Shown here piece by piece: positions 1 through 64,000 of a stretch of 64,000 bases of DNA. The stretch is from Pseudomonadota bacterium (GTDB lineage: Bacteria > Pseudomonadota > Gammaproteobacteria > JAKAQQ01). Within the stretch, counting starts at the first letter, position 1, and each line of letters begins with the position of its first letter. A program made the position numbers and the translations under genes. The notes beneath the pieces are model-generated. The model had not been told where the DNA came from, did no database searches, and worked only from the letters and a program-made list of their open reading frames with translations. The DNA lies in NCBI GenBank assembly GCA_027320085.1, contig DAHVLZ010000011.1, positions 64,155 to 128,154 of the forward strand, written 5' to 3'.

Positions 1-1683
1 CTGGAGGGAAGAGGCCAGGATCTGCTGGTAGGGTCCGCCCCCACCGCCCGATTGCGGCTGACGATAGGACGTGCTGTAGTTGGCGTAAACCGACCAGCCG
101 GGGAGAAAACGCCAGTTGGCAAAGAGAGACGGCTCGAGTCCCGTGAGGCTGGTTGACGAGCTGGGCAGCGCCGCCTGGTCGTGTCCCGTGGCATTCGGGA
201 AATCCGCGGATCCGTACACGTAGTAGTCGGTTCCATAATGCACGAAGCGCAGGCCCGGGGTCAGGGTGAACCGGTCGGGCAGATGGATCTCGTCCTGGGC
301 GAAGAGGGCCACCACATTCTGCTGCCAGATATCGCTCCGGTAGGAACCATTCGGCGCCACGTTGCTGCCGCCGAACAGCGGATTGTAGAAGGCATTCTTG
401 GAGTTGTACTTGCTCGTGATCCAGAAGGCCCCGAACTTGATGTCATTGGCCGGGAGCAACAGGCTGAAATAGGCCCGATCCCCGTAGGCATAGCCATGCG
501 GGTTGTTGTACTCGTAGCGGTTGGGCTGGTCCTGCTGGAAGTTGTAATCGTGAAAATGGAAACGGGAACCATAGCGGTACCAAAGCTCGGTATGGAAGCC
601 GAGATCCGAGGACAACGCCAGGTTGCTGCGGATGTAAAAGAGGTAGGTCCGATTGGCGTCATTCTTGTTCCAGACCGAATAGGGCAAGGCGCCGTAAAAA
701 CCCGTGGTCGCCTGGCTGTAGAGCGGTCCGGGGATGGGCGCGCCCGCAGCGGTGAGCCCGTTAACGGTGACGCCCGCGATCGGCTGGACCGGCACCACAT
801 TGGGCCGGAACGCCTGGCCATAGGCGGTATAGGCACCGAAACTCACACTGCCCGTGGCAAAGCGGTGCCGCGTCTTGAAGAACCAGGCATAGTCATGCCC
901 CGGGCTGGAGAACCCGTCGGGGGTCGAGCGGAAGCTGTCCTGATGGCCCACGCCGCCGGCCAGGACCGTCTCCCAGCCGTCGATCCGGCCGCTTTGTCCC
1001 TGGATGTAAAACCCCCGGGTGGCATCCGAGCCGGCCAAAAGGCTCACCTTGAACCCCGCGTTCGGACCAGGCTGGACGGGCACAAAATCAATGGCTCCGC
1101 CGATGTTGTCGTACCAGCGGTCGGCCGGCTCGCCGGGTCCGTAGGTCACGGCAATGTTCTGGATCATCTCAAGCTGGTTGACCTCCGGTGACTGCCAGAG
1201 TCCGGAAGCGACATTGTTCATGGGAATGCCGTCGAAGTTGACGGCGAGCGACCCATCGTCGATGGTGCCCCCCGAAGGCCCTCCCCAGCCCTGCTTGATC
1301 CCGTTGATGCTGAAGGAAAACTTGGTGGGACCGCCGTTACCGTAGCTGCTCACGGCCACCCCGGGAGCGATGGCCAAGGCCTGGGCGGCACCAGCGGCCG
1401 GTCCCGCAGCCCGGATCTCCTGGCGACCGAGCACCTTTTGGGCAACCGGAATCCGGAGCTGGGCCCGTTTCGATGCGGCTTCGAGCGCAAGCCGCCGCGA
1501 GTTTTTCCGGACCGAGCCGGCCTGGACCACGGTTCCGGCCGGTGGAGTCTTGGCGTGGGAGACCGGAACAGAGACGAGGCCCGCAAGGACGATGAGGCCC
1601 ACTGTCCACTCCCGTGTCTTCCTCCCGTTGCCCGTTCTTTTCCCCAATGGATTTTGGCTTTTATCGTTACCGACATGCAGCAT
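1..1683 (-). CDS. TonB-dependent outer-membrane receptor (5' part; runs off the window edge)
   Basis: Not in the ORF track because there is no stop in the window. Manual translation from ATG 1683: signal peptide (…WTVGLIVLAGLVSVPVSHA), plug-like region (QALAIAPGVAVSSYG…SINGI…VNFDGIPMNN…IQNIAVTYGPG…NIGGAIDFVP), then aromatic beta-strands (LFAQDEIHLPDRFTLTPGLRF; WSVYANYSTSYR). Lies downstream of tonB. Confidence 0.88.
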   Translation of the reverse strand, partial: MLHVGNDKSQNPLGKRTGNGRKTREWTVGLIVLAGLVSVPVSHAKTPPAGTVVQAGSVRKNSRRLALEAASKRAQLRIPVAQKVLGRQEIRAAGPAAGAAQALAIAPGVAVSSYGNGGPTKFSFSINGIKQGWGGPSGGTIDDGSLAVNFDGIPMNNVASGLWQSPEVNQLEMIQNIAVTYGPGEPADRWYDNIGGAIDFVPVQPGPNAGFKVSLLAGSDATRGFYIQGQSGRIDGWETVLAGGVGHQDSFRSTPDGFSSPGHDYAWFFKTRHRFATGSVSFGAYTAYGQAFRPNVVPVQPIAGVTVNGLTAAGAPIPGPLYSQATTGFYGALPYSVWNKNDANRTYLFYIRSNLALSSDLGFHTELWYRYGSRFHFHDYNFQQDQPNRYEYNNPHGYAYGDRAYFSLLLPANDIKFGAFWITSKYNSKNAFYNPLFGGSNVAPNGSYRSDIWQQNVVALFAQDEIHLPDRFTLTPGLRFVHYGTDYYVYGSADFPNATGHDQAALPSSSTSLTGLEPSLFANWRFLPGWSVYANYSTSYRQPQSGGGGGPYQQILASSLQ

Positions 1684-1766
1684 GATGATGATTCCCCAGG
1701 TTAGGTTTTATGAATAGACGCCAGTCACGGGGGATCCCCCTTGGGAGGATCCCCGGACCGATGCAT

Positions 1767-2531
1767 TTAGGCCGATACGTTGAGATGGACCCACAGCGCG
1801 AAGGTCGTGTTGACACGGGTCATCCGCGGCTCGAACGGCGGAAAGTCGGCACCCCGGACCGCCTTCAGGGCGGCATGGTCCAAGATGCCCGAGCCGCTCG
1901 ACCGCACCACCCGTGCCCACAGCATCTGGCCATCTGGCCGCAGGCGGAACTCAACCAGAGTCCGACCCCGGAGTCCCATCTCCCGCGCGATGGACGGCAC
2001 GACGAGGGCCGCACGAACCTGCTGGCGCAGGATAGCGGTGTAGAGGGCCAAGGGATTGATGGCACCCTGAGCGGCCGGCGGATGACTGGCGGACGGGTGG
2101 GGCAGGAAGAGGGCACGCGGGACCGGCAGGCCACCCGCCACCGGGGTGAGCGGCACGAGATGGGGCAGAACCGGGGTCAGATCCGAGGTCGGATGGACAG
2201 GAGGCGGGGGCTGCACCACCGGCTTCGGGGGTGTCCGCGGCGGGGCGACCAGCTTGACCGAGGTCACGGGGGGCGGAGCCGTGGTCTGGGACAGCTGCCC
2301 CGTCATCACCCACAGTCCGAGTCCGGCCATGAGCAGGAGCTCGACGGCGATCGCCATGCCGGCCGAGCGCCAGAAGGGCGGCCGGAGCCCATCCATCGCA
2401 AAAGCGGTTTCCGCGGGGGCCAGGCGTGGCCGGGCCGGAACCGAGGACTCCGGATGCCCGGGTCTTTTCAGGGACTCCGGGCCTAGGTCAAGAACTTCTA
2501 CAACGGCATTCATGGCAATACTCCGGTTCAC
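1767..2531 (-). CDS. tonB: Energy transducer TonB family protein
   Basis: N-terminal TM helix, Pro-rich linker (PPRTPPKPVVQPPPP), TonB_C-like domain (PSIAREMGLRGRTLVEFRLRPDG…RSSGSGILDHAALKAVR). The start could instead be ATG 2513. Confidence 0.85.
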   Translation of the reverse strand: MNRSIAMNAVVEVLDLGPESLKRPGHPESSVPARPRLAPAETAFAMDGLRPPFWRSAGMAIAVELLLMAGLGLWVMTGQLSQTTAPPPVTSVKLVAPPRTPPKPVVQPPPPVHPTSDLTPVLPHLVPLTPVAGGLPVPRALFLPHPSASHPPAAQGAINPLALYTAILRQQVRAALVVPSIAREMGLRGRTLVEFRLRPDGQMLWARVVRSSGSGILDHAALKAVRGADFPPFEPRMTRVNTTFALWVHLNVSA

Positions 2532-3235
2532 GCATCAGGAAGGGATTGGGATGGTTTCGGCGGCTGCGCCCGTTCGGGCCGGAACCGGTAACCAAACCGG
2601 AAAACGGTTTCAATCACCTGGCCCTGCCCGCGGGCCAGTAGCGCCTTGCGCAGGCGCGCGACATGGGCATCGACCGTGCGGAGATCGACCTGCGAACGAC
2701 CGCCCCAGAGCACTTCGACGAGTTCCTCGCGGTGATGAAGACGGTTCGGATATTCGAGGAAGTGGGCCATGAGAAGGTATTCCATGGGTCTCAGGTGGAT
2801 CTCTTCGCCACCGATGCTCACGGTATGGTTCCCCACGTCCAAGGCAAAGGGACCGGCCTGGAGACGGGCTGGGGATGGCTCGTCCACGCCCCTATCCGAC
2901 TCCCGACCCGCAACCCGCGGTCGCCCGGCCAGATGGGCCGGGTGCCCATCCATGCCCCGCACCGGTGACCGTTCCGGGATGATGAGACCGCTCCAGGCAT
3001 GACGGCCCAGCCAACGCGCCAGTTCTTCCTGTTCGGCTTCGGTCAGGGCTGCACCGGCCACCACCAGCCAGTCGACCTCCTCCATCTCCGCCTCGGTCAG
3101 CCCACCGGGCACGACTTGCATGGCCTGTGACAGGAAATCGCGCTCGAGCAGACGCTTGAGACCGGGATCGAGCTGGTGCACGGGCCCGATCACGAGACTC
3201 TTGGCGCCGGCTGGAATCACCCGTCTCCACTCCAC
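2528..3235 (-). CDS. OmpR/PhoB-family winged-helix regulator with degenerate (pseudo-)receiver domain
   Basis: PhoB-like C-terminal domain (LRPMEY…REELVEVLWG…RTVDAHVARLRKAL…IETVFRFGYRF). The N-terminus lacks the receiver acidic pocket. GGAGG RBS at 3243-3247. Confidence 0.85.
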   Translation of the reverse strand: MEWRRVIPAGAKSLVIGPVHQLDPGLKRLLERDFLSQAMQVVPGGLTEAEMEEVDWLVVAGAALTEAEQEELARWLGRHAWSGLIIPERSPVRGMDGHPAHLAGRPRVAGRESDRGVDEPSPARLQAGPFALDVGNHTVSIGGEEIHLRPMEYLLMAHFLEYPNRLHHREELVEVLWGGRSQVDLRTVDAHVARLRKALLARGQGQVIETVFRFGYRFRPERAQPPKPSQSLPDA

Positions 3236-3275
3236 GGTCCTGCCTCCGGGTCACGCCCGCTACTTCGACGCGCCT

Positions 3276-3353
3276 ATCCTAGAAAACGAACATGTCGCCT
3301 TCGTGAATGACTCGTGACAGAAAAATGAATCAAAAATGACAAAAACATGACGG
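3276..3353 (-). promoter_or_regulatory. Tandem Pho-box array (6 half-sites, 11-bp period) with a -10 element
   Basis: Minus strand reads CCGTCAT gttt TTGTCAT tttt GATTCAT tttt CTGTCAC gagt CATTCAC gaag GCGACAT, then 10 bp, then TAGGAT (3276-3281). This fits the CTGTCAT-N4 PhoB consensus and Pho-promoter geometry. The two half-sites nearest the -10 are weak matches. Confidence 0.8.
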
Positions 3354-3437
3354 ATATGCCGGCCCCGATCACCTCCACCGGCTGCAGGTCACACCCATGA
3401 CGGAATGACCGGCTTTTCGGCCCGTGCCCGGAAGGTC

Positions 3438-3487
3438 TTGACTGACCGGGCCGACATGCTATATTTGATTAAAGTTCATAAATCAAA
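3438..3487 (+). promoter_or_regulatory. sigma70 promoter of umuDC with overlapping inverted repeat (candidate operator)
   Basis: TTGACT (3438-3443), 16 bp, TG-c-TATATT (3457-3465). Inverted repeat TTTGATT-N10-AATCAAA at 3464-3487. AGGAG RBS follows. Confidence 0.65.
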
Positions 3488-3501
3488 AGGAGATCTCATC
3501 G

Positions 3502-4083
3502 ATGTCTCCCCGTGGTGGCCGGAGAAGCGGTGCCGGCCGCAAGCCGGGCAGCGGACGCTATGGCGAACCCACCCGTCCGTGGCGCATTCCGCAGAGTCTC
3601 GAACCGCTCCTCGCAGCCTGGCTTGCGGCCCATACCGACCGGACAGGCCGGCGACCCCAGGCCGTAGCTTCCCTGAAACCCGCTGGCGTACGGCGCACCC
3701 TCCTCCGTCCGACAGTCCGGGTACCGGCGGGTTTCCCCTCCCCGGCCGATGATTTCTTCGAAGCAGGCATCGATCTCAACGAACACCTCATCGTGGCCGG
3801 ACATGAGGCCCAGACTTTCCTTGTCCGGGTCACCGGCTGGTCGATGATCGGGGCAGGCATCCATGACGGGGACGAGGTACTGGTCGACCGGGCGATCGAA
3901 CCGCGCGATGGGGCGGTCGTGGTCGTCGCCCGTAACGGAGAATTGTCGATCAAGCGCCTCCGGCTTTCCGACGACCAGATCACCCTGGTTTCCGAAAATC
4001 CGGACTATCCGCCGGTCGTCTGGCGTGAAGGTGAAGACTGGCACTTCTGGGGAGTGGCCATCCGTGTCCTTCACCGTCTCTAG
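3502..4083 (+). CDS. umuD: UmuD/LexA-family S24 peptidase with N-terminal extension (UmuDAb-like)
   Basis: Cleavage site [11 protein letters not shown], catalytic Ser ([15 protein letters not shown]) and Lys (LSIKRL). N-terminal [12 protein letters not shown]…[11 protein letters not shown] extension. Confidence 0.9.
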
Positions 4084-5365
4084 CCTTCCCCTGACCGCCT
4101 TGATCGACGTCAACAATTTTTACGTTTCCTGTGAGCGTCTGTTTGATCCGTCACTCGCCGAACGGTCGGTCGTGGTTCTTTCCAACAACGACGGATGCAT
4201 CGTGGCGCGTTCGGATGAGGCCAAGGCACTGGGTTTCCCCATGGGCGCCCCATGGTTCCGCTGGCGCACATTGGCCCGCCGCTCGGGAACCATCGCGCTG
4301 AGCAGCAACTACGAGCTCTACGGTGACATGAGCCGGCGCATCATGCGCCTGGCTTCAGGCTTTGCCGACGAGCAGGAGATCTACTCGATCGACGAATGCT
4401 TCCTCAGCTGGCACCCGTTCCCGGCCGGCCGCTCCGCGGCCCGCACCGGAGAGGCCATGCGCGCCGACCTCGAGCGGTGGACCGGTCTACCCGTCAAGAT
4501 CGGTTTGGCCACAACCCGGACCCTGGCCAAACTGGCCACCCACTGGGCCAAGACCCGACCCGGAGCGGTACTGGCATGGCCCGAGCTGTCGCCGGATGAA
4601 CAGGCGGAGATCCTCCGTCGGACACCCCTCTCCGCACTCTGGGGAATCGGCCCGAACCGTGCCCACCAGCTGGGCCAGGACGGCATCCTGAATGCGGCCG
4701 ATCTCGTCCGCTGCAACCCCGGCCGGATCGCCGACCGCTTTGACCGACCCCTCGCACAAACCGTCCATGAACTGCGTGGCACGCCCATTTTCGGCAGCTC
4801 CCATCCCTCACCCACGGCACGCCAAAGCATTCTTTCGAGCCGCTCCTTCGGTGGCCCGGTGACGGATCCCGCCCTTTTGGCCGACAGCCTGTGCGTCTAC
4901 ATGAGCCGGGCCGCAGACAAGCTCCGTGGCGAGGGGGCCTCCGCTCTCACGGCCGGCATCTGGCTGGAAAGCCGGCAACGGGGCCGGCCCCGCCCCATCA
5001 CGCGATGGCGTCTCCAGGGACTCCCCCGTCCGACTTCCGACTCCCGATCCCTGATCGCCGCAGCGCTGGCCCTGCTGGCATCCCTCCACGAACCCGGACT
5101 CCCCTACACCAAATCCGGTGTCTACCTGGGCGATCTCGTACCGGAGGGTGCCGGCAGCGGCAACCTGTTCGATCGCCCAAACGCTACCGGCCGCGAGGAT
5201 CGTCTCTCCCGTCTCATTGACGAGATCCACCGGCGCTTCGGTCCACACGGCCTGGGCTACGGGGCGAGCGGCCTCGCCCATTCCCCGGCCTGGAATCCCA
5301 AACGGGACTTCCGCTCACCCGCCTATACCACCGACTGGCATCACCTACCCCTCGTCCGCGCCTGA
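4064..5365 (+). CDS. umuC: Y-family DNA polymerase V catalytic subunit
   Basis: [46 protein letters not shown]-terminal [15 protein letters not shown] start at 4064 inferred. Confidence 0.92.
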
Positions 5366-6094
5366 TCCAAAAGCCGGTGACCGGATGCGCGTCACCCGGA
5401 GATCATGGATATCCGCGCCCTGCTGCCGGGCACGTCGTTCGAAGCGGGTGGGCACCCGAAGGGCGGCCGGATCGTTCCGGCATGCCGCGGGTTGGCAGAA
5501 CCGGGAATCAGCGGCAAAACAGGCTGTCATGGCCGCCGCATAGTCCGCATCGTCAGTGGCGAGCCAGATCTGCCCTCCATCCCATAGCACCCGGGCCAGG
5601 TGGTCCAGAAGGGGCGGAGCCACGAGGCGCCTTTTGTGATGGCGCCGCTTGGGCCAGGGATCCGGGAAAAAGATCAGCACCCGGTCCAAGCAGGTCTCCG
5701 ACAGGGACTTCTCCAAGACCTCCAGGACATCGGCCGCATACAGGCGGAGATTCGTGAGCGGGGCCGACATGAGCCGCATGAGTAGGGCACCCAGGCCGGG
5801 GCGGTAGACATCTACTCCAATAAAATCCTCGCCGGGGAAACGGCGGGCCAGGGTTTCGAGATTGACCCCATCCCCAAAACCGACTTCGAGCGTCAGGGGA
5901 GCCCGACGGCCGAAAATGGCCTGGGCGTCAAATGGGGTGTGTGCATCGAGACCGTAACGGGGCCAGCATGAGGCCAAAGCCTGGCGCTGGGCAGGGGTGA
6001 GACGTCCCTCGCGCCGAACATAGCTCCGGACCGGCCTGAGTCCGGATCCGGGCTCAGGCCGCCGTGTCGCGCCGGGGAGAGGAGGCCGAGGCAT
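5345..6094 (-). CDS. trmB: tRNA (guanine-N7)-methyltransferase
   Basis: [44 protein letters not shown]. Start uncertain. Confidence 0.93.
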
Positions 6095-6857
6095 GGCTCT
6101 TCGGTGCCATCCGACCGGCACGGTAGGCCCGCCGGCCGGCGATCACCGCATCGCGCATGGCTTGGGCCATGAGCACCGGATCACGTGCAGAGGCGATCGC
6201 CGTGTTCATGAGCACGGCTTCACATCCGAGTTCCATCGCGATGGCGGCGTCGGAAGCCGTTCCCACCCCCGCATCGACCAGGACTGGCACCCGGCAACGT
6301 TCCACGATCAACCGGATGTTATGGGGGTTCAGGATACCCAGTCCGGATCCGATCGGGGCCGCAAGCGGCATGACCGCGTGGGCACCAGCCTCGGCCAGCC
6401 GTTGGGCCAGAACCGGATCGTCCGTGGTATAGACCAAAACCCAGAATCCTTCCGCGACCAGCCGTTCGGTCGCCCGCAGGGTCTCGAGTCCATCCGGATA
6501 GAGGGACAGGTCATCACCCACCACTTCAAGCTTGACGAGCGGGGCGCCATCAAGCAGGGCGCGGGCCTGGCGGGCAACCCGGATGGCTTCCTCGGCCGTC
6601 CGGCAACCGGCCGTATTCGGCAGGATCGTGTAACGATCGGGTGACAGAAAATCCAGGAGGTTGGGGCGCTCCCGGTCCTGGCCGATATTGGTGCGGCGGA
6701 TGGCCACCGTCACGATCTCGGCCCCGCTCGCCTCGACCGCGTCCCGCGTCTGTTCCAGATCCCGGTACTTGCCGGTCCCGACCAAAAGACGCGAGTGGAA
6801 GCGGCGGCCGGCCAGCAGCCAGTCGTCGTCCCCGTCCCGGGTGGCCAGCGTCCCCAT
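6054..6857 (-). CDS. thiG: Thiazole synthase
   Basis: [46 protein letters not shown]. Confidence 0.96.
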
Positions 6858-6861
6858 GCGC

Positions 6862-7062
6862 CTAGCCGCCACCCACGGCCTGGATGACCTCGACGACATC
6901 CCCCTCGCCCAGCTGGTGTTCCGGATACTCGCTCTTCGGGATGACCCGACCGTTGCATTCGATGGCCCGCTTGCCCGGACCGAGGGCCAAAACGTCGATG
7001 AGGCCTGCAACCGTGAGAGCTGCATTCACCTCGCGAGGCTCGCCATTCACGATAATGCGCAT
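6862..7062 (-). CDS. thiS: Sulfur carrier protein ThiS
   Basis: 66 aa, MRIIVNGE…[12 protein letters not shown], with C-terminal GG; upstream of thiG. Confidence 0.93.
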
Positions 7063-7220
7063 CCTTGCAATTCTACCCCTCGCGGTTGCGGCAATCCATC
7101 CCAGAAACCGCCTCCCCGGACCCGGGGGGCCGCCATCCCCGGGCCGGCGCGGGGGTTCTGGTAAAATTCCAAGGTCATGCATGACCCTCCGGCCGCACCC
7201 CCCGCCACCCCCCCCCTTCC

Positions 7221-8531
7221 ATGACCCTCGCGCTCATCGGCATCAGTCATGCGAGCGCTCCCCTGCAGCTCCGCGAACCATTGGCTGTCTCCCCGGAACG
7301 GCTGGTGCCGGAACTTCAACGGGCACGCTCGGATCCCAGCCTGTCTGAAGTCGTGATCCTCTCCACCTGCAACCGGACCGAACTCTACTATCACTCGGAT
7401 CAGGAGGCCACCCCGGCGCTCGAGTCCGGCCGTCGCTGGCTCGTCGGCCTCAATCCGGAGGCGACCCCCGATGCGCTCGCCCCCCATATCTACGGACATG
7501 AATCCCTGGACGTGATCCGCCACCTGCTCCGGGTTGCCTCCGGCCTCGACTCCCAGGTGGTGGGGGAGCCGCAGATTCTGGGACAGGTCAAGGAGGCCTA
7601 TGAACAGGCCCATCAAAACGGCTTCGTCGGACCGGAACTCAACCGGATGTTCCAGTTCGTCTTTCTCACGGCCAAGCAGGTCCGCCAGGATTCCGGGATC
7701 GGCCTCAAACCCGTCTCCGTGGCCTCGCTCGGCGTCCGTCTCGCCGAAGAAATCTTCGACGACTTTCCCTCACGAACAGCCTTGCTCATCGGCGCCGGGG
7801 AGACCATCGAACTCTCGTTGCAGCACCTTTCCCGCCTGCCGATTTCCCGCTTCATCATCGCCAACCGTTCACTGGAACGGGCCCGGCGGCTCGCCCACCC
7901 GCGCGGCGGATACGCCATCACGCTCGATGAAATCCCGGATCACTTGGCGGAGGCGGACCTCATCTTCACGGCCGTACAGTCATCTGAGCCATTGCTCACG
8001 GCCCGGGAGTTCAAGACGGCGCTCGCCAAGCGCCGCCACGCACCCGTGTTCGTCATGGACCTCGGCCTGCCGCGCAATGTGGATCCGGAGGTCGGCCAGC
8101 TGCCCGGCCTCTTCCTCTACACCCTCGAGCACCTCGAGTCCCTGGCCCGGCAGAACCGTCATGAACGCCGCCGGGCGGCCGAAACCGCCGAAGGGGTGAT
8201 CGACGAGGCGCTCCGCGAATATGCCACGAACCTGCGGGGACGCCAGGCCATCCCCACCATCTGCGCGCTCCGTGAAAAGGCCCAACGGACGCGTCTCGAG
8301 ACTCTGGCCCAGGCCCGCGGGCTCCTCGAGCGGGGTGAGGCACCCGAGGCCGTCCTGGAACATCTGGCGCACAGCCTGACCAACCGTCTTCTGCATACCC
8401 CAACTGTCCAGCTGCGCGAGGCCGCCCAAGAAGGCCGCGACACGCTCATCCTGGCCGCCCGCGACCTGTTCGGCCTGGGCGAGACTCCGTCTCCCGAGGC
8501 TCCGCCCCCGGGAAAACCAGCTCCGTCGTGA
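7221..8531 (+). CDS. hemA: Glutamyl-tRNA reductase
   Basis: LSTCNRTELY, VASGLDSQVVGEPQILGQVK, LIGAGE, DLGLPRNVD. Confidence 0.96.
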   Translation: MTLALIGISHASAPLQLREPLAVSPERLVPELQRARSDPSLSEVVILSTCNRTELYYHSDQEATPALESGRRWLVGLNPEATPDALAPHIYGHESLDVIRHLLRVASGLDSQVVGEPQILGQVKEAYEQAHQNGFVGPELNRMFQFVFLTAKQVRQDSGIGLKPVSVASLGVRLAEEIFDDFPSRTALLIGAGETIELSLQHLSRLPISRFIIANRSLERARRLAHPRGGYAITLDEIPDHLAEADLIFTAVQSSEPLLTAREFKTALAKRRHAPVFVMDLGLPRNVDPEVGQLPGLFLYTLEHLESLARQNRHERRRAAETAEGVIDEALREYATNLRGRQAIPTICALREKAQRTRLETLAQARGLLERGEAPEAVLEHLAHSLTNRLLHTPTVQLREAAQEGRDTLILAARDLFGLGETPSPEAPPPGKPAPS

Positions 8532-8532
8532 C

Positions 8533-9630
8533 ATGGACCCGACGGATCCCCTCCTCGAACGTCTGCGTCCGCTCGTGGAGCGCCACGCGGAACTCACCCG
8601 CCACCTGGCCCATAGCGAAACCATCGCCGACCGCGGGCAGTTCCAGACCCTGAGCCAGGAATGGGCACGGCTCGATCCGGTGGTCCGGGCAGGGACCGAA
8701 CTCAGAGGCCTCCTTCACGAACGCGAGGAAACCGAACGCCTGGCCCGCTCGGAACCGGACCGGGATCTCGGCCTCCTCGCGCGTGAGGAGCAGGCCCGGC
8801 TGGACGGACTGATCGCGGCCTGCAGGCTCCGCCTGACCGAACTCACGACGCCCCGCGATCCGCTCGAGGAGCTGAACTGCTTTCTTGAAATCCGGGCGGC
8901 AACAGGCGGACTCGAGGCGGCGCTTTTTGCCGGCAGCCTGTTCCGCATGTACAGCCGCTACGCGGAACGGCGGGGCTGGACGATCGACCTTCTCGGGCAG
9001 CATCCCGGAGAACAGGGAGGGTTCAAGGAGATCATCAGCCGCATCGCCGGCCCCGGTGCCTATGCCGCGCTGCGCCACGAAGGCGGAACGCACCGGGTTC
9101 AACGGGTCCCCAAGACCGAATCCCAGGGCCGGATCCACACCTCGACCGCCACGGTGGCCGTCCTGCCCGAAACCCCGGAGGGTCCGGGACGGATCGAGAT
9201 CCCGAGCCAGGAGCTCCGCATCGACACCTTCCGCGCCTCGGGGGCCGGGGGACAACACGTCAACAAGACCGAATCCGCCGTCCGTCTCACCCATCTGCCG
9301 ACCGGGCTCGTGGTGGAGTGCCAGGACGAGCGGTCCCAGCACAAAAACCGCGCTCGCGCCCTGTCGCTGCTCACGGCCCGCCTCACGGCGCTCCGGCAGG
9401 CCGAGGAAACCGAACGGGTCCATGCGCAGAGGCGGGACATGATCGGCGGCGGGCTACGCGCCGAAAAGATCCGCACCTACAACTTTCCCCAGAACCGGGT
9501 CACCGACCACCGTATCGGCCTCAGTCTCTACTCACTCGAATCCCTGCTTGAGGGCGATCTCGACCCCCTCGTCACCGCGCTGCGCGCAGCCCAGGCTGCC
9601 TCAACCGGGGGTGGAGGGGGTTCCGGCTGA
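8533..9630 (+). CDS. prfA: Peptide chain release factor 1
   Basis: HRVQRVPKTE (PxT), GAGGQHVNKT (GGQ), IRTYNFPQNRVTDHRI. Confidence 0.96.
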   Translation: MDPTDPLLERLRPLVERHAELTRHLAHSETIADRGQFQTLSQEWARLDPVVRAGTELRGLLHEREETERLARSEPDRDLGLLAREEQARLDGLIAACRLRLTELTTPRDPLEELNCFLEIRAATGGLEAALFAGSLFRMYSRYAERRGWTIDLLGQHPGEQGGFKEIISRIAGPGAYAALRHEGGTHRVQRVPKTESQGRIHTSTATVAVLPETPEGPGRIEIPSQELRIDTFRASGAGGQHVNKTESAVRLTHLPTGLVVECQDERSQHKNRARALSLLTARLTALRQAEETERVHAQRRDMIGGGLRAEKIRTYNFPQNRVTDHRIGLSLYSLESLLEGDLDPLVTALRAAQAASTGGGGGSG

Positions 9631-10512
9631 GGAAACCGTCTGGGCCCGCCGGGTTTTGAGATCCCGGTAAAGCACCCACAGGTTCGTGATCACATAAAGG
9701 ACGGCCAGCCCTTCGAGCAGGGGCCCCACGCCCCACTGGTACCAGCCCGGCAGGCGGGCCAGGTGCTGCACCCCCTTCATCCAGTGCGCGAACTCCTCTC
9801 CCCAGCGTTGTAACCCACCCATCGAGGCCCCCCCCACCGACCCGAGCGTGGGCATCTCATGCCGGCGGAGAAGAACAGCCTCCCAGAGGGAGGTGAAGCC
9901 CGGCACCCAGTCGATCAGGAACAGGAGGGTATAAGGTACGGTGACGAGCGCCCCGGTCAATTTCCAGTCGACGCGGGCCAGGTTGAAGCTCTCGGCAATC
10001 GATGCCACGACGCCCTGACCATCCAGGACAGCGGCCAGCCCGAAGAGGACACCCCCCACACTGATGATGACGAGGGGGGCCAAAAGGAGGCCCATGCCGA
10101 GCACCCAGGAAAGGACTCCGGGCCAGCCGGGGATCAGGCCGAGGAGCGCGCCCACCACGAGAGCAACCAAGAGGGCCACGAGGGAGGCCGCAAGGAGAAT
10201 GCCATCGAGCAGGAGGGCCGCCAGAAAATAACGGCCGCTCCGACCGAGCCCTCTCGACCACCCGAGCGGCTCTGCCCCCGGTTCATGCCGGCTGAGGTAG
10301 ACCAGAACACCCGCATGGTAGGCACAGGAAAACCCCAGGGCAGCCAGCCACCACAGGAGTCCGGACGGCCAGTGATCCTCGAGCAGGCGGTAGACCCAGG
10401 TCGTGAGGAACAGGATCGGGGCTACCCGGAGCCAGAGCCGGCCAGCCTCGGCCAGCAGACGATGGAGTGGTGCACTTGCAGTTTTTGTGGAAGAGGAATA
10501 ATGTATAGACAT
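9601..10512 (-). CDS. Hypothetical multi-pass membrane protein
   Basis: 303 aa with about 6 hydrophobic segments; the ASIAESFNLARVDW segment resembles YciC-like membrane domains. Convergent overlap with prfA. Confidence 0.65.
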   Translation of the reverse strand: MSIHYSSSTKTASAPLHRLLAEAGRLWLRVAPILFLTTWVYRLLEDHWPSGLLWWLAALGFSCAYHAGVLVYLSRHEPGAEPLGWSRGLGRSGRYFLAALLLDGILLAASLVALLVALVVGALLGLIPGWPGVLSWVLGMGLLLAPLVIISVGGVLFGLAAVLDGQGVVASIAESFNLARVDWKLTGALVTVPYTLLFLIDWVPGFTSLWEAVLLRRHEMPTLGSVGGASMGGLQRWGEEFAHWMKGVQHLARLPGWYQWGVGPLLEGLAVLYVITNLWVLYRDLKTRRAQTVSSAGTPSTPG

Positions 10513-10615
10513 GCTCGATACGAGTTTTGGCAGCGTTGCTGAACCGTATGGACGAAGCTCAGTCGGTATGATCCGTCACCATCAATATATCAGACCCCAC
10601 AGGAGGAATGATTCG

Positions 10616-10837
10616 ATGAAAAAAGCCTTACTGCTCAGCGCAGGGGTGTTGATTCTTGCCTTGGCTGCTTGCAGCAAGACCCCCGCCCCAGCTCCGAAAA
10701 CCTCTTCTGCCGCTTCCAGCACCAGCATGATGGCGCCGGCGGCTCCTGCAATGGCCACTGCGACCAAGACCCCGAGCGCGGCCACCAAGGCCAAGGCAAC
10801 GAAAGCCCCCTCGTCCGCAACCCACACGGGTTCGTAA
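10616..10837 (+). CDS. Small low-complexity lipoprotein
   Basis: AGGAGG RBS, MKKALLLSAGVLILALAAC lipobox, then an A/S/T/P/K-rich tail; followed by an intrinsic terminator. Confidence 0.8.
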   Translation: MKKALLLSAGVLILALAACSKTPAPAPKTSSAASSTSMMAPAAPAMATATKTPSAATKAKATKAPSSATHTGS

Positions 10838-10881
10838 GACGGGTTGGTGATCGGTCGATCTCAAGACTCTTGAGGTCATGG

Positions 10882-10913
10882 GAAAGGCGGACTCCGGTCC
10901 GCCTTTCTTTTTT
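10882..10913 (+). terminator. Rho-independent terminator
   Basis: GAAAGGCGGAC-tccg-GTCCGCCTTTC followed by TTTTTT. Confidence 0.85.
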
Positions 10914-11188
10914 GGGCGGCCTGCGGAAGCGGGGACAGACGGCTCCGCAGTCCCGGTGTCAGGGAAAGGCCGGTTCATGCGATCCGGATGGAACAGGAGG
11001 ATCCCCCTCACCCGGACCTGCAATCCCGGTGACCCGCGGGGCCGTAACACGCAGCGCCGGGGACGGCACCCCGGCACACCCGCAAACGGCCCGGGAATCG
11101 AGGGGACTCCTCGCGAGGGGTTAGGCGCGGGCGTGGACGGAATTGCCCGCGAGGTTTCAGTGCCGGAACGTGGCCACGCCGGCAGCCC

Positions 11189-11794
11189 TCACTCCACTAC
11201 CCGGCTTTCACCTGACTTCTTGAAGTGGATGACCTTGACCAGTGTGCCCTGGTTCATGAACCACTCCGAGACGATCCTGCCCTGTTGCCGAACCTCAATC
11301 ACATACTTGCTGTCCACCGGAGGCAGCTTCGCCAGGAGCCGCCTCAGTGCCGCTGGATCAAAGTGGTGGACTCGCGGCAGGAATTCCTGCACGACACCCC
11401 GGAAGCTGGCCGGATAGTTGTAAAAGGTTTCGTTTTGATACAGGAAGTGTTGGCCATTGGTCTCGCAAAACAGGAGGGCCCGGTTCCTCAAATGGGAGCC
11501 GAGCGGGTAATGAAACTTGCAAACCACAAGATTGCGATCCTGGGGAGCGCTCGACCACGTGCGAGCCAGCCCCGCCTTGATGAGACCGAGAACCACCATA
11601 TGGGGGATCTCATGGCCATTGACCCTGATCTTGCCGAGCCAGGTGGTCTCTCGCTCGGGCAAGTTGCGATACCCGACCCCGTGGTCGCTGCGGGGGCTTC
11701 CGCGCAGGTCTCTCGCCCACGCGAGCTGCAGGGCAAGGCCGTTGGTGGCCAGAAACACGCCCAAAACCAGCCAGACAACCCGTCTCATGTTCAT
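11189..11794 (-). CDS. Hypothetical exported protein
   Basis: Strong RBS (AGGAGGAG), Sec signal peptide (MRRVVWLVLGVFLATNGLALQLAWA), and a VVCK…LGSH…LFCET Cys pair. Confidence 0.75.
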   Translation of the reverse strand: MNMRRVVWLVLGVFLATNGLALQLAWARDLRGSPRSDHGVGYRNLPERETTWLGKIRVNGHEIPHMVVLGLIKAGLARTWSSAPQDRNLVVCKFHYPLGSHLRNRALLFCETNGQHFLYQNETFYNYPASFRGVVQEFLPRVHHFDPAALRRLLAKLPPVDSKYVIEVRQQGRIVSEWFMNQGTLVKVIHFKKSGESRVVE

Positions 11795-11867
11795 TGGACT
11801 CCTCCTTCGCGTTTCCCGCGATTGCTGATTCCCGGGCCCCGGGGCAAAACCGCCCGAGCCGGTTTCG

Positions 11868-11898
11868 ACTGTATGTCCATCCTCCGAGATTTGTCAAG
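11868..11898 (-). promoter_or_regulatory. Putative sigma70 promoter, shared with 54624-54653
   Basis: Minus strand TTGACA-18 bp-TACAGT. The 14-mer CTTGACAAATCTCG is identical to 54640-54653. Confidence 0.6.
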
Positions 11899-12026
11899 GC
11901 GGGCAAGCAGCCCCGGGAGATTCTTTTCAATCTGGGGATGCCGATGGGAAGGCGAGCGGCACACACCGGCCCGGCCGGTCCCGCGATCCGCCAAGGAGAC
12001 CCCCGGACGGGTTTCCCCGGGCCTTA

Positions 12027-12521
12027 TTACTGGAGGCGTGTCCCCGGCGGGAGGTAACCCGCCTCCGGACCGGGTGCCGGTTCGTTCTGCGGTGGCGGCA
12101 ACGCGATGCCGAAATCGCGACGCAGCTTCTCGAGTCCCGCGCCAGTCAGCCGGAACCCCCCAGCAGGGCTGCTCGGATTGACGATGATTCCCACCCCGGG
12201 CGGCAGGCCGGCCATCACCAGCCCACCCAGAACTTTCTCGGCGGTATGCTGGCCTTCCAGCATTGCGGCGTGCCGCATCGCTTCGTCCTCACTCAGGAAA
12301 AACGCGAGGTGGCGGCCGGTCTCCGGCAGATCCACAACCAGGGCCTCGAGACGGCGAGCCTCGGCCGATCCCGGCGTTCCGGACTCATGGAGCCGGTGGA
12401 GCGTATAGAGCGTGGCCCGGCACAAGGCTTCATAGCAGGTCACCGGCGAGACCTGGCCGTTTTTGAGACCTTCGATCAGGTAGCGGATTTCCTGTTCAGA
12501 ATCGAAATCGACCGGGCTCAT
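12027..12521 (-). CDS. Hypothetical protein translationally coupled to cystathionine lyase
   Basis: 164 aa with natural composition; ATGA overlap with the stop of the upstream lyase gene. Confidence 0.65.
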   Translation of the reverse strand: MSPVDFDSEQEIRYLIEGLKNGQVSPVTCYEALCRATLYTLHRLHESGTPGSAEARRLEALVVDLPETGRHLAFFLSEDEAMRHAAMLEGQHTAEKVLGGLVMAGLPPGVGIIVNPSSPAGGFRLTGAGLEKLRRDFGIALPPPQNEPAPGPEAGYLPPGTRLQ

Positions 12522-13702
12522 GGGGGGTTCTCCTCAGCGTGTTCGAAAGCCTGCTCGAGATCGGCCACAAGGTCCTCGAGATCCTCGATGCCGACCGACA
12601 GCCGGATCAGCCCGTCCTCGATGCCCAAGGCGGCCCGCTCGTAGGGCGGCACACTGGCATGGGTCATGAGGGCCGGATGCTCGATCAGGCTCTCAACCCC
12701 GCCCAGGCTTTCGGCCAGCGTGAAGCACCGGACGCGTTCGAGAATCCGGCGCGCGGCCGGCAGGCCGCCCCGGACCACGATCGAAAGCATGCCTCCCCCA
12801 CTCGTCATCTGGCGGCGCGCCAGGGCAAAGTCCGGATGGCTCGGCAGCCCGGGATAAATCACCCGCTCGACCGCGGGGTGGGAAGCGAGCCAGCGGGCGA
12901 GTTCGAGTGCCTGGGCGCAGTGACGCTCCATGCGCAGCGCCAGGGAATGGATGCCACGCACGGTCAGGAAGCAGTCGAAGGGGCTCGGGATGGCCCCGGT
13001 GCTGTTCTGCAGATAGGCCAGACGTTCCTCGAGATCGGTCCGGTCCGGATGCACCACCACGCACCCGCCGACCACGTCCGAGTGTCCGTTCAGGTACTTG
13101 GTCGTGGAGTGGACGACCAGATCAAAACCCTGCTCCAGGGGACGCTGGATCCACGGCGTGGCAAACGTATTGTCCGCCACGGTGATGGCGCCCTGGGCGC
13201 GGGCGTCGCGTGCAACCGCCTCCAAGTCCACGATCCTGAGGAGTGGGTTGGTGGGGCTCTCGATCCAGACGAGATCCGGTTTTTCGGCCAGTGCCGCCGC
13301 CCGCAGGTCCGCCTGACGGAGATCGACGTAACGGACGCGCAAGCCAGCACCCGGCGTGCGCACCTGGCTCAGGAGCCTCCGGGTTCCTCCATAGAGATCA
13401 TCCATCGCGAGCACGCGGCCGCCGGCCGGCAAGAGTTCGAGGACAGCCGCCGATGCCGCGAGCCCGGACGCGAAGGCAAATGCCCGCCGCCCGCTCTCGA
13501 GATCGGCGAGCACCTGTTCGAGCACCTCGCGGGTGGGATTGCGGGTCCGCGAATACTCGTAGCCCAGATGGATTCCGGGGCTCTTCTGGCGGTACGTGGA
13601 GGTGGCATAGATCGGGACATTGACCGCACCGGTCAAGGGGTCCGCCTCCTGGCCGGCGTGGAGCGCCCGCGTGGCAAATCCCGGACGACGGGACCCGGTC
13701 AT
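12518..13702 (-). CDS. Cystathionine gamma-lyase/gamma-synthase (PLP trans-sulfuration family)
   Basis: YEYSRTRNPTR, ESPTNP, DNTFATP, HSTTKYLNGHSDV (PLP Lys), AESLGGVESL, RLSVGIED. Confidence 0.93.
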   Translation of the reverse strand: MTGSRRPGFATRALHAGQEADPLTGAVNVPIYATSTYRQKSPGIHLGYEYSRTRNPTREVLEQVLADLESGRRAFAFASGLAASAAVLELLPAGGRVLAMDDLYGGTRRLLSQVRTPGAGLRVRYVDLRQADLRAAALAEKPDLVWIESPTNPLLRIVDLEAVARDARAQGAITVADNTFATPWIQRPLEQGFDLVVHSTTKYLNGHSDVVGGCVVVHPDRTDLEERLAYLQNSTGAIPSPFDCFLTVRGIHSLALRMERHCAQALELARWLASHPAVERVIYPGLPSHPDFALARRQMTSGGGMLSIVVRGGLPAARRILERVRCFTLAESLGGVESLIEHPALMTHASVPPYERAALGIEDGLIRLSVGIEDLEDLVADLEQAFEHAEENPP

Positions 13703-15084
13703 GGGTGACGTGCCATGGCTTCGGCCATGCGCCGGAACTGGATGATGACGTCGCTGCGGGTGACCAGGCCGTAGAACTGGCCGTCCCTCAGGATGCCGAC
13801 CGAGGGCTCGGCCTCGAGTTTCATGACGAGCTCGTTGAGCGAAGCACTGGAATCCAGGGTGACGAGACCCCGCTTGGGTACACTTTTCACCGGGCTCGAA
13901 AACAGCCGGCAGTCCTTGGCCAGGGCGCTCATGACGTCGGTTTCGGTGAGTAGTCCGACCAATCGCCCGTCTGACGACATGACCGGGAGCTGTGAAAACT
14001 CACCTTGCCGCATGCGACGGTAGGCCACCTCCAGGCTATCTTCGGGAGCCACCGTGACGACCTGGCCGTCCGACTGCCGGCGCGAGACGAAATCCCGGAG
14101 ATCGCCCTGCCGCCGCTGCGGGGTCAGGCCGTGCTCATACAGCCAGCCTGCGTTGAAGACCTTGGACAGATAGCGGGTTCCGGTATCACAGGCCAGGGTC
14201 AGGATCCGCTTCGGAACCGTCTGCTCACGGGCATAGCGCACGGCAGCGGACATCAGGGCACCGGTCGAAGTTCCAGCCAGGATACCGGTCGTGCGCAACA
14301 GATCCCGGACCATCGCAAAAGACTCGGCATCCGGAATCGTGAAAGCCCGATCGACCAGACTGAGGTCACCGATCGGCGGAATGTAGTCCTCACCGATTCC
14401 CTCGACCAACCAGCTTCCTTTCTTCGCGAGTTGGCCCGTCTTCAGGTAGCCCGCGACCACCGAACCGGCCGGGTCGGCCAGGACGATTTCGATTTTCGGA
14501 TTTTTCCGCTTGAGATAGCGGCCGACCCCGGTCAGGGTCCCCGTGGTCCCGGCACCCAAAACGACCGCATCGAGATTCCCTTCCATCTGTTCCCAGATTT
14601 CAGGACCGGTGCTTTGTTCATGGATCCGGGGATTGTCGGGGTTCCCGAACTGGTTGATGTAGTAGCCCCCCCGCTCGCGGGCCAGACGCTCTGCGAGATC
14701 CTGGTAATACTCGGGGTGTCCACGGCTCACATCCGATCGCGTGACCAGGATTTCAACCCCCATGGCCCGCAACTGTGAGACTTTCTCGCCACTCATCTTG
14801 TCCGGAACGACGAGGAGCAGGGGGTAGCCTTTCCGGAGGGCCACCAGGGCCAGCCCGATGCCGGTGTTTCCGGCCGTGGCCTCGACGAGCAGCCGCGGCG
14901 GGCTGATGTCGCCACGGGTTTCGGCCGCCTCGATAAGGCCCACCGCCACCCGGTCCTTGATCGACCCCCCCGGGTTCATGAGTTCGAGCTTGAGAAAGAG
15001 GCGGCACGGCCCGAGGTCGAACCCCGAAACTTCCATGACCGGGGTCCTGCCGACCAGGTCCAAAAGGCTTTGATAGACTGCCAC
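13699..15084 (-). CDS. Cystathionine beta-synthase with C-terminal CBS domains
   Basis: LKLELMNPGGSIKDR (PLP Lys), EATAGNTGIG, NQFGNPDNP, VEGIGEDY, CBS pair (FSQLPV…GLLTETD; GLVTRSD). GTG start at 15084. Confidence 0.92.
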   Translation of the reverse strand: MAVYQSLLDLVGRTPVMEVSGFDLGPCRLFLKLELMNPGGSIKDRVAVGLIEAAETRGDISPPRLLVEATAGNTGIGLALVALRKGYPLLLVVPDKMSGEKVSQLRAMGVEILVTRSDVSRGHPEYYQDLAERLARERGGYYINQFGNPDNPRIHEQSTGPEIWEQMEGNLDAVVLGAGTTGTLTGVGRYLKRKNPKIEIVLADPAGSVVAGYLKTGQLAKKGSWLVEGIGEDYIPPIGDLSLVDRAFTIPDAESFAMVRDLLRTTGILAGTSTGALMSAAVRYAREQTVPKRILTLACDTGTRYLSKVFNAGWLYEHGLTPQRRQGDLRDFVSRRQSDGQVVTVAPEDSLEVAYRRMRQGEFSQLPVMSSDGRLVGLLTETDVMSALAKDCRLFSSPVKSVPKRGLVTLDSSASLNELVMKLEAEPSVGILRDGQFYGLVTRSDVIIQFRRMAEAMARHP

Positions 15085-15111
15085 GATTCCCCAACACCCG
15101 TCTGGACGGGC

Positions 15112-16005
15112 ATGAAAACGGGTTATTTTAACAAAACCGGCCCTCCCTCTCCGCCGGCCACCATTGCCCTGGCCTGCCGGGCCGCCGCAGACGCGCTCCC
15201 TCCCGAACCCGAGGCTTGGCGGGAAAGCGTGTCCCTCATGGCCATCGCCCTTCAAACCACCCGGGAACGGGTCTTGGCCGAACCGGACCGGCCGCTCACC
15301 CCCCGGGTCCGCCGACGTTTCAGTGCCCTGGTGTCGCGGCGGATCCAAGGCTGGCCACTCGCCTACCTCAGTGGACACCGCGAGTTCTGGTCCCTGGACT
15401 TTCGGGTGACGCAAGCCACCTTGGTGCCACGACCCGAGACCGAAGCCCTGGTGGCCACCGTCTGCGCGTTGATCCCGACCCGGCCATCCGGCCGACTCCT
15501 GGATCTCGGGACCGGTAGCGGGATCCTGGCCGTGGCCCTGGCTCACGAACGACCGGAACTCGAGATCTGGGCGACCGATCTCGACCCACGCGCGCTCCGG
15601 ATTGCGCGTGCCAATGCCCGGCGGCTCGGCGGGCGGCCGATCCGGTTCCGTGTCGGGGACTGGTTCGACGCCCTTCCGCGATCACTCCGTTTCGATGCGA
15701 TCGTGAGCAATCCGCCCTATCTTGCAGACTCCGATCCCCACCTAGCGGATGACGGCCTCCGTTTCGAGCCGCGCCGGAGCCTGGCCGCGGGACCGACAGG
15801 CCTCGAAGCCCTGCTTGTCCTCATCCGGGACTCGGCCGCCCGACTGAATGCCGGGGGCTTTCTGGCACTGGAACATGCACCGGCACAGCAGGTGGCCGTA
15901 CATGCGGCCTTCCGAGGCGGCGGTTGGGTCCGCATACAAAGCTACACGGACATCGCGGGACATCCCCAAGGTAGTTTTGCTTTCCGGCCCTGGATTGTTT
16001 CGTGA
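15112..16005 (+). CDS. prmC: Release factor glutamine methyltransferase
   Basis: PLAYLSGHREFW, LVPRPETE, LDLGTGSG, VSNPPY. Confidence 0.94.
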   Translation: MKTGYFNKTGPPSPPATIALACRAAADALPPEPEAWRESVSLMAIALQTTRERVLAEPDRPLTPRVRRRFSALVSRRIQGWPLAYLSGHREFWSLDFRVTQATLVPRPETEALVATVCALIPTRPSGRLLDLGTGSGILAVALAHERPELEIWATDLDPRALRIARANARRLGGRPIRFRVGDWFDALPRSLRFDAIVSNPPYLADSDPHLADDGLRFEPRRSLAAGPTGLEALLVLIRDSAARLNAGGFLALEHAPAQQVAVHAAFRGGGWVRIQSYTDIAGHPQGSFAFRPWIVS

Positions 16006-16792
16006 TTTCAGGGAGATTCGCCTTCGATAACTCCGCATGCGCCAGAATCGCCGCGCGCAATTTCCCGTCGCCATAGGGAAAGCATAATGGCCCCAGGGTA
16101 ACACGCTCCCCCTGGTCTCCCGGCAATCGCAGATCCAGCAGAAAAGAACCATCGTCCAGTGCGCGAGCGACGCAGCCTTGGCAACCGGCGGTTTCATCAC
16201 TGGAACCAAGTACCAGGAACTGGGTGGAGCGCGCAGCTCTCCAGTCGGACAACCATTCCTCGTGGTCCTGGTAGCCGTTCTCGGCCAGATGATGCTGCTT
16301 GCCGAAAAGCTTTCGTCCGCCAAAGCAGATGCCCGTGCCCATGGGGCGGTGCAGATCTTCGATGACGTGCGACTGGCGCTCCAGGAGATTGCGCAGCTTG
16401 CGCTTCTTCTGGTGCAGCCGGTTTTCCAGCCGATTCAAGCGCTTTCGATCCACGATCGCCTTGCCGCGCTCCCTGACGATTTGCCGCTCGATCCTTGGCA
16501 ACAGTTTTTGGATGGCTGTTACCTTTTCACTCAGGATATTCTCCTGGTGTTTCAGGTTCTCTGCGCGGTTTTCCGCCAATCCTTCAACATGGGACCGCAC
16601 GGCGTTGAACTGACGCGCGGTAACAGCGAAGCGCCGCAGGTAGCCGTTTTTGAAGGACGCTCCATTTCTCTTCTCTCGCGCCATGTCGACCGCCAGATGG
16701 CGGGCGACCAGATTGAACCGGTTCGCATAGCCTGCCAAAGCTGCATCCTGTTCCGCAGTCAGATTGCGCAATCGGGTGTGCAGCGTGATCAT
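16006..16792 (-). pseudogene. tnpB: IS607-associated TnpB-related protein, N-terminal ~260 aa only (RuvC half absent)
   Basis: FKNGYLRRFAVTARQFNA, coiled-coil LHQKKRKL, ICFGGRKLFGKQHHLAENGY…WLSDWRAARS…LGSSDETAG. No RuvC-I (G-hydrophobic-D) motif. The frame reads into antisense prmC and stops at 15821. Confidence 0.75.
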
Positions 16793-17364
16793 GTGGGATT
16801 TTCCGCTGCACAGGCCGCAGACAGTGCCTTTTCCGCGCGATGTTTCGCGGAGCGCCGACCGTAGAGCCGTGCGCAAAAGGAGGTCAACACCGGAATCATG
16901 TCCTGCACCAGATCGTCTTTCAACTCGGATTCATCCACGACCAGAAGTTTTCCGCCACGTCCCGCCCAGGCGGCCTCGACCTATTCCGCGCCAAACCGCA
17001 TGAGTCGATCACGATGCCCGACAACCATGTTTTCGATGGTGTGATCACCCAGCAGCCGTAACAACTTTTTCCGATGCCCGTTCAGGCCGGATCCAATTTC
17101 CGATACGGTTTCGCTCACCGGCAGCCCGCACCCATTGGCGAAGACGACACACCGCGCCACTTGTCCGTCCAGATGCGGTTTCCGGTCGTGGCTGGAGACG
17201 CAAGCCTATACCACGGTCTTCCCTATGGCGGATTTCGGAGCATCCACCAAAATGGTTCCGGTTGGAAGTTGTCGTGCGGGAACCGGCAACGTGCCCGCCT
17301 TGAACCATTCCCAGGCGGTACGGTACGTGATGCCTTGTGTCTTTGCCCATTCACTGAGTTTCAT
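16789..17364 (-). pseudogene. tnpA: IS607 transposase (serine recombinase) with two in-frame TAG stops
   Basis: MKLSEWAKTQGITYRTAWEWF…KTVV*ACVSSHD…EIGSGLNGHR…HRDRLMRFGAE*VEAA…DDLVQDM…LTSFCARLYGRRSA. Stops at 17206-17208 and 16981-16983. Confidence 0.9.
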
Positions 17365-17418
17365 ACCTGATATGACAGCATCAAACACTATAAAGTCCCA
17401 TGTTTGCGTCAATAGTTG

Positions 17419-18054
17419 CTAACCCCGGCTCATGAGGAGCGGGAAGAGCGCCTGGATCCCCTTCGCAATGAATTCGACGCCGATTGCCGCCATGATGAGG
17501 CCCATGATCCGGGTAAACACGTTGATCCCGGTCTTGCCGAGCCAGCGGGCCAGATAGGGAGCCCCGCGCAGGCACAACCAGGTCACGAGCACGGCGAGCG
17601 CGATCACCGCGGCCTCGATCAGGTCGTAGACGAACGACGAATGCTTCTGCGCATAAAGAATGACCGTGCTGATGGCGCCGGGGCCGGCCAAGAGGGGAAT
17701 ACCCAGGGGCACCACCGCCACGTTCTCACGCAGGGACGAATCCTCGATCTCCTCGTCGGTCTGTTTGACGGCACTGGGCTTGGCCTGCAGCATGGCCAGG
17801 GCGATCAGGAGGATGAGCAGTCCCCCGGCGATCCGGAATGAGGCGATACTGATGCCAAAGAAGGACAAAAGCGCGCTGCCGCTGAAGAAACTGACCCAGA
17901 GGACCAGAAGAACGGTGAACGCCGCATTGCGTGCGGTTCTCCGCCTCTGGTTCTCGATCTGGCTCTGGGTCAGGTTGATGAAGATCGGGATGGCGCCTAC
18001 GGGATTGAGGAGCGCGATCAGTGCCGTAAAGGACTTGAGATAGACCTCGAGCAT
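17419..18054 (-). CDS. MarC/NAAT family membrane protein
   Basis: LLNPVGAIPIF, FRIAGG, VPLGIPLLAGPGAIST, TRIMGLIMAAIGVEFI. Confidence 0.92.
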   Translation of the reverse strand: MLEVYLKSFTALIALLNPVGAIPIFINLTQSQIENQRRRTARNAAFTVLLVLWVSFFSGSALLSFFGISIASFRIAGGLLILLIALAMLQAKPSAVKQTDEEIEDSSLRENVAVVPLGIPLLAGPGAISTVILYAQKHSSFVYDLIEAAVIALAVLVTWLCLRGAPYLARWLGKTGINVFTRIMGLIMAAIGVEFIAKGIQALFPLLMSRG

Positions 18055-18095
18055 GATCAGCCATCCGCCTGCGTGAACCTGCCATAATAACAGGC

Positions 18096-18860
18096 ATGGA
18101 CCCCTCCGCGATGCGATACGTTCGTCAGACGGTCCTGCCGGGCTGGGGAACCCAAGGCCAGATGCAGCTCGCCCGTGCCCGCATCCTCGTGGTCGGGCTC
18201 GGCGGACCGGGCTCGATCGCCGCCTTGTATCTCGCAGCGGCCGGGATCGGCACGCTCGTGCTCAACGACTTCGATGCCGTGGACGAAACGAATCTCCACC
18301 GGCAGTTGCTCTACGGCGAAAAAGACCGGGGCCAACCCAAGGCCCGGGCCGCACAAGCCCGTCTCCTCGCACAAAACTCAGGCGTCCGGATCGAGGCACT
18401 CTCCCACAGTCTCCCCCCCGCCGAACTCGAGGACCAGATCCGCCAGGCGGACCTCGTTCTCGACACGACCGATCGCTACACCACCCGTTACGACATCAAC
18501 CGACTCTGCGTGCGGCACGGCCGGAGGCTCGTCGGCGCTTCCTGCCTGGGCCAGGGCGGGCAACTTCTCGTTTTCGATTTCGAGCAGGTCGGAACCGCCT
18601 GCTATGCCTGTCTTTATCCGGAAGATGGGATCGAGGATCCGCTCCGGTGTGCCACAAACGGAGTCTCGGGTCCCGTGGCCGGGCTGGTCGGCAGTCTCGC
18701 GGCCCAAGCCATCCTCGATTTGATTCTCGGCCGGAGCAGTCCCTGGCCCGGCATGCTCTGGCGGTGGGACGCCGGCTCGGGACGCCTCCAATCCACCCGC
18801 ATGACCCGGGATCCGGCTTGTCCGGTCTGCCGGATGCCGCCTGACGGGAATCGACCCTAG
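18096..18860 (+). CDS. moeB: HesA/MoeB/ThiF family adenylyltransferase
   Basis: [32 protein letters not shown] and CPVC zinc motifs. Confidence 0.88.
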
Positions 18861-20299
18861 CCGGAACGCTCCCGGCGCTTTTGGATCAGGACATTCAAGG
18901 TCTGGGGGTTGGCGCGGCCGCGGGTCGCCTGCATGACCTGGCCCACGAAAAAACCGAGAAGCTTGTCACGACCCGCGCAATACTCCTTCCACTGCGCGGG
19001 ATGGGCGGCAATCGTCTCCTCGATCACCCCCTCGAGGGCGGCGGTATCGCTCACCTGGCGCAGTCCCCGCGCGTCGATGATCTCGTCCACGGATCCCTCC
19101 CCAGCCCAGAGTGCCTCGAAAACGGTCTTGGCCAGTGGACCGGACAGGGTTCCGTCCGAGATGCGGGCAAGCAGGAGCGCGAGCGGCGCAGCCGGAACCG
19201 GAATCTGGTCGACCTCGAGATGGTCGCGGTTGAGCTTGGCCAATACTTCGCCCAGGATCCAGTTGGCCAGAAGCTTGGGATCAGGGGCTCCGGCCCGATG
19301 GGCGGACTCGTAGTAGTCGGCGAGTTCACGGGACTGGGTCAGCACGGCGGCATCATAGGAGCCCAGGCCGTATTCGGACTGAAAGCGCTCGCGCTTGGCC
19401 GCCGGGAGCTCCGGCAACGCCGCCCGGATCCCTTCGATGAACGACTCCTCAAGCACCAGCGGCAGGAGGTCGGGGTCGGGGAAATAGCGGTAATCATGCG
19501 CCTCCTCCTTGCTCCGCAACGGACGGGTTTCGCGCCGGTCGGGATCATACAAGCGGGTCTCCTGGACAACCTCGCCGCCGGCTTCGCGCAGCCGGATCTG
19601 CCGGTCGGCCTCATAACGGAGGGCCTGCTCGACAAAGCGGAAGGAGTTCAGGTTCTTGATCTCGGTGCGGGTGCCGAGGCGGGTCTCGCCCACCGGCCGG
19701 ACCGAGAGGTTGGCATCACAGCGGAAGGAGCCTTCCTGCAGGTTGCCGTCGGAAATGCCGAGGTAACGGACCAAGGTATGGAGACCCTTGAGATAGGCGA
19801 CCGCTTGGGCGGGCGAACGGAGATCCGGTTCGGAGACGATCTCGAGGAGCGGTGTTCCCGCGCGGTTGAGGTCGATGCCGCTCGCATCCGCAAAGCGGTC
19901 ATGAACCGATTTGCCGGCATCCTCCTCGAGATGGGCCCGGGTGATACCCACCCGCTTCACAATGCCTTCCGGCAGCGGAACCTCGAGCGATCCGCCCTGG
20001 ACGATCGGCTGGTCATACTGGCTGATCTGATAGCCCTTGGGCAGATCCGGATAAAAGTAATTCTTTCGGGCAAAGACCGAACGTCGCGAGACCGTGGCGC
20101 CAATGGCCAGCCCGAAACGAACGGCCAGTTCGACCGCACGCCGATTGAGTACCGGCAGAACGCCGGGATAACCGAGGTCGATGAGTCCTGCCTGCGTATT
20201 CGGCGGAGCCCCGTAACGGGTTGCCGTCGTCGAAAAAATCTTGCTTTCGGTCAAAAGCTGGACATGCACCTCCAGGCCGATCACGGTCTCCCAGCTCAT
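18857..20299 (-). CDS. gatB: Asp/Glu-tRNA amidotransferase subunit B
   Basis: [45 protein letters not shown]. Confidence 0.97.
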
Positions 20300-21729
20300 C
20301 CCGTCCCCCCTTCGAAACCAGGCGGCTCGGCCCGGTGCCAGTCGGTCCGTCCCTGGTAATCGGCGGCGGTGGCAAACAGGGTCTCCTCGTCGAAATCGCG
20401 CCCGATCAACTGCAAGCCGACCGGCAAACCGTCGACCAGACCCGCCGGCACGGAGACAGCCGGCAGTCCCGCCAGGTTGACGCCGATCGTGTAGATGTCA
20501 TTGAGATACATCGTGAGCGGATCGGCGGTCTTCTCGCCGAGCCGGAACGCCGGGGTCGGGGTCGTCGGTCCGGCCAGGAGATCGACCGACTCGAACGCCT
20601 TGAGGAAGTCGTCGCGGATCAGGCGTCGGACCCGCTGTGCCTTGAGGAAATAGGCATCGTAGTAGCCATGCGACAGCACATAGGTTCCGATCAAAATACG
20701 GCGCTGCACCTCCGCCCCGAAGCCTTCACTGCGCGAGCGGCAATAGAGATCGGCCAAATCCCTGGGTTCTCGGGCCCGGTGACCGTATCGGACGCCGTCA
20801 TAGCGGGCCAGATTCGAGGAGCATTCGGCGGGTGCGAGCACATAGTAGACCGGCACGGAGAGTGACAGGTGCGGGAGGGTGACATCGATGAGCCGCGCAC
20901 CCGCTGCCTCGAGGACGGACAGAGCCTCCCGGACCCTGGCGGCCACAGCCGGCCACAGTCCGTCGTCGAAAAAGTTCTGGACAACGCCGATCCGGAGCCC
21001 GCGGACACCGCGGGTCAGCGCGGCGACATAGTCCGGCACCGGCCGATCGACACTGGTCGAGTCCCGGGGATCGTGGCCGGCCATCTCCCGGAGCACCCAG
21101 GCGGCGTCCTCGGCCGAACGGGCCAAAACCCCGGCCTGGTCCAGGCTCGAGGCAAAGGCGATCATGCCGAACCGGGAGACCCGCCCATAGCTGGGCTTGA
21201 AACCGGTAATTCCACACAGGGCGGCCGGCTGGCGGATGGATCCTCCGGTATCGGTTCCCGTCGCCACCGGCACCAATCCGGCGGCCACTGCGGCAGCGGA
21301 TCCGCCCGAGGAACCGCCCGGCACCCGTTCGGGATCCCAGGGATTCCGCACCGGGCCGAAGGCGCTCGTCTCGTTCGACGAGCCCATGGCAAACTCATCC
21401 ATGTTGGTCTTCCCGATCACGGTGCAACCCGCCTGATCCAGCCGCTCCACGACGCCGGCATCGTAGGGGGGGATGAACTCGGCGAGCATGCGCGAGCCGC
21501 ACGTGGTCGGGATACCACGGGTCACGAAGAGGTCCTTGTGGGCGATGGGCAGTCCGGCAAGGCGGCGGACATCCGCCGCCGCGGGAGGCGCTTTTCGGTC
21601 CACCGGGGTGATGAAGGCATTGAGCCGGGGATTGAAGATGCGGATGCGTTCCCGGTAGTATTCGACCGCCAAGCGGGCCTCGCGGCCAGATGCCGCGACG
21701 AGTTCGGGAACTCGGGAACGGGGCTTCAT
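20296..21729 (-). CDS. gatA: Asp/Glu-tRNA amidotransferase subunit A
   Basis: [40 protein letters not shown]. Confidence 0.97.
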
Positions 21730-21742
21730 GGGCGTGAGAGAC

Positions 21743-22027
21743 TCACTCGATCACCCGCGGCACCCGGTAGTAGCCATCCTCCACATCGGGTGCGGATTTC
21801 TGGATCACCTCGCGGTCCACCGGCTCACGAACCTCATCATCGCGGAGGGGCTGGACGAGATCCAGGGGATGCACGAGCGGCTCGATCGCCCCGGTCGAGG
21901 TGGCCTCGAGTTGACGGACGAAGCCGAGAATCCGGTCCAGTTCCCGGACCAGCCGGTCCTCGTCCTCGGAACGCGCCTCGAGACGCGCCAGGACTGACAG
22001 TCGTTTGACTTCCTCGGCAGAGAGCAT
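21743..22027 (-). CDS. gatC: Asp/Glu-tRNA amidotransferase subunit C
   Basis: LARLE…PLRDDEV…[10 protein letters not shown]; upstream of gatA. Confidence 0.93.
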
Positions 22028-22126
22028 GGAAACCCGGGGAGAAAACCCGGACGGCATTTTAGCAACTCTTGCGTCCCTGCGGTACGGTTGCTAGAGTATC
22101 GCATACTCTCCGGCGAACAAAATCCC

Positions 22127-23179
22127 ATGTTTTCCCGCCTGACGCGCTACTTTTCCACCGATCTCTCCATCGATCTCGGCACGGCCAACACGCTGATCTA
22201 CGTGCGCGGTCAGGGCATCATCCTGAATGAGCCGTCCGTGGTCGCCGTCCGCGAGGAATCCGATCACGGCAACCGCAAGATCGAGGCCTACGGAGCCGAG
22301 GCCAAGATGATGCTCGGCCGCACGCCCGGTCACATCTCGGCCATCCGGCCGCTCAAGAATGGCGTGATCTCCGACTTCACCCTGACCGAACAGATGCTCA
22401 AGCACTTCATCCGCAAGGCACAAAGCCAGCAATGGCTGCCCCTGAGCCCCCGGGTCGTGGTCTGCGTGCCGTTCGGATCGAACCCGGTGGAACGGCGGGC
22501 GATCCTGGACTCCGCCCATGGGGCCGGCGCCCGCCAGGTCTACCTGCTCGAGGAACCGGTGGCCGCCGCGCTCGGCGCCGGCCTGGCCATCCATGAGGCC
22601 AAGGGTGCCATGGTGCTCGATATCGGCGGCGGGACCTCCGAGGCCGCGGTCATTTCGCTCAACGGGATCGTCTACGCCCAATCGGTGAGGCTCGGCGGCG
22701 ATCGTTTCGACGAAGCCATCCAGCAGTACATCCGCCGCAACTACAACCTCCTGATCGGGGAATCCACTGCCGAACGGATCAAGATCGAGATCGGCTGCGC
22801 GTTTCCGACCCAACAGGTTCGCGACTTCGAGGTGCGCGGCCGGAGCCTGTCCGAGGGAGTGCCGCGCAGCCTCACCATCAACAGCAACGAGGTCCTGGAA
22901 GCGCTCCAGGAGCCCCTGAGCGGCATCATCGACGCCATCCGCCAGACTCTGGAGCAGACCCCGCCCGAACTCGCCGCCGACATCTCCGAACGCGGGATCG
23001 TCCTGAGCGGAGGCGGCGCCCTGCTCCGCGACATGGACAAACTCATCACCGAGGAAACGGGGATTCCCGTGATCGTGGCCGAGGATCCCATGACCTGCGT
23101 CGCCCGGGGCGGCGGCCGCGTCCTCGAGATGCTGGAGACGTCCGGACGGATTCCGATTCCGCTGTCCCAAGTCCGCTGA
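22127..23179 (+). CDS. mreB: Rod shape-determining protein MreB
   Basis: [25 protein letters not shown]. Confidence 0.97.
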
Positions 23180-23182
23180 GCC

Positions 23183-24070
23183 ATGCGGTTCTGGCCGTCA
23201 CGCAACCGGTCTCCCGTCAGCCTCTTTCACCGCCAATCCTTTCTGGCTCTGCGTCTCGCCTGCGCCCTGACCGCCTCGGTCACCCTCCTCGTTTGGTCCC
23301 ATGGGCAACCGGCGGGCAGCCCGCTTTCCGTTTTCGCCACCCGACTCGGGATCCTGATCGAGCAACCCGTCGCCACGACGGTCTCGGCGATTGCCTCGAT
23401 CGGGCCGACCTTTACCCGCCAAGGGGTTTTGGAGCAGCGGATCCAGACCCTGGAACACCGACTGCTCAAGCTGCGAGCCCGCCTGACCCGTGACCATTCC
23501 CTGGCCTTCGAGAACGCGCGCCTGAAGGCCCTTTTGGGCCGGGCGCGTACCCTGAAACAGGCCTATCGGGTCGTGCATGTGCTCCGTGTCGACCTCAACC
23601 CCTACCGTCAGGAACTCCTCGTCGGAGCCGGACCGGGCCTGCGCTTGAGGCCGGGCGAGGCTGTGGTCGATGCCCACGGACTGGTCGGCCAGATCGTGGC
23701 CACAACGGCCCACACGGCACGGGTCCTGCTCATCACCGACCCCGGACAGATGGTCCCGGTCGAGGTCGCAGCGACCGGCCTTTTGACCTTCACTGTCGGC
23801 ACCGGCTCACCCGCGCGACTGAGGCTGCCCTTCATTTCGAACCAGCCGACCGGCATTCGTCCCGGTCAACTGCTCATCTCCTCCGGGCTGGGTGGACATT
23901 ACCCGCACGGATTCCCGGTGGCGGTGGTCACCCGCGTCAACCCCCGACCGGATCGTTCCTTTGCCTACGTCACGGCACGTCCACTGGCGGCCCTGTCCGA
24001 GGACCGCGAACTTCTGGTCCTGACCGCCCCCGTCGGGCACCCGCCCCCCGGCCGCAGACCCATCCGGTGA
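23183..24070 (+). CDS. mreC: Rod shape-determining protein MreC
   Basis: ENARLKALL, GLVGQI, ARVLLITD, SSGLGGHYPHGFPVA; operon position. Confidence 0.92.
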   Translation: MRFWPSRNRSPVSLFHRQSFLALRLACALTASVTLLVWSHGQPAGSPLSVFATRLGILIEQPVATTVSAIASIGPTFTRQGVLEQRIQTLEHRLLKLRARLTRDHSLAFENARLKALLGRARTLKQAYRVVHVLRVDLNPYRQELLVGAGPGLRLRPGEAVVDAHGLVGQIVATTAHTARVLLITDPGQMVPVEVAATGLLTFTVGTGSPARLRLPFISNQPTGIRPGQLLISSGLGGHYPHGFPVAVVTRVNPRPDRSFAYVTARPLAALSEDRELLVLTAPVGHPPPGRRPIR

Positions 24071-24549
24071 CGGGCCTGCGCTCCTATGCCCTCATTGCAG
24101 CCACGCTGCTTGGGGCCCTCCTCGTCTCCGTCCTGCCCTACCCTCACGCCTATCTTCTGGGCCGGCCACTCTGGCTGCCCCTCGTCACCGGCTACTGGTG
24201 CCTGGCCGCTCCTCGCCGGATGGGCATTTTCACCGCCTGGACGGCCGGCCTTCTGGCCGATGCCGCGCTGGCCAGTCCCTTTGGGGAACATGCGCTCGCT
24301 TTGTCGGTCTTTGCCTACATGATGTCCCGCTATCACCTGAGGATCCGCAACCTCCCGATGGGGCTCCAGATGCTGTTCGTCGGCCTCAATCTCCTCCTCT
24401 ACGAGTTTTTGATCTTCTGGATCAACGGGCTTACTTCCAAAACGGGACCGATCCTGCCCTACGGGCTGCCGGTTCTCGTGAGCACAGCCCTCTGGCCCCT
24501 GGTCTTCTTCCCCCTGCGCAGGCTGCGCCGCCGGTACCGGATACACTGA
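24067..24549 (+). CDS. mreD: Rod shape-determining protein MreD
   Basis: Hydrophobic 160 aa with YW…GLLAD…GEHAL; operon position. Confidence 0.9.
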   Translation: MTGLRSYALIAATLLGALLVSVLPYPHAYLLGRPLWLPLVTGYWCLAAPRRMGIFTAWTAGLLADAALASPFGEHALALSVFAYMMSRYHLRIRNLPMGLQMLFVGLNLLLYEFLIFWINGLTSKTGPILPYGLPVLVSTALWPLVFFPLRRLRRRYRIH

Positions 24550-24553
24550 GCAG

Positions 24554-26464
24554 ATGAACGCGGACGCACCCGTCCCGAATCCCTCGCGGGAATATCACCT
24601 GTTCCGCCGCCGGCTGATCCTGGCTCTCGTCATCGGCAGCCTCCTGGTGATCACGGTCGTGGCCCGGCTGGTTACGCTCCAACTGATCGACCACCGGCAT
24701 TTCGACGCCCTGGCCCGCGGCAACCGCATCCGCACACTGCCCATCGATCCCCCGCGTGGACTCATCATGGACCGCCACGGCATCACCCTCGCGGAAAACA
24801 TCCCGAGTTACGAACTCGTGATCAACCGGGACGAGGTCCTGAACCTCAACCAGACGATCCGGCGGATCCGCGCCATCGTGCCACTCCGACCGGAGGATCT
24901 CCGACTGTTCTGGCAGCTGGTCCGGGTGGAACCCCCCTATGAACCGGTTCCGATCCGCCGCGACATGAGTGCCCGTCTCGCCGCCCGTCTCGCCGTGAAC
25001 CTGTCGCGCCTGCCCGGAGTCAGCATCGAGGCCCATCTCAAGCGCTTCTATCCGCTGGGACCGATCGGCGCACACCTTTTGGGCTACGTCGGCCCCATCC
25101 ATTCGCGTGAACTGCGAAGGAATCCGGGCAAGCTCTACAATGCGGATTCAGACGTGGGCCAGGAGGGGCTCGAACTCAGCTTCGAGAATCTGCTCTACGG
25201 CATCCCCGGGGAGAGGACCGTCGAGATCAACGTGGCCGGCGGCCTGGTCCGCAAGCTGCGGACGGTTCCGCCGGTTCCCGGCGACTCCCTGATCTTGACG
25301 ATCGACGCCCGCCTCCAGGCCATCGCCCATGCGGCGCTCGGCCGGAACGCCGGTGCGGTCGTGGCCCTCGACCCCCGGACCGGCGGTATTCTCGCCATGG
25401 CCAGCACCCCGAGCTATAACCCCAATCTCTTCGTGAACGGGATCAGCAATGCCGCCTACCGGCGTCTCGCCGACAACCCCCTCCGCCCCCTGTTCAATCG
25501 CGTACTCCAGGGAGAATACGCCCCGGCCTCCACCATCAAGCCATTCATCAGCCTGGCCGTCCTGAACGACCGGGTGATCACCCCGGACACCACCATTTAC
25601 TGCCCGGGCACCTTCGTCCTGCCGGGCACCACCCATGTCTACCACGACTGGCAGCCCTGGGGGCATGGGGTCACCAACTTGCGCAAGGCCATCACCCAGT
25701 CGGTCGATGTCTTTTTCTATCACATGGCGGTCGACCTGGGCATTCACCGGCTCGATACCTTCGTCCGCCAGTTCGGTTTCGGCCAGCGGCCGCCGATCGA
25801 CCTCATCGGGGCACGGGCCGGTGTCTTGCCCTCGCCGGCCTGGAAGCTCGCCCATACGGACAAGCCCTGGTACGAGGGGAATACCGTCATCTCGGGGATC
25901 GGCGAAGGTTTCTGGCTCGTGACCCCCCTGCAGATGGCCGTGGCGCTGGGGACGCTTGCCGCTCACGGCCAGCGCTTCCGTCCCCGGGTCGTCCACGCCA
26001 TCCTCGATCCCATGAACCACCGCATCGCCCAGATGGTCCCGGAAGCCGAGCGGCCGATCCGCCTCAATCGTCCCGGACTCTGGCACATCGTGATCCGAGA
26101 CATGGAAAGCGTGATCAAGAATCCCACGGGCACCGCGCACGGCATCGACGCCGGTCTCCGCTATCCGCTCGCGGCAAAGACCGGCACGGCCCAGGTCAGC
26201 AACCTGGACCGCAACGATTTCGGGGACTACCACCTTTTGCCCAAGAACGAGCGGGACAACGCGGTCTTCGTCGCCTTCGGCCCGGTTCCCCATCCCCAAA
26301 TCGCAGTGGCTGTCTTTGTTGAACATGGCGTGGCCGGAGCGCTGACCGGTGCACCGATCGCCCGCCGCCTCATCGACGCCTTCCTCGAATCCCGTGGCCT
26401 GCCACCCGAGCGTCACCCCTACGCCTCGCTCACGAATCACGATCCTCCCGCCCCCCGGCACTGA
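24554..26464 (+). CDS. mrdA: Penicillin-binding protein 2
   Basis: PPRGLIMDRHG, PASTIKP (SxxK), SVD (SxD), AKTGTAQ. Confidence 0.95.
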   Translation: MNADAPVPNPSREYHLFRRRLILALVIGSLLVITVVARLVTLQLIDHRHFDALARGNRIRTLPIDPPRGLIMDRHGITLAENIPSYELVINRDEVLNLNQTIRRIRAIVPLRPEDLRLFWQLVRVEPPYEPVPIRRDMSARLAARLAVNLSRLPGVSIEAHLKRFYPLGPIGAHLLGYVGPIHSRELRRNPGKLYNADSDVGQEGLELSFENLLYGIPGERTVEINVAGGLVRKLRTVPPVPGDSLILTIDARLQAIAHAALGRNAGAVVALDPRTGGILAMASTPSYNPNLFVNGISNAAYRRLADNPLRPLFNRVLQGEYAPASTIKPFISLAVLNDRVITPDTTIYCPGTFVLPGTTHVYHDWQPWGHGVTNLRKAITQSVDVFFYHMAVDLGIHRLDTFVRQFGFGQRPPIDLIGARAGVLPSPAWKLAHTDKPWYEGNTVISGIGEGFWLVTPLQMAVALGTLAAHGQRFRPRVVHAILDPMNHRIAQMVPEAERPIRLNRPGLWHIVIRDMESVIKNPTGTAHGIDAGLRYPLAAKTGTAQVSNLDRNDFGDYHLLPKNERDNAVFVAFGPVPHPQIAVAVFVEHGVAGALTGAPIARRLIDAFLESRGLPPERHPYASLTNHDPPAPRH

Positions 26465-26521
26465 TCTTCCTCAATCGTTCCGGCTGTGGCACACTGATAG
26501 CCTATCCAGCGTGCATCCAGA

Positions 26522-27676
26522 GTGGCCAGCCGTATCGCCCTTCCGCTCCCCGACTCGAGCACCCGCGCCCGGGACTCCGAGAATCTCGGTCCCGGCTGGA
26601 CCGCCTACCTGCACCTCGATGGCACCCTCCTCGTCGAACTGGCCCTCCTGGCCCTCTTCGGACTGGTCTCCCTCTATGGCGCCGGGCACGGCCACTTCAC
26701 ACTGGCCGAAAAGCAGCTGATCCGGGTGCTTTTGGGCTTCGCGATCCTCCTCGCCGTGGCCCAGGTCCCACCGGTCTACTACCGGCTGGCCGCCCCCTGG
26801 TTCTACACGGGCGCGCTCCTGCTTCTCGGCGCCGTCCTGATCTTCGGACACACGCGTCTCGGGGCCCAACGCTGGCTCAACCTCGGCTTCGTGAGGATCG
26901 AGCCCACCGAACTCATGATCCTCGCGCTTCCCCTCATGCTGACCCGCTACCTCGCCTCCACCCCTCCCCCTCCGGACTGGAAACATATCGGGGTGAGCCT
27001 GGTTCTGATCGGTCTCCCCCTGGCGCTCATCCTGAAGCAGCCCGACCTGGGTTCCGCCCTTCTCATCGGGCTGATCGGTGTGTTCTGCCTCTTCCTGTCC
27101 GGAATCCGCTGGCGCTACCTCGTCGTCGGCCTGCTCCTGATCGCCGCCCTGGCTCCGGTCGCCTGGCACTTCATGCACCAGTACCAGCAGGAGAGAATCC
27201 TCATCTTCCTGAATCCGGAACGCGATCCTTTGGGCGCCGGCTATCACATCATCCAGTCCCAGATCGCCCTGGGTTCGGGTGGCCTCTTCGGACGGGGATT
27301 GCTCCACGGCAGCCAGACCCGGCTCGACTTCCTGCCGGAAAGCACGACCGACTTCATCTTCGCCGTCATCGGGGAGCAGTTCGGACTGCTCGGCGCCCTG
27401 GCGCTCATCCTCCTGTTTCTCCTCCTGGTCCAGAGGACCCTGTGGCTGGCCTTTCGGATGGATGCCCGCTTCGGGCGGCTTTGGACCACGACTTTGGCCT
27501 TCATCATCTTTCTCTATCTCATCGTGAACGTGGGCATGGTCTCCGGACTTTTGCCGGTGGTGGGCGAACCCCTGCCCTTCGTGAGTTTCGGGGGCTCCGC
27601 CATCGTGACGCTCATGGCCGGGTTCGGCAGCATCATGAACCTCGCGCGCGAACCCCGCCTCTCATCCACCCGCTGA
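26522..27676 (+). CDS. rodA: SEDS glycosyltransferase RodA
   Basis: GAQRW, QPDLG, GYHIIQSQIALGSGG, LPESTTDFIF, PLPFVSFGGS. Confidence 0.95.
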   Translation: MASRIALPLPDSSTRARDSENLGPGWTAYLHLDGTLLVELALLALFGLVSLYGAGHGHFTLAEKQLIRVLLGFAILLAVAQVPPVYYRLAAPWFYTGALLLLGAVLIFGHTRLGAQRWLNLGFVRIEPTELMILALPLMLTRYLASTPPPPDWKHIGVSLVLIGLPLALILKQPDLGSALLIGLIGVFCLFLSGIRWRYLVVGLLLIAALAPVAWHFMHQYQQERILIFLNPERDPLGAGYHIIQSQIALGSGGLFGRGLLHGSQTRLDFLPESTTDFIFAVIGEQFGLLGALALILLFLLLVQRTLWLAFRMDARFGRLWTTTLAFIIFLYLIVNVGMVSGLLPVVGEPLPFVSFGGSAIVTLMAGFGSIMNLAREPRLSSTR

Positions 27677-27677
27677 C

Positions 27678-28649
27678 ATGCGTCGCACGCTTTTGGCTTT
27701 GGCCTGTCTCTCCTGCCTCGGGCGCCCGGTCCCGGCCGCCCCCACCCGCCTCCCGTCCGATGCAGTCCGCACCTTCATCGCCCACATGGTGCGCGTCCAC
27801 CATTTCGACGCCCAGGCGCTCACGGCACTCTTCCGCAAGGCCCGACTCCTGCCGGGCGTGCTGGCCCTGATCCACCACCCCTACGAGGCACTGCCCTGGC
27901 GCCGCTACCGCGCACTCTTTGTCAACCCGGAAAAGATCCGGCTCGGGCAGGCCTGGCTCCGGGCCCATGCCCGCTCCATCCGACAGGAAGAGCGCCACTT
28001 CGGCGTCCCCGGCACCCTCATTGCCGCCATCCTGGGGGTCGAGACCAACTACGGCCGGATCACCGGGGAGATCCCGGCGCTGGACAGCCTGAGCACACTG
28101 GCGTTCGGGGATCCGAGGCGGGGGGGGTTTTTCCGTCATCAACTGAGCGGTTTTCTCCGGCTCTGCCGGCGGGAGCACTTCAACCCCCTGGCCATCCGCG
28201 GATCCTACGCCGGCGCGCTCGGCATCCCGCAGTTCATGCCAAACACCTACCTCAACTATGCGATCGGCCCCCCGCCGGGCCGGCGGGTCAACCTCTTCAC
28301 CAGCATGAGGAATGCGATCGACAGCGTGGCCCGGTACATCAGGGCCAAGGGTTGGCAACCGGGCCAGCCTGTCGCCATCGAGGTCGCCCTCGCACCCGAC
28401 CGGCCCCCTCCGGCCTCCGACCTCCTCGAAACCCCCACGCATGCCCGCGCCCTGCGCCGGGCCGGACTTCTCATTCCCCATCGCCTGTCCAACCACCTGA
28501 CCGTGGAGCTCGTGGCCCGGCCGGGACTCACGGATACCCACTACTGGCTCACACTCCCCAACTTCCAGTGCCTCATGGCCTACAACCCGAGCATCAACTA
28601 CACGATGGCGGTCTTCGAACTTGCCCTCCACCTCGCAGGACCATCCTGA
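27678..28649 (+). CDS. mltB: Lytic murein transglycosylase B
   Basis: AILGVETNYG, GSYAGALGIPQFMP, YNPSINYTMAV. Confidence 0.92.
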   Translation: MRRTLLALACLSCLGRPVPAAPTRLPSDAVRTFIAHMVRVHHFDAQALTALFRKARLLPGVLALIHHPYEALPWRRYRALFVNPEKIRLGQAWLRAHARSIRQEERHFGVPGTLIAAILGVETNYGRITGEIPALDSLSTLAFGDPRRGGFFRHQLSGFLRLCRREHFNPLAIRGSYAGALGIPQFMPNTYLNYAIGPPPGRRVNLFTSMRNAIDSVARYIRAKGWQPGQPVAIEVALAPDRPPPASDLLETPTHARALRRAGLLIPHRLSNHLTVELVARPGLTDTHYWLTLPNFQCLMAYNPSINYTMAVFELALHLAGPS

Positions 28650-29409
28650 AGGGTCGTGGGTTCCCCGACTCGGCCTCGGACTGGGGCTCCTTGTGCTCGC
28701 CGCCTGCGCGCCCTTTCCGAAACGGTCGGGAGAGCGGATGGGCCGGGCCACCTCCAGCAGCTCCTATGTGGTCGATGGCCGCCGCTATTACGTGCTCCAG
28801 AATGCCCTGGGCTACAACCAGCGGGGCATCGCCTCGTGGTACGGCCTCCATTCGATCGGCAAGCCCACGGCCAGCGGCATTCCCTACAATCCTGCCGCGC
28901 TCACGGCAGCCAGCAAGGTCCTGCCCCTCGGCACCTGGGTCCGGGTCACCAACCTGGTGAACGGCCGCCGGGTCAACGTCCGCATCGACGATCGGGGTCC
29001 TTTCGTGACGCACCGGATCATCGACCTGTCCTACGCGGCAGCCCGACGGCTGAGCATGATCGCGCGCGGCACCGCCCTGGTCGACGTCCGGGCCATTCCC
29101 CGTCCCACCCTGCCCGGTGCCGAGCGCTTTCGCCTCGCCCCGCCGCCCCTGCCCCGCAATCCGCTCGGGCACCCGCCCCGCATGTACCTCCAGGTGGGGG
29201 CCTATGCGCGGCGCGGGCGGGCGCTGGGTCTCGAACTCCATCTCATGCGGGAGGGGATCCACCCGCTCCGGCTGTTCCCGCTCCGGCGCCACCACCGGTT
29301 CCTCTACGTTCTCCAGGTGGGTCCGCTCGGGCACGTTCGGGAACTTGACCGCCTCGCCCGGCGTCTTAAGGCTCTGGGCTACCCGAACACGGAGGTCATC
29401 ATCCGCTGA
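28621..29409 (+). CDS. rlpA: Septal ring lytic transglycosylase RlpA (lipoprotein, SPOR domain)
   Basis: LAAC lipobox, GIASWYG, VRIDDRGPF…IIDLSYAAA, YLQVGAY. TTG start uncertain. Confidence 0.9.
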   Translation: MPSTSQDHPEGSWVPRLGLGLGLLVLAACAPFPKRSGERMGRATSSSSYVVDGRRYYVLQNALGYNQRGIASWYGLHSIGKPTASGIPYNPAALTAASKVLPLGTWVRVTNLVNGRRVNVRIDDRGPFVTHRIIDLSYAAARRLSMIARGTALVDVRAIPRPTLPGAERFRLAPPPLPRNPLGHPPRMYLQVGAYARRGRALGLELHLMREGIHPLRLFPLRRHHRFLYVLQVGPLGHVRELDRLARRLKALGYPNTEVIIR

Positions 29410-29477
29410 TCGGACCCGGACCCGGACTGCAGCCGGGTTAGAATTGCCACTTCACTGCCTGCCCGACGGAGCCCGCC

Positions 29478-30629
29478 TTGAAATCCCAAACCCGACGCCT
29501 TGGAGCCCTGGTTCTGGGCTCGCTGCTCTGTGCCCTCCCTCCCCTGGCCCACGCCGGCTTCCCCATTCCGCCGGCCCCGAGCTTCCACGCCAAAAGCTGG
29601 GTGCTCCTGGATGGACGCACCGGACAGATCCTGGCCCAGCATGATGCCGGCCAACACCTGGCCCCCGCCAGTCTCACCAAGCTCATGGTGGCCTACATCA
29701 CCTTCTCCGCCCTTAAGGCCGGCGCGATCCACCCCAACGAACGCTTCACCATCTCGACCGCGGCCTGGCACACCGGGGGTTCGCGCATGTTCCTCCTGCC
29801 GGGAAGCCACGTCACCGTGAACGACCTGCTCAAGGGACTCATCGTCGACTCCGGCAACGATGCCGCCGTGGCCCTGAGCCAGGCGGTGGCCGGCACCCGC
29901 GCGGCGATGGTGGGGCTCATGAACCGCTATGCCCGAAAGCTCGGCCTCCGCAATACCCACTACGAGGACGTCGACGGTCTGCCGGCCCCGGATCATTACA
30001 GCAGCGCCCGCGACATCGCCCGTCTGTCCCGCGACATCATCCGCACTTTTCCCGCCGAGTATCACCGCTACTTCGGGATCAAGTCCTTCACGTGGGATCA
30101 CATCACCCAGCAGAACCGGGTGAGCCTGCTCTGGATGGATTCCTGGGTCGACGGGCTCAAGACCGGCTACACCGCCCAGGCCGGCTACTGCATGGATGCC
30201 TCCGGCATCCAGAACGGCATGCGTCTCATCGCCGTGGTCATGGGGGCACCCTCCTGGAACGCACGGGTTGATGATGCCCAGGCGCTTCTCGACTGGGGCT
30301 TCAATTTCTTCCACGACCACGAGCTTTACCGGAAGGCGGCCCCGCTCGGCCGCGTCCGGGTCGCGCAGGGAACCCGGGGGTCCGTTCCGCTCGGTCTCAC
30401 CCGGTCGCTCTGGGTGACTGTCCCGAGACTGGACTATCGCTCGCTCAAGGCCGTCCTGGTCATCCCCAAACACGTCGAGGCCCCGGTCGCGACCACCCAG
30501 GCCGTGGGGACGCTCCGGGTGATGCTCGGACGCCACCTGCTCATCACCCGGCCGCTCTACCCGCTCATGGCCGTCCAGCGCGGCAACTGGTTCGAGCAGC
30601 TCCTGGACATGCTCGGACAGCTCTTCTAG
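29478..30629 (+). CDS. dacC: D-alanyl-D-alanine carboxypeptidase (PBP5/6 family)
   Basis: PASLTKLM, SGNDA, DGLKTGYT. Confidence 0.92.
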   Translation: MKSQTRRLGALVLGSLLCALPPLAHAGFPIPPAPSFHAKSWVLLDGRTGQILAQHDAGQHLAPASLTKLMVAYITFSALKAGAIHPNERFTISTAAWHTGGSRMFLLPGSHVTVNDLLKGLIVDSGNDAAVALSQAVAGTRAAMVGLMNRYARKLGLRNTHYEDVDGLPAPDHYSSARDIARLSRDIIRTFPAEYHRYFGIKSFTWDHITQQNRVSLLWMDSWVDGLKTGYTAQAGYCMDASGIQNGMRLIAVVMGAPSWNARVDDAQALLDWGFNFFHDHELYRKAAPLGRVRVAQGTRGSVPLGLTRSLWVTVPRLDYRSLKAVLVIPKHVEAPVATTQAVGTLRVMLGRHLLITRPLYPLMAVQRGNWFEQLLDMLGQLF

Positions 30630-30631
30630 CG

Positions 30632-31501
30632 GTGGATACGGTCTTCCTGAACGGAGCGTTCCTGCCGGCGGCGGCGGCCCGCATTTCACCCTTCGATCGC
30701 GGTTTTCTCTTTGCCGATGCCGTCTACGAGGTGATTCCGGCCTATCGCTCGAGGCTGTTCCTCTGGCCGCCTCACCATGCCCGCCTGGTGCGCAGCCTGG
30801 ACGCCCTGGGACTCGAGAACCCGTATGGGGAGGAAGACTGGCGGCGGCTGCTCGGCCATCTGATCGAGGTCAACGGGGGGGGTGATCTTTCGGTCTACCT
30901 TGAAGTCACCCGGGGGACCGAGCCGGTGCGCGACCATCGGATTCCCGTGGGCCTCCCCCCCACGGTCTTTGCCCTGACCCAGCCGGCCCTGCCCCCCGAT
31001 CCCATGCTCGAACAGCAGGGCCAGACCGTGGTCCTGCGCCCGGATTTCCGCTGGCAGCGCTGCGACATCAAGTCCACGGCCCTCCTCGCCAATGTTTTAT
31101 TGCGCGAGTCGGCCCGTCAAGCGGACGCTGGAGAGGCGCTGCTCGTGCGCGACGGATTCGTCCTCGAGGGCACTTCGAGCAATGTCCTGGCCCTTCACGG
31201 CAACACGGTTTCAAGCCCGCCGGACGGACCCCTGCTCTTGGCCGGCGTCACGCGGGATCTCATGCTCGAGCTGGCGGATCAAAGCGGCTTCCGGGCCATC
31301 CGCAAAAACCTGACGCCCGATGAGTTGGGGACCGCCGACGAAGTCTGGCTGACCAGTACCCGCCGCATCCTGGCGCCCGTGACCCGGATCGAAGGACGGC
31401 CGGTCGGAGGCGGCAAACCAGGTCCCGGCTACCGACGCCTGCGGGCGGCTTTCCAAGAAAGGCTTCAGCACTTTCTCGACGAGGTCCCGTCCTCCGCCTG
31501 A
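30632..31501 (+). CDS. dat: D-amino acid aminotransferase (class IV PLP)
   Basis: DRGFLFADAVYEVI, RCDIKSTALL, EGTSSN, LAGVTR. Confidence 0.88.
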   Translation: MDTVFLNGAFLPAAAARISPFDRGFLFADAVYEVIPAYRSRLFLWPPHHARLVRSLDALGLENPYGEEDWRRLLGHLIEVNGGGDLSVYLEVTRGTEPVRDHRIPVGLPPTVFALTQPALPPDPMLEQQGQTVVLRPDFRWQRCDIKSTALLANVLLRESARQADAGEALLVRDGFVLEGTSSNVLALHGNTVSSPPDGPLLLAGVTRDLMLELADQSGFRAIRKNLTPDELGTADEVWLTSTRRILAPVTRIEGRPVGGGKPGPGYRRLRAAFQERLQHFLDEVPSSA

Positions 31502-32181
31502 ATCGACGCGGTCTCTGCCGGAAGCGATCGCAGCCGGGATCGGAGGTGAGCTTCGAGATGGCGGCCCACCTCCCGGAGGTCGGCCGGTCCCCCGCAATCG
31601 ACGACCCGGGTCATCTCGAGCCCTCGAAAGCCGCAAGGGTCGATGCCGCGGAACGGTCCCAGGTCGTTCGACACGTTGAGGGCGAGACCGTGATAGCTGG
31701 CTCCGCGACGGATGCGCAGTCCAATCGAGGCGATCTTGCGCGATTCCACGTAGACGCCGGGCGCCTCGATCCGGCCATGGGCCAGGATGCCGAAATCGCC
31801 GAGACAGTCGATGGTCGACTGTTCGAGCAGGCGAACCAGCCGGCGCGGGCCCATGCCCCGGCGTGCGAGCGCGATCAGCGGGTAGACGATGAGCTGACCC
31901 GGTCCATGGTAGGTGACCTGTCCGCCCCGGTCGGTCGAAATCACGGGGATCGAGCCCGGCGCGAGGAGATGCTCGAGTCGCCCGTTCAGGCCCAGGGTAT
32001 AGACCGGGGGGTGCTCGAGGATCCAGATCTCATCCTCACTCTCGGGGCCGCGCCGATCCGTAAAATCCATCATCTCCTGCCAGGTGGTCCGGTAGTCCAC
32101 GAGTCCCAGCCAGCGGCAGACCGGCTCCGCCGGACGAGTGGGTGAGCGCCGATCGCCGACGGGCCCGCCGGCTCGCCTCAC
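31465..32181 (-). CDS. lipB: Octanoyltransferase LipB
   Basis: LEHPPVYTLG, DRGGQVTYHGPGQ, KIASIGLR…SYHGLALN, PCG. GTG start overlaps the kynU stop. Confidence 0.94.
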   Translation of the reverse strand: MRRAGGPVGDRRSPTRPAEPVCRWLGLVDYRTTWQEMMDFTDRRGPESEDEIWILEHPPVYTLGLNGRLEHLLAPGSIPVISTDRGGQVTYHGPGQLIVYPLIALARRGMGPRRLVRLLEQSTIDCLGDFGILAHGRIEAPGVYVESRKIASIGLRIRRGASYHGLALNVSNDLGPFRGIDPCGFRGLEMTRVVDCGGPADLREVGRHLEAHLRSRLRSLPAETASIQAEDGTSSRKC

Positions 32182-33452
32182 CTGGATCCGCCCCCCGCCA
32201 GACGGCACATCGCCTCGTGCCAGCGCACGGCATCCTGGAAGCCATTGTAAAGCGGGGCAAAGGCGATCCGGTGGATGCCGGGCTCCCGCCAGTCGCCGAT
32301 GACTCCCAGTGACTTGAGCGCCCGGATGAAATCCGCCCCCGCAGGCAGGGGCGGGCCCACCCGGAAGGACAGCTGGGCGCCGCGTTCGAGGGGATCTTCC
32401 GGGCTCATGCACTCGAGTCCGGCCACGGGCCGCCGGGCCAGCCGCTCCCCGAGGAAGGCGATCACGGCTTCACGACGGGCAATCAACGCGTCCAGGGTGT
32501 ATTGCGCAAAAAGCGGCAGCGTGGCCCAGAGCGGGGCCGTGGCGAGGACCGGGACATTGCTCACGGCAAACCCGAGGGCCCCGGCTTCCGGCTGGAAGTC
32601 CGGACCCATGAGAAAGCGCGTCTTTTCCTCATGACCCCACCAGCCCGCCAGCATGGGGGGCGGGACGCCTTCCACGGGATTGGCACGCACGTAGAGTCCG
32701 CCCACCGCGCCCGGCCCGCCGTTCAGGTACTTGTAGGAACACCAGACCGCAAAATCAACGCCGTCCCGATCGAGGGCGAGCGGCACGTTGCCGATGGCAT
32801 GCGCCAGATCGACCCCGAACGATGCACCCACCGCATGGGTGGCGCGTGCCAGGGGAGCCAGCGGGAGACTCTGGCCCGTGAGATAGTTCACCCCGCCCAC
32901 CCAGACCAGGGCCAGACGTTCGCCGGACGCCGTGATCGCCGCCGCGAGCGCATCCGGATCCAGCCGGCTGCAGCCGGGTTCCGGGCCGATCTCGATGAGG
33001 TCGGTCACCGGATCGCCCCCGTGCCAGCGGATCTGCGAGACCAGGGCATGACGGTCGGTGGGAAAGACCGGCAAGTCGATCAGGATTTGCCGCCGGGCCC
33101 CTGTGGGACGGTAAAAGCGTGCGAGGAGGAAGTGAAGATTGACCGTGAGGGAGTTGAGAACCGCGATCTCTTCGGGGCGGGCCCCGAGGAGGCCGGCCAG
33201 GAGGGGACGGAGGTCGTGGGCATAACGCAGCCACGAGGGCTGGGCGTCCTCGTAGCCCAGGATGCCCCAACGTTCCCAGGCCCCGATCTCGTGCTCGATA
33301 CACGATCGGACTCCGCGATGGCACAGTCCCAGGGAGTGGCCCGCCAAGTAAGCCAACGGACGGCCTGGGGTATCCCGAGGGCGGATGAATGACCCGGCGA
33401 GTGAGCGCCAGGGCTCCTCCTGGTCCCGCTCCATCGCGTCCGGTAAATCCAC
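32178..33452 (-). CDS. kynU: Kynureninase
   Basis: YLAGHSLGL, NSLTVNLH, FPTD, DLAHAIGN, WCSYKYLNGGPG, GWWGH. Confidence 0.93.
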   Translation of the reverse strand: MDLPDAMERDQEEPWRSLAGSFIRPRDTPGRPLAYLAGHSLGLCHRGVRSCIEHEIGAWERWGILGYEDAQPSWLRYAHDLRPLLAGLLGARPEEIAVLNSLTVNLHFLLARFYRPTGARRQILIDLPVFPTDRHALVSQIRWHGGDPVTDLIEIGPEPGCSRLDPDALAAAITASGERLALVWVGGVNYLTGQSLPLAPLARATHAVGASFGVDLAHAIGNVPLALDRDGVDFAVWCSYKYLNGGPGAVGGLYVRANPVEGVPPPMLAGWWGHEEKTRFLMGPDFQPEAGALGFAVSNVPVLATAPLWATLPLFAQYTLDALIARREAVIAFLGERLARRPVAGLECMSPEDPLERGAQLSFRVGPPLPAGADFIRALKSLGVIGDWREPGIHRIAFAPLYNGFQDAVRWHEAMCRLAGGGSR

Positions 33453-33461
33453 GTTCGGCCC

Positions 33462-34253
33462 CTAGACGGCCACCGGCGCCGTGAGGGCCGGATGGTGACG
33501 GTAATCCTCGAGCCGGAAATCGCCCCAGGCATAGTCGGCCAGGCAATCCCGGCGACGGTCGATCACAAGACGCGGGAGCGGATAGGGTTCCCGGCCGAGC
33601 TGGATCCGGACCACCTCGAGATGACTCCGGTAGAGATGGCAGTCCCCTCCCGTCCAGACGAGTTCACCCAGCCCGAGACCGACCGCCTCCGCCACGAGGT
33701 GGGTGAGGAGCGCGTAGGACGCGAGGTTGAAGGGAACACCGAGAAACAGGTCGGCACTGCGCTGGTAGACCTGACAGGACAGGCGGCCTTCCGCGACATA
33801 GAACTGGAAAAGCAAATGACAGGGCGCAAGCGCCATCCGGGGCAGGTCGGCGACATTCCAGGCGGATACCACGTGGCGCCTGGAATCGGGATCTTTCCGG
33901 AGTCCCTGGAGCACGTTCTCGATCTGGTCGATCGCCCCTCCCGGGCCCGGCCAGCGCCGCCATTGGGCGCCGTAGATGGGACCGAGTTCCCCCTCCTGGT
34001 CCGCCCATTCGTCCCAGATCGTGACGCCGCGTTCCCGAAGCGGACGCACATTGGTCTCCCCGCGCAGGAACCAGAGCAGTTCTTCGGCGACGGACCGGAA
34101 ATGCAGCCGTTTGGTCGTCACGGCCGGGAACCCCCGGGCGAGATCGAATCGGAGCTGACGGCCGAACACGGACAGCGTCCCCACTCCCGTCCGGTCGGTT
34201 TTGGACACGCCCTGCTCAAGGGTCTCCCGGAGCAGCTCGAGATAGGCACGCAT
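33462..34253 (-). CDS. thyA: Thymidylate synthase
   Basis: [34 protein letters not shown]. Confidence 0.97.
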
Positions 34254-34262
34254 CCTGTCCCG

Positions 34263-35108
34263 TCAGGCCGAGGGCCGGGACGGGACGGGTTCCCGATAGG
34301 CCAGGTAGAGCATGAGGGCCCCCACGAAGATCATGGGAATCGACAGGACCTGCCCCATGGTCATCCAGCCGAAGGCGAGATAGCCGAGCTGGGGATCGGG
34401 CAGGCGGACGAACTCGGCCAGCGTGCGGAAGAGGCCGTAAAGAAGGGCAAACAGACCGGAGACCGCCATGCGCGGGCGGGGGCGCGAGGAAAACACGAAC
34501 AGCACGACGAACAGCACGACCCCCTCGAGCAGGAGTTCCAGGAGCTGGGAGGGGATGTGGGGCGGGCTCCAGCCGGGACCCACATGGCCGCAATAGGCAT
34601 AGAAACGCGGGTTCGCGCAGGGCAGCTGCATCGCCCACGGCGCCTGGCTCACGCGTCCCCACAGTTCCCCGTTGATGAAGTTCCCGGCCCGTCCGGCCAT
34701 GAGCCCGAGCGGCACGACCGGCGCGATGAAGTCGGTCAGATCGAAGACATTGCGGCCGACTTTCCGCCCGTAGAGGGCAAGTGCCGCGATCACCCCGAGA
34801 AATCCGCCATGGAAGGACATGCCGCCGTCCCAGACCTGGAATACCCGGAGCGGGTCGGCCCAGTAGTAGGGCAGGTTGTAAAGCAGGACGTAGCCGATGC
34901 GTCCCCCCACGATCACGCCGAGGGCGGCGTAGAAGGTGAGGTCGATGAGCTGGTCATCGGTCCACCCGCCGATGCGGCGGTGGATCCGGCGGTGCAGGAG
35001 CCACCAACCGGTCACGATGCCGAACAGGTACATGAGCCCGTACCAGTGGATGGCCAGCGGACCGAGCTGGAGCGCCACGGGATTGAAGGTCGGGTAGTGG
35101 AGCATCAT
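34263..35108 (-). CDS. lgt: Prolipoprotein diacylglyceryl transferase
   Basis: [41 protein letters not shown]. Confidence 0.96.
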
Positions 35109-36295
35109 TCCTCCTCGATCACGCCATAGAGAACCTGGAGATAGCCCGTCTCGGGAATCCAGGGATGGATCGGATGATCCGGACTCTGGCCACCCACGGC
35201 CACTATTCTGGCCTCTCTTCCCGCCCGGCGCACGCCTCGGGCGAAAACCACCCGGAAATCGCGTGGCTCGAGATGGCTCGAACAGCTCGCAAAAACCAGC
35301 CAGCCCCCATCGGTCACGAGACGCGCCGCCCGGGTCACCAGGCGCTCGTAGGCCAAAAGTCCCTCGCGCTGGTCCTTGCGGCGCCGGATGAACGCCGGGG
35401 GATCCACGACCACGAGTTCAAAGCGCTCCCCCGCCTCGCCGAGATTCCGCAGGAGCTCGAAGGCATCTCCGGGAAGCGTGAGAGGCACCGGCAGTCCGTT
35501 CGCGGCGGCATTCGCGCGCGCCCGCTCGAGGGCCTCCTCCGATTGGTCGATGAGCACCGCCTCCCGGCTCCCGCCGGCCAGGGCGCTGATCCCGAACCCC
35601 CCGACGTAGCAAAAGACATCGAGGACGCGACCCCGGGGCGCCTCCCGGGCGATCCGGAGACGATGCTCGCGCTGGTCGTAATACCAGCCGGTCTTCTGTC
35701 CCCGCCAGGGGGAAACCGAAAAGACCCGCCCCCCCTCTTCGACCGTGACGGACTCGGGGACCTGGCCCCAGGCCACTTCCACACCTCCCGGGAGTCCTTC
35801 GAGCTTGCGTGCCTCGGAATCGTTGCGGAAGAGGATCCCCTGCGGCGCACAGCAGTCGATCAAGGCATCACGGATCTCGTTCCGCCACCGCTCCATGCCG
35901 GCGGTCGTGATCTGGACGACCAGGCAATCGCCGTAGCGATCCACGACGAGACCCGGCAGACGGTCGGACTCGCCGAAGATGAGCCGTCCGAAGCGCTCGA
36001 TGCCGAATGCCCGGCGGGTCGCCAGAGCGCGTCCGAACCGGTCACGGAAGAAACGGGCATCGATCACCCCGGCCGGATCGCGCGAGAGCAGGCGTACCGT
36101 GATCAGGGAGTGGGGATTCAGGTAACCCACCCCGAGGCGGTGGCCCCGGGCATCCGCCAGGATGACGGGATCGCCCGGCGTGAAGTGGCCAAGCGGACTC
36201 TTGTGGGTGTCGATCTCGTTGCTGAACACCCAGAGGTGACCGGCCAAAAGCCGTCGCTCCTCGTGGGGGAGGAGATGGACGACCGGCGGGTTCAT
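35105..36295 (-). CDS. rlmI: SAM-dependent 23S rRNA m5C methyltransferase (RlmI family)
   Basis: GHLWVFSNE (PUA), [33 protein letters not shown]…ETGYL. Confidence 0.88.
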
Positions 36296-37272
36296 CGGGC
36301 GGGGGGTGGGGACGAAGGACGGTGCTCCGGCCCGAAACCGAACGGTGCCGGACCAAACACCTCGGTATAACGTGCCCAGAACTGAGATCCCGTGAAGTGG
36401 TGATTCTGGGTTCCCGGATGGGCGATCTTGAAACTGCCGAGCAGACTCGCGATGCGGCCGGAGATCGCCCAGTCACAGCCCCTGATCCAACCCCAGGCCA
36501 GCCCGGCCCGGTAGGCGTCCCCGCAACCGGTCGGATCGACCTCCGCCTCGGGCGGGACGGGCGGAATGTCCAGGGTGCGGTCACCAGCCGTGATGTGGGA
36601 GCCCTCCCGGCCATGCGTCACCACCACCGCCTGGACCCGCCGGGCCAGCCGGTCCGTGTCGTATCCGAACCGCTCGCGGACGAGGGCGGATTCATAGGCA
36701 TTGAAGGCAACGACCCCCGCGCCCTCGAGCAGGGCCTCGAAATCCCCTGCCTCCAGGATACCGAGCGCCTGCCCGGGATCGAAAAGATAGGGGATGCCCC
36801 GTTCGCAAAATGCCCGCGCATGGGCCCGCATGCCGTCCCGGCTGTCGGGAGCCACGATGCCGAGCCGGATCTGCCCCTCGAGACCGGACGGGAACGGGGC
36901 CTCGGCCGAACGCGTCATGGCACCGGGATGAAACGCGGTAATCTGGTTGTTGTCGCAATCCGTCATGATGTAGGCCTGTGCCGTGAGGGGCTCGACCGGG
37001 TGCAGGCCATCGTCGGGGATGCCCTGTTTTCCGAGCCACGCGCGGTACGGCTCGAAATCCCGTCCGACCGTCCCCCACGGACAGGCCCGCTCGCCCAGAA
37101 GTGCCAGCGAATAGCAGATGTTCCCGGCGCAGCCACCGAAATCGCGGCGCAACTCGCCGACCTCGAACGCCACGCTGAGCGTGGCCAGCCGGTCGGCCAG
37201 CAGATGGTCGGCAAAGCGGCCATCAAACCGCATGACGGTATCGAAGGCAAGCGAGCCCGAAACGAGGATCAT
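36292..37272 (-). CDS. PfkB-family carbohydrate/nucleoside (adenosine-like) kinase
   Basis: SGSLAFDTVM, GGCAGNI, FDPGQ, DPTGCGDAYRAG. Confidence 0.9.
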   Translation of the reverse strand: MILVSGSLAFDTVMRFDGRFADHLLADRLATLSVAFEVGELRRDFGGCAGNICYSLALLGERACPWGTVGRDFEPYRAWLGKQGIPDDGLHPVEPLTAQAYIMTDCDNNQITAFHPGAMTRSAEAPFPSGLEGQIRLGIVAPDSRDGMRAHARAFCERGIPYLFDPGQALGILEAGDFEALLEGAGVVAFNAYESALVRERFGYDTDRLARRVQAVVVTHGREGSHITAGDRTLDIPPVPPEAEVDPTGCGDAYRAGLAWGWIRGCDWAISGRIASLLGSFKIAHPGTQNHHFTGSQFWARYTEVFGPAPFGFGPEHRPSSPPPAR

Positions 37273-38750
37273 GTCCCCGCCGCCGACTCCCGTCCTGGCG
37301 GCTGCCAGGCAAGGTCCGGTTCGCGGGCGGCCTTGACGTCGTCGAGACGCCGGACCGGCGTGGTCCACGGGGCACCCTGGACCCGTTCCGGCGCGGTGGC
37401 CGCCTCTTCCCGGATCCGGGTCATGGCATCGACGAAGGCATCGAGGGTTTCCGGGGATTCCGTCTCGGTGGGCTCGATGAGCAGGCACTCGGGAATGAGC
37501 ATCGGGAAATAGGTCGTGGGGGCATGCATGCCGTAGTCGAGGAGCCGCTTGGCAAAATCCATCGCCGTGACCCCGTATTCGCGGGCCTCCCGGCGCAGGG
37601 TCACGATGCATTCATGGCTGGCCCGGCGGCGCGGGAAGGCCAGTTCGAAGCCGGCGGCTTCGAGCCGGCGCGCCAGGTAGTTGGCGTTGAGCGCAGCGAA
37701 GGTACTCACCCGGCGCAAACCCTCGCGGCCGAGAAGTCGGGTGTAGGCATAGGCCCTGAGCAAAACACCGGCATTGCCCATGAAGGCCGAGAGCCGGCCG
37801 ATGCCCTCCGGCCGCTCCTCCGCGCCGACCCAGCGGAACCCACCCGCCGGATCCCGTCCCACGAAGGGCGTCGGCAGGAAGGGCTCGAGTCGCGCACTCA
37901 CCCCGAGGGCGGCAGCACCGGGTCCTCCCCCGCCGTGCGGGGTGGAGAAGGTCTTGTGGAGGTTGAGGTGCAGGATATCGAATCGCATGTCGCCCGGACG
38001 GGCCCGGCCCAGGATGGCATTGAGATTGGCCCCATCGTAATAAAGCAGCCCGCCTGCGTCATGGACCAGGGTCGCGATTTCGGTGATGCGCCGCTCGAAT
38101 ACCCCGAGGGTTGAGGGATTCGTGAGCATGATGCCCGCCGTGGCCGGTCCCACTGCCTGCCGGAGCGCTCCGAGGTCGACATCCCCGTCGCGATCGGTGG
38201 GAATTTCGCGCACACGGAAGCCGCCCATGATGGCGCTGGCCGGATTGGTGCCGTGAGCCGCATCCGGTACCAGGATTTCGGTCCGGCCCGTATCCCCCCG
38301 CGATTGGTGGTAACGGCGGATCATGGCAATCCCGGCAAACTCCCCCTGGGCACCGGCCATGGGACTCAGGACCACGGCGCTCATGCCGGTCACGGCGCGC
38401 AGGATCTCCTGGAGTTCGAAGACGCATTCGAGAAAGCCCTGCTGGAAGCGGGTCGGAGCCAGGGGATGGGCCGAGCGGAAACCCTCGAGCAAGGCGAGGT
38501 GGTTGGCCGCCCGGGGGTTGTATTTCATGGTGCAGGAGCCGAGCGGGTAGAAGTGGGTATCGATCGAGAAGTTCTTCTGCGACAGGCGCGTGTAGTGTCT
38601 CACCACATCGAGTTCGGAGACCTCGGGGAGCGCCGGCGGTCTTTTCCGGAGGCAGGTCGCAGGCAGGTCATCCGCCGTCTCCTCGACCCGAGGCGCGAGC
38701 CCGCCGGCCCGCCGGCCCGGACGAGAGCGGTCGAAGATGAGCCCGCTCAT
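37269..38750 (-). CDS. gcvPB: Glycine dehydrogenase subunit 2
   Basis: YPLGSCTMKYNP, HGTNPASA, HLNLHKTFSTPHGGGGPG, IEPTETES. Confidence 0.96.
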   Translation of the reverse strand: MSGLIFDRSRPGRRAGGLAPRVEETADDLPATCLRKRPPALPEVSELDVVRHYTRLSQKNFSIDTHFYPLGSCTMKYNPRAANHLALLEGFRSAHPLAPTRFQQGFLECVFELQEILRAVTGMSAVVLSPMAGAQGEFAGIAMIRRYHQSRGDTGRTEILVPDAAHGTNPASAIMGGFRVREIPTDRDGDVDLGALRQAVGPATAGIMLTNPSTLGVFERRITEIATLVHDAGGLLYYDGANLNAILGRARPGDMRFDILHLNLHKTFSTPHGGGGPGAAALGVSARLEPFLPTPFVGRDPAGGFRWVGAEERPEGIGRLSAFMGNAGVLLRAYAYTRLLGREGLRRVSTFAALNANYLARRLEAAGFELAFPRRRASHECIVTLRREAREYGVTAMDFAKRLLDYGMHAPTTYFPMLIPECLLIEPTETESPETLDAFVDAMTRIREEAATAPERVQGAPWTTPVRRLDDVKAAREPDLAWQPPGRESAAGT

Positions 38751-39250
38751 CTGCCGAGCGCCCCGATCGCCTGCGCGTAATCCGGCTCCTGCCCGATCTC
38801 GGGAACGAGCTCCCGGTAGCGCACGCGTCCCTGGGGATCGAGCACGACCACCGCCCGCGCGGCCAGTCCAGCCAGGGGACCATCCACGATGAGCACGCCG
38901 TAATCGCGGGCAAAATCCCGGTCCCGCATCATGGACAGGGGAATCACGTTGGCCAGTCCGGCCTGGCCGCAGAAGCGCTGGTGGGCAAAAGGCAGGTCGG
39001 CCGAAACCATGAGAAAGACCGGATCGGGATGGGATTCGGCATGTTCGTTGAACTTGCGGGTGGACAGCGCACAGACGGGCGTGTCGATGCTGGGAAAGAT
39101 GTTGAGCAGAACCGGCCGGCCGGCATAGTCACCGAGCGTCCGGACGGCGAGGTCGGTCGCGACCAGCCGGAAGTCGGGCGCCTGCGCCTTGAGGGCGGGC
39201 AGTTCACCGTTGGTCCGGATGGGCGAGCCTTTCAGGGTAATCGTGGCCAT
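38747..39250 (-). CDS. tpx: Thiol peroxidase (atypical 2-Cys peroxiredoxin)
   Basis: LNIFPSIDTPVC, SADLPFAHQRFC, EPDY. AGGAGG RBS. Confidence 0.94.
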   Translation of the reverse strand: MATITLKGSPIRTNGELPALKAQAPDFRLVATDLAVRTLGDYAGRPVLLNIFPSIDTPVCALSTRKFNEHAESHPDPVFLMVSADLPFAHQRFCGQAGLANVIPLSMMRDRDFARDYGVLIVDGPLAGLAARAVVVLDPQGRVRYRELVPEIGQEPDYAQAIGALGR

Positions 39251-39261
39251 GGCAGTCCTCC

Positions 39262-40674
39262 TCAGGAAATCACGGGGGCGGCGCGACGGGGTTCGGCCCG
39301 TCCCGCAGCCAGTACACGTTCGAGTGTGTCGCGATAGCGGGCGATCTCCTCCGCGGTGCGCATCTCGGTGGCACAGACAAGCCAGGCGGAGTGCGGCTTC
39401 AGGTCGAACTCGCCGAGATCGTAGCCACCCAAGAGGCCCTGATCCGCCAAGGCCTCGAGCAGTTCCCCGGCGGGTTTCTCGGCGGTGAGCGCGCATTCAT
39501 GGAAGAAGGGGGTCCCCTCGAACCGGGGACGCACGCCCGGGAGTCCGGTCAGGGCCCGGACGAGCTCGCGCGTGCGGGCATGTGCGGCGAGTGCGACCTG
39601 ACGCAGGCCGGCGGGGCCCAAAAGCGACAGGTACAAGGTCGCCGCCGTCACCAGGAGTCCCTGGTTGGTGCAGATATTGGAAGTGGCCCGGGCCCTGCGG
39701 ATATGCTGCTCGCGCGCCTGCAGGGTGAGGGTATAGCCGGGTCGTCCCTCGAGATCGACCGTGCGGCCGACGATCCGCCCGGGCATCTGGCGCACGCAGT
39801 CCATGCGGGTCGTCATGAATCCGAAATAGGGCCCTCCCAGGGAAAGGGGAACCCCCAGGGGCTGGCCTTCACCACAGGCGATATCGGCCCCCCGGCTCCC
39901 CCACCGACCGGGCGGTTCGAGGAGCGCGAGAGCGGTCGGATTGACCAGGCCCACCACCCGCAGTCCCTGCTCCTGGGCTGCATCCGTCCACACTCCGACC
40001 TCTTCGATCAGCCCGAAGAAGTTGGGCTGGGGCAAAACCAGGACACCCGAGCGGAGGCTCGCCAGGCGGGCCTTGAGCCAGCGGGCATCGAGAAGCCCGG
40101 TCTTCCGGTCGAAGGGGACCCGCTCGATCGGGATCGACTGGGGCTCGAGAACCGTCCGGACCACGGCCTGGTAGGCCGGATGCACGGCCTCGGGCAGGAG
40201 GACGTGCGGATGATCCGCCTCCCGGCCAGCCAGACGACAGGCCATGAGACAGGCCTCGGCCAGGGCCGTGGCCCCGTCGTAGAGGGACGCGTTCGAAACC
40301 GCGAGCCCGGTGAGCTCCGCCATCATCGACTGGTATTCGTAGATGAGCTGGAGGGTGCCCTGGCTCGCCTCGGCCTGATAGGGCGTGTAGGCGCTGTAGA
40401 ACTCACCCCGGGTCACGATGTCCCAGATGGCGGCCGGGATAAAGTGCTCATAGGCTCCGGCACCCATGAAGCACAGGAGCGTCTCGTGGCGTTGGGCACG
40501 CTCCCGCATGATCCGGCTGAGCGCAAGCTCCCCCACACCTTCCGGTACCGTCTCGGGCAGGGCCCCGATCCTGAGGGCGGGGGGGATCTCGTCAAACAAG
40601 GCCTCGAGGTCGGGCAACCCCAGGGTTTTGAGCATGGCCTCGGTTTCAGCGGGGGTATGCGGGATGAACGGCAT
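39262..40674 (-). CDS. gcvPA: Glycine dehydrogenase subunit 1
   Basis: MPFIPHT, YTPYQAEASQG, NASLYDGATA, REQHIRRARATSNICTNQ. Confidence 0.96.
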   Translation of the reverse strand: MPFIPHTPAETEAMLKTLGLPDLEALFDEIPPALRIGALPETVPEGVGELALSRIMRERAQRHETLLCFMGAGAYEHFIPAAIWDIVTRGEFYSAYTPYQAEASQGTLQLIYEYQSMMAELTGLAVSNASLYDGATALAEACLMACRLAGREADHPHVLLPEAVHPAYQAVVRTVLEPQSIPIERVPFDRKTGLLDARWLKARLASLRSGVLVLPQPNFFGLIEEVGVWTDAAQEQGLRVVGLVNPTALALLEPPGRWGSRGADIACGEGQPLGVPLSLGGPYFGFMTTRMDCVRQMPGRIVGRTVDLEGRPGYTLTLQAREQHIRRARATSNICTNQGLLVTAATLYLSLLGPAGLRQVALAAHARTRELVRALTGLPGVRPRFEGTPFFHECALTAEKPAGELLEALADQGLLGGYDLGEFDLKPHSAWLVCATEMRTAEEIARYRDTLERVLAAGRAEPRRAAPVIS

Positions 40675-40680
40675 GGAGGC

Positions 40681-41076
40681 TCAGTGTCCTTCCGCAAGCA
40701 GGCGTTCGTAGGCTGCAGCATCCAGGAGTCCGTCCAAGGCGGAGCCGGATTCCGTACGAATGCGGACCAGCCAGCCCTCCCCATAGGGGTCCCGGTTGAT
40801 GATTTCCGGCGTTTGGGCCAAAGTCGGGTTGCCGGCCAGGAGGGTTCCTCCGACTGGCGTGTAGACGTCGGATGCCGCCTTGACCGATTCGATCACGGCA
40901 CAGGTGTCGCCGACTTCAAGCCGCTTGCCCACGGGATAGGTCTCGGCATAGACGAGGTCCCCCAGGGCCTCTTGGGCATGGTGGGTCACCCCGAGTGTGA
41001 TGACGCCGTTGGCTTCGCGGCGGACCCATTCGTGGCTTGCGGTATAGAGGAGATCGTTCGGATTATCGTGACTCAT
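40681..41076 (-). CDS. gcvH: Glycine cleavage H protein
   Basis: SHEWV, IESVKAASD (lipoyl-Lys), NRDPYGEGW. Confidence 0.96.
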   Translation of the reverse strand: MSHDNPNDLLYTASHEWVRREANGVITLGVTHHAQEALGDLVYAETYPVGKRLEVGDTCAVIESVKAASDVYTPVGGTLLAGNPTLAQTPEIINRDPYGEGWLVRIRTESGSALDGLLDAAAYERLLAEGH

Positions 41077-41103
41077 GAGATTCGAAACCTCCCAGGGAAA
41101 AAA

Positions 41104-42255
41104 TCAGCGCCCGGCAGCCGCCGGGACGAGGACGTGTCCCCTCCTGACGAAGGGGGGATGATGCCAGCGAACCGGGTGACGGCGATCGCGGATCACGGCC
41201 CAGGCCGTCTCCGGCTGCGGCCCCGTGATACGGGCCAGACCGATGGAGAAACCGAGGCTCGGCGCGTAGCTCCCGCTCGTCACGGTTCCCACCACCCGAC
41301 CGTCCGCATCGACGAGATCCTGGTGGGCCCGGAGCACACCCGCTCCGGTGAGGTACACCCCCACGAGCGCGCGTCCCACGCCCTCCCGACGCTCGGCCTC
41401 GAGGGCCGCCCGGCCGGCAAAATCGCGGTCGGCCGGTTCGAAGGCCACGGTCCAACCCAGGTTGGATTCGAGCGGGGAGGTGCTTTCATCCATGTCCTGG
41501 CCATAGAGGTTGAGCCCGGCCTCGAGTCTCAGGGTATCGCGGGAGCCGAGTCCGGCGGGGCGCACCCCGGACTCGATCCAGGTGCTGAAGGCCCGCCGCA
41601 ACAGATCGACCGGAAGCGCAATCTCGAAACCATCCTCTCCCGTATAGCCGGTCCGGCCGACAAAACCGAGCTCGGTCTCGAGCGCAGCAAACGTACGGAG
41701 CGCGGCCAGCCGTCCGGCCAGGGCGTCGCCGAAAAACGCGGGCAGCGCCCGCACCGCTTCCGGTCCCTGCAAGGCCAAAAGCCCGAGATCCGGCCGGGAG
41801 GTCAGGGTCACCTGGTAGGGCTGGGCCAGCGTGGCCAGCCGCTCGTGGTCGACCGCCTTGCGCGCGGCATTGAGCACCACCCGGTACCCTCCCCCCGCCA
41901 GCGCATAGACCACGAGGTCATCCACCACACCGCCCCGATCATTGAGAAGGCAACTGTAAAGGGCCCGTCCGGGAGCGATACGTCCCACATCATTGGCGAG
42001 CGCCTGTCGCAGAAACGGCGTGGCCTCGGGACCGGCCACATCCAGGATGCCCATGTGGGAGACGTCGAACAGTCCGGCCCCCCGGCGCACCGCCAGGTGC
42101 TCTTCGATCTGGGAACCGTAGTGAACCGGCATGAGATAGCCCGCAAAATCAACGAAACGGGCTCCGGCCTTCTGATGGAGATCGTAAAGCGGGGTAGTCT
42201 CGGCCACGGTCAAAGGCACTCTGCGGGCTGGAGGGACACCGGGAAACGCGGTCAT
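41104..42255 (-). CDS. gcvT: Glycine cleavage T protein (aminomethyltransferase)
   Basis: TPLYDLH, FDVSHMG, RTGYTGEDGFE, GLGSRDTLRLEAG. Start is 42255 or GTG 42207. Confidence 0.95.
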   Translation of the reverse strand: MTAFPGVPPARRVPLTVAETTPLYDLHQKAGARFVDFAGYLMPVHYGSQIEEHLAVRRGAGLFDVSHMGILDVAGPEATPFLRQALANDVGRIAPGRALYSCLLNDRGGVVDDLVVYALAGGGYRVVLNAARKAVDHERLATLAQPYQVTLTSRPDLGLLALQGPEAVRALPAFFGDALAGRLAALRTFAALETELGFVGRTGYTGEDGFEIALPVDLLRRAFSTWIESGVRPAGLGSRDTLRLEAGLNLYGQDMDESTSPLESNLGWTVAFEPADRDFAGRAALEAERREGVGRALVGVYLTGAGVLRAHQDLVDADGRVVGTVTSGSYAPSLGFSIGLARITGPQPETAWAVIRDRRHPVRWHHPPFVRRGHVLVPAAAGR

Positions 42256-42334
42256 GATAACCGATAAAGCAGGCCCCGCGGGAGGGAGGGAGCCCACACG
42301 CGGGCGTGTTAAACTGGGTCTTGGAGGTGTCGAA

Positions 42335-43168
42335 ATGGGACATGGGCATCGTTATGTGGCCAAGATCCCGGAAGCGGATGGGCGGATCCGTTACACCCCG
42401 GAGGAAGACGCCACCTGGAAGCTCCTCTTCGAACGCCAGTTGAAGATTCTCCCGGGCCGGGCCTGCCAGGAGTACCTCGATGCACTGACCGCCGTCGGTC
42501 TCCCGGCCGACCATATTCCGCAGTGCCGGGACCTCACCGAACGCCTCGGGGACTTCACCGGGATCACGATCACCGCCGTCCCGGCCCTCATTTCCAATGA
42601 ACGCTTCTTTGAACTCCTCGCCCAGGGCTCCTTTCCCTGCGCGACCTTCATCCGCACCCGAGACGAACTCGAGTACCTCGAGGAACCGGATGTGTTCCAT
42701 GAGGTCTTCGGTCACGTGCCCCTGCTCTCCGATCCGCGTTTTGCCGATTTCACGCGCGCCTACGGGCAGGCCGGACTGTCCTGCCGGACACCGGATGAAC
42801 AGGACGTCCTGGCCCGACTGTACTGGTTTACGATCGAGTTCGGCCTGATCCGGACGTCCTCCGGGATCCGGACCTATGGCGCGGGGGTGATCTCCTCGAT
42901 CGGGGAGACGGTCTACGCGACGGAAAGCCCGGTCCCGATCCGCTGTCCCTTTGATGCACTCACGGCCCTGAGGACTCCCTACCGGATCGACGTTTTCCAG
43001 TCCCAGTACTTCATGCTCGAGAGTTTCGACGAACTGTTCCGCGTGGCACAAAGTGACCTCATCGGACTCGTGCGTCAGGCCCAATCACTCGGGGATCTGC
43101 CTCCCCCCGCCCCGGTTGCTGCCGGCCCTTCCATCCGCCCGGAGAGACGCCATGAACGAACTCAGTGA
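42335..43168 (+). CDS. phhA: Phenylalanine 4-monooxygenase
   Basis: EPDVFHEVFGHVP (Fe His ligands), YWFTIEFGL, YGAGVISS, PYRIDVFQ. GGAGG RBS. Confidence 0.94.
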   Translation: MGHGHRYVAKIPEADGRIRYTPEEDATWKLLFERQLKILPGRACQEYLDALTAVGLPADHIPQCRDLTERLGDFTGITITAVPALISNERFFELLAQGSFPCATFIRTRDELEYLEEPDVFHEVFGHVPLLSDPRFADFTRAYGQAGLSCRTPDEQDVLARLYWFTIEFGLIRTSSGIRTYGAGVISSIGETVYATESPVPIRCPFDALTALRTPYRIDVFQSQYFMLESFDELFRVAQSDLIGLVRQAQSLGDLPPPAPVAAGPSIRPERRHERTQ

Positions 43169-43487
43169 AAAACGCTGCCTGCCTTGCGAGGGCGGAGTGG
43201 CACCCCTGACCCGTCCCGAAATCGAGCGCTACCTCAAAAAACTCCATCACAACTGGAAGGTCAACCCGGACGCCACGGAAATCGAGCGCATCTACACCTT
43301 CTCCAACTTCCACAACACGATGGCGTTCGTGAACGCTGTCGCCTGGATTGCGCACCAGGAAAACCACCATCCGGACCTCGAGGTGGGTTACAGCCGATGC
43401 CGGATCCGCTATTCAACCCACGCGATCGGCGGGCTGTCCGAAAACGACTTCATCTGCGCCGCCAAGGTGGACCGGCTGGGCAGCTGA
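43152..43487 (+). CDS. phhB: Pterin-4a-carbinolamine dehydratase
   Basis: CLPCEGG, ENHHPDL, STHAIGGLSENDFICAAK. Confidence 0.94.
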   Translation: MNELSEKRCLPCEGGVAPLTRPEIERYLKKLHHNWKVNPDATEIERIYTFSNFHNTMAFVNAVAWIAHQENHHPDLEVGYSRCRIRYSTHAIGGLSENDFICAAKVDRLGS

Positions 43488-43497
43488 GGGAGCCCCC

Positions 43498-44832
43498 TCA
43501 GGGCGGCGCTGAACGGCCGATCCCGTAGTACTGGAAACCAGCCCGTGCCATACGCGCGGGATCGTAGAGATTGCGTCCGTCGAAGACGACCGGTCGGGCA
43601 AGCAGGCGATGAAGCTGGTCGAGATCCGGGCTGCGGTAGATGGACCACTCGGTCACGAGAACCAGGGCATCGGCACCGGTGGCCGCCTCGAGGGGGGTCG
43701 TCGCCCAACAAATCGCCGGCATCTGGCCGAACCGAGGCCGGGCCCGGTCCATGGCCACAGGGTCGTGCACGCGCAGCTTTGCCCCGGCCTCGAGCAGGCG
43801 GTCGATCAAGACCAGGCTCGGCGCCTCCCGGAGATCGTCCGTCTGGGGCTTGTAGGACAGCCCCCAGAGCGCCAGGGTTCGGCCCGCCAGGCCGGACGCT
43901 GCAAAATGCGCACGGATCTTGCGGAACAGGATTTCCTTTTGATCCTGGTTGCGTCGTTCCACGGCATCGACGATCCAGGGATCGAGCCCCTGTTTCCGCA
44001 TGAGATGGCCGAGCGCACGGACATCCTTCGGAAAACAGGAGCCGCCGTAGCCGGCTCCGGCGTAGAGGAAGTGGTGGCCGATGCGGGGATCGAGCCCCAT
44101 GCCCTGACGCACGAGTTCAATGTCGGCACCGACGGCGTCAGCCAGTCCTGCCATCTCGTTCATGAAGCTGATCTTGGTGGCCAAAAAGGCGTTGGCCGCA
44201 TACTTGGTGAGTTCCGAGGAGGTGATGTCCATGCACAACAACCGGTCATGGTTGCGGTTGAACGGGCCGTAAGCCTCCCGGAGCAGTTCGCGGGCCCGCA
44301 CCCCACGGGTGCCAATCAGGATCCGGTCCGGCCGCATGAAGTCGGACACCGCCGCGCCTTCCTTCAGGAACTCGGGATTCGACGCCACATCGAATTCCAC
44401 GGAACAGGCCCGCCGGCCGAGGGCGGCACGGATCACCGCCTCCACCTGGGCGGTGGTTCCGACCGGTACGGTGGATTTCGTGATGACCACCCGGTAGTCC
44501 GTGAGGTGGGTCCCGATGGTTTCCGCAACCTCCAGCACATGGCGCACATCGGCCGCCCCATCGGCACCCGGCGGTGTCCCGACCGCGATGAAGAGCAGGA
44601 GGCCATGGGCCACACCCGCCGCCCCGTCCGTCCCGAAACGGAGCTGGCCGCGTGCCAGATTGTCGCGGACGAGCACGTCGAGCCCCGGTTCGTAGATCGG
44701 AATCTCGCCCCGCCGGAGCTTCTCGATCTTCCCGGGGTCCACATCGAGGCAGAGCACCTCGTGCCCGTTCTCGGCAAAACAGGCACCGGTGACCAGACCC
44801 ACATATCCGGTTCCGAAAATCGTAATCCGCAT
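43498..44832 (-). CDS. ugd: UDP-glucose 6-dehydrogenase
   Basis: GTGYVGL, KSTVPVGT, NPEFLKEG, GYGGSCFPKD. Confidence 0.93.
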   Translation of the reverse strand: MRITIFGTGYVGLVTGACFAENGHEVLCLDVDPGKIEKLRRGEIPIYEPGLDVLVRDNLARGQLRFGTDGAAGVAHGLLLFIAVGTPPGADGAADVRHVLEVAETIGTHLTDYRVVITKSTVPVGTTAQVEAVIRAALGRRACSVEFDVASNPEFLKEGAAVSDFMRPDRILIGTRGVRARELLREAYGPFNRNHDRLLCMDITSSELTKYAANAFLATKISFMNEMAGLADAVGADIELVRQGMGLDPRIGHHFLYAGAGYGGSCFPKDVRALGHLMRKQGLDPWIVDAVERRNQDQKEILFRKIRAHFAASGLAGRTLALWGLSYKPQTDDLREAPSLVLIDRLLEAGAKLRVHDPVAMDRARPRFGQMPAICWATTPLEAATGADALVLVTEWSIYRSPDLDQLHRLLARPVVFDGRNLYDPARMARAGFQYYGIGRSAPP

Positions 44833-44866
44833 CAGTGCCCCCCCCTCATGGAATAACGGCCCCGGA

Positions 44867-45478
44867 TCAGAAGAAGCAGCGCAACCGGAACACGAGCGCG
44901 TTCACGTCCGAGTTGTGATCGTAGTCGGTTGCCAGCTGGAACGGGCCGAGATTCAGACCAAAACCCAGAAAGGTCCCGATCCGCCGCGGCCCGAAATGCT
45001 GGTTGATCTCGCCGTAGACCCCGAAGTCGAGCTCGAGGACCTGTTTGATGTTCTGCCGGATGCCATAAGTCATCTTCCAGTAATCATCGACCCGGGCGAC
45101 ACCCGGGGGGTGCAGGGTCGAACGGACGAACTCCGCCGACAGGAAGGCGGAAGCCTGGCCCGTGGGGTTGGTGGCATAGCCCACGCCGAGTGCCGCCCGG
45201 TGTTCCAGCGTGTCCGTCCCCAGGACCTCGAGCCGGCGGTAGGACGCCATCAGGAAGCCGTTCTGGGTGAAGGCCCAGTCCAGCTTGACCCCGGGACCCC
45301 TGAGCTCATGGCCGAAATATTTCGAGTAACCGCCCATGTAGTCGCTCAGGCTGAGATAGGTCTGTCCCAGGTTGGGAGCCACTCCCAGGATCCCCGAGGA
45401 GGCGGCTCGTGCCTGCGGGAGTGCACTCAGCACAAGGCCGAAGAGGGGCAGGAGGAAAAATCGTGGGATACGGTTCAT
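44867..45478 (-). CDS. Putative small outer-membrane beta-barrel protein
   Basis: Signal peptide (MNRIPRFFLLPLFGLVLSALPQARA), alternating amphipathic strands, C-terminal Phe (VFRLRCFF). Confidence 0.7.
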   Translation of the reverse strand: MNRIPRFFLLPLFGLVLSALPQARAASSGILGVAPNLGQTYLSLSDYMGGYSKYFGHELRGPGVKLDWAFTQNGFLMASYRRLEVLGTDTLEHRAALGVGYATNPTGQASAFLSAEFVRSTLHPPGVARVDDYWKMTYGIRQNIKQVLELDFGVYGEINQHFGPRRIGTFLGFGLNLGPFQLATDYDHNSDVNALVFRLRCFF

Positions 45479-46716
45479 GAGCGAATCTCCGCGGGGTCGG
45501 GAGGAGGCGGGGTTTCGAGATGGAGCCTGCGGGCCCAGGGAGCCGATGTGGGCACCTGGACGACCACAGTGAGAATGATGACGGCGAAAACGGTGGCCGC
45601 CATCCGGGAGGCGTGGGGCAGGCCCGAGGCCAGCCACAGCCCGGCCAATGCAGCCGGCACCACCCCGGTCTCGCGGACCCAGCTCATAAACCAGAGTTGG
45701 GGGGCGCGCCAGCGGGCGCGGGGATCCCACGAGACCGTCAGCCAGACAACCAGTGGACGGATCACGAACATGAGGAGAAGTCCCAAGAGGAGGAACGAGG
45801 CCGCATGGATCCAGAATTCGGGCAGGAGCGTGCTGGCCAGTGCGCCCAGCAGAATGAACAGGGTGAGGCGCACCACCGTGAGGGTGGTGGTGCCGAAATG
45901 TTCCATTTCTTCCTGGTGCAGGCTGCCCCGGCTGCTCTCCCCCCGCCCGGACAGCACGCCAGCCACGAACACGGCGAGGAACCCGCTGCCCGAAAACTCG
46001 TGGGCACTCTCGAAAGCCGCGAGGGCAACCACAAATCCGAGCAGCACCGCGTAACGTGACAGGAACCCGAAGCGTTCATGGGTGACCAGGAAACGGAACA
46101 GGAGCCCTGCCCCGATCCCGGCACCCAAGCCGACCCCGAACTGGGTGGTGAGAAAGAGGAGACCGCCGCCCCAGGTCGGTGACGGAGAAGCGAGCAGGTG
46201 CATGCCCTCGAAAACCAGGAGGGCCGAAAAGACGTCATTCAGGGCAGCCTCGGCCACGAGGGTCTCGCGGAGGAGATCGGGTAGTCGCAGTCGGTCCGCC
46301 AGGGGAATCAAGACCGCGGGATCCGTTGAAGCCAGGGCACCGCCCAGAATGAGACTCAAGGGCCAGCCGAGATGCCACCACCTCTCGCTCCAGGCGGCGA
46401 TGAGCAGCGCGGTCACCACCACCCCCACCGTGGCGAGCATCGTCACGCTCACACCAACCCGCCGGAGAACCGGCATCCGCAGCGTCCGTCCCCCTTCGTA
46501 AAGGACCAGGCAGACCCCGAGAATGAAAAAATCCCGAACCCAGGACAGGTGAGCCGCCGGATTCACGAAACCGAGAAGGCGGGGACCCACGAGCACTCCC
46601 CCCACGAGACTCACCACGACTTCGGGCAGGCCAAGCCATTCGGAGAGGGCCAACGCGCCGATGGCAACACACAGCACGGCCGCCGTCGCGGCCAGAAGAC
46701 CGGTCGACGTGGTCAT
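45475..46716 (-). CDS. CPA1 cation:proton antiporter (NhaP-like)
   Basis: LYEGG, LATVGV, LASTDPA, EAALND, SGFLAVFVAG, RETGVVPAALA. Confidence 0.88.
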   Translation of the reverse strand: MTTSTGLLAATAAVLCVAIGALALSEWLGLPEVVVSLVGGVLVGPRLLGFVNPAAHLSWVRDFFILGVCLVLYEGGRTLRMPVLRRVGVSVTMLATVGVVVTALLIAAWSERWWHLGWPLSLILGGALASTDPAVLIPLADRLRLPDLLRETLVAEAALNDVFSALLVFEGMHLLASPSPTWGGGLLFLTTQFGVGLGAGIGAGLLFRFLVTHERFGFLSRYAVLLGFVVALAAFESAHEFSGSGFLAVFVAGVLSGRGESSRGSLHQEEMEHFGTTTLTVVRLTLFILLGALASTLLPEFWIHAASFLLLGLLLMFVIRPLVVWLTVSWDPRARWRAPQLWFMSWVRETGVVPAALAGLWLASGLPHASRMAATVFAVIILTVVVQVPTSAPWARRLHLETPPPPDPAEIRS

Positions 46717-47444
46717 GCTCCCGCCCGCTCCGGATCGAGGTCCGCACGCCAGACCAGCCGTCCCCCGCTTTGTTCGTCAATGCGGGCCAGCACGGCCCGG
46801 TGCCGGCTCCTATCGCCGGGATCCACCTGGACACGGGCGATGGACCGACGGGCGCCGCTGGCCGGAGCTCCCGGACGGGGATCTGTGGGAAGACCCGAAA
46901 GCTCGGTCCCGAAACCGAGTGCCGCCTGACCTCTCGTCATGGCCCGGTAGACCTCGGCCAGAAGGTACGCATCCAGGCGGGCGCCATGATGGTGCCGGTT
47001 CGACGTGTCGATGCCGAAACGCTGGCAGAGAGCCTCGAGGCTGTTGTTCTGTCCCGGGTACTGGCGCCGGGCCAGGGGCAGGGTGTCGAGCACGGAGCAG
47101 AGGCTCTCGATCGAGGTCACACGGGCCCCGACCCGTGCGAGCTCATGGTTCAGGAAGGCCAGGTCGAAGGGCGCGTTGTGGATGATGAGCTGGCTCCCGT
47201 CCACGAAATCCAGGAAGGCCTCGGTGATCTCGGCAAAGCCGGGCTTGCCGGCCAGATCTTCGTTGCGTAAGCCATGGACGGCCGTGGCGCCCGGATCAAT
47301 GGGTCGGCCAGGATCCAGGTAGTGCCAGAAATCCTGCCCCGTGGGACGGCGGTTGGCCAGCTCGATCGCCGCGATCTCGATGATGCGGTGATCCTGGTCC
47401 GGCAGGAGCCCGGTCGTTTCCGTATCGAGGACGATCTGCCGCAT
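46713..47444 (-). CDS. dnaQ: DNA polymerase III epsilon subunit
   Basis: VLDTETTG, IHNAPFD, HGARLDA. Confidence 0.95.
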   Translation of the reverse strand: MRQIVLDTETTGLLPDQDHRIIEIAAIELANRRPTGQDFWHYLDPGRPIDPGATAVHGLRNEDLAGKPGFAEITEAFLDFVDGSQLIIHNAPFDLAFLNHELARVGARVTSIESLCSVLDTLPLARRQYPGQNNSLEALCQRFGIDTSNRHHHGARLDAYLLAEVYRAMTRGQAALGFGTELSGLPTDPRPGAPASGARRSIARVQVDPGDRSRHRAVLARIDEQSGGRLVWRADLDPERAGA

Positions 47445-47448
47445 CGCG

Positions 47449-47910
47449 TCAACTCCGGGCGGGTGGACGGCCCGGTCCACCGATGGCGGAACGGGCCAGC
47501 CGGTCCACACGTTCATTGTAGCCGATGCCTTGATGTCCCCGGACCCATTGCCAGTCGATCGGCCGGGCTCCCAGCAATCCTTCAAGACGTTCCCAGAGGT
47601 CACGGTTGCGTACCGCTCCTCCCGCCGCCGTTCGCCAGCCGCGACGCTTCCAGTCCTCGAGCCAGCGGGTCACCCCATCCCGGACATAGCGGGAGTCGGT
47701 GTAGAGCACGACCGGCACCGGACCCTTGAGGGCCTGCAGGGCGGCAATCACCGCCGAGAGCTCCATGCGGTTGTTCGTGGTCAGCATCTCGTGACCGGTG
47801 AGGATCCGCTCGCGATCCCGCCACCTCAAAAGCGCGGCCCATCCGCCCGGTCCCGGGTTGCCGCTGCAGGCGCCATCGGTCCAGATCTCGACCCGCCCGT
47901 CCCCGACCAT
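47449..47910 (-). CDS. rnhA: Ribonuclease HI
   Basis: TDGACSGNPGPGG, TTNNRMEL, TDSRYV, WVRGH…NERVDRLA. Confidence 0.96.
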   Translation of the reverse strand: MVGDGRVEIWTDGACSGNPGPGGWAALLRWRDRERILTGHEMLTTNNRMELSAVIAALQALKGPVPVVLYTDSRYVRDGVTRWLEDWKRRGWRTAAGGAVRNRDLWERLEGLLGARPIDWQWVRGHQGIGYNERVDRLARSAIGGPGRPPARS

Positions 47911-48566
47911 CAGGCCACCCGGCGCGTGGGCCATGTGAGGGTGTTCGGCGAAAGACGGGGCCAGTCTCTTCCGGCCGGATGGAGGATGACGCCCGGCCGG
48001 ACCCGGCTCCGGAGCTCGACGGACAGAAGGGGGAGTTCCAAGCCCGGCCCTCGTGCTGTCCGGACGGTGGGTTTGTGCCTTTCAAAACCGAACCGGGCCA
48101 GTCCAGCACCGAAACCGCGTGGGGTCCGGGGCGGGAGCCGGAGACCGGGATCCACGAGATGACACAACCAGTGACCCAGCGGGTGAAATCCCAGGATCAA
48201 GAGCAATCCATCCGGCCCGAGCACCCGATCGGTTTCCACGAGCAGGCTCTCGGGGAGCGGCCAGTATTCGTGGGCATGCCGCCAGATGACGAGATCGGTC
48301 CCGCCCGTGGCGTAGGGCCAGCTCCGGCTCGTCCCCCGATGTCCGTCCGGCCAATAGGCGGGTGGCAGAACCCGAAGCTCCGCAAAGGGCAGGACCGGGA
48401 GCGTCCGGGCGGGCCATGCGTCGACCACGACGGACCGGCAGCCGCGCAGAGACGGGCCCACGCCTTCGATGAGCCTGCGCTCCTGCGCCGCGAAGCGCCG
48501 TTCAAGATCCAACCATCCTCCTCCGCCAGCCGGTATCGCCCGGGGAACCCGATCTGATAGGATCAT
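47910..48566 (-). CDS. YafS-like methyltransferase-domain protein (divergent)
   Basis: Conserved position between gloB and rnhA; WPYATGGTDLVIWRHAHE…LLVETDRVLGPDGLLLILGFHP. Start uncertain. Confidence 0.7.
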   Translation of the reverse strand: MILSDRVPRAIPAGGGGWLDLERRFAAQERRLIEGVGPSLRGCRSVVVDAWPARTLPVLPFAELRVLPPAYWPDGHRGTSRSWPYATGGTDLVIWRHAHEYWPLPESLLVETDRVLGPDGLLLILGFHPLGHWLCHLVDPGLRLPPRTPRGFGAGLARFGFERHKPTVRTARGPGLELPLLSVELRSRVRPGVILHPAGRDWPRLSPNTLTWPTRRVA

Positions 48567-48570
48567 GACC

Positions 48571-49362
48571 ATGATTGAAATCACGGCTCTCCCGGCACGC
48601 CGGGACAACTATATCTGGTTCATGGCCAATGGCCCAGAAGCTGTCGTGATCGATCCGGGGGAGGCGGAGCCGGTCCGTCGTCATCTCGAGCACGGGCATT
48701 ACCACCTCAAGGCTATCCTGCTCACCCACCACCATGGGGATCATACCGGGGGCGTCGAGGAACTGCTAGCCTCCCCCACCGGTCCGAGCCCCACGGTCTA
48801 TGGTCCGGACGGGGTTCTCCCCCACCCCGACCTCCGGCGGGTCGGGGAAGCGGATTCGATCAGGCTCTGGCCCGAACTCGAACTCACGGCACTCGCCGTT
48901 CCCGGCCATACCCTCGACCACCTGGCCTACTGCGGGCCCGACCTCCTCTTTCCGGGTGATACGCTCTTCAGTGCGGGATGCGGTCGGCTCTTCGAGGGCA
49001 CGGCCGGCCAACTCTTCGATTCGGTCGAGCGCCTGGGGCGCCTGCCGGGAACCACCCGGGTCTACCCGGCCCATGAATACACCCTCGACAACCTTGCCTT
49101 TGCCTCGGGGCTTGAACCGGATAACGCCTTGATTGCACAATATGCGAGCCTGGCCACAAGCGTGCGAATGAACCAGCAACCGACCCTGCCGACCTCAATC
49201 CAACGGGAACACGACGTCAATCCTTTCCTGAGGACGCGCGAGGCGGCGGTCCACGCAGCGGCCGAGCGACACGCCGGACGGGCCCTCGACGGACCGCTCG
49301 CGGTTTTCACGGTCCTCCGAAAATGGAAAGATACCTTCACCATGAACCAGCTCCCCGCATGA
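48571..49362 (+). CDS. gloB: Hydroxyacylglutathione hydrolase
   Basis: DNYIW, THHHGDHTGG, PGHTLDH, GDTLFSAGCGR, AHEYT, NPFLR. Confidence 0.95.
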   Translation: MIEITALPARRDNYIWFMANGPEAVVIDPGEAEPVRRHLEHGHYHLKAILLTHHHGDHTGGVEELLASPTGPSPTVYGPDGVLPHPDLRRVGEADSIRLWPELELTALAVPGHTLDHLAYCGPDLLFPGDTLFSAGCGRLFEGTAGQLFDSVERLGRLPGTTRVYPAHEYTLDNLAFASGLEPDNALIAQYASLATSVRMNQQPTLPTSIQREHDVNPFLRTREAAVHAAAERHAGRALDGPLAVFTVLRKWKDTFTMNQLPA

Positions 49363-51359
49363 AGCGCCATCTTCTCCTGATCCTCGCCGTCCTCGGCCTC
49401 ACCCTCGATGGATGTGCGCTCATCCCCGGCCTCTCCCCATCCCCCAACCACCCGCCGGTGGTCCACCGGCTCACCGCCCCGGTCTCCCGCAGTCTCACCG
49501 GACTGCCGCCCGGACAACCGCCCCCGCCCGATTACCTGTCAGGCCAGCCTCCCCCCGTTCACTGGAAGGATCTGGTCTTCAAGCCACACCCGGGAATCCG
49601 GAACCTCTGGCAAGTCATCCGCAGCGGTTTCCGCCTGCCCGACCTCATGAATGAGCGGGTCCGGGTCGAACTCAACTGGTATGCCCATCATCCCGGCTAC
49701 ATGGAACGGACCGCAACCCGGGCCAAGCCCTACCTCTACTACATCCTGAAAGCCGTCGAGAAACGGCACCTGCCGACCGAGATCGCCCTTCTGCCATTCA
49801 TCGAGAGCGCCTTCGACCCGTATGCGGATTCCGGGGCCAATGCCGCGGGACTCTGGCAGTTCATCCCGAGCACGGCCCTTCACTTCGGCATCCGCATCAA
49901 TTGGTGGTTCGACGGCCGCCGGGATCTCGTCGAGTCGACCCGATCAGCCCTGGATTTCCTCTCCGAGCTGCATGCCCAGTTCGGCAGCTGGTTGCTGGCA
50001 CTCGCCGCCTACAACTCAGGGGCGGTCACGGTCGAATACGCCATCCAGGAAAACCAGCGTCTGGGACGACCCACCGACTTCTGGGACCTCAACCTGCCCC
50101 GGGCAACCGAGGCCTATGTTCCCCAGTTGCTCGCGGTCCGGGACATCATCGCCCATCCTCACCGTTACGGCGTGAAGCTGCCCAAGATTCCCGATGTACC
50201 CTACCTCAGCGTGGTCAAGCTCAAGGGACAGATCGACCTGGGCCTGGCGGCCCGCCTGCTCGGCATGAACCTGCACAAGCTCTACCTGCTCAACCCGGGT
50301 TTCAATCGCTGGGCCACGGATCCCCTGGGACCCAACCGCCTGCTTGTACCGCAGAACCGCCTGGCCCGGTTCCTGGCCGGACTGCACAAGCTCGGCACCC
50401 GACAGCTCGTGGCCTGGGTGCCGTACCGGGTGGAACCCGGAAACACCCTGTCCGGGCTTGCCTTGCAGTTTGGAACGACCATCCACCAGTTGGAGGTCAA
50501 GAATCAACTCGGCTCCGACGTGATCGTGGCCGGGCGGCGTATCCTCGTGCCGTCCTCGATGAACCACCTCTCCCAGTACGTTCCCTTCGGTGCACCGACC
50601 GAGCAGGCAACCTCCGTGGCCATGGTTCCCTGGGGTGGAAACGAATATACGGTCCAGCCGGGTGATTCGCTGTGGACGATCGCCCAGCGCTATAACGTCC
50701 CGGTCGACTCGCTCGCCCGATGGAACCATCTGGCTCCAGGAGGCTTCCTGCATCCCGGTGAGCGCCTTGTCCTCGGGCAGGGGGCGGCATCCGATCCGGT
50801 CGCAATCCCCGCCGACGGGTACTACACGGTCGAGCCCGGGGACTCGCTCTGGACGATTGCCAACCATTTCGGTGTCCCGATGGCTTCCATTGCGCGCTGG
50901 AACCACCTGGGTTCAGGCTCGATCCTGCAGCCCGGGGAACGCCTCCGACTCAACGGGACCACCCCGGCACCGGAAACCGGCATCGTGAGCCGTGCCGTGA
51001 CCTACACGGTCCGGCCGGGCGATTCGCTGTGGACGATCGCCCAGCGCTACAATGTTCCGGTCAACTCGCTCGCCCAATGGAACCATCTGGCTCCGGGAGG
51101 CTTCCTGCATCCCGGTGAGCGTCTCGTCCTCGAATCGGACGCGAGCCCGACTCCGGTGACCCCGCAGGACGACGCGGTGGTGCGGCGCGTCACCTACATC
51201 GTGCGGCCCGGCGATTCCCTGTCCCAGATCTCCGCACGCTTCAATGTCACGACCGCAGAGCTCAGCAACTGGAACCACGTCTCACCCGGCCAGTTCATCT
51301 ATCCGGGCGAACAGCTCACGGTCTACGTCCAACAGCAGTCGGCCGGAAGCGGCGGCTAG
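49359..51359 (+). CDS. mltD: Lytic transglycosylase MltD-like with five LysM domains (lipoprotein)
   Basis: LPFIESAF, AAGLWQFIPST, ALAAYNSG; five Y-x-V-x-PG-[DN]-[ST]-L LysM starts. Confidence 0.9.
   Translation: MKRHLLLILAVLGLTLDGCALIPGLSPSPNHPPVVHRLTAPVSRSLTGLPPGQPPPPDYLSGQPPPVHWKDLVFKPHPGIRNLWQVIRSGFRLPDLMNERVRVELNWYAHHPGYMERTATRAKPYLYYILKAVEKRHLPTEIALLPFIESAFDPYADSGANAAGLWQFIPSTALHFGIRINWWFDGRRDLVESTRSALDFLSELHAQFGSWLLALAAYNSGAVTVEYAIQENQRLGRPTDFWDLNLPRATEAYVPQLLAVRDIIAHPHRYGVKLPKIPDVPYLSVVKLKGQIDLGLAARLLGMNLHKLYLLNPGFNRWATDPLGPNRLLVPQNRLARFLAGLHKLGTRQLVAWVPYRVEPGNTLSGLALQFGTTIHQLEVKNQLGSDVIVAGRRILVPSSMNHLSQYVPFGAPTEQATSVAMVPWGGNEYTVQPGDSLWTIAQRYNVPVDSLARWNHLAPGGFLHPGERLVLGQGAASDPVAIPADGYYTVEPGDSLWTIANHFGVPMASIARWNHLGSGSILQPGERLRLNGTTPAPETGIVSRAVTYTVRPGDSLWTIAQRYNVPVNSLAQWNHLAPGGFLHPGERLVLESDASPTPVTPQDDAVVRRVTYIVRPGDSLSQISARFNVTTAELSNWNHVSPGQFIYPGEQLTVYVQQQSAGSGG
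50646..51132 (+). repeat. Intragenic LysM duplication (50646-50775 vs 51003-51132)
   Basis: Two 130-bp copies with about 11 mismatches counted by eye; a more diverged third copy lies between them. Confidence 0.9.
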
Positions 51360-51377
51360 ACGGCCGGCGGAGCACCC

Positions 51378-52175
51378 ATGGGATTCCTCGACGGCAAGCG
51401 GGCCCTCATCGTGGGAGTCGCGAGCGAGCGCTCCCTGGCGTGGGGCATTGCCCGGGCCATGCACCGAGAGGGTGCCGAGCTGGCCTTTTCCTACCAAGGG
51501 GAGCGGCTCGGGGAGCGGGTCCGGGAGCTGGGGGAGCGGGTCGGCTCGAAGCACATCTACCCTTGCGATGTCGCCGATGACGGGGCGATTGATGCCCTGT
51601 TCTCCAAGCTCGCAGAGGCTTGGGACGGGCTCGACATCCTGGTCCACGCCGTGGCCTATGCCCCGCGCCAGGCGCTGGAAGGCGGTTACCTGGACAGCGT
51701 CGACCGCGACAGCTTCCGGATCGCCCACGACATCAGCGCCTACAGTTTTGCCGCCTTGGGCAAACGGGCACGACCCTTGCTCCAAGGGCGTGCCGGGGCA
51801 CTCCTCACGCTGAGCTACCTGGGGGCGGTACAGGCCATTCCGAACTACAACGTCATGGGTCCTGCCAAGGCGAGTCTCGAGGCCAACGTGCGCTTCATGG
51901 CCCTGGATCTCGGACGGGAAGGACACCGCGTGAATGCGCTCTCACCCGGGCCGGTCAAGACGCTTGCGGCCAGCGGGGTCTCCGGGTTCCGCAAGATGCT
52001 GGCCGAGGTCCAGGGCCGGGCACCCCTCAAGCGCAATGTCAGCCTGGATGAAGTCGGTAATGCCGGTGCCTTCCTGTGCTCGGATCTGGCGAGCGGCATC
52101 ACCGGAACCGTGCTCTACGTCGATTGCGGCTACCACATCGTCGGCATGCCGCCCTTGGCCGACGTGGAGTCCTGA
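51378..52175 (+). CDS. fabI: Enoyl-ACP reductase
   Basis: [43 protein letters not shown]. Confidence 0.96.
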
Positions 52176-52555
52176 CCCCAAGTTTCTGTGTTCAACCACC
52201 CGCACCATCGGGTAATCCTCCGATTTCATCTGCCCGGATGTCGCCGTGCGAGGTCTCAGCACCGAGGCGACGCTTCGTGGACTGCTGGCTCATCTTTGCG
52301 GTCTTGCTCCCCCGGGCGGGAGCTTCGGCCTCTTCGCTTCGAGATCATCCGTCCTACTCCCGGCCTCGTCGTCCAGCCCTTCAGCCCTGCGGTCCACTAT
52401 GGCCTCTGCTGACTTCTGAGCCCGCCTCCGAAAGGCTCGCGCCTCCCGTAGCCCTCACGGGCACGGACTCGGCTTTCCCCGGCATGGCGCACCCTCTTTG
52501 TGTCGGGCGTGCAAGGACCCCCCACCTCCACGCGAGTGCACCCTGCCGGGCGCAC
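52176..52555 (-). mobile_element. 5' fragment of a group II (class C/IIC-like) intron with an RT N-terminus remnant
   Basis: Minus strand starts GTGCGCCCGGCAGGGTGCA right after a T-run. It contains AAGTCAGCAGAGGCCATAGT (52396-52415) and GAAGGGCTGGAC (52371-52382), then MVRVVEHRNL resembling the start of an intron RT. Truncated at the fabI stop. Confidence 0.8.
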
Positions 52556-52606
52556 CAAAAACGGGAGTTGATATACGGCCCCCTCCCAAGAGCGGGACGG
52601 TGTCCC

Positions 52607-53545
52607 TCAACGAGGGGTTCCATGAGTTTTCTCCGGGGGCGTCCCCTCTTCCAGCTGCCGGAGCACATAAGCTGTGGCCTGGGCAATCCCCGGTACCGGC
52701 CGGTCCCCGTAGGCCAGGAGCACGGCCAGGGGCCGATGGCCCTTCAGGGGATAGAGCACCCAGCGCGGCATCCGGCCGGTGAATACCATATCCGATGCGA
52801 AATGCATTGGCACACACGGCATGTACCGCCGGCTGCGCCCCTGATAGATGCGCGTGACCGGAAGATCACGCCAGTAGATGACATGCGCTACCAGGATAAT
52901 ACGGAAACCGGTGGGATGCCCGCCGAGTACGAGCGGCGCAAAACGCCAGCGGCGCAGCGAGCGCAGGTAGTGACGCTTTGTCCGGAGCCACCACCGGTGA
53001 ACATCCATCATTCCCCCGGGTAACGGGGGATGCAGCAAGAACCTGGCCGAAACCACCCGTCCCGCCCGGTTGACCCGGCCTTCCAACCATATCATGCCGA
53101 TCATGCCGCCAGTCGTGCAATCATAGTGGGTCTGGACAATGGTGAGCCCGGTGGCAGGCAACCCCCCTGCTCCGGGAATCGGGACCCCCACCCAAAGACC
53201 CCGCGACACCGCACCCCCTCCCGCCCCCCTCACTATGGACGGGAGTCTCTGGGACAAGGCCCGCGGACGGAGACGCACAACAGATCCGACCCGCGCCAGG
53301 AGTCCGGGCGCGGGCCGGATCACCGGCGGCAGCGGCGGGGCCTGCGGCGGATGAAAGACCGGCTCGGGCAGATGCCGCACGACGGCTGGAAGCGGCAGAG
53401 GGGGATGGGCCAGCCACTGGACCGGACTCGTCCGGTGGTGATGGGAAGATATCCGTGCCCGGAAGGAGGGCAATCCTCCCAGCCAGAGACCCGCCAGGGC
53501 CAGGAGGATCCCTTCCGCCAGAAGGGCCCCCAGCATGCACACCAC
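52607..53545 (-). CDS. TonB-like membrane-anchored protein with C-terminal extension (possible 5' frameshift)
   Basis: TM anchor (LLAEGILLALAGLW), Pro-rich linker, TonB_C-like segment GMIWLEGRVNRAGRVVSAR…LRRWRFAPLVLGGHP. The true start may be ATG 53603 across a G5 run. Confidence 0.6.
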   Translation of the reverse strand: MVCMLGALLAEGILLALAGLWLGGLPSFRARISSHHHRTSPVQWLAHPPLPLPAVVRHLPEPVFHPPQAPPLPPVIRPAPGLLARVGSVVRLRPRALSQRLPSIVRGAGGGAVSRGLWVGVPIPGAGGLPATGLTIVQTHYDCTTGGMIGMIWLEGRVNRAGRVVSARFLLHPPLPGGMMDVHRWWLRTKRHYLRSLRRWRFAPLVLGGHPTGFRIILVAHVIYWRDLPVTRIYQGRSRRYMPCVPMHFASDMVFTGRMPRWVLYPLKGHRPLAVLLAYGDRPVPGIAQATAYVLRQLEEGTPPEKTHGTPR

Positions 53546-53669
53546 ACGGGCCCGGAAACGGGATCTTCCCCCGCAGCTCAGTCAGACTGCGGAGCATCCC
53601 CATCCCGACACGACCTCCTACACTCCCGGGACCATCTCCGGCAGCTCCATCGAATGCCCTCCGACCCTA

Positions 53670-54549
53670 TCAATCGGGACCACAGGAAAGTGCGGCCTCC
53701 GGGTCTGTGTCGCACAAAAAGTTGTTGAAAATAATATTTTCGATAATCCCATTGATTGTGTTCTGCAAGGCATCTGCCGCCCCTTGTTCACAGGTGTTCG
53801 AACAGGGCACGACCCCGATGGGATGCGGCTCATCCAGGATGAGCAGGGGCTTGATGCACGAGGGAGAGACCAGGGGAGGTGAGAAATCATAGGAGGAAGC
53901 CCCCAGGGAGTCGAAGGTCGGAACCGCGACCGTGTCACCGCTGTCATCGATCGGCACTCCGTCCGAGGCATGCCCGCTTCCCGACACGAAACCATAACTT
54001 AGTGGACTCGACCCCGCCACGATGTACTCCGCATCGGACCCGTCCGGGAAAACCCCCAAGACCATGGTTCCCACCGGGGGAGGATCGGATTGGGTTTCGC
54101 TGGCCAGCCAGGACTCGATCGTCGGCGCCTGGGTTGACCCCGTGAAGGTGCTGGCCACGCTCGAGGGGATCTCGACCCCCAGCGGTGGGAATACTTCCGC
54201 ATAGTCCTGCTGCAACTCGGAGATTGAACTGGGATCAGTCCATTCATAGTTCCAACTGCAGGGTGCGCCATCGGCCGTCGAGAGGCATGCACCGCTCAGC
54301 CCGATGAAGGCAGCCATGTCGCTTTGGGGATTGTAGACGTTGAACAGCGCTTCCACATGGGGCGTGCCGGTACTGTTCACGTAGTAGGCGCCGGACGGGA
54401 TGTCGCCCTGCGCGTAATCCTGAAAAGCAGCCACCGTGGTGCAGCTGGTGCACTCGGCCATGACCAGATTACGCGGCGCGGCCCGGACCGGTGTGGCCGC
54501 GAGGGTCAGACCAAGGATGGGGACCAGAGAGAATCACGTGCTTTTTCAT
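53670..54549 (-). pseudogene. Acidic Cys-rich exported protein with a frameshift in the signal peptide
   Basis: GGAGG RBS and ATG 54549 (MKKHVILS) are out of frame with LVPILGLTLAATPVRA-APRNLVMAECTSCTT…; the shift falls in a CT repeat at 54526-54532. The downstream 263-aa ORF is intact. Confidence 0.7.
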
Positions 54550-54623
54550 GTCTTTCCTCCTGTTGGATCCGCTGACAGGCCTATGCTCATAGCCTGGGGC
54601 ACCCGTCTCGAGGCCTTGCCGAA

Positions 54624-54653
54624 CCCTAATCCCCCCTTGCGAGATTTGTCAAG
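54624..54653 (-). promoter_or_regulatory. Putative sigma70 promoter, shared with 11868-11898
   Basis: Minus strand TTGACA-18 bp-TAGGGT. The 14-mer is identical to 11885-11898. Confidence 0.55.
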
Positions 54654-54904
54654 CGACGGAGGATCCGGTTGGAGGAAGGAGCCCGTCCACGACCGGTCCA
54701 CTCCTGCCCGCCCAGCCGCTACCGCTCATCACCGTCACGGAAAACTCGAAGTGCCAGCGATCCCCCCGTAGTCCCAATGGGGCGAGATCTTCTGGGTTGC
54801 AGCACCAGAAAATCAATCACTCACGCCATTCAATACCGCCCGGTAGCGAAAGACACCAGCCAACCCGACAGGCCCCCCCGACGGTGAGCCCATCCTTGCC
54901 GGGC

Positions 54905-56836
54905 TCAGAGCGTGCTCTGGCCTTTCTGGAGTTCCTTGGGATTGACGCGGACGTGTCCGACCCGTTCGAGCTCGTTCAGGAAGAGCTGCATCTCGAAACC
55001 GGACTCCGCGCCTTCTTCGCTTTTCGTCCACGGCGCGAGACCCGGGCCGTCCAGAACCTTCCGGCCGGGGATTCGCACGGGGCCGGCCCCGACCACCGCC
55101 ACGTCCCCTCCTCCCATGGAAAGGACATGGACCGTCCACAGCCCGGATGAGGGATTGGGCAGGCGGAACACAGAGGGGGCCAGTGCCGACGGGAAACCGG
55201 CGGGTGGGGGTGAGTTCCGGACCAGTCTCACGGGACCCCGGACCTGTTCCCCGGCCACGTGGGTCAGGGTCGGTTCGTGCGCAAGGAGGCGGGCGGCCGC
55301 CTGCGCAGCCTGATGAGCAATCCGGTGGGCCGCTTGGGCCACAAGCTCCCGTTCAATGATTGGACGGACTTGGGAGAAGGGTTTCGGTCGGGCTGGAATC
55401 CGCCGGATGACGCGCAATACGAGGGCCCGGTTCCCTGGCAGGCGGACCGGGGCACTGTTCAGGCCCCCCCGGAGCACGCTCGGAGTGAAGATGGCACGGG
55501 TCACCGCGGGTTCGGCAGCCAGTCCCTTGCCTCCGGTCGGCGTGATATCGGCCATCTTCCGGATCGGAAGACCGAGGGTCCGGCTCACGATCGCGAGCGA
55601 GCTATCGTTCTCGAAAGCCAGGTTGCCCATCTCATGGACGAGATGGTGGTAGAGCTGGATCTCTGCCCGCTTCCGGTAATGCTGGACGAGCTGGGTCCGG
55701 GCCGCCTTGAAGGACAGGCGCCGGCCGGCGCGGATCCCGCGCAGCTTGACGATCTCGTAACCGAAGGGGGTGGTGAGCGGACCATGCACGGCACCCATCT
55801 TCATGTGGTGGAGCGCGCGTGCCATCGAGGAGGGGACTTCCTTGGCGGTGATCCAGCCGAGAGCCCCGCCCTGCGCGGCGGTCCCCGGATCCTCGGAGTC
55901 TTTGCGGGCCAATGCGGAAAACCGGGCACCATGCGCAAGTGCCGCAAGGAGCCCCAAGGTTCGCTGGCGGGCCGCTTTCCGGGACGCCGGGGTCGAACCG
56001 GAACGGATCAGGATCATGGACACCTTCCACTGGGGGGGTGTCGTGTACCGGGACTCCCGTTCCGCATACAGGGTGAGCAGGTCGTTCAGGGTCGGGTGGA
56101 TGCGGCCGGCCAGATCGCGGGCCGCAAGGAGGACATAGGCGACCGTCACTTCTTCGGGGTTTTCGAAGCGGGACTTTTCGCGACGCCAGGCCGCCTGAAG
56201 CATGGCCGGGGTGACCGCGGTCCGGGCCTGTGCCATAAAGCGGCTCGTGGGAATCTCGATCCAGCGCACCGGGCGCGACTCGTGGGCATAGCGGTAGCGG
56301 TTCCGAACGGAACTCGGTGGCAGGAAGGCGGTGCCGGCGATGCCTGCTTCGAGTCGGGTCAGGAGGAGTGACTCCCGGACCTGACTCTCGAAGGCAGCCG
56401 GGGTGAGGTTCTGCTCGTGCAGGTAGTCCTCGTAGAGACCCATCGAAAAATGGTGGTTCTCGCGGAATGCCGGAATCGTCCGGATGGCACGGGCAATATC
56501 CCGGCGGTTGACCCGGATACCGTCGTGCCGGGCCTGGGCGAGGAGCAGGGTTTTCTGGACCAGGGCTTCGAGGGCCTGCTGCCGGATCAGGTTGATCTCG
56601 CCTGCACTGGGCGTGAAACGGGATCCCATGATTTCGGTCAGGCGGGCGTACTGGGACTGGAAGGCCTCCTCTAGCTGGCCGGAACCGATCGTGATGCCAT
56701 CGACCTTGGCCACGTAGTTCCCGCCAATGAGGCTCGGATAATCCTGGACACCCCAGAAAATGAAGGGGATGCCCACGACCACGAGAATGACCCAGAGAAC
56801 CCACTTGCTCGCACGTTCACGCAATGAATCCAGCAT
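54905..56836 (-). CDS. ppiD: Periplasmic chaperone/PPIase PpiD
   Basis: MLDSLRE…IPFIFWGV anchor, SurA-N-like region, parvulin FSALARKDSEDPGTAAQGGALGW…TPFGYEIVKL; lon-hupB-tRNA-ppiD synteny. Confidence 0.9.
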   Translation of the reverse strand: MLDSLRERASKWVLWVILVVVGIPFIFWGVQDYPSLIGGNYVAKVDGITIGSGQLEEAFQSQYARLTEIMGSRFTPSAGEINLIRQQALEALVQKTLLLAQARHDGIRVNRRDIARAIRTIPAFRENHHFSMGLYEDYLHEQNLTPAAFESQVRESLLLTRLEAGIAGTAFLPPSSVRNRYRYAHESRPVRWIEIPTSRFMAQARTAVTPAMLQAAWRREKSRFENPEEVTVAYVLLAARDLAGRIHPTLNDLLTLYAERESRYTTPPQWKVSMILIRSGSTPASRKAARQRTLGLLAALAHGARFSALARKDSEDPGTAAQGGALGWITAKEVPSSMARALHHMKMGAVHGPLTTPFGYEIVKLRGIRAGRRLSFKAARTQLVQHYRKRAEIQLYHHLVHEMGNLAFENDSSLAIVSRTLGLPIRKMADITPTGGKGLAAEPAVTRAIFTPSVLRGGLNSAPVRLPGNRALVLRVIRRIPARPKPFSQVRPIIERELVAQAAHRIAHQAAQAAARLLAHEPTLTHVAGEQVRGPVRLVRNSPPPAGFPSALAPSVFRLPNPSSGLWTVHVLSMGGGDVAVVGAGPVRIPGRKVLDGPGLAPWTKSEEGAESGFEMQLFLNELERVGHVRVNPKELQKGQSTL

Positions 56837-56903
56837 GACTCAGATCCCGGATGAATTTTTAGAACGAACCCAGAACGACGACCGTCTGCCGCAGGACGGC
56901 CAA

Positions 56904-56980
56904 TGGCGGAGTGGACGGGACTCGAACCCGCGACCCCCGGCGTGACAAGCCGGTATTCTAACCAGCTGAACTACCACTCC
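56904..56980 (-). tRNA. tRNA-Asp (GTC)
   Basis: GGAGTGGTAGTTCAGCTGGTTAGAATACCGGCTTGTCACGCCGG…GTTCGAGTC…CCA. Confidence 0.96.
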
Positions 56981-56988
56981 GCCCCGAC

Positions 56989-57065
56989 TGGTGGGTGCTG
57001 AGGGAATCGAACCCCCGACTTTCGCCGTGTAAAGGCGACGCTCTACCGGTCTGAGCTAAGCACCC
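56989..57065 (-). tRNA. tRNA-Val (TAC)
   Basis: GGGTGCTTAGCTCAG…TCGCCTTTACACGGCGA…GTTCGATTC…CCA. Confidence 0.96.
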
Positions 57066-57078
57066 TCAGGTCAGCCTA

Positions 57079-57351
57079 TCAGTTTAATGCATCCTTCATG
57101 GGTTTGCTCGGCTTGAAGCCGAGCGAACGGCTGGCCGGAATACTGATCGTGGCTCCCGTCTTGGGATTGCGCCCGGTACGCGCCTTTCGGTTCTTCACGT
57201 GGAAGGAGCCGAAACCGACCAGGGTGACCGTATCACCCTGGCACAGGGCATCGGTCAGACTCTCGATGACCGCATCCAGCACGCGGGTGCATTCGGCCTT
57301 CGAGACTCCAGTACGACTGGCTACCGCATCTATGAGTTCTGATTTATTCAT
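57079..57351 (-). CDS. hupB: DNA-binding protein HU
   Basis: MNKSELID, LVGFGSF, RTGRNPKTG. Confidence 0.94.
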   Translation of the reverse strand: MNKSELIDAVASRTGVSKAECTRVLDAVIESLTDALCQGDTVTLVGFGSFHVKNRKARTGRNPKTGATISIPASRSLGFKPSKPMKDALN

Positions 57352-57488
57352 GGGGATGACTTCCTCTCGTCGTGGGGGGACAACCTGGACCGGTCTTGAA
57401 TCCAGCTCGTCCGTCGGTGACCCGGTTCGGTTCCCAGGCCGTTTCTAGTTTTATACTTGCCCCGCTGGATGCTGTCAAATCGACCGCA

Positions 57489-59948
57489 CTAATGCGCTCT
57501 CGGCGACTCCACCGTTTCGGTCGAGGGCGGTGCAGGTTCCGCCAGGAGCCCGGAGGAAGGCTCCCCCGGTTCGTGGAGCGGAGCCGGCATCTCGGTCAGG
57601 GCCATGGCCCAGACCTGATCGATCCAGTTGACCGGACGGATCTCAAGCCCTCCCTTGATCGTCTCCGGGATCTCGGCGAGATCCTTGACGTTCTCCTCGG
57701 GGATGAGCACCGTGGTGATCCCCCCGCGGTGGGCCGCCAGGAGTTTTTCCTTGAGCCCCCCGATGGGCAAGACCTCTCCCCGCAGGGTGATTTCGCCGGT
57801 CATGGCCACCCCGGAGCGGACCGGAATCCGGCTCAGGGCCGAAACCAGTGCGGTGCACATGGCCACCCCGGCACTGGGTCCATCTTTCGGCGTTGCCCCT
57901 TCCGGGACATGGATATGGAAATCCTGTTTCTGGTAGAAGCTGGGCTCAATGCCCAGGCGTTCCGCCCGGCTGCGGACCACCGTGAGCGCCGCCTGGATCG
58001 ATTCCTGCATGACCTCGCCCAGGTGCCCGGTCTGGATGAGTTTGCCCCGTCCCGGTACGATCGCCGCCTCGACCGTGAGCAGGTCCCCACCCATCTCGGT
58101 CCAGGCCAATCCCGTCACCTGCCCGACCTGGTCGCGCGTTTCGGCCCGGCCATAGCGGAAGCGGGGAACGCCCAGGTAATCGGCCAGGGTCTCCGGGGTG
58201 GGCACGACCGGATGCGGGGTCGTGGAATCGACCTGAAGTCTTTTCGCAACCTTGCGGGTAATCTTGGCAATCTCCCGCTCCAGGTTGCGGACGCCGGCCT
58301 CCTGGGTGTAACGGCGGATCATCGTCAACAGGATCCCTTCGTCGATCCCGCAATCGTCCGTCGAAAGTCCGGCATTGGCAAACTCCTTGGGCACGAGGTA
58401 GCGGCGGGCGATATTGAGCTTCTCTTCTTCGGTATAGCCCGGCAGGCGGATCACCTCGAGGCGGTCGAGGAGGGCTGGCGGAATGTTGAGCGTGTTGGCC
58501 GTAGCGACAAAGAGCACGTGAGAAAGGTCGAAATCGACCTCGAGGTAGTGATCGTTGAAGGTGTGGTTCTGCTCGGGATCCAGGACTTCGAGCAGGGCGG
58601 CAGATGGATCACCGCGAAAGTCGACCGACATCTTGTCGATCTCGTCGAGCAGAAACAACGGGTTCCGCACACCCACCTTGCTCAGGTTTTGCATGATCTT
58701 GCCGGGCATGGAACCGATGTAGGTCCGGCGGTGGCCCCGGATCTCCGCCTCATCCCGGACCCCCCCCAGGGACATGCGCACAAAACGCCGGCCGGTGGCC
58801 CGGGCGATGCTTCGTCCCAACGAGGTTTTGCCGACGCCCGGAGGTCCCACGAGGCAGATGATCGGTCCCCGGAGACGGCCGTGGGAAACCCGCTGCTGGA
58901 CGGCCAGGTACTCGAGAATCCGCTCCTTGACCTTCTCCAGGCCGTAGTGGTCCTCCTCGAGGATCCGTTCGGCCGCCTGCAGGTCGCGCGAAATCCGCGT
59001 CGTCCGTTTCCACGGCAGGCCGAGCAAGGTGTCGATGTAGTTGCGCACCACGGTGGCTTCGGCCGACATCGGGGCCATCTGCCGGAGTTTCTTGAGTTCG
59101 GATTGGGCTTTCGACAGCGCCTCCTTCGACAGGCCGGTCTTCTCGATCCGCCGGTCCAGCTCGTCCAAATCGCTCATTCCCTCTTCCATCTCGCCCAGCT
59201 CGCGCTGGATCGCCTTCATCTGCTCATTGAGATAGTATTCGCGCTGTCCACGCTCCATCTGCTGCTTGACCCGGCCCCGGATCCGGCGATCGATCTGGAG
59301 CACCTCGATTTCGCCTTGCATGCACTCGAGCACCTTCTCCAGCCGTTCCTTGAAATCCAGGCATTCGAGAATCTGCTGTTTCTGTGTCGGCGGCAGCGAC
59401 ACATGGGCCATCACGGCATCGGCCAGGGGACCGGGTTCCTCGATGGCGGAAAGCGAGGTCACAACCTCCGGGGGTGTCCTGCGGCTGATCTTGACGTAAT
59501 CCTCGAACAGTCCGATCAGGGTGCGTTTGTAGACCGAAAACTCGCGTTCCTGGAACGCCTCGACCGACTTCCAGCTCGTATCCAGGGTCTCATCGATCAG
59601 CGTGGCCCGGGCGGCGAGGAAGGGCTCGGTGGTCCAGGAACGCACGTGGGCCCGCTGGCGGCCCTCGACCAGAACCTTGACCGTGTTGTCCGGCAGCTTG
59701 AGGAGCTGGAGAAGGACCGCGACCGTTCCGACCTCGTAAAGTCCCTCCGGGTCCGGGTTTTCCTCTTCCGCGGCCCGCTGGGCCACGAGGAGGATCCGCT
59801 TGTCCCCCTGGAGCGCGTGATCCAGGGCCAGGATCGACTTTTCCCGGCCGACGAAGAGCGAGGTGACCATATGCGGAAACACCACCACGTCCCGCAACGG
59901 CAAAACCGGGAAATCTTCGGTGGACGCGGTCAGGATCGTTTCATTCAT
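57489..59948 (-). CDS. lon: ATP-dependent protease La
   Basis: [27 protein letters not shown] (Ser), IGGLKEK (Lys). Confidence 0.98.
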
Positions 59949-60010
59949 TCATTCACCCGGCGCCTCCCCGCGGGAAGGCATCATCATGGCACAAGGCCCC
60001 TTTCTGGATC

Positions 60011-60037
60011 ATGGGGATCGCGGTTGGGGATTTCAAG
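60011..60037 (-). promoter_or_regulatory. sigma32 (RpoH) heat-shock promoter of lon
   Basis: Minus strand CTTGAAA-14 bp-CCCCAT, matching the RpoH consensus. Confidence 0.8.
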
Positions 60038-60044
60038 CCGTCGG

Positions 60045-61322
60045 TCAGCCTTCGTCTGATGCGGCCTTGCGTTCCCGTCCGTAAATCACGTAGGGACGGG
60101 ACTGGCCGGCCACCACGGATTCATCCACCACCACCTTGTTCGCCCCCTTGAGGCTGGGCAGATCGTACATCACGTCCAGGAGGAGTTGCTCCAGGATCGT
60201 CCGGAGTCCGCGGGCACCCGTCTTGCGCTGGATGGCCTTGTGCACGACCGCCCGCAGTCCCGAATCACGGAACTCGAGTTCGGCGCCCTCCATCTCGAAC
60301 AGCTTTTGAAACTGCTTGACAATGGCATTCTTGGGCTCGGTGGTGATGCGGATCAGCGCCTGCTCGTCCAGTTCGTCAAGAACCGCCACCACGGGCAGCC
60401 GGCCCACAAACTCCGGGATCAGTCCGTAGCGGATCAGGTCTTCGGGTTCGGTATTGGATAAAAGCTGGCTGAGCCCGGTCTGCGCGGAGGGGAGATGGGG
60501 GAGTTCGGCCGTAAAGCCGATCCCGCCGCGCTGGACCCGTTTCTCCACGATTTTCTCAAGCCCGGAAAAAGCGCCCCCGCAGATGAAGAGGATGTTCCGG
60601 GTATCCACCTGCAGGAATTCCTGCTGCGGGTGCTTGCGCCCCCCCTGGGGAGGAACCGAGGCCACGGTGCCTTCGATCAACTTGAGCAGCGCCTGCTGCA
60701 CCCCTTCCCCGGAAACATCGCGGGTGATGGAGGGATTCTCCGATTTTCTCGAAATCTTGTCGATCTCATCGATGTAGACGATCCCCGTCTGTGCCCGCTC
60801 GATGTCATAGTCGCACTTCTGGAGCAGCTTCTGGATGATGTTCTCGACATCTTCCCCGACGTAACCGGCCTCGGTCAGCGTGGTCGCATCGGCAATGGTG
60901 AAGGGGACGTGCAGCAGGCGGGCCAGGGTCTCCGCGAGGAGGGTCTTGCCCGACCCGGTCGGGCCCACCAAGAGGATGTTGCTTTTGGCGAGTTCCACCT
61001 CATCCCGTTGCGAACCGTGTTCCAGGCGCTTGTAGTGGTTGTAGACCGCAACCGACAGGATTTTTTTGGCGTATTCCTGTCCGATGACATACTGGTCGAG
61101 CACCGCCTTGATCTCCTGCGGTTTGGGCAGCTTCTCGCTCACCCGCTCGGACTGTTCCTGGATCTCTTCCCGGATGATGTCCTTGCACAGCTCGACGCAC
61201 TCATCACAGATGTAGACGCCGGGTCCGGCAATGAGTTTCATGACCTCATGCTGGCTCTTGCCGCAAAACGAGCAGTACAGCGGATGCCCGTCGTTTTCTT
61301 TCCGGCCGTCGGAATCGGTCAT
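60045..61322 (-). CDS. clpX: ATP-dependent Clp protease ATP-binding subunit
   Basis: CSFCGK…CDEC zinc finger, [16 protein letters not shown] loop, GARGLR. Confidence 0.98.
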
Positions 61323-61370
61323 GGGGTCGGCGCCTCCTCTTGAATGGCAGGGATCCCTTGATGGGACCCG

Positions 61371-62021
61371 TCAGGCGGGCTTGGAGTTCCGGTGCTCCAA
61401 AACCGCATCCAGTAAACCATAATCAATGGCTTCCTGCCCACCCATAAAGTTATCACGCTCCGTGTCCCGTGCAACCTGCTCGATCGACTTGCCGGTGTGG
61501 AAGGCCAGGATTTCATTCAATTTCTGGCGTAAAAACAAAAACTCACGGGCATGGATGTCGATATCCGACACCTGGCCCTGGAAGCCTCCCCAGGGCTGGT
61601 GAATCATGACGCGCGAGTGGGGCAGGCAGAAGCGCTTGCCCCGGGCCCCTCCCGCCAAAAGGACGGCACCCATGCTCGCGGCCTGCCCGATGCAGATGGT
61701 GCTCACATCCGGCTTGATGAACTGCATGGTGTCGTAAATGGCGAGTCCGGCCGTGACGGATCCCCCGGGCGAGTTGATATAGAGGCTGATGTCCTTGTCA
61801 GCATTCTCGGACTCGAGAAAGAGCAGTTGGGCCACCACCAGGTTGGCCACCTGGTCCTCGACGGGTCCCACGATGAACACCACCCGTTCCTTGAGCAGGC
61901 GGGAATAGATGTCATAGGCCCGTTCACCCCGAGCCGTCTGTTCGATCACCATCGGGACCAGGTTGAGGTCGAGGGCCGCACCGGGCCCGTAGGTGGCGGA
62001 GGCAGGAGTGGGTCGTGTCAT
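61371..62021 (-). CDS. clpP: ATP-dependent Clp protease proteolytic subunit
   Basis: [32 protein letters not shown]. Confidence 0.98.
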
Positions 62022-63349
62022 GCCAGGGACTCCGGGGAGGCGGGTTGAGGCGGGGGTTCGAGGCCCATCATCTGGGCGAAGGTGTCCGGCACCTCCTCAA
62101 ACTTCGCCCGGGCAATCAGCCAGTCCACGAGTTGTTCATCGAGGGCCAGTCGCTCGACGTCGCCCCGGATTTCCGGACGGCTACGGAAATCGCTGGGCAG
62201 CTGGCCGGTCTGTCCGTTCTCCTGGGCCAGCGTGTCCAGAAGGGCTTCCACCCGGGCGGACTCGGGGGTCAGCTGGAGTTCGCGGACGAGTTCCCGGTAG
62301 ACCAATGCGAGAGTCACGCGCCGGCGGGCCGCGGTTTCGTAACGGGACCGGAGCGAGTCGGGGATCTCTTGGGTCACCTCGAGCCCGAGCTGGCGGAGCG
62401 TGCTCCGGTGCATGTCCAAAACCTCCTGCTCGACGAGCGCGCGCGGCAGCTCGATCGGATTCTCCGTGACGAGATGGTCGTCGATCGCCTGATGCAGCCT
62501 TTGGCGGATGGCCTGATCGAGCTCGTTCCGCATGCTCTCGCGGACTTCCCGCCCCCACTCCCCGACATCTGCGGTTCCAAAACTCTGGCAGAAGGCCTCG
62601 TCCACTTCCGGCAGGTGGAGTTCCCCGACCTCGGATGCCCGAACCGTGAAGCGGACCTCCTGCCCGGCCAGCTTCCCTTGTCCATAATCATGGGGAAAAC
62701 TGAGGCTGAAACGTCGCTCCTCGTCCTTGCGGATGCCCTGGAGCGCCTCTTCAAAGCCCGGGATCTCCCGTCCGGCGCCGAGTTCGACGAAGACTCCGCG
62801 TCCGGTGCCGCCGGGAAATGTCGACCCGTCACCCAACTCGGCGTCGTAGTCGATCCGGACCCGGTCGCCGATCCGGGCCTCTCGTTCGACCGGATGCCAG
62901 TGCGCCCGCTGCCGCCGCAACCGGGCAATCACGGCCTCCTCGTCCTGCGGGGTGATTTCCACCCGGGGGCGCTTGAGCGGGATCCCCTCATATCCCTTGA
63001 CCTGAAACTCGGGCATGACCTCGAAGACGGCAGTGACGGTGAGGGGCTGGCCGGGTACGGCCGGAGGGACCTCGAAGGCGGGCGCGGATGCCGGACGGAG
63101 CGACTGGGCCGCCACCGAATCCCAGTACCGGCGCTCGATGAGGTCACGCAGGACTTCCTGACGAACCTCGGAACCATAATGCTGCCGGACCACGGCCAGG
63201 GGGGCCTTGCCGGGGCGGAATCCCCGGATCCGGCTCTTCGCCGAAAGTTTCTGGAGCCGCTCATCGACCCGCGAGTCCAGTTCCTGGGCTTCCAGGACAA
63301 AGGTCAGCCGGCGGATGAGCCCGTCTCCCGATTGAACTGCCAATGACAT
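62018..63349 (-). CDS. tig: Trigger factor
   Basis: GFRPGKAP ribosome-binding motif, FKBP domain (IPGFEEAL…FPHDY). Confidence 0.95.
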
Positions 63350-63396
63350 CTGCTGACCCCCGCCCGGGCCGTTCCTGCCGGAACGCCGGGTCATCA

Positions 63397-63482
63397 TGGT
63401 GCGAAAGGAGAGACTCGAACTCTCACGGGATTTCCCCACTGGTACCTAAAACCAGCGCGTCTACCGGTTCCGCCACTTTCGC
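63397..63482 (-). tRNA. tRNA-Leu (TAG)
   Basis: GCGAAAGTGGCGGAACCGGTAGACGCGCTGGTTTTAGGTACCAG, long variable arm, GTTCGAGTC…CCA. Confidence 0.96.
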
Positions 63483-63619
63483 ACGAGTGACCGACCGTCT
63501 TCGGCGACCCACCGACACGAAATGATCGCGCTATTGTAGCAAAGCGAGCGCCGACGCCCACCGAAACGGGGGGACGGCAAGCCCCGCGACCAACCCCCTC
63601 ACCGCCGTCGTCTGTCGTC

Positions 63620-63778
63620 ATGAAACTCCTCATGTTCCTCCTTGCCACGATCCTCGGAACGCTGGGCTGGTACGCGGGCGAGGCTCTCGGGGGGATCGGG
63701 AGCGCCCTCGTTCTCTCGACACTCGGCTCGATCCTCGGCGTGTATCTGGCTTGGCGTCTCGAGCGACACTTCGACTGA
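63620..63778 (+). CDS. Small two-helix membrane protein (52 aa)
   Basis: Below the ORF-track cutoff: MKLLMFLLATILGTLGWYAGEALGGIGSALVLSTLGSILGVYLAWRLERHFD, with high GC at third codon positions. Confidence 0.65.
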   Translation: MKLLMFLLATILGTLGWYAGEALGGIGSALVLSTLGSILGVYLAWRLERHFD

Positions 63779-64000
63779 GCGCTCTGGAAACGGGACATCG
63801 GTTGCATGTCTTCCCCCGCCGACTCGGGCAATCGCCCCGGCCGCGCGGACTTCGGGCTAGGGCGCTCCGAGCGGCAGCGGCACGCTCCAGATCTGCGAAG
63901 CGGGGTTGTGCCCGCAGGGTTCAACCGCCAAGGGACCCTTCACCCCCCCGGTGAGGCAGCGGCGGGTGGCGCGGTTGACGAGGCGGCCGAGAATCGTGTA

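Follow-up and report, generated by a model that had tools for sequence, protein, structure and literature searches.

A putative Pho-regulated outer-membrane uptake locus headed by a PhoB-like regulator in an acid-mine-drainage gammaproteobacterium

Phosphate acquisition by acidophiles is poorly understood, and Pho-regulated TonB-dependent receptors, as a general kind, are already well known. Flavobacterium-type phosphate utilisation pairs are said to join a phosphate-starvation receptor to a surface lipoprotein. According to the available part of its description, the PhoB regulon of Caulobacter likewise includes TonB-dependent receptors, and the surface lipoprotein ElpS has a neighbouring receptor (PMC11208175). 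Pho boxes are given in the accessible part of PMC4971064 as 7-bp direct repeats with 4-bp spacers, lying beside a -10 element and replacing the -35 element; the same part describes the PUMA3 system of P. aeruginosa, in which PhoB switches on VreI, which joins PhoB at further Pho-box promoters. HP1043/HsrA, ChxR, GlnR and SsoR are described, in such portions of their literature as were available, as atypical, phosphorylation-independent regulators of the OmpR/PhoB family. A regulator-headed TonB/receptor arrangement in acidophiles was noted in 2007-2008: PhoB-like regulators head TonB/ExbBD/receptor/phosphatase clusters in Acidithiobacillus and Leptospirillum (PMC1874648, PMC2631029), and the AFE0827 operon of A. 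ferrooxidans comprises a PhoB-like regulator, exbB, exbD, tonB2 and an AcpA-like phosphatase (PMC1874648). An earlier note on the DNA analysed here knew of no described system with this arrangement, but PhoB-like regulators heading such clusters had been reported by Quatrini 2007 (PMC1874648) and Osorio 2008 (PMC2631029).

The locus lies in a stretch of 64,000 nucleotides (the window) from an uncultured acid-mine-drainage gammaproteobacterium with a genome of 2,144,631 bp. The order on the minus strand is array, regulator, tonB, receptor 1 and receptor 2, followed by a convergent typA, with receptor 2 and typA located left of the window. Sequence and Pfam analysis found all four elements that the earlier note had named (array, PhoB-like regulator, tonB and TonB-dependent receptor) where it had placed them:

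1..1683, minus strand: TonB-dependent receptor 1, N-terminal 561 aa (Plug and TonB_dep_Rec_b-barrel)
1730..1754, no strand assigned: GC-rich inverted repeat (GGGGATCC ... GGATCCCC) with no T-run, between tonB and receptor (read from the sequence)
1767..2513, minus strand: TonB paralog, 248 aa from the conserved ATG (TonB_C, 53.8 bits, Pfam)
2528..3235, minus strand: regulator, 235 aa, GTG start with GGAGG 7 nt upstream (Trans_reg_C)
3276..3281, minus strand: putative -10 hexamer TAGGAT, exactly 10 bp past the last half-site (sequence and conserved offset)
3292..3353, minus strand: six 7-bp direct-repeat half-sites with an 11-bp period, corresponding to three Pho boxes in tandem (sequence)

What is unusual here, judged from the sequence, is that the first gene encodes a PhoB-like regulator with no apparent phosphorylation domain, behind a predicted triple Pho box promoter. 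We favour, with some reserve, the reading that this is a Pho-regulon outer-membrane uptake locus.

Read on the minus strand from 3353 to 3292, the array is CCGTCAT gttt TTGTCAT tttt GATTCAT tttt CTGTCAC gagt CATTCAC gaag GCGACAT, with all spacers 4 bp long. No sigma-70 -35/-10 pair was called on the minus strand of the operon promoter. A genome-wide scan found runs of at least three phased half-sites at two places in the 2,144,631 bp; the operon array alone exceeds three, and the only other array of at least three half-sites is upstream of a PF04185 phosphoesterase gene. The longest phased run in 20 shuffled genomes was never above three, and when periods of 7-16 were scanned in the real genome, more than three phased half-sites occurred solely at the operon array, at period 11. 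Within the window, the three-half-site pattern gave two overlapping matches against 0.01 expected. The arrangement is conserved in homologous loci: 3-6 phased half-sites, followed by 10 bp and TAnnAT, were found at nine of ten loci (8 genomes, 3 genera), and the distance from array to start codon is constant at 56-60 nt. The -10 element of the nine loci has the identical offset and the form TA(G/C)(G/C)AT, while the tenth locus has two strict half-sites. At the G004 locus the scripted offset falls on TCGAAG, and TATCGT was picked by eye as the -10.

The genome encodes phoB-phoR-phoU and pstSCA, with phoB-phoR forming a canonical pair. In its phoB promoter, CTGACAC agat TTGACAC is followed by 10 bp and TATCAT, and in its pstS promoter TTGTCAC aaaa ATGCCAT is followed by 10 bp and TAGGCT; the pstS box is kept in all eight family loci read. 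Two-half-site matches are not enriched genome-wide (42 against 62-75 in shuffles), so the phoB and pstS boxes rest on position and conservation rather than on statistics. The operon array matches these promoters in half-site core, in the 11-bp period and in the 10 bp to a TAnnnT -10, and its distal boxes equal or better the family's pstS boxes. E. coli pstS-type PhoB promoters (PhoB effector domain structures 1gxp and 3t72) are alike in repeats, spacers, -10 placement and tandem boxes, whereas the operon here has six half-sites with weak proximal ones and encodes a second PhoB-like protein, apparently receiver-less. With the motif and geometry of the family's pstS and phoB promoters, control by phosphate starvation is well supported. 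The earlier proposal of Pho-regulon control gains from the core, period and -10 spacing shared with phoB and pstS, from the missing sigma-70 -35 and from the PhoB-like DNA-binding domain of the regulator; going by these sequence features, the operon is probably under Pho control.

The proximal half-sites CATTCAC and GCGACAT, and the half-sites before the second receptor, do not conform to the pstS-type core and may thus be specific to the paralog instead of PhoB. Receptor 2 has an array of its own (five phased half-sites, 10 bp and CAAGAT), and arrays at the second-receptor position are also present in other homologous loci. These half-sites bear on a different explanation, in which the locus is a self-contained autoregulated module whose arrays are bound by its own regulator alone, a non-phosphate signal (a ligand or protein partner) is sensed by the N-domain, and the likeness to Pho boxes comes merely from the regulator's PhoB-descended DNA-binding domain. 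The off-core proximal half-sites, together with all five before the second receptor, would fit such a module, as would the regulator gene always standing first, straight behind the array, and the conservation of the N-domain in the family, where 16 invariant columns suggest a function. However, the distal boxes match or beat the family's pstS boxes, the phoB and pstS promoters have identical geometry, the recognition helix is near that of PhoB, and an activator dependent on itself would need another trigger. We consider this explanation unlikely.

The regulator consists of an orphan N-terminal alpha/beta domain (residues ~1-90), a low-confidence linker (~81-122) and a PhoB-like winged helix (~125-220). 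Trans_reg_C (68.3 bits) is its sole Pfam domain, and PhoB is its best NCBIfam match, over the C-terminal part only; against the PhoB equivalog TIGR02154 it scores 81 bits, with a cut-off of 296.2 and 281.6 for the genome's true PhoB candidate. The top PDB match of the regulator is 3t72, and the E. coli PhoB effector domain is the best match of its DNA-binding domain (3e-17), in a gapless alignment that sets RTVDAHVARLRKAL against RTVDVHIRRLRKAL; the model of this domain has an rmsd of 1.6 A to 1gxp. Among the genome's three OmpR-type regulators it is closest to the genome's own PhoB (59 vs 37 bits). Few positions of the recognition helix are different from those of PhoB, and W177 and G178, the Trp-Gly of the loop before this helix, are invariant in the regulator family. 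Among the matches listed, a contig search with the regulator alignment returned generic OmpR-family proteins, mostly of Streptomyces.

The N-terminal part had been taken for a pseudo-receiver, and this we could not uphold. No receiver (PF00072) was matched by Pfam even at E<=1 in the regulator, and none in three orthologues; profile-profile comparison of the N-domain with receivers (hhalign) gave a probability of 0.14%, and the domain, at ~90 residues, falls short of the length of a full receiver. Searching 1.84 billion representatives with a profile of the domain found matches confined to its own small family, in which the 16 invariant columns were counted over eight sequences at 34-87% identity. 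The phospho-acceptor column in a MAFFT alignment holds G, N or K. Structure prediction gave a beta-alpha-beta-alpha-beta-alpha-beta model of the N-domain at low confidence (pLDDT 50-60), and the single-sequence structure is poor (mean pLDDT 50); Foldseek aligned full-length regulators over ~250 columns, but with an rmsd >10 A. Two further candidates were dropped: GlnR_1st as an Atlas look-alike of the N-domain (0.76, under the chance level), and Pfam DUF4880 (FecR N-terminal) in the regulator (E=0.02, below the cut-off). By these sequence comparisons, the N-domain is a lineage-restricted orphan and not a demonstrable pseudo-receiver. Since no receiver is detectable, independence of phosphorylation is likely, and the regulator probably acts without it. 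No kinase gene adjoins the regulator. As far as the available descriptions of HP1043/HsrA, ChxR, GlnR and SsoR go, these are alike in having an OmpR-type winged helix, no working phospho-acceptor and no cognate kinase nearby, but they keep a degenerate receiver fold, whereas none is detectable here by sequence or profile.

OmpR/PhoB proteins dimerise through the alpha4-beta5-alpha5 face of the receiver when active. That face is absent here, the whole stretch being a gap when the regulator is aligned with canonical ones, which would suit a brake: a paralog made under PhoB control that occupies Pho boxes, cannot activate and so gives negative feedback. Against this, the Trp-Gly of the sigma-70-contacting loop, which in PhoB touches sigma-70, is invariant in the regulator family, and PhoB effector domains are active once separated from the receiver. 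A brake appears distinctly unlikely to us, and we tentatively suggest, at rather less than even weight, that the regulator is an activator on the operon and second-receptor arrays.

Receptor 1 is 789 aa in whole (L003:13469-15838) and extends 686 bp left of the window, where receptor 2 (766 aa) is also located; PF07715 and PF00593 are present in both. No STN signalling extension and no anti-sigma/ECF sigma pair was matched by Pfam in either receptor or in the neighbours. The family of receptor 1 is common to many acidophiles at 40-60% identity, with Acidithiobacillus homologues at 42-47%. PDB sequences gave no substrate, with no match for receptor 1 and one weak match for receptor 2 (PhuR, 5e-8), and NCBIfam gave only sub-threshold matches to siderophore/haem subfamilies. 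That the substrate contains phosphate seems to us an even call. Compared with the ElpS- and Flavobacterium-type systems, which are alike in tying outer-membrane receptors to phosphate starvation, the operon here has no lipoprotein gene, a receptor of the acidophile family, and a built-in regulator and TonB paralog.

Databases name homologues 'iron complex outermembrane receptor protein', and iron or joint iron-phosphate uptake has to be weighed, with the receptors importing ferric complexes for iron nutrition and Fur as main regulator or co-regulator. In its favour, Fur EMSA and in-vitro repression were obtained by Quatrini 2007 (PMC1874648) at the PhoB-like/exbBD-tonB2/acpA operon of A. ferrooxidans, and Osorio 2008 (PMC2631029) proposed uptake of phosphate-chelated Fe(III). 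The G095 locus carries a periplasmic solute-binding protein (SBP_bac_8, SBP_bac_11, SBP_bac_6) beside tonB. In another family, the locus whose receptor shares 50% identity with receptor 1 carries exbBD together with a periplasmic binding protein from a broad solute-binding superfamily, but no visible array. Ferric-iron binders belong to this superfamily, which would be a pointer towards iron.

The AFE0827-type clusters of Acidithiobacilli and Leptospirilla are alike in that a TonB-system or receptor cluster begins with an OmpR/PhoB-family regulator gene, and the published AFE0827 operator holds an 11-bp-phased TCAT repeat. By their published description, their genes include exbBD, phosphatases or surface-layer proteins, and they were attributed to Fur and to iron, whereas the operon here is without these genes and has a long Pho-box array and no Fur box. 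The best Fur-box match is 9/19 in the promoter (3236-3501) and 11/19 and 9/19 in the internal spacers, scored against the E. coli consensus, which may not be that of the host, and by which validated A. ferrooxidans sites reach 10-12/19. Conservation across loci lies in a set of direct-repeat cores with an 11-bp period and does not take the form of an AT-rich palindrome. When the 18-mer 'Fur box' published for AFE0827 is reversed, it reads TCAT aaaa TTGTCAT, which is Pho-box-like and 11-bp-phased; this suggests that the 'Fur box' of the A. ferrooxidans operon is a candidate for re-reading as a possible Pho box. Such waters are, moreover, rich in soluble iron (available part of PMC1874648), and in iron-rich acid mine waters ferric iron keeps phosphate scarce by binding it or co-precipitating with it (PMC2631029). 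We judge an iron or joint iron-phosphate uptake system of this kind unlikely, and the locus may make a clearer case than the Acidithiobacillus reports of 2007-2008 for phosphate, not iron, control of a receptor family common to many acidophiles.

On the favoured reading of a Pho-regulon uptake locus, phosphorylated PhoB would bind the strong distal boxes when phosphate is scarce and spread to the weak proximal pair, where it would recruit RNA polymerase, the three tandem Pho boxes standing in for the -35. The regulator would amount to a PhoB effector domain joined to an orphan N-domain, and since the latter has no phospho-acceptor pocket, the activity of the regulator should track its abundance and not phosphorylation. 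As a second-tier activator it would bind the same repeat class at its own promoter and at that of the second receptor, giving positive feedback or feed-forward. The PUMA3 system, in the part of its description available, offers an earlier example of a two-tier Pho cascade, but its second tier consists of an ECF sigma factor paired with an anti-sigma factor, whereas here it would be a PhoB-like DNA-binding protein. The TonB paralog, driven by ExbBD encoded elsewhere, would energise both receptors for import of a phosphorus-bearing substrate that porins could not supply because of its size or its scarcity. In iron-rich acid water, a complex of ferric-phosphate or polyphosphate type is a plausible candidate, and phosphate released from it would be taken up by Pst. 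A receiver-less PhoB effector domain made from a Pho-box promoter might be a simple natural circuit in which to test feedback in two-component regulons. A bolder joint reading, which we regard as improbable, is that the regulator represents a new receiver-less PhoB class whose lineage-specific N-domain senses or dimerises; phosphorylated PhoB would fire it once, after which the regulator, acting via the shared arrays, would keep its own promoter and that of the second receptor switched on. The cell would then be committed to importing, with TonB power, complexes of the ferric-phosphate type, a phosphorus source peculiar to acid waters rich in iron, and the N-domain or the conserved 47-residue cytoplasmic extension of the TonB paralog could feed substrate occupancy at the outer membrane back to transcription without a sigma/anti-sigma pair.

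The TonB paralog has a ~47-aa cytoplasmic N-extension, one transmembrane helix with an invariant Glu, a Pro-rich spacer and TonB_C, the spacer and hydrophobic helix being read from an alignment of nine orthologues. All nine begin with MNAVV, here at the ATG at 2513 with GGAG 7 nt upstream. The 4-bp overlap of regulator and tonB described earlier would need a GTG at 2531, but the conserved ATG gives a 14-nt gap, and this is most likely the true start. The motor genes exbB and exbD are not in the operon locus; exbB-exbD-tonB is found elsewhere in the genome on contig C42, and ExbD matches are on C42, C10 and C18. A check of the sequence left of the window for exbBD, a phosphatase or pstS, as the earlier note had advised, yielded the second receptor and the convergent typA and none of the three, and no lipoprotein partner gene stands beside the operon either. 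Nor is the locus the one simple minus-strand unit described earlier: receptor 1 is followed by a strong intrinsic terminator, and receptor 2 has its own array. The inverted repeat at 1730..1754 occurs in the two closest loci only. Two-site candidate boxes were seen before a paralogous receptor on contig C22 and before a receptor of genome G300; they are single matches or have a poor -10, and serve as leads only.

The source genome (2.14 Mb in 47 contigs, 96% complete, 61% G + C) carries the locus on the minus strand at the left end of the window (C8:64155-128154). Source names on close homologues of the window proteins include 'mine drainage metagenome' and 'MAG: Gammaproteobacteria bacterium'. 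The features are as follows, with L003 holding the DNA left of the window.

3353 to 3292, minus strand: repeat array, read from the sequence
3281-3276, minus strand: -10 hexamer TAGGAT, read from the sequence
3235-2528, minus strand: regulator gene, 235 aa, GTG start with GGAGG 7 nt upstream
2513-1767, minus strand: TonB-like gene
From 1683 past the left window edge, minus strand: TonB-dependent receptor 1
L003:13290-13350, minus strand, outside the window at about 800-870 bp from its left edge: second array of five half-sites, read from the sequence

With 14 kb left of the window added, receptor 1 was found to be 789 aa in full length, with Plug and barrel domains. Receptor 2 (766 aa, about 23% identity between the two) comes after it, and then a convergent typA/bipA gene. 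An earlier note on this DNA had proposed looking there for exbBD, a phosphatase or pstS; receptor 2 and typA/bipA occupy the place instead, and none of these genes adjoins the locus, nor does a gene for a histidine kinase or a lipoprotein. On the other flank are two genes, one umuD-like and divergent, the other for a Y-family polymerase.

The array reads CCGTCAT gttt TTGTCAT tttt GATTCAT tttt CTGTCAC gagt CATTCAC gaag GCGACAT on the minus strand and is followed after 10 bp by TAGGAT. Using a loose half-site definition, at least three half-sites in 11-bp phase were found at 2 places genome-wide, and more than three at the window array only. The longest phased run in shuffled genomes (n = 20) was 3, and in the real genome, at periods of 7-16 bp, runs never exceeded 3 except for the window array at period 11. 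The three-half-site pattern, with 0.01 matches expected in the window, was found twice, both times within the array. The Pho-box array proposed at 3292-3353 is thus confirmed as the longest phased run in the genome, beyond the shuffled maximum. Two-half-site matches were not enriched genome-wide (42 versus 62-75 in shuffles), and the case therefore stands on array length, position and conservation. A consensus promoter scan found no -35/-10 pair on the minus strand, which is consistent with an activator-dependent promoter where boxes take the place of the -35 element. From such a promoter, transcription would be predicted to begin about 7 nt downstream of 3276.

Among 61 related genomes, the window genome included, 7 have the N-terminal domain of the regulator; it was found in 6 of 9 genomes of the same family, and 51 further genomes, one from each of 51 other families in the class, gave no match. 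A search for conserved synteny of regulator, tonB and receptor in relatives had been proposed; the order is the same in 9/9 homologous loci from 7 genomes. A second receptor comes next in 6/9, the remainder having a contig end or a receptor of another type. In 9/10 loci, that of the window included, 3-6 phased half-sites are followed after 10 bp by TA(G/C)(G/C)AT, and the distance from this promoter to the start codon is constant at 56-60 nt. The tenth locus, from genus g2, has two strict and two weaker half-sites with TATCGT. Across loci the repeat cores are kept in 11-bp register and the AT-rich spacers are not.

In each of two genomes the module is present in two versions (L096 and L100 in G002, L097 and L101 in G007), and relative to these the window's module looks mosaic: its regulator and TonB are 67% identical to those of one version and 49-55% to those of the other, and its receptors are 74-76% identical to the version other than the one nearest to its regulator and TonB. 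The L097 (G007:C60) regulator copy matches in four pieces in differing frames, so either the gene is broken or the assembly is wrong there. L096 (G002:C12) has about 800 bp of extra DNA between tonB and receptor.

The genome also encodes a canonical PhoB (receiver and winged helix, 281.6 bits on the PhoB model), in a cluster with the order phoB, phoR, GNAT-type acyltransferase (PF13444), acyltransferase (PF01553) and phoU (G000:C42:43283-47908, L117). The acyltransferase genes look like phosphorus-free lipid genes set within the Pho cluster. The pstS-pstC-pstA genes lie at a separate site. The phoB promoter reads CTGACAC agat TTGACAC, 10 bp, TATCAT, and the pstS promoter TTGTCAC aaaa ATGCCAT, 10 bp, TAGGCT. 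All 10/10 family genomes have pstS, and a box of identical geometry precedes it in 8/8 upstream regions read, the other two of the ten being at contig ends. The window promoter is conserved in architecture and identical with these Pho boxes of the family. Less probably, the window array serves autoregulation by the regulator paralog alone, whose DNA-binding domain resembles that of PhoB.

The best NCBIfam model for the C-terminal 100 residues of the regulator is PhoB, in its C-terminal part only (81 bits versus a cut-off of 296). Its best solved relatives are E. coli PhoB effector-domain entries (3e-17, gapless across 90 residues), at 66 bits versus 50 bits for the next family of solved structures; a regulator model superposed on 1gxp at 1.6 A, and the closest of the genome's three OmpR-type regulators is PhoB. 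The recognition helix is RTVDAHVARLRKAL, versus RTVDVHIRRLRKAL in E. coli PhoB and RTVDVYVGRLRKAL in the PhoB of the same genome. The Trp-Gly preceding it is invariant in the regulator family, and in PhoB this loop contacts sigma-70. Judged by these matches, the C-terminal domain is a PhoB-like effector domain, and the description of the regulator as PhoB-like is upheld for its DNA-binding domain.

The N-terminal domain had been described as a pseudo-receiver. No receiver was matched in Pfam at E<=1 in the N-terminal 90 residues of the regulator and three orthologues, and a profile of 8 family members scored a probability of 0.14% against a receiver profile. Searched against 1.84 billion representative proteins, the N-domain profile gave 6 matches at E<=0.001, of which only 2 were clear relatives, both from the same family, and four were weak or repetitive. 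A word-based search of 5.8 billion proteins gave 10 family members, with the winged helix as the sole Pfam domain in every one. The alignment-based N-domain model (pLDDT 50-60) has the order beta-alpha-beta-alpha-beta-alpha-beta, then a 40-residue low-confidence linker. In a MAFFT alignment with canonical regulators, the phospho-acceptor column holds G, N or K and the alpha4-beta5-alpha5 part is deleted. Since neither Pfam nor profiles recover a receiver and relatives come from the one family only, 'pseudo-receiver' is a reasonable guess at origin and not a finding. It can be said that the regulator lacks a phospho-acceptor pocket and that no kinase gene lies next to it.

The 4-bp overlap reported for regulator and tonB presumes a GTG start at 2531. 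The tonB orthologues (9/9) begin MNAVV or MNTV, one with an open frame only one codon earlier, and the conserved start in the window is ATG 2513, with GGAG 7 nt upstream and a 14-nt gap from the regulator stop codon. In the TonB paralog, a cytoplasmic extension of 47 residues, some of them at invariant positions, precedes a membrane helix that contains an invariant Glu, and a Pro-rich spacer leads on to the TonB_C domain; an exbB-exbD-tonB set is found on contig C42. The spacer between tonB and receptor 1 holds, in the closest loci only, a GC-rich hairpin that lacks a T-run, and a strong terminator (stem-loop and T8) follows receptor 1. The single unit proposed would take in regulator, tonB and receptor 1 in that order and end at the terminator. 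Before receptor 2 lies a second array, CTGTCAC tccc TGATCAC gttc GGATCAT ggag GTCTCAC ggtc CTGACAC, 10 bp, CAAGAT. This second array is kept in the sister genome, and phased repeats occur there in all other five loci with a second receptor.

Less probably, iron controls the locus through Fur. Compared with the 19-bp Fur consensus of E. coli, from which that of the host may differ, the promoter region agrees at 9 positions at best and the two internal spacers at 11 and 9. As far as sequence can tell, the array promoter is not a Fur site. In Quatrini et al. (PMC1874648), validated A. ferrooxidans Fur sites match the consensus at 10-12 positions, and Fur binding and in-vitro repression are described at an 18-mer upstream of the operon headed by the PhoB-like regulator gene AFE0827. 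Reversed, the 18-mer as given there reads TCAT aaaa TTGTCAT, by our reading a possible 11-bp-phased repeat resembling the window array.

The earlier note knew of no described system with this arrangement. Similar clusters are on record: Osorio et al. 2008 (PMC2631029) place PhoB-like OmpR-family regulators upstream of receptor clusters in Acidithiobacilli and Leptospirilla, and propose phosphate-chelated iron uptake with a joint Fur-PhoB circuit. The Caulobacter PhoB regulon includes TonB-dependent receptors (PMC11208175), P. aeruginosa PUMA3 is a two-tier PhoB cascade (PMC4971064), and ChxR, HP1043 and SsoR are atypical OmpR-type regulators. Within the terms searched, no paper was found that treats the family of the window's regulator, or Pho-box arrays ahead of receptor operons in acidophiles. 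The locus probably belongs to known Pho-regulated TonB-dependent uptake, and the first interpretation is borne out in part; a PhoB-like regulator that has no receiver and stands behind a triple Pho box sets it apart.

By source names, the receptor 1 family occurs at 40-60% identity in many acidophiles, among them Acidithiobacillus, Metallibacterium, Thiomonas, Acidihalobacter, Acidiferrobacter and Hydrogenobaculum; it is rare in the class (5/300 random-sample genomes at E<=1e-60). No close solved relative and no curated subfamily was found for the two receptors, and the substrate is therefore not readable from their sequences. Genome G095, of a different family in the class, has a receptor with 50% identity to receptor 1; it lies behind a regulator with a detectable receiver (35 bits) and, by our reading, Ala at the acceptor position, in the order regulator, exbB, exbD, receptor, tonB, periplasmic binding protein. 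With this example, it seems that these organisms have more than once linked a receptor to an OmpR-type regulator whose receiver is dead or missing.

We suggest that at low phosphate PhoB~P would switch the operon on and the receiver-less PhoB-like protein would next be made, acting by its amount, free of phosphorylation control, on the same repeat class, the second receptor's array included. Less probably, the paralog acts as a brake. The TonB paralog would energise both receptors via ExbBD from elsewhere in the genome and the cargo would bear phosphorus, a ferric-phosphate-type complex being plausible.

The second genome array of at least three half-sites has three (G000:C21:48678-48710, plus strand, L116) and lies just upstream of the gene for a secreted-looking 972-aa protein, a probable member of the Pho regulon, in which a beta-propeller-like region is combined with a phosphoesterase domain (PF04185). 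As a run of three is within chance numbers, this array is taken as supportive only. A near-perfect box, GTGTCAT aaca CTGTCAT, 10 bp, TATCAT (G000:C1:310331-310380, plus strand, L119), precedes an ORF of 473 aa (stop to stop) with a hydrophobic N-terminal stretch and no Pfam match, which could encode a Pho-induced envelope protein. A further receptor paralog, with about 44% identity to receptor 1, is preceded (G000:C22:75965-76060, minus strand, L120/L126) by TGTCA repeats in 11-bp phase without a clear -10, and by a TGTAAC...TGTAGTACAAA element kept in the sister genome.

The umuD-like gene divergent from the regulator encodes a 193-aa UmuD/LexA-like S24 peptidase with an N-terminal extension of about 70 aa, and the polymerase after it has the domains IMS, IMS_C and DUF4113 (both genes, window 3502-5365, plus strand). 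A palindrome, TTGATT-N10-AATCAA (3465-3486), overlaps the promoter of the umuD-like gene, TTGACT-16-TATATT (window 3438-3486, plus strand); the palindrome is kept in both sister genomes and may be a non-canonical SOS-type operator.
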